Part shown: positions 1 through 34,850 of the stretch, piece by piece
How positions within the stretch are numbered: the stretch's first letter is position 1
Layout: every line of letters starts with the position of its first letter
Assembly (NCBI GenBank): GCA_002269645.1
Contig: NIVC01003716.1
Location: 1-34,850, forward strand
Direction: 5' to 3'
DNA from: Macrostomum lignano
Lineage: Eukaryota
Length of the DNA stretch: 34,850 nucleotides
Position numbers and translations under genes: made by a program
Notes under the pieces: model-generated
The model's database searches: none
Told to the model about the DNA's origin: nothing
Seen by the model: the letters and a program-made list of their open reading frames with translations, nothing else

Positions 1-5
1 AATCA

Positions 6-513
6 CTAGTTCCAATTGCTTGCTCGACTAAAAAATGTCTCGATCAGGATCGTGCCGACTTCTTTTTTCACACTGACTTCTTCTTGTTGGCGTCGCCCTA
101 GTAGAGCTTTTGCAATATCTGCCTCTTCAGCCAGGGCCCAAAAAGCGGTACTATATTTTGGGCTTGGGCGGTCGCGCCTTTCATTCGATGTAATCTTTTT
201 CAGTAGATCGAAAATATTGCTTCCTGGCCAGGTTTTTTCCATCAAATACAATTTCCCACGACTTGTTGAACTCCAAATTCGGGTATCTTTCTGTCAACAT
301 GTCCCAAACTCGTTGTTGTCGTTCAGGAAAACGATTACTCTTCTTTTGCTTGATCTGACTTAGTTTATTTTGGAGTTGAGTGTTGTATTCAATGAGTTTT
401 TCATATTCTGTTTTAGATGCAATTTCTCGGGGTGCGCCTTGACTCAGTCTATTAAATTCTTCTTCTGGCACAACAACGTATTTATTCATTTTAGCGACCG
501 AGTAGTCCACCAA
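6..513 (-). pseudogene. Conserved Polinton hypothetical protein (PW-like), split by a +1 frameshift in an A6 run
   Basis: ORF 181-513 (MNKYVVVPEEEF...WEIVFDGK) joins ORF 6-251 (KTWPGSNIFDLLKKIT...PKYSTAFWALAEEADIAKALLG) if one T of the T6 run at 233-238 is removed. The joined protein matches the pattern K-x-V-L-V-P ... W...GE/EI-V-x-x-G-x-x-x-PGSNI-x-DL ... F of a gene recurrent in Polintons. Family name assigned from memory, not from a search. Confidence 0.65.
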
Positions 514-847
514 ACAGGCTTGATATTAGCGGTGCAGCAACAGATGCAAGGATGGGTACAAAACCACCGACTTGAGGGTTCGAGAGAAGCATATTCTTCT
601 TCCTATTTATAGACAATTTTGTGTCTGCCAATTCACGCAACGATCTTCTGTATCGCTTTAATCGCAGATACTGTTTCGGAGAAAGATCAATATTTCCCCG
701 GAGTACGTTGTGACTCAATTCACAGAGACAATGAATCAGTTCCTTGCCTGCACCTCGAATAATTGCCCGCCGAAGAGTGGGACGGGCTTTGGCGAGCTCT
801 GCGAGCTCGCCGCGACAAGAACATAGTCTGGAGATTCCGTTTGTCAT
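491..847 (-). CDS. Basic Polinton/adintovirus core-like protein (pX/mu- or cupiennin-like), 118 aa
   Basis: Likely ATG at 847 (AAAATG, just after a TATA cassette). Sequence LAKARPTLRRAIIRGAGKELIHCLCELSHNVLRGNIDLSPKQYLRLKRYRRSLRELAD...QVGG|FVPILASVAAPLISSLFGGLLGR: Arg/Lys-rich body, adenain-type GG|F site and amphipathic C-terminal tail, as in adenovirus pX (MRGG|FLP..) and Polinton homologues. Confidence 0.8.
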   Translation of the reverse strand: MTNGISRLCSCRGELAELAKARPTLRRAIIRGAGKELIHCLCELSHNVLRGNIDLSPKQYLRLKRYRRSLRELADTKLSINRKKNMLLSNPQVGGFVPILASVAAPLISSLFGGLLGR

Positions 848-859
848 TTTGTTTAGCAC

Positions 860-927
860 AAAGATGTTGGTTGCAGTGCATCGCAATTTATGCACAATAT
901 ATTTATAGACAAGTTTCATAGCAGCAT
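860..927 (-). promoter_or_regulatory. Viral promoter cassette A, copy 1 (TATAAATA at 909-902), upstream of the 491-847 gene
   Basis: Minus strand GCTGCTATGAAACTTGTCTATAAATA...GCATAAATTGCGATGCACTGCAACCAACATCTTT, ending 12 nt before ATG 847. A near-identical copy lies at 1633-1703. Confidence 0.65.
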
Positions 928-1347
928 TACGATTGTACACCAATTTCAGTGCAGTGGTAATTGACAATAAAATTACACAACATTTGTGACAGCACTAAAA
1001 ATCCAAAAGCGACTGTGAGGAGATGTTGCTAGGTGTCGAGACGGGTACAAAACAAACAATGGAGACACGTACCGATTGTGGAACTTCTTAAATTTTACAA
1101 TGTCTGCTACGGCAGGATCTGTGTTATCAGAGGGTCATCAATCAAATATTTTGACAGTTAAAAATCGAAGCGGGTCAATCAACCCCGCATTACTTTTGTT
1201 GCTGCGTGGTGGAACGTGCCGAGTTGGGATTTTGTTGCTTAGGGGTGTGGCGATAAAATTGCTGCTGCCGCAGGGCAATAAATCAAAAGTTTTTGACAGT
1301 GGTCAGAAGCGGTCATTTTCATTGCAGATTTGGCTCAATTTCATTCA

Positions 1348-1619
1348 GCCAGCGGGGTGCAGCACGAGTGCATTCCGCAGGCCATCCCGAGCGTGGTTGA
1401 GCAAGTCAGGCATGGGTAAAACTACCGTGTTTGGGCGGTCCACGCCGCAGCAGCCGGAGACCACTGATGAGGTTGACACACCTGGTGTGTACTTGGAGAT
1501 CTCGAACGCTGGACCCTCCTGGTGCGACTACCTCATCAGTGCTCTCCAGCTGGTGCAGCGGGGCCCGCACAAACACGGTAGTTGGTCTGTGGGATGCATT
1601 CGTGCTGCACCCCGCTGGC
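1348..1619. ncRNA. Long imperfect inverted repeat; candidate structured viral non-coding RNA
   Basis: 1348-1384 pairs with 1583-1619 (4 mismatches in 37). 1420-1485 pairs with 1518-1583 (11 mismatches in 66). There is a 36-nt bulge at 1385-1420 and a ~32-nt terminal loop. The inverted repeat is directly visible; RNA status is inferred. Confidence 0.5.
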
Positions 1620-1632
1620 ATGGGTGAGCTTG

Positions 1633-1703
1633 AAAGATGTTTGTTGCAGTGTACTGCAATTTGTGCATGATATATTTTATTTATAGACAAGTTTCATAGC
1701 AGC
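1633..1703 (-). promoter_or_regulatory. Viral promoter cassette A, copy 2 (TATAAATA at 1685-1678), upstream of the hairpin
   Basis: Minus strand GCTGCTATGAAACTTGTCTATAAATA...GCACAAATTGCAGTACACTGCAACAAACATCTTT. The first 26 nt are identical to copy 1. The core TTGTCTATAAATA also recurs at 616-604, upstream of the 6-513 gene. Confidence 0.6.
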
Positions 1704-1759
1704 TTGTACGTACATACAAATTTTGTTAAAACAGTAAAGTTACGCAATAGCTATATGGA

Positions 1760-2188
1760 TTAGACATACAAAACGCTAGTCACATGATCGTACATTTGAC
1801 AGAGCTCTTTAAAGTTTCGTATACCAAGGAAAACAAGGCGACCATTCTTTCCGCATAATAAACATTTAGCATTGCGAAATGGAGACTTTATTACTATTCC
1901 ATTGAAAACTTCGCACTCCCACTTCACCCATTGGGACCCTGAGTATGCAATTTGGAAAAAATTTGGCCATCTGTCTACTTCAGCGCGGTAAGTACTAGTG
2001 GTAACAACAACAGAAATTGGTTTACATTGAGGAAAAAGACGCAAAACTTGGTTGACTGAGCGACAACCGAATACAATTGCAGACAAAGAACGCTGAAAAA
2101 AGTTTATTGTACACTTTCCTATCCTCAAATTGATAAGAGCTCTTGGCCGGCGAAATGTCCGTGCGCTCGCCCAGTCCAAGTCAGGCAT
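1760..2188 (-). CDS. Polinton hypothetical protein (~142 aa; ORF open to 2239)
   Basis: Intronless ORF co-oriented with its neighbours; first ATG at 2188 (MPDLDW...); C-terminal CLLC motif. No family recognised. Confidence 0.5.
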   Translation of the reverse strand: MPDLDWASARTFRRPRALINLRIGKCTINFFQRSLSAIVFGCRSVNQVLRLFPQCKPISVVVTTSTYRAEVDRWPNFFQIAYSGSQWVKWECEVFNGIVIKSPFRNAKCLLCGKNGRLVFLGIRNFKELCQMYDHVTSVLYV

Positions 2189-2261
2189 GCAGCTCCATTT
2201 CGCGCAAAACACTCGGTTCACGCACTCGACGTTCTGCAAGTAGATTTTTCGGCAGTTTTCT

Positions 2262-2993
2262 TTACTTTCGTATCCTTCTTGGGGCTTTCGGTCGCTTCTT
2301 TGATTCGTTGGCTGCTACTACTTTCGATTGATGCTGTCGCTTTCTGGCCTGATTTTTAGGCACCTTTGGCTGCTTCTCCTTGACAAGCTTTGATGGTTTT
2401 TTTGCTTTCTTGCTTACTTTCTTGGAGCCTACCTTGATTTTTGGAGGTGGCGTCCAATAGCAACGGTCGAATGCCTGTTTGGCTTCTTCGACAAACTGTA
2501 GCTGTTGAATTTTTGGCATTGCGGTCAAAACAGCGCCTCGAATCACGGCCGTGTCGAGAGTAAACAGAATCCTGTAATAGCCGCTCTTGTTTTTGTAATT
2601 CTCTACAGGCAGTCCGTTTTGGTCGTACATTTTAAAGTCGTGAGCCAGCCCAAACGCTGCACTGTCGCCTCCAAACGCTGCACTGTCGCCTCCAAACGCT
2701 GGGTTGTAGCCCAGAAGAGCTAGACTTTCACTGGAAAGGTGCTCCGCCACAGTGTTGAAAGTGTAGGGTATGCAGCTCTCAATGTGTTTTTGTGCAATGA
2801 TGATGAATTCGCGACCTTCGTTGTCAGTACGCACACCTTTGACAATCAAAACAGGGACCGCATTGGCCAAGTAGAGAGGCCCCTGTTCGTCATATTCAAT
2901 GTCAAACGTTTCAACCCCGTTGAAGCTCGGACCTCGCGGTTTGAGTGCCAGCAGCTCTCGCTTGACGCAGTTGAAGTCTTGCACTGTCTCCAT
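2262..2993 (-). CDS. Polinton hypothetical protein, 243 aa; possible OB-fold ssDNA-binding protein with a Lys/Arg-rich tail
   Basis: ATG at 2993 follows a TATATAA cassette. Beta-rich core ending YYRILFTLDTAVIRGAVLTAMPKIQQLQFVE; ~60-aa highly basic tail; in-frame 21-bp tandem duplication (AFGGDSA x2) at 2650-2698. The SSB call is a resemblance only. Confidence 0.7.
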   Translation of the reverse strand: METVQDFNCVKRELLALKPRGPSFNGVETFDIEYDEQGPLYLANAVPVLIVKGVRTDNEGREFIIIAQKHIESCIPYTFNTVAEHLSSESLALLGYNPAFGGDSAAFGGDSAAFGLAHDFKMYDQNGLPVENYKNKSGYYRILFTLDTAVIRGAVLTAMPKIQQLQFVEEAKQAFDRCYWTPPPKIKVGSKKVSKKAKKPSKLVKEKQPKVPKNQARKRQHQSKVVAANESKKRPKAPRRIRK

Positions 2994-3010
2994 GTCTCTT
3001 GTCTGTTTAG

Positions 3011-3975
3011 AAAAATTTGCAGGTACGGGAGCTTGCAGATGCTCCGGGCTGGTGCTTATATACCCGAGAGTCTCAATAAGTTTTGTTTTAATTACACGAT
3101 AACGAGCTTTTTACGGTGTTGTCGTTATCGAGGATTCCGGAAAAAATGAACCTTTTGTTCCTATTTTCGGGTGCTGGCGTTGGAGGCGTGTTGAAATCCT
3201 TGCTCCAAGTTGATGGTAGTTCAAGCTTTGGCGGCCTGTTTCTCTTGTGCTTTGGCAGCCAAATCTTTTGTTGCTCCTCCCACGACGGATTATACAGATC
3301 TTGATGGTTCCGAAAACGTATTTTTTGGCGATGCTCCTCACTTAGTATCGGAGCCAGTAATCTCTCCATTCGTGCTAAATCAGCTTTGAACCTCATTTTG
3401 TCCCGTAGTTGCTCATTTATCCTGGCTGCTGCGTAGTCTTGGCTGTCGTAGGGACCTTGATCAATTTCCTCGACCTTGGCATTGAAGGTGACTAATCGCT
3501 CAGAAATCGGTTTGCTGTGGCAAATGCACAACCAGTCCGCAGATTTTTTCAACGTCTTATATTCGTCTTTTTCCTCGTTCGATAATAGAGGGTAGTCTCT
3601 GGAAATCCAGCTCATTTCTTGTCAAACACTGCGGGATGTTATTTGAGCTTAGAAAACTGCTGAGAAGCCGAGAAAAGTTTGCAGGTACGGGGGCTTGGTG
3701 CTCTGGGCTGGTGCTTATATACCCGAGAGTCTCAATAAGTTTTGTTTTAATTACACGATAACAAGCTTTTTACGGAGTTGTCGTTATCGAGGATTCCAGT
3801 AAAATGAACATTTTGTACCTATTTTTGGTACTGGCGTTGGAAGCGTGTTGAAATCCTTGCTCCAAGTTGTTGGCAGTTCATGCTTTGGTAACCAAAATTG
3901 CTTGTCAAACACTGCGTTTTCCACATGATTTTTAATTGAACTTGGTGAATTTAGAAAACGGCTGAGAATCCGAAT
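3011..3975 (-). repeat. Tandemly duplicated 'gene 3' end + promoter B' module (copies ~3011-3230 and ~3672-3888, partial third ~3901-3975)
   Basis: Shared blocks GCAGGTACGGG, GGGCTGGTGCTTATATACCCGAGAGTCTCAATAAGTTTTGTTTTAATTACACGATAAC and GTGTTGAAATCCTTGCTCCAAGTTG. CTTGTCAAACACTGCG occurs at ~3619 and ~3901; TTAGAAAAC(T/G)GCTGAGAA at ~3650 and ~3951. Confidence 0.9.
3088..3615 (-). CDS. Polinton hypothetical protein, 175 aa
   Basis: ATG at 3615 follows a second copy of the TATATAA cassette; intronless; charged helical composition. No family recognised. Confidence 0.65.
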   Translation of the reverse strand: MSWISRDYPLLSNEEKDEYKTLKKSADWLCICHSKPISERLVTFNAKVEEIDQGPYDSQDYAAARINEQLRDKMRFKADLARMERLLAPILSEEHRQKIRFRNHQDLYNPSWEEQQKIWLPKHKRNRPPKLELPSTWSKDFNTPPTPAPENRNKRFIFSGILDNDNTVKSSLSCN

Positions 3976-4271
3976 TTTCTTTATTTATGGTTTGCTGTCT
4001 GACAAAATTGACCTGGCATCTTATTAAACGAGAATATTTCATGCATAGAATTTAGTGTTTTTAGACCTTGATGACGTGTCTGGCTATAAATTTAGCCTTG
4101 TGTCTCGACCGGGTTGTTGCGTAACCCTGCTGCAGGTAGCTATAGCGAGCCGCGCAGGGCAGAGGGGTGGACAGCAGCGATTTACAGCGGCTGACTCATC
4201 ATGCGCGCGCGCGGGGGCCGCCAATTTTGTAGGGGCAACAGAATATCTTCTTGGATGCTAATTCTGCGCGT

Positions 4272-4755
4272 ACAGTTATGGGGTGGGTGGGCGCTACAAT
4301 TCTGCCAATTTTGGATGTATATATGGACAGTAAATATGGACAGTTATGGGGTGGGTGGGCGCGCTACAATTCTGCCAATTTTGGATGTATATATGGACAG
4401 TAAATATGGACAGTTATGGGGTGGGTGGGCGCGCTACAATTCTGCCAATTTTGGATGTATATATAGACAGTAAATATGGACAGTTATGGGGTGGGTGGGC
4501 GCTACAATTCTGCCAATTTTGGATGTATATATGGACAGTAAATATGGACAGTTATGGGGTGGGTGGGTGCTACAATTCTGCCAATTTTGGGTGCATATAT
4601 GGACAGTAAATATGGATAGTTATGGGGTGGGTGGGTGCTACAATTCTGCCAATTTTGGGTGCATATATGGACAAGTAATATAGACAGTTATGGGGTGGGT
4701 GGGCGCTACCATTCTGCCAATTTTGGTATATGGACAGTTAATATGGACAGTTAAT
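4272..4755. repeat. ~68-bp minisatellite (about 7 copies) in the Polinton terminal region
   Basis: Unit ACAGTTATGGGGTGGGTGGGCGCTACAATTCTGCCAATTTTGGATGTATATATGGACAGTAAATATGG, with 68-70 bp variants. Confidence 0.95.
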
Positions 4756-5020
4756 TCTGCGTACACCAATGCTGCGGGGTTGGGCGCGCTTGTGCGTACA
4801 ACAACGGCGGAGCGCTAATTATGCGTACTACTGGTCCTCGCTTCTGTACGACACAGTGTACACTGATTACATGTACAATTAGATTTACATGAGAGTTACA
4901 TGCATATCTCACATAATGACTCTGGACCAATTAGAAGAGGTCTAGTGCATTTAGATAGGCGCTGAATTTGCATTGGCTCTGACACCCACCTCACCTCCAA
5001 AACCCTGCTCTAACTGCACA

Positions 5021-5937
5021 TTACGTAGTAATGTAGAGAGGTGACTCGCCAGTGTTTCGTTGATGATTGACGTCAGCTTGTGCTTTGATGAGAGAGGTCA
5101 CAAATCGGAGGTGACCATTCTCTGAGGCAATGTTGAGAGGTGAGTAGCCATTGACTTCTTGAAGATTGACGTCAGCTTGTGCTTTGATGAGTGAGTTTAC
5201 AACTTGGTGGTGACCATTCTGTGATGCAATGTAGAGAGGTATCTCACCAGTGTTTCGTTGAAGATTAACATCAGCTTGTGCTTTGATGAGTGAGTTCACA
5301 ACTTGGTGGTGACCATTCTGTGATGCAATTAATGTACAGAGGTGAGCAGCCATCGTCTTCTTGAAGGCTGACGTCAGCTTGTACTTTGATGAGTGAGTTC
5401 ACAACTTGATGGAGACCATTCTCAGATGCAATGTAGAGAGGTGACTCGCCAGTGTTTATTTGTTGATTGATGTCAGCTTGTGCTTTAATGAGTAAGTTCA
5501 CAACTTGGTGGTGACCATTCTGTGTTGCAATGTAGAGAGGTGAACCGCCTTGGATTTGTTGAAGATTGACGTCAGCTTGTGCTTTGATGAGTGAGGTCAC
5601 AACTTGATGATGACCAAAAAGTGATGCAATGTAGAGAGGTGTCTCGCCAGTATTTCGTTGAAGATTGACGTCAGCTTGGGCTTGAATGAAGATCCCAACA
5701 ATTTTTACTTTTCCCAATTCACATGCAAAATGAAGCGGTGACATTGATGCTGATGAGCCTATCAACGTTAGAAGCTTTCTGCAGGTATCGTGAAATTTTT
5801 GTTGCATTTTCGAACATAATGGCTTCCAGGATCTCTTGTTCAGTCACATCGAGGCTCTCGCTTTGGCTTTCGGACCTGCCGATGGTCTGCATTAGAACTG
5901 CTGCAATCGCTGTCAGGGTTCTTAAAAGAGCTTCCAT
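5021..5937 (-). pseudogene. Ankyrin-repeat protein gene, frameshifted and 3'-truncated
   Basis: About 7 tandem 99-bp units encoding G-x-T/S-PLYIASQNGHHQVVNSLIKAQADVNLQ. Frameshifts at ~5745 (NVDRL.. / MSPLHFACELG) and at a 4-nt TAAT insertion ~5329-5332. The repeat stops abruptly after SPLYI at ~5030. Confidence 0.85.
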
Positions 5938-6823
5938 TTTGACGCGGTATCGGTGCTGCGAAATGCACAGAGCGCCGCTTTTTGCTGGTATTTATCTATT
6001 TTTGCTCATTTACGTCACAATTGTCTACCATTGGCAGCGCTGCCACGGGCCAATTGAAATGAATGAGGCTTGTGTCGGTTTATCTGTTTATTTATCTGTC
6101 TATAGTGTCACAGACATACAGTCAGCCTGACGCTAGTTACCGCCTTATTTAGGAGGGCTGTTCGCAAAGAAGCTGTTGTATGCAGCTTACACGCACGAGC
6201 AAAAATATTTTGGATCACAAGAGTAAGAATATTTTTTTTTATTATAGGCAGGGGGGTTGTGTGCACCCTGGCGCACTTTAAGCGACATAGGCACACAACC
6301 GGCGAGAGGCATTACTGCCCGACTGCCCGACTCCCCTGAGCAGGCATACAAGCGCGCACGAGTAAGAATATAAGAATATATAAAATAATATTTGCAATTG
6401 CATGCGTACCGACAAATGTATGCTGCTCGTACACACACTATCTATTTAATATACATGCAGCTGTACGTACGAGTCATTTATCAGTTAGTTTGTACTCGTA
6501 TACGATCACGGCTTGTATCTAAATTGTGCATTTCAATATTTCGTAAATGCACTTTCTTGAAAATGCACTGTCCATAAAGCTCTCTATACATTCTCGAAAT
6601 TCTATCTTCTCGAAATTCCACTTTCTTGAAACGTCAATTTCTTGAAAACCAAAATCATCAGTCCATTTTGCTTTCTCGAACATATTCGAAGTCAAACTCT
6701 AATACGCAACAAGTGCCTTTAGTTGATTTTGAAATTGCGAGCACATGTCATACATTACAGCGTATGAATTTATGAGATACATATGGCATGAATACATTTA
6801 CATGTAGTTACGACTGTATGGCC

Positions 6824-7161
<338 letters not shown>

Positions 7162-8777
7162 ATACACCTCTCAGCCTCGACAGCTCAGCATAATTCACTC
7201 CGTAAGCCTTGACATCTAAAAGCAATTCCCCCGTAAGCCTTTGCGACATCTAAGCAATCCCCCCGTAAGTCTTAACTTGACATCCAAGCAACCCTATGAA
7301 GCGAAAGTCCTCAAGGCCCATGGTCAGAAGAGCGAAAGTGTCTTGATACCTGAATGTCTTTAGCCGACAGCTGATGTCACTAAGGTGGGGTACGTCTGGA
7401 GCCTGCTGGACCTTAGGGAGGGCACCACTTGTCTCTGCTCCGGCAAAATACAGCGGCCGGGTGGTTGTATGCGCCTTGCATACTTGCAACATAGACAACA
7501 TTTTAGCCTTAGGGGTCGCGTCTGACTTTCTGGTAGATTCTGTAGACAATTTTGGTGGCACTGGAGCCGGGACAAACCTGACCAAACTGGCCGTGCTGCC
7601 TGCATATCAGCAGTCAATTGTCGATGATTATACTTTTGCATCGCGTCCTTGGTGCTCAGCTCCCAGGTGTCCGTGCTCAATTGGATGTTCTCCTCAGTCC
7701 TCTTGGTTAGCATGGCCGGTCGAATAAAAGTTTTGAGTACGTTGTTCTTCTTTGCGTTGCAATTCTTTTTGGGGTGGTCTGCCTGCAATTTTCAACGTGA
7801 AAGAAGCAGTGCAGAAATGCAAAATGCTTACTGCATACGGTCGGAAAATGATCCGAGGTCAATACGGTCCGAGGTCACTGCAATGATTCTGTAATGACTT
7901 GAGAACAAAGTCTTGATTAGCTATAGCGCTGGGAAGTGGCTCCCGAGTGGCAGACAGAAACAGAGATGTAAACCAGACCGTATCGTCTAGCTTAATTGCT
8001 ATATACTTCGATCTAGAAAGCCTGAAACCAGAACGCTTTTACAAAATTGGCTATGAAAACAACGAAAACAAAATCAGAAAAGACCTCAATGCAATCCAAA
8101 AAAATTATAGTTTTCTCTCTGATATAGATTGACTTGAAGATCTTTTTGCAGATTTCATACCATAAAGTTCTATCACTGCTTCGTACGAAAGGACCTGTTT
8201 TTTTAAATACCCGAAACTACGATAAGAGGGAATCTTTGTTCTCTACTCTCCTCTTTTTGTTGATATCATGATTGCTTTCTCTTCCTGGGTGCTATCTGTT
8301 TGCATTTCTTCGTTCTTTGAGGCGCTATTTTGTCTTTTTTTCCGCTTTTCTGTGCGTCAAATGTTAGCCTTTCAAAACTTCTCTATGCATTTTTACGCAC
8401 TACGCATACTCTTTCGCATACCCTTTCGCATACTCTTAATTACATACAAATGTTGAAACAAATTATTTACCAGTTAAAACAAATATTTAAAATGCTATTG
8501 TAGTACGGTTATATATGCTTTGATATAGTGACATAAAATACGGTTACTTATCGTTTTTCTTATTCGCGATCAATTTAAAACTAGTCAACATCTTTTCTTT
8601 TTCTTTTCGATTTTTCGTTCGAACTTCATTCGTACCTTATCTCGTAATCTCGTAATCAAAGCAATACATCGTAATTCGTACTCATTTTTGTGCTCATATT
8701 TATACACATCCGTACTCATATTCAATTTATATTCATATTATAATTCCCTTATTTAAATTTTTTAAATTTGTCGTTTC

Positions 8778-9270
8778 GTTGTTAGTCGTCACTTTTCTTA
8801 CAAAAATACCGTAAAAAAGTCTGGCGCGCTTTCAAATACTTTATCTTTTACTTTTTACTTTTATACTTTTATCTCGCAATTAAAGCTATACCTCGTAATT
8901 TGTACTCATTTTTGTATTAATATTTATACTCGTTGTTAGTTGTTAGTCGTCACTTTTCGTCTAAAAATACCGTAAAAATTCTGGCGCGCTTTCAAATACT
9001 TTATCTTTTACAATAACTCAGCAAATCGTCGTCAAATCGTCTTTATAAACTTCTATATTCGAAAATTCCAAATACATAGCTCTATAATATATTGGCCAAA
9101 CAGGCTAATTGCCTGAGCCAAATTCTCTTACTACTACTACTACTACTACGTCGAATCGTCTAAGTTGACTCTTTATAAACTTCTATTTCGAAACTTTTTC
9201 CAGATACATTGCCCTATAATATATTGGCCAAACAGGCTAATTGCCTGAGCCAAATTCTTACTACTACTAC
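8778..9270. repeat. Two pairs of local AT-rich direct duplications
   Basis: GTTAGTCGTCACTTTTC...AATACCGTAAAAA..TCTGGCGCGCTTTCAAATACTTTATCTTTTA at ~8780-8850 and ~8942-9011. CTTTATAAACTTCTAT...CTATAATATATTGGCCAAACAGGCTAATTGCCTGAGCCAAATTCT..TACTACTACT at ~9041-9148 and ~9171-9275. Confidence 0.9.
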
Positions 9271-11093
9271 TACTAATACAAATTAAATTCAAATTCTAGA
9301 AAACTGAGAATGACATATTTAGATTCCTTTCTATTTTTAAAGTCCAAAAATATCTGTGCAATTTTTACTCCAAGCAACTTAGTAGGCTATGAGTATTGAA
9401 TTATAAGGCCACAATTCATAATAAATTTCATGAGAGCTAGCCTGGATGTAATAAACTGAATTGCTAATGTAGCAACCTAGGTTCAATTCTTAGTTAACTT
9501 AGTAGTATCAATTTTTTCTTAACATTTTCTAATTAAAGATTTATTATAAAGAAAGATTATTGTACAAGCTTAAAAATTATTCCATTAGCTTAGAAAGAGA
9601 ATAACGAATAAGTTGAGACATTAATTATAATGCTTAATAATAATAAATTAAAATAAAGTAGTTAGTTTGGGCTGAAACCAAAAGTTGGAGTTTGGGTCAT
9701 AGACAACCTAGCTTGTGTGTGGGCACTCAAAAAAAGTACTTTTATTATGCAAGGACAATGGGAAACAAGGCACTACAATTGCACTAGCTAAGATATTGAT
9801 TATTGCATTAGCTAAAAAAGAACTTTTTTGACTACAAAGTTTATTATTTTATATTATATAACATAAGATAAGAAATATTGCACTAGCTTAAATAGATTAT
9901 TGCACTAGCCTTAGAAAGATTATTGTTCTAGCTAAGACAGATTATTGTGCTGGCTAAAAAAGAATTATTGCAATCAATTGGTCATTTTGTCTGCCGCTAG
10001 TTTGTCTGCCACCCTTTCGTCTGCAAGAATACAATATAGTTGTTTCAGTGTAGGACCAAGACCGCCACACACCAAGACCGCCACACTTGGGGGAGCTAGG
10101 GGAAGAATTTGGCTCGCCATGTTATTGGATGGTGCTGGGGGAGGGGTGAGATGGGGACGACAAGGCCGCGAGAGAGGAACCGGTGAGCGGGCCGGATGGG
10201 TGAGTGATGAGCCCTCCTCGTTTTTTTTCATTCAATTTGAATTGTAAAAGAACTATCAATCCTAAATAAACAGCTACTTTTAGTAGAAAGCTGTGAAAAA
10301 GGCTCTTGACTTAACTGCATTCTTAATTCGCAGTTTCGAATGTGGTCCTTGAGTTGGTTGTCATTGTTATAATTTGTTATAATGTGAGTTTTCATGTGTG
10401 ATTCGAGCATGTCCGATTGCCAATGCAAATTTGCCAATTCGATCGCAGGCAGGCAGGCCAACATGCACTTGTATTTAGAGGTTACGGGATGGTGAGTCGT
10501 GCAGCCATACCATTTTTATTACGTGTACATGTACAGGCTTCCTATAAAAACGACACTCAAGTAGTCCGTGATATGTACAGGTTGTACGAGGCCTGTTAAG
10601 CAGCTTTCATGCTCACTTTAAATCACTCAATCACTAACTCACTCACTCACTCTCTCACCCTCTACATGTATCTCACTCGCTCACTCACTCACTAGCACAC
10701 TGATCACTCACTCAAAAGTTACTGTGATCGCTCTTAATACAATCAAAATGTATGGCACGAAAATGCATGCACATCACATGTACATGTAATCATTTACTTT
10801 GATTTCGGATGTTCTCCCTGTTCATAAAAAAATACGTTCTAAAACTATTTGAACGAATAATAGCTACAATTGTACATTTGTACTGTACATCACATTGGGT
10901 ACCAGTGTACTGGTGCATGTACATGCAGTTCTGATCCCTACCATACAACAGATGGACAGACACTTGCTTTTAATTTACCATGCAATCAATTGGCAATGAT
11001 CGACCTGGTACACAGTATGCGCATTGTGTGATAGATACATGTATATCCATGCTCTGTACAGCTAAATTGGATCAGGAAATCATCTCTCGAGGT

Positions 11094-11904
11094 CAGGGGT
11101 GGTCGGAACCGGGGGGCACGGGGGGTTGGAGCCCCCCCCCCACTTTTTAGCGTGATCCATCAAGTGCCCTTTTTGAATTTTAAGCAAGTGTCGGCCGGTT
11201 TTCGGCTTTGGCTTTTCCGAGTCTTGGAAGCTAAGGGCTGATATAATAGTTAATGTTGTTCTCAATCCCATTTACTACAGTTTTATCTAATGTACCTAAG
11301 CCTAGTGCTTTTAGTGCAGGGGTCAGCAAACTTTTTACCTCAAGGGCCAGATTAAGAACCTAGCGTGGCGCAATGACTGCCCTTCTGGGTCTGCTTCCGT
11401 GGCCCCCCTAACCGAAACGCGCCCAGGAGTCCCTGGTGATTGCAGGCAAGAGAAGGGAGAGGATAGGGAATAGAGAAGAGAACTATACGAGTACGAGCGT
11501 AGGAGAAAGGAGAGGCTAAGGAATAAAGGAGAAGAGAGTAGACGAGAAAAGAGATAAAATAGGAGAGGGGAGATGAATGAGGAGAGTCGAGATATAAGAG
11601 AGAGGAGAGAACGAGCTGATACGAGCTAAGAGAGGAGAGGAGATGATAAGAGAGGAGAGATGAGAGGAGAGGGGAGAGGAGAGGAGATGATAAGAGAAGA
11701 GAGAGGAGAGGAGAGAAGAGTGGAGAGGAGAGGAGAGAGGAGAGGAGATAGGTGAGGAGAGGAGAGGAGAGGAGAGGACAATTTCACAAACTGATATAGC
11801 TAACAGCAGGAGTTTGGGTGCCCTTAGATTAAAAGAAATTATGTGCAATGTGCCCTCCCACCAATAGCCCCCCCCCCACTTTGAAATATGTTCCGACACC
11901 GCTG
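11094..11904. mobile_element. hAT-like non-autonomous element (MITE) with a degenerate 8-bp TSD
   Basis: Left end CAGGGGTGGTCGGAAC; right end GTTCCGACACCGCTG (reverse complement CAGCGGTGTCGGAAC); G/C-run subtermini. Flanks CTCGAGGT (11086-11093) and CTCAAGAT (11905-11912) match 6/8 with two G/A transitions. Confidence 0.65.
11317..11353 (+). mobile_element. Isolated hAT-type terminal sequence nested in the MITE
   Basis: CAGGGGTCAGCAAACTTTTT...AAGGGCCAGATT resembles common animal hAT MITE ends. No partner end found in the window. Confidence 0.45.
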
Positions 11905-12120
11905 CTCAAGATCTCTCTTTAATTCTCTCACACTCTCCTCTCTCACCCTCCCGCCGCTCTCACCCTCTCTCCACTCTCACCCTCTCTCCACTTTCAGCCT
12001 CTCTTTACTCTCAGCCTCTACTCTCAGTCTCTTTCAACTCTCACCCTCTCTCCACTTTCACCCTCTCTTTACTCTCAGCCTCTACTCTCAGTCTCTTTCA
12101 ACTCTCACCCTCTCTCTCCA
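11455..12120. repeat. Adjacent purine-rich (GAGAG-type, ~11455-11775) and pyrimidine-rich (CTCTCA-type, ~11910-12120) low-complexity tracts
   Basis: Direct inspection. Confidence 0.9.
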
Positions 12121-12391
12121 CCGCTAGGTACGCGCGAGTGAATGTCTGCTTTGAGACATTCTGCCGACACCTGAGAGAGGGCACTATGTCGATTGCCGCA
12201 TTTCTCCGGGCCTGCAGCCATATTCATGCGCAACCTGGATGGCAGCAAGAGGGCGAGGATGATGCGCAGCAGAATTGATCGCGATCTCTCCGTTTTGCCT
12301 GATTCAAGGGGACTTTTAATAATCAGCCATTTTACTTAAATCGAGTTATAAATCTCAATTCATTGCTTGCTTAGCAAATAGCTCCCTCAAT

Positions 12392-12551
12392 ATCATTTTT
12401 CGCACGCCATTATATTCTGCACTTTTATTTCAGTCCATATGCGGCGCACAGGTAAAGCGATTAATTATTACCTTCTAACTAATGCCATCATTTTTCGCAC
12501 GCCATTATATTCTGCACTTTTATTTCAGTCCATATGCGGCGCACAGGTAAA
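12392..12551. repeat. Exact 65-bp direct repeat (12392-12456, 12487-12551)
   Basis: ATCATTTTTCGCACGCCATTATATTCTGCACTTTTATTTCAGTCCATATGCGGCGCACAGGTAAA occurs twice. Confidence 0.95.
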
Positions 12552-12841
12552 AAAGAAAAAAATCTGCGTATTCGCTAAATTTGCTTGCATCTTATCTACT
12601 GCACCTTCAGTTTTAGTTCACTGCACCCCCTGCTGGATTGTGGAGGCGGGGGCACATTTGGCTTGTGAGCGCGAATAACAGCTTGGTCAGCCAACTGTCT
12701 CAGGGTTCTTATTAAATCAAGACAGGAAGCAAATACTCTCCACCCAGTTACCACGAATAGATCGTATAGTAACAAAAACAGCTGTACTTAACTTGTTATC
12801 TCTTGTAGGTTCTGAAATTCATCGCTATACGAGCGTATAGG

Positions 12842-15226
12842 CAGGGAATCCTATTTGTTTCACCAGGAACCGACACTGGTCCCGCCCCACCCCACCTCCC
12901 CTACAAGTTGAGGCCCAAGCCTTCGAGCCTTCGAGACGCGGGAGTTTTTGTGAGTAAACCCTTCCTTGTAGGGAGGGTTCCCACAAATGGGGACGAAAAA
13001 TAAGGACATCGAAGTTTATGTGCACAGTAAAAAACAGAATGGGCAGGAGATCCTCGCTGCGCTCCTGTGTACGAGTTCGTGAAACAAAGAGCCTTTCCTG
13101 GGGGACGGAAGTGCATAGGAAAACTAATGTGCGTTCTTCCCTCACACTGTACTCTACTGCATATTATTCACTATTCTTTGCCCCTATATACATTGCGAGT
13201 TTGTCTCGAAGGGCACTGACTCGCAGTCTTCTCAATTCCACTCTATCGCATTTTGAAACTACCTGATCGTTCCCACTATGGGCTACAAGTGCTGCGTTCC
13301 TCTGCGTCATCAACTATGCTCGCTATGAGAAGAATCCAACCGTGACTATCCACAAGTTTCCATCATCTACGCAGTTGGAGCTCCTGAATAAGTGGATCAC
13401 GGCCATTCCAAGCGTGTGGACCGATTCCGAGTTGGAGCAGCTGAGAACAAACCCGAACCACAGCTACAGGGTCTGCTCGCTTCACTTCCCTGAGAAGTAC
13501 TTCGTGATCAACTCTCAGGACTCCAATCCCCACCGCAAACGGACCGAAGCAGATGGTCAGCCTGCAGGCAAGCTAAAGCTTCGGCGTCTAGCCGCTGATG
13601 CCCTGCCTTGCATCTTCCCAAATGCACCCTCCTACCTGAACAAGACCATCACTGAGGAGCGCCCCACTCAGCTGGCATCGGCCGAGACCCGCCGGGAGAA
13701 CGACACGAGGCGGTGCGAGGAAGAAGCAACAGCGACAGAATCCGACAAACCTGGAGAAGACAAACGTCCAGCACGATACCAATGTTTTCAGCGAGTCCAC
13801 AGTGGAGGCTGCCAAGTTCCACAGGTTTCCCATCGGTCTGATCACCTTACAGCTCATTCTGAGTCTGTGGACGATGTGGAATGTTAGGACCACGAAGAAG
13901 GCAAAGGAGAAGCGGCTTCCGGACGCTGCTCCGTTGGTTGTAAATGATCCAAGGCTCTCAAAGCTGCGCCAGTTTGCCACTTTTTTTCATCGATGGGAGA
14001 AGTCAAAGCTGCCTGGCTTGACTGCTCCTACATTCTTAGCCGTGAGATCCTGCTGCCTCACTCTTGCTGACCTCACAGAGCACCTGTTGGCCAAGCATTC
14101 GTTTCCTTCCGTTTTGACAGGCTGCATTGTCAGCGATTGGATTCGGTCGCTACCGCCAATTTCACGGTGGCAACTTCTTCATTTCCGTGCGTCAGATCTT
14201 TCAGGCGGAGAAGATCCGCATCTCGATCTTGCTCAAGTTTCATGGACTTAAGCTGAGGGACTTTCAAATTCTTTATCAAGGAAATCCGTCTGACTTCTCA
14301 AGCCAACTGTTGTCTTTGTCGCTGCCTGGCCTGGAGCATCTGAGTGCTGCTCTTTCATCAACTGATCTGAACCTGTGCTCCTATCTTGGTGGGTATGTCG
14401 CGAAGTCTCTGTGTGGTCAGCTGAAGTGCCAGGATTGCAGGAACTTCCTGGTCACTGCCGACTATTTGGAGTTCCTAATCCTATCCGATGATGAGGCCCG
14501 CGCTGAGGATTTTGCCTTGATCCAGATGCGTGATCGTTGTGGTCTGAAGTGCCCCAGTGACTTCTTGTTTCTTTTAATGAAGGTATCCTACTTCGTGTTC
14601 GGCCACCTGAAGGATAAGAGTTTGCTGACTGCTGATCTGCTGTACTCAGGAGGAGCCGTTCAGAGTATCGTGGAGCTCTACCAAGATTGCATCAGCAGAT
14701 CCGGTGAGTTCCGCGACATGCTGAAACAGAAGTGTCCTTGCGGAAGACCTGGGGTTATTTTCTCCTCCAGGATCCTCACCCCAGCAGTCAAGAATCTATC
14801 TGAAGAATTTCGTGAATGAGACCAACGACAACTTGAAGAACGAGAAAGCTTTAAAGAGAAAGAAGGTAAAGTTATCGGGTGAGTGAGTCTGTCTGTAGTC
14901 CTACTGGAGTCAATGAGTCTTGAAGAATTGCTTTTCAGTGGGAGTTCTTGCCTGTCATTTGCCAGTGCAATGGAGGATTTTTATATTGATTTATTCTCCA
15001 AAATTGAGCAATATAGAACATATATATTAAATTAATGCAGCGAATATTTTCTTCGAAACTGTCTTAATTATTTTTGTTTACTTCTTTTCAACGATTTCTT
15101 ATGCGAAAGGCATGCTAACCAGGCAAGAAATTGGGGGAATGGGGAGGGGACTTGGGCCTCAACTTGTAGACCCCATTTTTCAGTGTCGCTTCCTGGGGAG
15201 CGCAGCGAGCCAATAGGATTCCCCTG
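12842..15226 (+). mobile_element. P-superfamily (THAP/Galileo-like) DNA transposon, internally deleted and non-autonomous
   Basis: TIRs CAGGGAATCCTATT / AATAGGATTCCCCTG. Exact 19-bp subterminal inverted repeat CTACAAGTTGAGGCCCAAG (12901-12919 vs 15151-15169); GGAACCGACACTG vs CAGTGTCGCTTCC. Perfect 7-bp TSD GTATAGG at 12835-12841 and 15227-15233. Confidence 0.92.
13278..14886 (+). pseudogene. THAP-domain P-element transposase remnant (THAP9-like)
   Basis: ATG 13278 MGYKCCVP, then a frameshift into CVINY...HKFP...KW...RVCSLHF...ALPCIFPN (C2CH THAP). A junction at ~13730 leads directly into the C-terminal half (NPTNLEKTNV..NVFSESTV...WNVRT...DPRL..L..F...GLTAPTF...VLTG). The catalytic D-x-x-E region is broken at ~14135-14145 before FGRYRQFHGGNFFISVRQI. 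A last frameshift at ~14800 precedes ...KRKKVKLSGE*. Confidence 0.9.
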
Positions 15227-15288
15227 GTATAGGCTACATGCAACGGCCGTGCATTTTTAAAATACCAAGCCATAAATCTTGAACGGAA

Positions 15289-15410
15289 CAAGGGGCGTAC
15301 TCAAAAAATTTTAGGGGGGGGGTGGTTACGGAGAGAGGTGGCACTGGCAAGAGGGGGCAGACCCCGGAATTTTCCTCCCTCGACCCCCCCCCCTCTGGGT
15401 GCAACCCCTG
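15289..15410. mobile_element. Short MITE-like element
   Basis: Ends CAAGGGGCGTACTC / GGGTGCAACCCCTG with internal G- and C-runs; TSD not convincing. Confidence 0.45.
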
Positions 15411-16555
15411 AACTGCATGGATTCGAGTCGAGCTTAAAAAACTGTTTGTATATATAACTGTGAGTTCCAATTAATGTACTGAATTCAAGAGGAGGGCACA
15501 AAAAAGATTTGGATAGTAACGGATTTTTTACGAGGGGCCGGCGTTAGAGATATAGCTATCAAATATTCCAAAATAGCTGCGGGTATTCAATATAGTGTGA
15601 TCAGATTGAATTCAATTAAATTCCGAGCAACGTATGTGGGCGTGGCATCTATACTGTATAGTTGGTGTTCCCATGTGTAATAGTGCAACCAAGCGAGGCC
15701 CCCGGAGCGAAAACCTGGATCTGCCAAGTACAGCATGAGCATGAGGTCATGACCTCAGAAGTACATGCAAACTTTGATGGGACTAAAAGAAGTCTATCTA
15801 AAATAAAAAATGATTGTGCCATTGGTCCGATCGTATAGTATTTTGCATATTTCGCATGTCCGATACTAGCTACAACTGTACTAACAGATGAATGCAAGCA
15901 TTTTGAAAAGTATGCAACCTTTGTTTTCTAACAATTTGTTCGCTAAATCTCCCTTCGATCTGCCCTATCCACTGATATCTTCAAGTTTGCAGATTTTTCA
16001 CCAAATTCAAGCATCTCCACCGCATGGACTCCCGAAATATAAACGGAGCGCATCACACCGCAATACTTATTTGCGAGCGGCAAGGCTCAGACTACAGTTT
16101 GTACTTTAAAAACGGCTTTTTGATTTCGCAAATATTTCCTTTTTGCATAACGCTGAATGCCTGAATGTGATTTCAGCTGCAAAAATTTGACTGCTATTGA
16201 TAATTCCTGATCGGCTAGAAAAAACGTCACAGATAGATTGGATAACGTGTACATGTACATGTACCTTTGCACTTATATGCACATACGTGCATCTCTGTAT
16301 TACATTTATTACATTAAATGTATCAAGAAGTTTGGTATATTTTGAAGAGATGTCAGAATTGTCAAAATCAGTATTTATCGATCAGTACCCTTTGAAAAAA
16401 TGCATGTACATGTAGCTCACACTGTACCTGTGCAAAGTTGCCGCAGTGCGCGAGAGTAAAGGATATTTGCATTTAAAAATCGGAGGCAAAAGATCAAATG
16501 TGTGAAAAATGCTGTAATTTATTATAGTGCCTGAAATTCAGAAATGAATTAAAAG

Positions 16556-16795
16556 CGAGAGAGTGAGTGAGTGAGTGAGTGAGTGAGTGAGTAAGAGAGT
16601 GAGTGAGTGAGTGAGTGAGTGAGTGAGTGAGTGAGTGAGTAAGAGAGTGAGAGTGAGAGAGTGAGTGAGTGAGGGAGAGTGAGTGTAGGAGTGAGTGTGA
16701 GAAAGTGTGTGAGTGATCTGAGTGAGTGAGTGAGAGTGAGTGTCAGTGTGGGAGTGGGTGTGAAATGAGTGAGACAGAGAGAGTGAGTGAGAGAG
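16556..16795. repeat. (GAGT)n microsatellite
   Basis: Direct inspection. An opposite-orientation (ACTC)n tract lies at ~10622-10715. Confidence 0.97.
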
Positions 16796-18532
16796 ATCGA
16801 GATCTCCTTACCCCTCTCCATATATTCTCTCATTACATGTGCATGTAAATTTACTCTCATCCCCTCCCTTTGCTTTCTCCGAAATTCTCGGCTTTGAGTA
16901 CACAATAAAATACACACAGTGCTCGTACATTTCCAGACATTCTCATAGGCATTGGGCCTAAGATGCGCTTTTTCTGTTATGTGAGTGAACGATAGTTGTT
17001 AACTTGCTTTCGTCAAAATACATGTAAACCTTCGTCAAAATGAATGGCACCTCTAAATCCACGTACCATAGCACATATCAAGACGCTTAGATTTGTTTGT
17101 CCGTAATGCACTACGCACCCAGACGCCGAATATACGAATGTGCGAGCTCGTAAAAAAACTTTTCAAATTGCAGCAACCTGCAATTGCATTTTGAGAGGCG
17201 CTTTTTTGAAAATGAAGTTAAGTCTAATTATTCAAGCTTTTGCTTTCAAAAGCATTATTCATGCTCATCTACTGCTAAAAGTAACAAATGGTGGTTTTGT
17301 TAAAGATATTGTTAAAATTGCCCTGGTTGACTTGCAATCGTTTTGGGCCACTTATTCGTGACCAATCTTGGGACGCTTCCTCCTCATCCAACTCCACAAC
17401 CCATCACAACCAATAGCAATGCTGGAAGATTAGTAGCTCCCCCTCAATTCCAGTAGCCAGTAAGAGCTGTGGCGGTCTTGGTGTGTGGCGGTCTTGGTCG
17501 TGCGCCGTTGTTTCATCTGCCAATGAATAGTAAAGTTTTAATAATTGTAAATATGTCAGTTGTTGTCATTAATTTGAGATTTGAGATATTTGAGATAACA
17601 GTGATTAAGATATCGGGATCATTTCTTAGTAATAATGACTTAAATGAGTAATTTCTGAATATTTTTGTTTATATTTAATAAACTACGCAATTGAACAAAT
17701 TCAATGCATTTTCGTCATGATATGGCATAACGCCATACTATCTCTTAACTTTCTCAAAGCTTCAAAGCTCAAAAGCAATTAGTCGAGTTAGAATTATTTT
17801 ACTTATTATAAGTAAGTTACATGCGCACAAATCATAAATCCCATTCACAGCTCACTACATAGATTCAATTAATGCTTATATACGAATACTTGTATTTAGC
17901 CTTTTTCACCGGTAGACGAAAAGGCGGCAGACAAAATGACCATGCAGCCTCTAGTTTTGCACATTTAATTATTTTTCAAAAATGGTGACACTGACACTTA
18001 GTTATTGCGAGTAAAATATTTGAGCTTGCATAAGTTTATAAGACATGGCAGTGTGTCAATTTTATGTCTATGGTTATTACTATTAGTTTGAGATGGCTAA
18101 AGGCTATATCTATGGCAAAAACCTGCTCCCAGTCCTTGTTTTTTTAAAGGGACTAAGGTGGGAGGGAGGGACTAGGAGTCCAAGAGATTTTTTTGCCTTG
18201 CTTGCTTTCTTGTGCAATCTTGATTGTCAATCTTGAGCAATAACTCTTCTAGATCATGGCTAAATTTAGATGCCCTGTAGCACCCACTAGCATAAGCCCA
18301 GTTCAGGGCCATGCATGGCATATCTAAGGCCCTATTTGATACCTACCTAGACATACTTGGCATGGCGCAACCTAGGGATTCACCTGGCCATTTCTATTGG
18401 CAACGTACATATATGTAAGTTGCTATTGGACAGAATAGTAGTCATGTGACTGCTCTCAGCCAATAGCAACTTCCATGTGTGTGTAATCTTAATAAAAATG
18501 GCCGGGTGATTCCTAGGGTTGCGCATGTGCAC

Positions 18533-18660
18533 TAGTGATAGATCCAAATATTCGGATTTGGATTCCAAATCCGAAAAAAATGTCTCACTTTTTTAGAAAT
18601 CCAAATGTTTCGGATTCGGAAATTTTATTTTCCAAATTTCCAAATGTGCTTCCGAATATG
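18533..18660. repeat. ATTCGGATT/AATCCGAA motif cluster, probable MITE end
   Basis: TAGTGATAGATCCAAATATTCGGATTTGGATTCCAAATCCGAA...TTCGGATTCGGAA resembles subterminal arrays of animal hAT-derived MITEs. Confidence 0.4.
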
Positions 18661-19254
18661 AAAAAATCAAAAATTCAAAACAAAATTATGCTAACGTAAC
18701 AGAAATACAACTTTTTAAAAAGAAAGTCTGATGAGGACGCACTTTTTCCCAAATCCCGCGCTAGCACATGGGCTCTAAACTTACTTGCCTACTAACAGTG
18801 GGCAAGGGGCATTTTTATCTTTTTTCTGCGAATTTTCATAGAATCTATACTAGATATAATGTCTGGTCATACTAGTAGTCATAATAACATAGGCATTGCT
18901 TTTTGGGTCATAAATCATCGCTTTCGTAGCTGGTCTGACAGCCACCTGCGCCTCACTCAGTGTTGAGACGGGCGCCAGATGGTCTGAGAGGATGCGGGCG
19001 GTAGCTTTTTTCTCATCATTTTGACAGGCCATCAAGATTTATGAGGTCAGAGCCTATTGTTCGGATTCACTCAAGCGTGTGACAGCTTTGACAGCTATGC
19101 GTTTTACCCCTAAAAGTACTTTGGGATTAGCGATTAGCAATTTCTCTTCATTATCTTCACTTTCTATTTAATAAGAGCTTTCTAATGTATATTTTTTCAT
19201 TAATTTCTGTCAATCCTACGCGAAAAGTCATAAATCATTTTGTTGCGATTTTGG

Positions 19255-20714
19255 TGATTTATGGCCGCACCTGTCATCTTTTTACGACCCTGTGGGAACT
19301 GATAGGATCTCTCGGTCACGTGATTCTGGGTAGCAACGAGCTTAGCCAATCAGAAAATTCGGCGCTCATTTTAACAAAACGGCTCAGCCAATCAGAATCG
19401 ACGTGTTCCATTATAACAAACTGCGGTCCAGTTGGCGGCTATTTAAACCATGTTTTTGGCCCGCTCGGACGCAACTCTTGCTTGGGTCCAGCACGCAACT
19501 TCTGGTTCCCGGAGCGCGACCGTCGTTTCTTGATCCCCAGATTGCGACTTCCCCCCATCATCATCAAGGACGAATCCCCCGGTCGTCAGCAGCGAACATC
19601 AAGCGAAGATCATCACCTGCTAGCTATTAGCGAAGATTGTGTCAGCATCATCCCGAGTCTACAGCTACAGAGCATCAAGCCGATTCGGTCACTGTGGATT
19701 ACCTGGTCTCCGGCTGTTGAGTTTCTGATTGGTTGGGTGAGAGGCTACCTAGACTTGCTTGATTGGGTGATCCCCTATCTGTCCCCTGTTTCAGTAGCTG
19801 GATTAGGCGCACACTTTTGCTCATTTTGTTCAGTAGTGCTGTTACTGAGGCAGAAATCACTTAATAATACTACTAGTAGTCTAAACTCCAATTCGATCTG
19901 AGGTGTGAAGTGATTTAAGGAGAAGGCTAAATCTGACAGTTATTTTTATCGGTTTTAGTTCTTTGTTCGCCGATGGCTCAGATGAGTAGCTAAGCTAGAA
20001 GGCGCCGGTCACAGTGGACCAATGGCAAGGCGGTTCTCAGTCGATCAATCTACCAAATCAGTGAGCAAAACTGCCAGAAGTGCAGAATCGGCGCCAGAGA
20101 TGTACTTTGTGCACTCTAGGTTAGCCAAGCGGCTCGGGTAATGAATCATGCGGTCTCTGAAGTTCGAGTTAGTCTATCATTAGCGCTATGAGAGGCTAGT
20201 TGGCGCGTTGAAGGCCAAAAGTACATATCTTCGTATTTAGCAATGTAATAGTACATGTAGCTACCCCATAGACTCGCCACTGCAAGAATCCCCTGCACAA
20301 GTCCCCTCTGTACCTGCATGGCCAATGCGATCTAGTCCCAGCAGTGTCCCTTATCATCGGCTATGACTTCGAGATTGACAGCAAAAAGACACTAGTTGGC
20401 AGGTAAGTGCAAAGCCCCTTCTAGTCGGAAGCCCGATTTCGAGAGTCCCGGTGTGGTGAGCCAGGACGCACGGGCTGGTGGCAGCGAGTTAGCTTAGTCT
20501 GCGGATGAGCTAATTTCTACTTTCAAAATTCTCCCTGCTCGTCTCTCGCTGTCCCTCTCTTAGCTGTAGGACCTAGACTGCTCGCCACACGATCAAGCTA
20601 CCATGGGGCTGACCATCTGACAGGAGTGGGGGGCCAGGACTCTAATTGATTTATTTCTGAGGCCTGAGGCCCGAAGGCTTCCTCACAAGGGGCCTGAAAG
20701 GTCGAAACCCATCA
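19255..20714 (+). mobile_element. 5' LTR of a Gypsy-type retrotransposon (left boundary approximate)
   Basis: Ends ...CCCATCA 2 nt before the PBS; candidate start TGAT at 19255 (TGAT...ATCA). U3 promoter with two AGCCAATCAGAA boxes (19344-19355, 19386-19397) and TATTTAAA (19440-19447). Confidence 0.65.
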
Positions 20715-20716
20715 AA

Positions 20717-20734
20717 TGGTGGCAGCGGTGGGAT
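20717..20734 (+). promoter_or_regulatory. Primer-binding site complementary to the 3' 18 nt of tRNA-Leu
   Basis: TGGTGGCAGCGGTGGGAT is the reverse complement of ...AUCCCACCGCUGCCACCA, the 3' end of animal tRNA-Leu(AAG/UAG). Confidence 0.9.
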
Positions 20735-21011
20735 GTTTGGTAAACACTAGCCGGTAAGAAGTGGTAAAGTGCTTACCGGTAGTGATGGCTGGTAAATGGC
20801 AAATTGTGACAGAATAATAAAATCGAGTTGCGCCGTTTAAATTTCAAAATTGGGAATTCAGGTTTCTTTTAGATTACTGTAAGTAGTCACTTGCGATAGC
20901 TTTTCAAGTCTGAATTATGAGAGTCCAAAAATGCACGAAAAATTTATGCTACTGGAACCAAAAAAAAATTACTAGTATGAATTGCTTATCATTAAATGCA
21001 TGCCTATTCCA

Positions 21012-21124
21012 AAAAATCAACCAAAAAAAATTATAAAAATTCAAAAAGCCAGAGCATATAAAAAAAATCAACCAAAAAAAATTATAAAAATTCAAAAAGC
21101 CAGAGCATATAAAAAAAATCAACC
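21012..21124. repeat. 51-bp tandem repeat (2 copies plus a partial)
   Basis: AAAAAATCAACCAAAAAAAATTATAAAAATTCAAAAAGCCAGAGCATAT repeated. Confidence 0.95.
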
Positions 21125-23288
21125 CCGCACATATAACTCTCTCAGCTTGACCAGTTATCTAGGCTCTCTGCTTAGTTCTCCAGTTTTGATTTCAGCCATC
21201 TAAATATGCGAAAAATAGAGACTTAGGATAGTTCTTGTACTTTTGCTAAACAGAAAAGTTTCGAACTGATCACTCGAAATTAAGCTATTAATTTTTGTCG
21301 TGTAGACAAGAGGCCATTATCCGAATGGTAATGCTTCCTCGGCCAAAACGTTCATTATAGAATGCTGACAGCGCTCGTAGTTTTTGTCTTGTTTGCTAAA
21401 TCTAGAATCAGGCAGCTTTTTGGATGTGCGAAGCCTTGGTTTCATACGCAGGGCCTCACGGGTTTTGGGTTCAAAGGTTATACTCTGGAGCAGATTAGTA
21501 CGGGACAGTCGGATTAGCGTACTGTGTGATCATAGTATCATTTCGATTTAAATCGGGGTGTTCTATCTGAGTGCTTCTCACGAATTGTTGTCCGCTATTC
21601 GGGCTTTGGTGGTATAAATCGCTTTAAGTGGCAACGGAGAGCTCAAATTCCCACCGCAATTCTCGGTATTCCGGCTAACAATGGCAAGTGCTGTGCCGTT
21701 GGGCCTCTGGATGCGCTGGGTCAGACATCCATGTCCTGAAAAATATGTCTGGGGTTGATGGCTACCGGAACGCGAGAACAGCCACGCTACTTTGGGTTTG
21801 GGTACAGAATTGTGAGGTCTGAAGTTACTTTAAGTTCGTACATTTACCATCTGCTTAGCCTAGGAGTCTGGAAAGTGTGTAGGTATTACTTTCAGTAGTA
21901 CAGTTTGCCAGTGCACAAGTAATTTTTCCTGGTTGCGGAATTTAGGGTTTGGAAGTTTGCTTTTGCCCTTTCGGTTCTTTCTTAGAATTGGAGGGGTATC
22001 TAATGTAAATACAGTAAGGAAAGCGGAGAGAATTACCCACACGGTGCCATGGTAGTATGTGCGAATTCCAGCTACCGCTCTGGTTAACGATTCTGCAGAG
22101 AGCAGAAAACGCCGTGGCTATTCATTTTTATGATAGCAAGAGGAGGGGAGCGCAGCTTTGTCTGGACAGACTCTACTGACTCAAGACACAGATGTCTTCT
22201 GTGGTTCGCCGCTATAAAAATACCCGACCCGATAACGTAGGGTCATAATATTTGACAAACTTTCCTGCTGCCCGTAGCTTTTTCTATGATCAAAATTCTT
22301 AGGGACCGTGCCAAAGGTTTTGTTGCGGAGTGAACACTGCACTACGGACCTGCTTAACTCCTTGTGTATTATCTGTCTGTTCGCGAGTATCGTTCATTAG
22401 GTGTAATCCGCCCTCACCGGTCAATGCTGACGAAAACTACACAGAGGGGCCACTGGGCGCGCTGGGTCAGACGTCCAAGTTCCGCTAAAAGATCAGCCTT
22501 GATGGGGATTGTGAATCTGTCTAGCCGTAGCAGCACCCGGACGGTTTCCTAGTGGCGATACCACGCAGGAGAGCTCTAATACACATGAGGTGCCCACATA
22601 TTGGCGCCTGCAATTTAGGCTAATAAGAGCTGATGAGACCCTCCATGATTTACTAGCCCATTAAAATTATTCGGAAGCAAAAAGAGCCGCTCAGAGAGAA
22701 AGAGAGACTGAGACTGTAGTAGCCTGCGGAAAGCTGTGGCCTCAGCCCAGTTGAGAATCAGTGAGTTTAAAAGCAGCAATTTGAGAAAATCCGAAGTCGG
22801 ATTCAAGACAGAGACAGAAGGATTTTAGGTGTGAAAAATTTGAAGTCAAGTGTGACTGCGGTGTGAGTGGAATAAGTGAAGTTTCCGCTTTGTTGGTTTT
22901 TGCGTATTTTTTTCATTTTTGTGCTGTGTTTGCGATCATTATCGCAAGCCCCGCGCTCGTATTGTACGCTTTTTGTATATAGATCGCGTATCTTTTGCTT
23001 ATTTGCGTGTTTTTTATTTTTGCTTGTTATTTATTGCTTTTGTTTTGAGCTCCCCAACTCGCGGCGCTCAACCCCCCATTGCTCACTTGTGTCAAAACCC
23101 TACCCCAGTTAGGCTTTTTGCACAATCTCCCCCCTTCCCCCCCCCATTCGATTCGATTCATTGCTATTGTCTTGCTTTGAAGCAGACACCCAAATTCGGC
23201 TAATAGCCAATTGCATTCATTTTTTTCCGCCCCGGTTCAGATTCACATTCTTTTGTTCTGTCCCGGCAACTGGTGTTGTGCCCGAACT

Positions 23289-24638
23289 ATGGAAACATGT
23301 AATTCCAGTACCAGTAAGTCAGGAGGTAGAGGCAGAAGAGGTAGAGGGAATAGGAACGGATCAGCAGCCGCCGCTGCAGCCGCCTGCGATTTTTCGTCCC
23401 AGGGCTCAGGCTCCCCCGAGCGATCAGAGTGCGGGTCATCCCCGCAGAGAGCCCCACCTCAACCCCAAGCCGCCGACATGGCAGCCCAATTAGCGCAAGC
23501 CCTTGCAGCTATCGGATTGGGCAGAGAGACACAGAGTGTCAAGATTAGCGTTGAGAAATTCAACCCAGCAGAATCCTGCTTCCCCCAGTGGGTTGACAGA
23601 GTCAAGTTCAAACTCAGGTCTGAAGAGATTAGGGACAGAGAGCAGAAGAAGAGCACAGTAATCTCGCTCCTCCCCCCAGATCTGCAGAGTCTTGCTATTG
23701 CCCTCCATCCCGGCCTTGACTTTGAGGAATTTATAGAAAGGTTAGGTCGTCAGGTAGGAGAGGCCAGCCCAGAACTAGCGAAGAGGAACAAGGTCCGGAA
23801 TCTAAAACAGAAGGCAGGCCAGAATCACCACGCCTATTCGGCCATGGTGCGTAGTGTGATAGCTTCTGCTTACCCCGACATGAGTCCTAGACAGTTAGAG
23901 TCGGAGGTGATCTTTGCCTACTTGGAAACAGCTGACATCGCCCCAGATGTGCGCAAGTCGCTGCTAGGGCAACAGTTTCGCAGCATTGATGAAGTGCTGG
24001 CAGCACAGCAGAATCTCCAAGAGGCAGATGAGATTTCCCGGCGCTTAGCGCGAGACCAGCCCAGATATGATCAGCGTAGGGACGATAGAAGCAGAGATCA
24101 GAATCGCCCCAGCGACAGAGAATATCAACGCAGGTGGGTCCGCATGCTAGAGTCAGAGGAAGGAAGGGAAGTAGAAGAGGCACTGGCAGATTTACAGCAG
24201 CGCCAAAATAGCCTAGATGAAACCGTCGGCAAGATTTACGGCGCTATGAGCCAGGTTGCGGAGAGGATTGATCAGGCCATGATAAGCCACTCAGATCAGT
24301 GGGAGGGAGACCTCACCGTGGTAGAAGATACTGAGCGAGCTAGCCAACCGCCTAAGGGCAAGCCCCCGCCCCCCTCATCTCAAAATCTGTCAGCGAAGCC
24401 CGCACTATTGAGGCAGAACGCGATTTATGGTGACTCGGCCAAGCAGACTGAAAGAACTGAGGTTTACCGGCCCCCGCAGTTGCGCAACAGTGCACGCGCG
24501 CGCCCGCCTCCCCTGCATGTTCCTACCCAGGGAGAGAGCAGTACAGGAGAAGAGAATTTGAGGCCCCCGCCAACCCCGGCGCCAGGAGCGCAGAAACGGC
24601 GGCCCACTTTCTATCTCCCGCCCGGGTCGGAAAACTGA
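23289..24638 (+). CDS. gag: Retrotransposon Gag (capsid domain), start uncertain (23289 or 23478)
   Basis: Long intact ORF with SVEKFNP..SCFPQWVDR...LKQKAGQNHHAYSAMVR...AYPD, typical of Gypsy CA (Q-x-x-x-E/Q-S/N-x-x-x-Y/F motif). Lies downstream of an LTR and PBS and is followed by an aspartic protease in the -1 frame. Confidence 0.85.
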   Translation: METCNSSTSKSGGRGRRGRGNRNGSAAAAAAACDFSSQGSGSPERSECGSSPQRAPPQPQAADMAAQLAQALAAIGLGRETQSVKISVEKFNPAESCFPQWVDRVKFKLRSEEIRDREQKKSTVISLLPPDLQSLAIALHPGLDFEEFIERLGRQVGEASPELAKRNKVRNLKQKAGQNHHAYSAMVRSVIASAYPDMSPRQLESEVIFAYLETADIAPDVRKSLLGQQFRSIDEVLAAQQNLQEADEISRRLARDQPRYDQRRDDRSRDQNRPSDREYQRRWVRMLESEEGREVEEALADLQQRQNSLDETVGKIYGAMSQVAERIDQAMISHSDQWEGDLTVVEDTERASQPPKGKPPPPSSQNLSAKPALLRQNAIYGDSAKQTERTEVYRPPQLRNSARARPPPLHVPTQGESSTGEENLRPPPTPAPGAQKRRPTFYLPPGSEN

Positions 24639-24671
24639 GAGTAGGGATGGGTGGCGCCCACACTCACCCCT
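24629..24671 (+). promoter_or_regulatory. Putative -1 ribosomal frameshift signal (gag-pro)
   Basis: G_GAA_AAC at 24629-24635 immediately before the gag TGA; 7-nt spacer; hairpin AGGGATGGGTG-GCGCCCA-CACTCACCCCT (24643-24671, 10/11 pairs). The pro frame is -1 and open across this site. Confidence 0.65.
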
Positions 24672-25141
24672 CTTCTGGACTTTCAAGGGCAAATTTAGCA
24701 AATGGTGGCAAAAGGAAAGTGAACCTTGTACCCGATTTCATTGTTCCTAGGAGGTCTGCAACATTTAAAAGCTCTCGAGCTGACGTGTATGTGAAAGTTC
24801 AAGTGGAGAGATTGCCACTCCGAATTCTCATTGATTCTGGATCGGCAGTCTCCATCTTGCCCTTCAGAGACTTTGTGGCGGCCACTAATGATGACATGGA
24901 CAGGTTGGAAGCCCCTACAGTCTCTATCTATTCCTATAGCGGGCATAGATTAGAGATTGTGGGTCAGTCCAAGCTGATTGTCACCCTAGGGGCTGAAACC
25001 ATGCCAGTAATGTTTTTAGTCGCCAGTGACCTCGCCACGAGGCCTCTGTTGGGCAACTCTTTTCTGGCAGCCGCGCCTGCTGTCTTGGACTATCACACTA
25101 GAAATTTACTAGTATTGGGGCAAATGCTCCCATTCTGTTGA
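24647..25141 (+). CDS. pro: Retropepsin aspartic protease; pol ends after the protease
   Basis: RILIDSGSAVSIL (catalytic DSG), ISIYSYSG flap-like segment, PLLGNSFL (ILGxDFL-like). Stop at 25141 with no RT/RNaseH/integrase motifs downstream. Confidence 0.9.
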   Translation: MGGAHTHPSSGLSRANLANGGKRKVNLVPDFIVPRRSATFKSSRADVYVKVQVERLPLRILIDSGSAVSILPFRDFVAATNDDMDRLEAPTVSIYSYSGHRLEIVGQSKLIVTLGAETMPVMFLVASDLATRPLLGNSFLAAAPAVLDYHTRNLLVLGQMLPFC

Positions 25142-25742
25142 CTTCCTTGCGAACTTTGAGGTTTGGGGCCCAACTCGGTTTCCCCTTGCCCACCCCTCTT
25201 TGGCTAAAGTATTATAACAGGTTGGACTTCTAGAGTGATTAGGTCAAATTAATCAGGAATCAGTATGCTCCTAGACCTAGATAAGTTTCTATTGCGCCAT
25301 TGCCACCTAGGCAACACCTTTGGTAATATACTTTTCTAGGTGGCAAACTACTACAATGTCTAGTGCAACTAAATTTGATATAACAAACTCGTTAACTGTT
25401 CTTTAACTTAGTTAAAACTTAGTTCAAAATTTGTTAAATTCAAAAAATAATTAAATATGCAAAACTAAAGGATTGCCAAGTATTGCACTTATTAAAAAGT
25501 GATTATTGCACTTGATAAATAATATATTCACGTACTTAATGATTAAAAGATTATTGAACTTAATAAGTTCAAAATATTATATTAAATAAATACTATGATT
25601 GTTGGAGTAGCTGAGGAAGGGATTATTGCACTAGCTTAGAAAAGGCTTATTTATCAACTAAGATATGAATTTTTACAATATCTAAGAAAATCATAATGCT
25701 TTATCTAAGGAAATAATTGCATTAGATATTTTCCATCTGGTG

Positions 25743-26085
25743 GATGCTTGCTATTTAGAAATATTTGCTATTTAGAGATGCTTGCTTTCTGAGAGATGCT
25801 TGCTATTTGGGGGATGCTTGCTCTTAGGATAAGGGGATACTTGCTATCTAGAAAAGAGGTGCTAGCTATCTAGGGATTCTTTCTATCTAGGGATGTTTAG
25901 TGTTTTGGGATGTTTGCTTTCTGGGAGATGCTTGCTATTAGGAGGGGTTGCTTGTTTTTTAGGGATGCTTTCTATCTGGGACTGGGAGATACTTGCTTTT
26001 TGTAGGATGCTTGCTATCTAGGGGGGGCAGGGGTGTTTGCTATCTTGGGATATTGCTATTGTTGGATGCTTGTTACCTAGAGGGA
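25743..26085. repeat. Degenerate 17-22 bp tandem repeat (GATGCTTGCTATCTAG-like)
   Basis: More than 10 diverged copies of GATGCTTGCT(A/T)T. Confidence 0.85.
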
Positions 26086-26989
26086 TCCTTGCAGTCTTGG
26101 ATATGTTTTCTATTTACAGAGAATGTCTGTTATCTTTGTAAAAGCTTTATTTTGTTGTCTTTTTATTACTTTTAGTAAAGAGATTCATGGTTAACATTTT
26201 TGTCTATAACAATTTCACTTCAATAATGTGATTTATTAAATTAAAGAAGGAATTGGTTCTTAGGAAAATGTTTTATTTATTGTATTTTCATGAATAATTT
26301 TTGCTAGGGCCTATATTAAACATTCTGCTTATATTTACTACTCCTATACCAAATAATTCTATTTGCTATATTAGTTGTAGCATATCTCTTAGCCCTATCT
26401 CTTTTTTCCTTTGTCTTTGCTCTTGAACTATGCCATTTTATATTTTATAATGTTTGCCTTTATTTATAGGTTAAGAGAAAAAGACATTGTTTAGGAGTAC
26501 TTAGCAAATGTTTCATTATATTGGGTTTTTGTGCATTCTGGATACACCTAAATCCTTAACAGAGTTACAAATTTGCATCTTAATTTTTTCATTGGTATGT
26601 ATATTGGCCTAGTTGTAATTTACACCTAGATTTTGCAAATTTTATCAAAGTTCTAATATGTTCTCTCTATACTCATGCATTGGTTTTCTATTACAATTTG
26701 GTCTCTAGCAAGAAACATGCATTCCCAGCATCCAACATGTTTCCATTTTTCAATTTTCCTAACTTTAATAATTATCAGCAATAATCAAATTATCAATACT
26801 CAAAGGCTCAACCCTCCATTCACCCTGAAGCTCTCCCTTCTCAAACCTGTTAGTCAAAAGCTGCCTGCACTCGATTGGTTTTGTTGGCTGCTTGGGTTTC
26901 CTGACCATATCTGTAACATCTTACTATCCTAAATCGTTCACATCACAAAAATACTGTACCACCTGAGCCCTGAGCTAAACTACACCTCT

Positions 26990-28267
26990 GTCCCTGGGCA
27001 GCTAGACAGCCAACCGAGGCTCGTTGAGGGCTTGGGTGAGTCGCTTTTTGTGGTCGGCAGAAGTAAATAAAAAAGCCCAGCAAGACCGCCCGCTTCATAT
27101 TCTCCGCCTTGTCTTCGAATTCAGTGCCGGCAACTTTCCTATCGCAGGCCGCCAGAATGGCTGAGCTTATCAGGCCCGAATCGCGGACTACTCGCAGTGA
27201 GGTAGTGTGTTTTTCAGTTGAGAATTACATCTTGGAGCCTGCAGCTGAGCAGACCACTAGCTTGCTGCGAGGTCCGCCAAGCAGCTGTCTGTCCATGCGT
27301 CACATTCGATCTCCGATGTTCAATGCGTTTTCAATCTGTTTTTTGGCTCTTTGAAATCTGATTGTTAGATCTGTTTTGCCCCACTGCTTTATTCCCCAGT
27401 CTCTCGGGATTCGGGAGACATTTTAGTGCTACGTTTTAGGGAAGGAAGTCATGTGCCAATAGGCTTTGTGTTTTTCTTTTGATTTCTCAAAAAGTTGCTG
27501 TTTGCAATCTTTTGCTGCTTTGTTTCTGTACCGAAGGCGAGATAGCAGTGATTGAAATGGATTTGCCAAATGTAAGCAGTGCCCTCTGCTATATACACAG
27601 TTTCCCCAGTTCCCCTGCGTCATCCAGGCTCGCAAGAGTTCAGCAGTTTCCTATCGAGATAAGGTTAGGCTTAGGCGAAATTGCGGTGTCTTACTCGGTT
27701 CTGTGTTTACATTTCTGCGCCCGACGTCCCCGGATTCCCATCTTCGCAGTGCCAATTTGGGAGTAGCGATTGCGGCGACCTTATCAAGAAAGCAGGCGCC
27801 TTAATCTCAGCAGTCCCCACTGAGCGTACATTTGAGTCGCCCGGCAGTCTGGTCAAGTCCGGTCTGCCCTTCACAATCCTCAGACCTGTCTATATGCTTA
27901 GCATCAGTTTTGCAAAGCACTGACTTCGAGCCATCCAACTGGAATGTTCTGGTGCCAAACTTCACTGGATTTATCTTAGCCAAATTACAAACTTTCAAAA
28001 ATTGCTTGTTTCTATGGTGTCCTGGGGCCCCGGAGTTGCAAATTCAACTTCGACTGACTGGCCTTTGCCATGATAATCTTGATAGCGCCCAGCCCGTTTC
28101 CCGATGCGTTCCAGCCGCCGTCTTTTCGGCCTCTGTTGTAGCGCAGCCGCCGCTGCCGACGAGCGAGTAGCTGCTGGACTCGCCGCCCAGGCTGCTAGAC
28201 ATGCGACTGGCATCAACCGATGGGGCCTCACCGGCGGCTGCTGGCCGCGCCTGGCAGCCCCCGTCAT
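26990..28267 (-). pseudogene. Degenerate long reading frame of unknown family
   Basis: ORFs 27807-27998 and 27429-27635 share a frame that continues to ~27000 with about 7 stops in ~335 codons (...FLDKVAAIATPKLALRRW...SLLSRLRYRNKAAKDCKQQLFEKSKEKHKAYWHM...RFQRAKKQIENALNIG...). ORF 27995-28267 may be a frameshifted N-terminus. Confidence 0.35.
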
Positions 28268-28336
28268 GGTTGGCGCCCGTGCTGGCCGTAGCCTCGGCGC
28301 TGCTGCTTTTGGCCATCATTCTGCTGCTGGTGAGCT

Positions 28337-28892
28337 TTCATGTACTGTGGGAATGGATTCATGTACTATAGGGATAGATTCATGTACTGTGGGAATAGAT
28401 TAATGTACTGTGGGACTAGATTCATGTACTGTGGGAATAGATTCATGTACTGTAGGGATGGGTTCATGTACTGTGAAAATGTATTTATGTATTGTGGGAA
28501 TGGATTCATGTTTTGTGGGAATGGATTCATGTACTGTGGGAATAGATTAATGTATGTACTGTGGGAATAGATTGATGTACTGTGGGAATAGATTCATGTA
28601 CTGTGGGAATAGATTCATGTACTGTAGGGATGGGTTCATGTACTGTTGAAAGGATTCATGTACTGTGAAAATGTATTCATGTATTGTGGGAATGGATTCA
28701 TGTATTGTGGGAATGGATTCATGTACTGTGGGAATGGATTCATGTACTGTGGGAATGGATTCGTGTACTATGGGAATGGATTCATGTATTGTGGGCATGG
28801 ATTTCCTATGTACTAAAACTCGTGTACTGTGGGTATGAATTTATGTACTGTGGGAATATATTCATGTACTACGGAAATGAATTAATGTACTG
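28337..28892. repeat. 21-bp minisatellite (~25 copies)
   Basis: Unit TTCATGTACTGTGGGAATGGA with variants. Confidence 0.97.
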
Positions 28893-29389
28893 CAGGTTGC
28901 TTTTGTTTGGAGTATCTGCATGAGTTGTGAGCAGGTATCAGTCTATGTCCCAAATTGTGTCAGCAGATATTTGGTGGTTTGTGTGAAAAATTAACTTGCA
29001 CACGCTTCGATACTATGTTGAACAGCACACTGAACAGTAGATTATATTGCCAGTCTTTTTAGTCTGGATTTCCTGGTTTCCAAAGTATTCCTTGCTCCAA
29101 TTTTGGTTGACTTTGATGACTTTATTTGTCTCTCTGTGTTCACTTAGCAGTGATAGCCGCCCGCCCCTAGTCTGCTGTACCTGTCTGTGCTGTAGGCTTA
29201 AACTCGGGCTTATTGGGCACGTCATCTTGTATAAATATTGCTGCAAATGCGTCTTGTGTTATTGGCTGTGCTATTCTCGCTGTTCTGAATACTTTTGCCC
29301 ACCTGCCTTCATACTGATGATGAGTGGCCTGAAGCGCCACTGGATAAGACATAATCCTCTTTGTCACTCTCTGGTGAGTTTTTACTTAA

Positions 29390-30225
29390 CTGCAGATGAT
29401 AGCGTGCTGACCTGTAGATGATAGCGTGCTGACCTGTAGATTATAGCGTGCTGAACTGTAGATTATAGCGTGCTGAACTGTAGATTATAGCGTGCTGAAC
29501 TGTAGATTATAGCGTGCTGAACTGTAGATTATAGCGTGCTGAACTGTAGATTATAGCGTGCTGAACTGTAGATTATACCGTGCTGACCTGTAGATGATAG
29601 CGTGCTGAACTGTAGATTATACCGTGCTGACCTGTAGATGATAGCGTGCTGAACTGTAGATTATACCGTGCTGACCTGTAGATGATAGCGTGCTGAACTG
29701 TAGATGATAGCGTGCTGAACTGTAGATTATACCGTGCTGACCTGTAGATGATAGCGTGCTGAACTTTAGATTATACCGTGCTGACCTGTAGATGATAGCG
29801 TGCTGACCTGTAGATTATAGCGTGCTGAACTGTAGATGATAGCGTGCTGAACTGTAGATTATAGCGTGCTGAACTGTAGATTATAGCGTGCTGAACTGTA
29901 GATTATAGCGTGCTGAACTGTAGATTATAGCGTGCTGAACTGTAGATGATAGCGTGCTGAACTGTAGATTATACCGTGCTGAGCTGTAGATGATAGCGTG
30001 CTGAACTGTAGATTATACCGTGCTGAGCTGTTAGATGATAGTGTGCAAAACTGTAGATGATGGCGTGCTGAGCTGTTAGATGATAGTGTGCAAAACTGTA
30101 GATGATGGCGTGCTGAGCTGTTAGATGATAGTGTGCAAAACTGTAGATGATGGCGTGCAGAAGCGTAGATGATGGCGTGCAGGACTGTAGATTATGGCGT
30201 GCAGGACTGCAGATAATAATGTGCA
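29390..30225. repeat. 22-bp minisatellite (~35-38 copies)
   Basis: Unit CTGTAGAT(T/G)ATAGCGTGCTGAA; variant blocks (ACCGTG/GACC; alternating 22/23-mers) toward the right end. Confidence 0.98.
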
Positions 30226-30963
30226 GAACTTGACGATGGCGTACTGACCTGCATGTGTTTATGTGTTACGAGTGCATGAATTTCTGAAAAAGCCGCTTGC
30301 ATGCGCTTTGAGTTGCAGCTCGCATTCCCGGATCCTCTCCGGTTTTTGCCTGTCCAGGCTGAGCTGAGGACGCATTGAAACAAATGAAAAGATTCTAAAA
30401 CCGACTCTGGCCTGGAAGTTACTGAGTGTCAAGTAGTCTGTCTTTATGCCGTCCGTCTGTCTGCAGGCCTTTTTAATTAAGTAAACAGATGTTCTCAGCT
30501 TCTAAGAAGTGATTGTCGAGTTCAGGCAAGCCATCCAGCCTATATGAAGTAGAGAAGATCATTTGAGTTGCATTATTTAAGAAGTTCCGGTACAAGTCAT
30601 ATATTTCATATTCATATTTTGTGCAAGTGTTTCATTTTGCAGCATGAATTTACAGCATCTGGATGCAGCGCCGCTTAGTATAAGAAGTTCCAACTAGTCG
30701 CCTAACTTTTATCGCACATACTGGTATTTACAGCAGGCATAATTTCAAGTCGAAAGTACTCAACACGTCAATGTACGTGTGGCTTTTACGGTAAAAACTC
30801 CCTTGTGAGATCCAAGTTTATTACTGAGATTTCCGATGCGCCAAATATCGGGAAATTGAGTCTCCATCGGCTACAATAAATTTCTTGCTCACAATCAACC
30901 TGATGCCGTGTCGCACACTCAGCTATCTGGTGCCACTGTTCTCATGCGCTCTCTTGCTCACAG

Positions 30964-33219
30964 CAGCCACCCCAATTGTCAACCCACCGCCAGTGGTTCT
31001 GCTGCTGTCGCCGCAAGCGAAAGTCCTCGCTGTCGTCCGCACTGCCGCAGTCGTCAGGCCCGACAGCTACCTCCTCCGCTGCGGCTGCGGCAGCTGCCGT
31101 CAGCGCTTCGATGCCGCCGTTGAATCCACCGGCACTGATCGAGCGGCCGGTGCAGCCGCCAGTGTGTGCCGCTGGCCCTTGTGGATTCGCGGCGGGAGCA
31201 CCGCAGCCCAGCCGTTCCTCGGGCCGTCAGGCCGGCAAGGGGCTGCTGGGCTCCAGGCGCGCTCCTCCGCCAGCCTGACGATCTCGCTGGGCTCCTCCAG
31301 CCAGCAGCCGCTGCATCAGCCGCTGCAGCCATCGGCTTTGGCAGAGCGAGCCCAAGAGCGGGACCTGCTGAAGTCGCTGAGCCGGCCTCTGGTGCCCGCA
31401 GACCTGCTGGCCGCCAACCCCAGTCCGCAGGCGCTGTTCAAGGAGTTCTGGGATGTACCGATGCACCACGCCGGGCGGTGCGACCTGCCGGAGGGCGCGG
31501 CGCCAAAGAATCGCTACCCGACCATGGTGCCTAATGCGGACACCCGGGTCACCATTCGGCAGGACGAGTACATCAATGCCAATTTCCTGCGGGGCGCATT
31601 CCGCACGGAAAAGTGCTTCATTGCTACGCAGGTCTGTTGCCTATATGATCGTTTCGATGACCAGTCTAAGTTTGTTTATCAAAATCCAGGAAATTTGAAA
31701 GCAAATCTTGCCTTCCCTATTTTCCCGCGTAGGGTCCCCTGGCGGACACGGTGACGGACTTCTGGCAGATGATTTGGGAGCAGCGACCCAGCGCAATAGT
31801 CATGCTGACTGACTTGGTGGAGCGGGAGCGGCCCAAGTGCCACCTGTACTTTCCGCTGCACTGTGGCGATCGAATGCGGCACGGCCAGCTGGAGACCGTG
31901 CTAGAAGAGCTGCAGGATTGCCCAGCAGGATATCAGCGCAGGCTGCTGCGGCTTACTGTGAGTGTTTTTGGCCAGTGTCCCATGTTATCAACTTTACCCA
32001 TGTTTTCTGCCTTCTTCCCTGTTCCACCTCTAAGTTTCTGTCCTGTCCTCTACCTCCCCTGTCCTCTCCCTACCTCCCCTGTCCTCTCCCTACCTCCCCT
32101 GTCCTCTCCCTACCTCCCCTATCCTCTCCCTACCTTCCCTGTCCTCGCCCTACCTCCCCTGTCCTCTCCCTACCTTCCCTATCCTCTCCCTACCTCCCCT
32201 GTCCTCTCCCTACCTCCCCTGTCCTCTCCCTACCTCCCCTGTCATCTCCCTACCTCCCTGTCCTCTCCCTACCTCCCCTGTCCTCTCCCTACCTCCCCTG
32301 TCCTCTCCCTACCTCCCCTGTCATCTCCCTACCTCCCCTGTCCTCTCCCTACCTCCCCTGTCATCTCCCTACCTCCCCTGTCATCTCCCTACCTCCCCTG
32401 TCCTCTCCCTACCTCCACTGTCATCTCCCTACCTCCCCTGCATGTCATCTCCCTACCTCCCCTGTCCTCGCCCTACCTCCCTTGTCATCTCCCTACCTCC
32501 CCTATCATCTCCCTACCTCCCCTGTCATCTCCCTACCTCCCCTGTCCTCGCCCTACCTCCACTGTCATCTCCCTACCTCCCCTGCATGTCATCTCTCTAC
32601 CTCCCCTGTCCTCGCCCTACCTCCCTTGTCATCTCCCTACCTCCCCTATCATCTCCCTACCTCCCCTGTCATCTCCCTACCTCCCCTATCATCTCCCTAC
32701 CTCCCCTGTCATCTCCCTACCTCCCCTATCATCTCCCTACCTCCCCTGTCATCTCCCTACCTCCCCTGTCCTCGCCCTACCTCGCCTGTCATCTCACTAC
32801 TTCCCCTGTCGTCTCCCTACTGGTATCTCCCCATTTCGCCTCCCTTCCTGCTCGCGCAGCACGCGGATTATCCGTCCGAGGATTCAGCGCTCAGCCTGCA
32901 GCACTACTGGTTCCGCAGCTGGCCGGACCACCTGTCGCCGGACAGCTCGGCCGCCATGCTGTCCCTGGCCGAGAGCTGCCTGTCCCTTCCACCGCCGATC
33001 ATCGTCCACTGCAGCGCCGGGCTGGGCCGCACCGGCACCTTCTGCGCTATCTGCATCTGTGTGCGCCAGCTGCGCCAGACCGGCAGTTGCGACTGCCTGG
33101 CAACGGTCTGCCAGCTGCGCTTGGACCGCGGCGGCATGGTCGACTCACACGAACAGTACGAATTCGTGCACCGCGTCCTGCGGCTGTACGCGCAGACCCG
33201 CATGGAAGATGCCGGCTGA
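30964..33219 (+). CDS. KIM-containing classical protein tyrosine phosphatase (PTPRR/PTPN5/PTPN7-like); exons ~30964-31631, 31733-31957, 32860-33219; 5' start uncertain
   Basis: GT-AG introns 31632-31732 and 31958-32859 (both phase 0) give KNRYPTMVPNADTRV, YINANFL, FIATQ|GPL, DFWQMIWEQ, IVMLT, KCHLYFP, HYWFRSWPDH, IIVHCSAGLGRTG and CQLRLDRGGMVDSHEQYEFVH. The HYW..SWPDH and CQLR.DRGGMV..EQYEFVH segments are hallmarks of the R7/KIM subfamily. A KIM-like KGLLGSRR[G]SSASLTISL lies upstream. Confidence 0.9.
32040..32815. repeat. 20-bp pyrimidine-rich minisatellite filling PTP intron 2
   Basis: Unit CCTGTC(C/A)TCTCCCTACCTCC, about 38 copies. It produces the spurious Pro/Leu/Ser-rich ORFs 31751-33304, 31837-33219 and 32442-33233. 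Confidence 0.97.
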
Positions 33220-34850
33220 CGATTGCGGCTTAAGCGCGCAGGTGGGCGGAAGATCCGGGAATCTCGGCAGTCATCGCGCATTTTCAGGCAAATGCTTCTC
33301 GTAAGCCATACTACTAGCAGTAGAAGGCAGGTTGCTGCGGATTCCTGCTAGCTTGCTCGCGCCAGAAACTATTAATAACATTAGGACGTCATAAAAGTTA
33401 ATTGGCCTATCACCTGACCATTAGCCGAGGGCAGCAGGAAAGTTTCTGGGTGTTTAGTAGTCCCTAATCGCTGCCTGTTGATTCCCTAGGCATTCTTCAT
33501 ACCTCTTTTGGCAGAATCCCAACTGCGTAGCGAGCCGGTTGTCTGTTGTGCTTGTTGCCATGCGGTATTTTGGGACGCTCAGTTTGTCCGACACAATCAA
33601 ATTTCGGTGTTGCCAGTCAGCCCGCTTTGTAATTGCGCTTATAAATGTCCCGTCAGAATATATCTGCTACCACCTCACCTATCTTCGCTTCGTGTGCGAT
33701 TGTGTGCAATTTTATATTCGCTAATTCTGATGCAGGCCCAGCACTGGTACAGATTTAGCTGGTCACACTCCGCTGCCCCAAACACTTGGCTCATTGCCAC
33801 CGCTGTGTTGTGTCCCATTCCATGTGCTGGTGTTCAACTATCCGGCTGGCAATTGATTCTAATCTCTTGCAATGCTTTTTATTAATAATACCATATTCCT
33901 ATTGGAGAGCTTTTTGCCGACTAATATTTTTCGTATTACGGTTGCACCCAATAATGATGAATTAACGTGTGATTTTTCTGTCTGTGAGCTAGTTTGTTTT
34001 GTCGTGGCTGGATTATTGTCTTTATGCGCACCACACCGGGTGATTGGTTCATTTTTCTGCGTTTGCTGAATTTTTTTTTTGCTGTTTACCGTAATGTTTA
34101 AGAATTATTGATTCCTCTTACCTTGTTCTTGCGCTAACTTTTTCAAAACAAATATAGATTTATTCTAAATATTTGTTCGACTCATTTTGAGGTGGACGTG
34201 GATGCTATTTTTATAGAAATCTGACTTCTCGAGTTCTAGTGCAAAATGTTTTGAATTCAGACTTCACGCCTTTATAAACTTTTCTGCACGTGTTATGCGC
34301 GACTGTTGAACTGGTGTCTCAACTGGGTGCTTCTAACATGGCTTCCACCCAGTACAGCAAGCATTCTGCGGCTGAGCTGCATAGACTTGCAATGTTTATG
34401 AACTTGATTTTACTCAGACAGTGATATTTTTAAAGCAGGTATTACGAGTAGCTTATTGAAATATTTAGTTTACTGATTTTTTAAAGCCATAAAACTAACG
34501 ACATCGAGATATTAACTTAACTTCTATTCTATTGTTGCACATGAATTACATAGTTTGTCAATCTTCATGTTTCACTTATTATTTATTAGAAAAGTTAATA
34601 AAAGTCCCACAAGTGCGAATTATTAATTTATCCTACATGTATTATAAATCTAATTGTATAGCGTGTAAACAAACATGAAGCAAACGTGAACTATATATTT
34701 TCGTGTAGGATAAAGATCGAATTAAAGACAATGATCAAATAGAGCAATGAGACTTGTGGAGTAGAGGACGGATTGGCCCAAATCTGTTAGAGTTGGCCCA
34801 AAATAAGCCCCAAAATAAACCCAAAACTGCAATACCCTCATGCAAGTCCA

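Follow-up and report, generated by a model that had tools for sequence, protein, structure and literature searches.

Small RNAs of mobile elements that silence host genes have been proven mainly in plants. In rice, miR820 is encoded within CACTA transposons and targets OsDRM2, the loss of which relieves silencing (PMC3459959). The long hairpin RNAs (hpRNAs) of animals work the opposite way, as the Drosophila hpRNAs Nmy and Tmy are produced by host loci and silence selfish genes (PMC10317233). A selfish hairpin RNA directed against an essential host gene is described for Teosinte Pollen Drive, in which Tpd1 is part of a chromosomal toxin-antidote system of a plant (PMC11390486). Helitrons and Pack-MULEs capture fragments of host exons (10.1101/777037), and in Caenorhabditis elegans Polintons interact with a helicase gene of the small-RNA pathway, eri-6/7, by disrupting it in cis (PMC11414722). 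Adenovirus VA RNA is a Pol III transcript of about 160 nt with boxes A and B and a conserved central domain, which serves family-wide as a sequence-independent decoy of PKR and can also be diced (PMC7589676). No Polinton hairpin derived from a host gene appeared among the results of literature searches in an open-licence library.

The inverted repeat studied here lies in a Polinton-like element of Macrostomum lignano, in the window, i.e., the whole 34,850-nucleotide stretch of contig NIVC01003716.1 that was analyzed. A sequence-only reading had described two imperfect stems with a 36-nt side bulge and a loop of ~32 nt behind a promoter, and had proposed a VA-RNA-like or small-RNA-precursor transcript. 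The coordinates and mismatch counts of both stems were borne out, as were the bulge and the loop (Table 1). Folding of both strands, which the same reading had suggested, showed the hairpin to be far more stable than shuffled sequences on each, with a minimum free energy of -179.7 kcal/mol on the minus strand (z -12.8) and of -196.3 kcal/mol on the better-folding plus strand (z -14.6), and none of 100 shuffles as good in either case. The hairpin is real. The G.U-compatible mismatches were also counted correctly (four on the plus strand in the outer stem, three on the minus strand in the inner one), but they carry no signal (P=1; P=0.125 for the outer stem alone, 4/4 on the plus strand), and the spacing of the inner mismatches, described as fairly even, does not depart from random (P=0.51). 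A search of Rfam with 900-2200 returned no match better than E=2, the two chance snoRNA matches having E>=2. The sequence CTGATGA, which we take to be a hammerhead motif, occurs in both arms; a hammerhead ribozyme was rejected, as the motif derives from UAP56 codons and has no Rfam match.

Table 1. Positions in the window of the features discussed in the text (strand as plus, minus or, where neither applies, a dot).
Feature	Position	Strand	Remarks
pX-like ORF	491..847	-	No Pfam family match; under purifying selection
Direct repeat 1	860..982	-	Promoter/leader of the pX-like gene; motif at 900-912
Family-B piece, non-coding	980..1343	+	Source: region directly upstream of pPolB in a second element family
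Outer stem	1348-1384/1583-1619		37 pairs with 4 mismatches, each of them G.U on the plus strand
Outer stem, 3' arm of minus-strand transcript	1348..1384	-	Antisense to host UAP56
Bulge, 36 nt	about 1385-1420	-	UAP56 sequence retained here and lost from the sense arm
Inner stem	1420-1485/1518-1583		11 mismatches; G.U-compatible 3 on minus, 0 on plus
Inner stem, antisense arm	1420..1485	-	
Loop, ~32 nt	1486..1517	-	UAP56 sense sequence goes on, shortened by deletions; exact over 12 nt from 1499
Sense arm, inner then outer stem	1518..1619	-	Originally captured UAP56 fragment
Leader/fragment junction	1620..1632	-	Short microhomology, by eye, to the host letters directly preceding the captured part
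Direct repeat 2	1633..1755	-	Duplicated pX-like promoter/leader; 13-nt TATA-containing motif at 1678-1690
Right terminal inverted repeat	4167..5029	.	6-bp target-site duplication at 5030-5035

The comparison of the arms with host genes, likewise suggested by that reading, identified their source. When the genome was searched with 1250-1750, the 40 candidates scored yielded 59 matches, many of them to the promoter part only. Near-identical hairpin copies are found in the same genome on C3716 (the window), C4549 and C1987 at 100% and on C150 at 98%, and six host loci match the arms at 79-87% (E 2e-26 to 1e-27). The host gene matches Pfam DEAD (E 5.6e-43) and, by phmmer, human DDX39B (E 1.9e-149); in the whole-genome search, with 40 scored candidates, the arms matched no other gene than host UAP56. 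These alignments show that each arm consists of captured coding sequence (CDS) of the host DEAD-box helicase UAP56/DDX39B, from which it has diverged by ~13%. Four of the six host loci were examined and have no hairpin. On the minus strand, the stretch that begins at 1619, crosses the loop and ends at about 1478 tracks the host CDS in sense with deletions, and the antisense arm is a fold-back copy of the sense arm that retains the 36 nt lost from the latter. The deletions in the captured piece measure 11, 47 (in the sense arm) and about 24 nt. Because the fragment lies within one exon, capture from RNA and from DNA would look the same.

A host letter is available for 88 paired positions. Both arms agree with the host at 71 of these, the left arm alone departs from it at five and the right alone at six, and at six both arms have the same change. 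Each arm is thereby 11-12/88 from the host, and the unpaired bulge is 5/36 away (31/36 letters as in the host, plus the 11-nt deletion), so that the arms are no closer to the host than the bulge. The six of 17 changed stem positions that are altered alike in both arms may predate the fold-back or reflect DNA-level repair between the arms. Only 2/11 of the shared or bulge changes fall at third codon positions, which places the divergence on the element's side. A 32-nt exact match to the host CDS at 1356-1387, mostly in the outer stem, has a P of about 0.10 and is interrupted in C150. A laboratory dsRNA construct was considered and rejected, the arms being 13% diverged from the host and integrated at two sites. 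One host UAP56 copy (58596-58956 of G000:C1070) has an insert-less copy of the element (40727-45994) as a neighbor at a distance of about 13 kb.

Given that the arms are host UAP56, the generic decoy of the earlier interpretation becomes a candidate gene-specific hairpin RNA. A selfish driver that uses such an RNA as a toxin, with small RNAs against UAP56 killing cells or gametes that lack an antidote, appears highly improbable. A hairpin against an essential gene is its point of likeness with Tpd1/Tdr1 (PMC11390486), but a reverse search with the host exon returned nothing beyond the six host copies, which are near-identical, and the four copies of the hairpin, so that no resistant UAP56 copy is seen, and neither another antidote nor UAP56 homology was seen in the other element loci searched.

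The element itself is about 11.6 kb long with terminal inverted repeats (TIRs) of ~860 bp (copy G000:C4549, ~24790-36380; in the window, 1-5029). Its long TIRs and 6-bp target-site duplication are those of Polintons/Mavericks, and it has a retroviral-type integrase (rve, E 1.7e-7, its 31.9 bits falling slightly short of the cut-off of 32.6). A Pfam search with six ORFs of the window gave nothing over the cut-off. The ORF at 491..847 is presumably pX-like, and other ORFs resemble those of a packaging ATPase, protease, major capsid protein, core protein and penton; size, order and motifs of these other ORFs fit a packaging ATPase, protease, capsid and penton, with no Pfam or PDB match. Since no pPolB ORF is present between the TIRs of the C4549 copy, the element is best described as Polinton-like and lacking pPolB. 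A second family shares a ~6-kb stretch with pPolB (PF03175, E 1e-27; L054 2630-8485) and has none of the first family's genes; the two have no DNA in common except a 360-nt piece in the insert described below. Judging by this gene content, they are possibly a split, two-part Polinton. In distant families a polymerase-like ORF apparently adjoins the ATPase, by eye. The pPolB region of the second family contains a seeming intron, and its examined loci (L038 645-713, L040 891-959) directly follow a (CAA/CAG)n run and the end of a non-LTR retrotransposon that has an RNase H.

Insert-less sister loci (17/17 aligned) are 92-95% identical to the window over 1-982 and again from 1633 and have a single promoter cassette; since they align on either side, the hairpin sits in an insert of ~650 nt between direct repeats of ~120 nt. 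Besides the hairpin, the insert holds the 360-nt family-B piece, which is 75-80% identical to the second family, the latter's own copies being 89-90% alike. No Rfam match was obtained for seven loci holding this piece. Three copies of a ~25-nt motif near 990, 1153 and 1295, recognized by eye, are possible protein-binding sites within it.

Inverted repeats elsewhere were also surveyed. No other long one is present inside the C4549, C150 or family-B elements. An unrelated 65-bp inverted repeat (75% complementary, 30-nt spacer) occurs at 18365-18524 of the window. In three distant elements (L079 4741-4804, L081 3512-3611, L085 4891-5031), short but strong hairpins occur 3-5 kb past the protease-like gene; these are unrelated to each other and to UAP56 and are probably other repeats.

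On the minus strand, a duplicated element promoter is followed by the sense arm, the loop as spacer and the antisense arm, which is the order of an engineered RNAi construct; at the junction, the leader of the pX-like gene runs directly into the sense fragment. The 13-nt TATA-containing motif has three copies in 1-5030 of the window (604-616, 900-912 and 1678-1690), all oriented toward the minus strand and each preceding either a gene or the hairpin; the copy at 604-616 stands before the next gene. The promoter cassette reported by the sequence-only reading is thus real, although its description as nearly identical to that of the pX-like gene was overstated (83% over 71 nt). Between the two copies the core differs at 1/27 positions and the flanks at 7/40 and 14/47; the retention of the core against the flanks (21/87) has a P of 0.023, an optimistic value, as the limits of the core were drawn on identity. 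Promoter duplication recurs in the element: another promoter-like duplication of about 220 nt (3040-3145 and 3699-3804, 90% identical), with a different TATA motif, precedes ORFs of 243 and 175 aa.

Strand choice matters for targeting. Antisense 22-mers of the window's minus-strand RNA match host UAP56 perfectly in 11 cases, with one mismatch in 13 and with two in 16, compared with 0, 0 and 6 for the plus strand; the respective values for the C150 copy are 0, 17 and 26 compared with 0, 0 and 10. The suggestion of a small-RNA precursor is most plausible on the minus strand, as a promoter-proximal long hairpin. The first downstream minus-strand AATAAA is at 481-486, so a transcript may read through and have the hairpin close to its 5' end. 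An alternative promoter in the family-B piece may give a plus-strand transcript.

The statement of the sequence-only reading that no credible protein follows the promoter agrees with our assessment of both ORFs across the hairpin, and a function through a small protein, or through a DNA structure in replication, seems the least probable of the explanations considered. The 71-aa minus-strand ORF (1406-1621) begins at the first ATG past the presumed start site and is open in the window and in C150, but it is out of the UAP56 frame and lies wholly within the -180 kcal/mol stem. The 175-aa plus-strand ORF (1100-1627) has no Pfam match and is frameshifted in C4549 and C1987, the copies of the same locus; as for a DNA structure, most copies transposed without the repeat.

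Contigs from sequencing runs of three studies contain the hairpin. Those of X1 (350 nt, 1358-1707, no differences) and X5 (229 nt, 1377-1602, 3 differences) come from two studies whose RNA status is a guess, and that of X10 (448 nt, 1274-1721, 4 differences) is accompanied by a joint, 912>1692, matching the insert-less form; among the four runs compared, X4 has no contig that covers the hairpin, a gap in coverage that carries no weight. By count, the X5 and X10 variants differ from both hairpin versions of the assembly, which are two in number and 7 differences apart. These contigs show the presence of the hairpin in independent samples and have no bearing on strand, level or small RNAs. Contig depths over the hairpin compared with flanking ORFs (X5, 4.3 and 6.5-10; X1, 4.8 and 39-54; X10, 19 and 188) cannot rank expression and were left out of the evidence.

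The distribution of the hairpin bears on whether it is a trait of the family, as the sequence-only reading had implied. Among 29 close copies, which come from the 40 candidates scored out of 64 and reach at least 86% in the pX-promoter region, four have the hairpin, two have the insert with the hairpin lost and 23 have no insert. With so few carriers, the hairpin is dispensable. The insert junction is present in 6/29, namely the four hairpin copies and C3715 (L035) and C3385 (L036), both of which have lost the hairpin and the second promoter and kept the family-B piece; their family-B piece includes ~30 nt absent from the window, and their pX-like gene has an insertion of ~1080 nt. The window, C4549 and C1987 represent one insertion with common flanks (99%) and C150 a second, each of the two sites having its own 6-bp target duplication. 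The hairpin is absent from 9/9 examined loci of a sister subfamily (87% identity of the major capsid protein, MCP), and the 7/7 loci of this outgroup in which both flanking genes were found have no insert, from which it follows that the cassette arose within the present subfamily. Neither UAP56 homology nor a hairpin at the pX position was found in 20 further stretches, which include the nine loci of the 87%-MCP subfamily and relatives and six loci of distant families. The role as a viral family trait is hence not supported, and the case that the same reading had named as contrary to it, sisters without the second arm, takes another form here: most sisters lack the whole cassette, not just an arm.

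This distribution would fit a neutral accident, in which template switching during replication of the element made a chimera of duplicated promoter, host fragment, fold-back and family-B piece. Such a chimera would now be drifting and disappearing, and its transcript, if any, would be a by-product. We consider this a close rival, nearly as likely as the explanation that we tentatively prefer, an element-encoded hairpin RNA that lowers host UAP56. It is favored by the minority of copies at only two sites, the secondary loss in C3715 and C3385, the absence from the outgroup subfamily, the deletions in the captured piece and the lack of a G.U or spacing signal. Chance capture of UAP56 would also be likelier for a highly expressed housekeeping gene. 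Against it stand the promoter core, kept while the repeat flanks decay, the persistence of both arms over ~13% divergence, and the identity of the captured gene, which is not a random one but a known piRNA and export factor.

Divergence data were used to address age and constraint. Compared with insert-less sisters, the window has a pS of 0.06-0.14 (both branches summed) and a pN of 0.003-0.025; the direct repeats are 22/114 aligned letters apart and each arm is about 13% from the host on one branch. Given these arm and repeat divergences relative to pS, the cassette probably predates the separation from the insert-less sisters, if rates are comparable. The long inverted repeat would then have lasted in a lineage that is under purifying selection and has two insertion sites. 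The sisters resemble repeat 1 to the left of the TATA core and repeat 2 to its right, a mosaic that is expected from a pop-out of the insert and equally from one-sided constraint.

Between the window and C150, the stems differ at 3/206 positions, loop and bulge at 4/66 (P=0.06), the family-B piece at 12/360 (P=0.28) and synonymous sites at about 7/414. Sequence constraint on the stems is not significant, and the equality of stem and synonymous rates, on the one measurable branch, again favors a neutral accident. In all three stem differences C150 pairs better; one is compensating (1374, a mismatch turned into a Watson-Crick pair) and the other two equal the host letter.

The proposal of a VA-RNA-like transcript did not hold. 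As a structured RNA without coding function, from a related member of that virus lineage, the hairpin would resemble adenovirus VA RNA, but the testable VA features (boxes, size, terminator, family match) are missing. On the minus strand, a single B-like site with two mismatches at 1508 has no A-like site upstream, and the loose box matches of the plus strand form no credible pair. The stem measures 272 nt, and the only minus-strand T4 within it, at 1421, is inside the 3' arm; GGGU/ACCC tetramers occur, but no central-domain fold is predicted. With no spaced A and B boxes, no Rfam match and 4/29 copies, we regard as very unlikely a VA-RNA-like, sequence-independent dsRNA decoy that saturates Dicer, export or dsRNA sensors and for which UAP56 was incidental raw material. 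The duplex is indeed very stable and imperfect on both strands, and arm-arm mismatches are richer in transversions (8/15 vs 11/47, Fisher P=0.05), i.e., they are true mismatches on both strands. Nevertheless, such a decoy is contradicted by the missing box pair, end terminator and Rfam match, by a length of 272 nt compared with about 160 nt, by low copy number and by the absence of a family trait. The transversion-type mismatches are concentrated in the inner stem, 1420-1583 (8/11, vs 11/47 between the window and C150; post hoc P about 0.001), which could be due to DNA mismatch repair between the arms or to selection for true mismatches.

Another reading of the captured fragment is that of a shield, in which a small-RNA attack of the host on the element would hurt its own essential UAP56, so that the host moderates silencing and the hairpin is no weapon. 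We judge this improbable. The model is described for gene capture in maize (10.1101/777037) and the donor gene is essential where tested; yet neither an inverted repeat nor a dedicated promoter would be necessary, the hairpin copies are not the more numerous ones, and the maize work found an advantage to the elements "less obvious" (10.1101/777037).

For the preferred hairpin RNA against UAP56, the arm origin, the layout, the complementarity of the antisense arm, a host Dicer (6 matches over the cut-off) and two independent insertions are observed. The six stem positions changed alike in both arms, the compensating change at 1374, the retained promoter core and the persistence of the repeat also speak for it, whereas the dispensability of the hairpin, the non-significant stem constraint and the better fold of the plus strand speak against it. 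A captured and folded-back fragment sits behind a duplicated element promoter, and the element likely transcribes it as a hairpin RNA, the strand and start being those suggested by the motif. Dicer would cut this RNA into small RNAs, which are predicted to lower host UAP56 mRNA, and the weaker RNA export and transposon silencing would benefit the element. UAP56 is part of TREX and acts in mRNA export, and in flies it is needed for piRNAs of dual-strand clusters (PMC4826399); in this host it is a candidate silencing factor. In one flatworm, UAP56 RNAi is lethal (PMC5173321). Integrated copies that expressed the hairpin constitutively would therefore impose a cost, UAP56 being essential where it has been tested. 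Hairpin-less copies could free-ride, as the product would act in trans, and this would fit their majority. As to origin, template switching may have attached a UAP56 fragment of ~245 nt to the leader of the pX-like gene; this fragment would then have been copied into the second arm by a fold-back, and the chimera would have been joined to the piece of the second element family.

Compared with the described systems, the locus resembles miR820 as a small-RNA precursor in a DNA transposon with complementarity to a host gene; unlike the proven plant miRNA, with its short target site co-evolving with the target, it is a candidate precursor with a 100-bp stem of the target's own CDS, in an animal Polinton-like element. 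The Drosophila hpRNAs share with it a long, imperfect, target-homologous hairpin in an animal with Dicer and a context of conflict, and here too a long inverted repeat derives from the putative target gene, but the direction is reversed, in that a selfish element would silence the host. Like Tpd1, it would be a selfish hairpin RNA against an essential host gene; in contrast, no antidote or drive is seen. Helitron and Pack-MULE capture resembles it in the host exon fragment carried by a mobile element and differs in having no promoter-fused fold-back of the captured piece. The eri-6/7 case differs in that a trans-acting copy is carried here.

The hairpin as a feature is real and, on the comparisons above, its origin from UAP56 is solved, its functional role being a candidate one. 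The wider proposal that a Polinton-type endogenous DNA virus built an RNAi construct from UAP56, as a Dicer-based counter-defence acting in trans for the whole family against the helicase through which piRNA precursors and mRNAs leave the nucleus, is somewhat doubtful at present. The question is directly testable, given that one genome offers natural controls, with copies that have the hairpin, copies that have it deleted and copies that never had or no longer have the insert. If the preferred explanation is true, one or two recombination steps would be enough for a virus-like element to make a gene-specific RNAi weapon, and UAP56 would be indicated as an anti-transposon factor outside flies.
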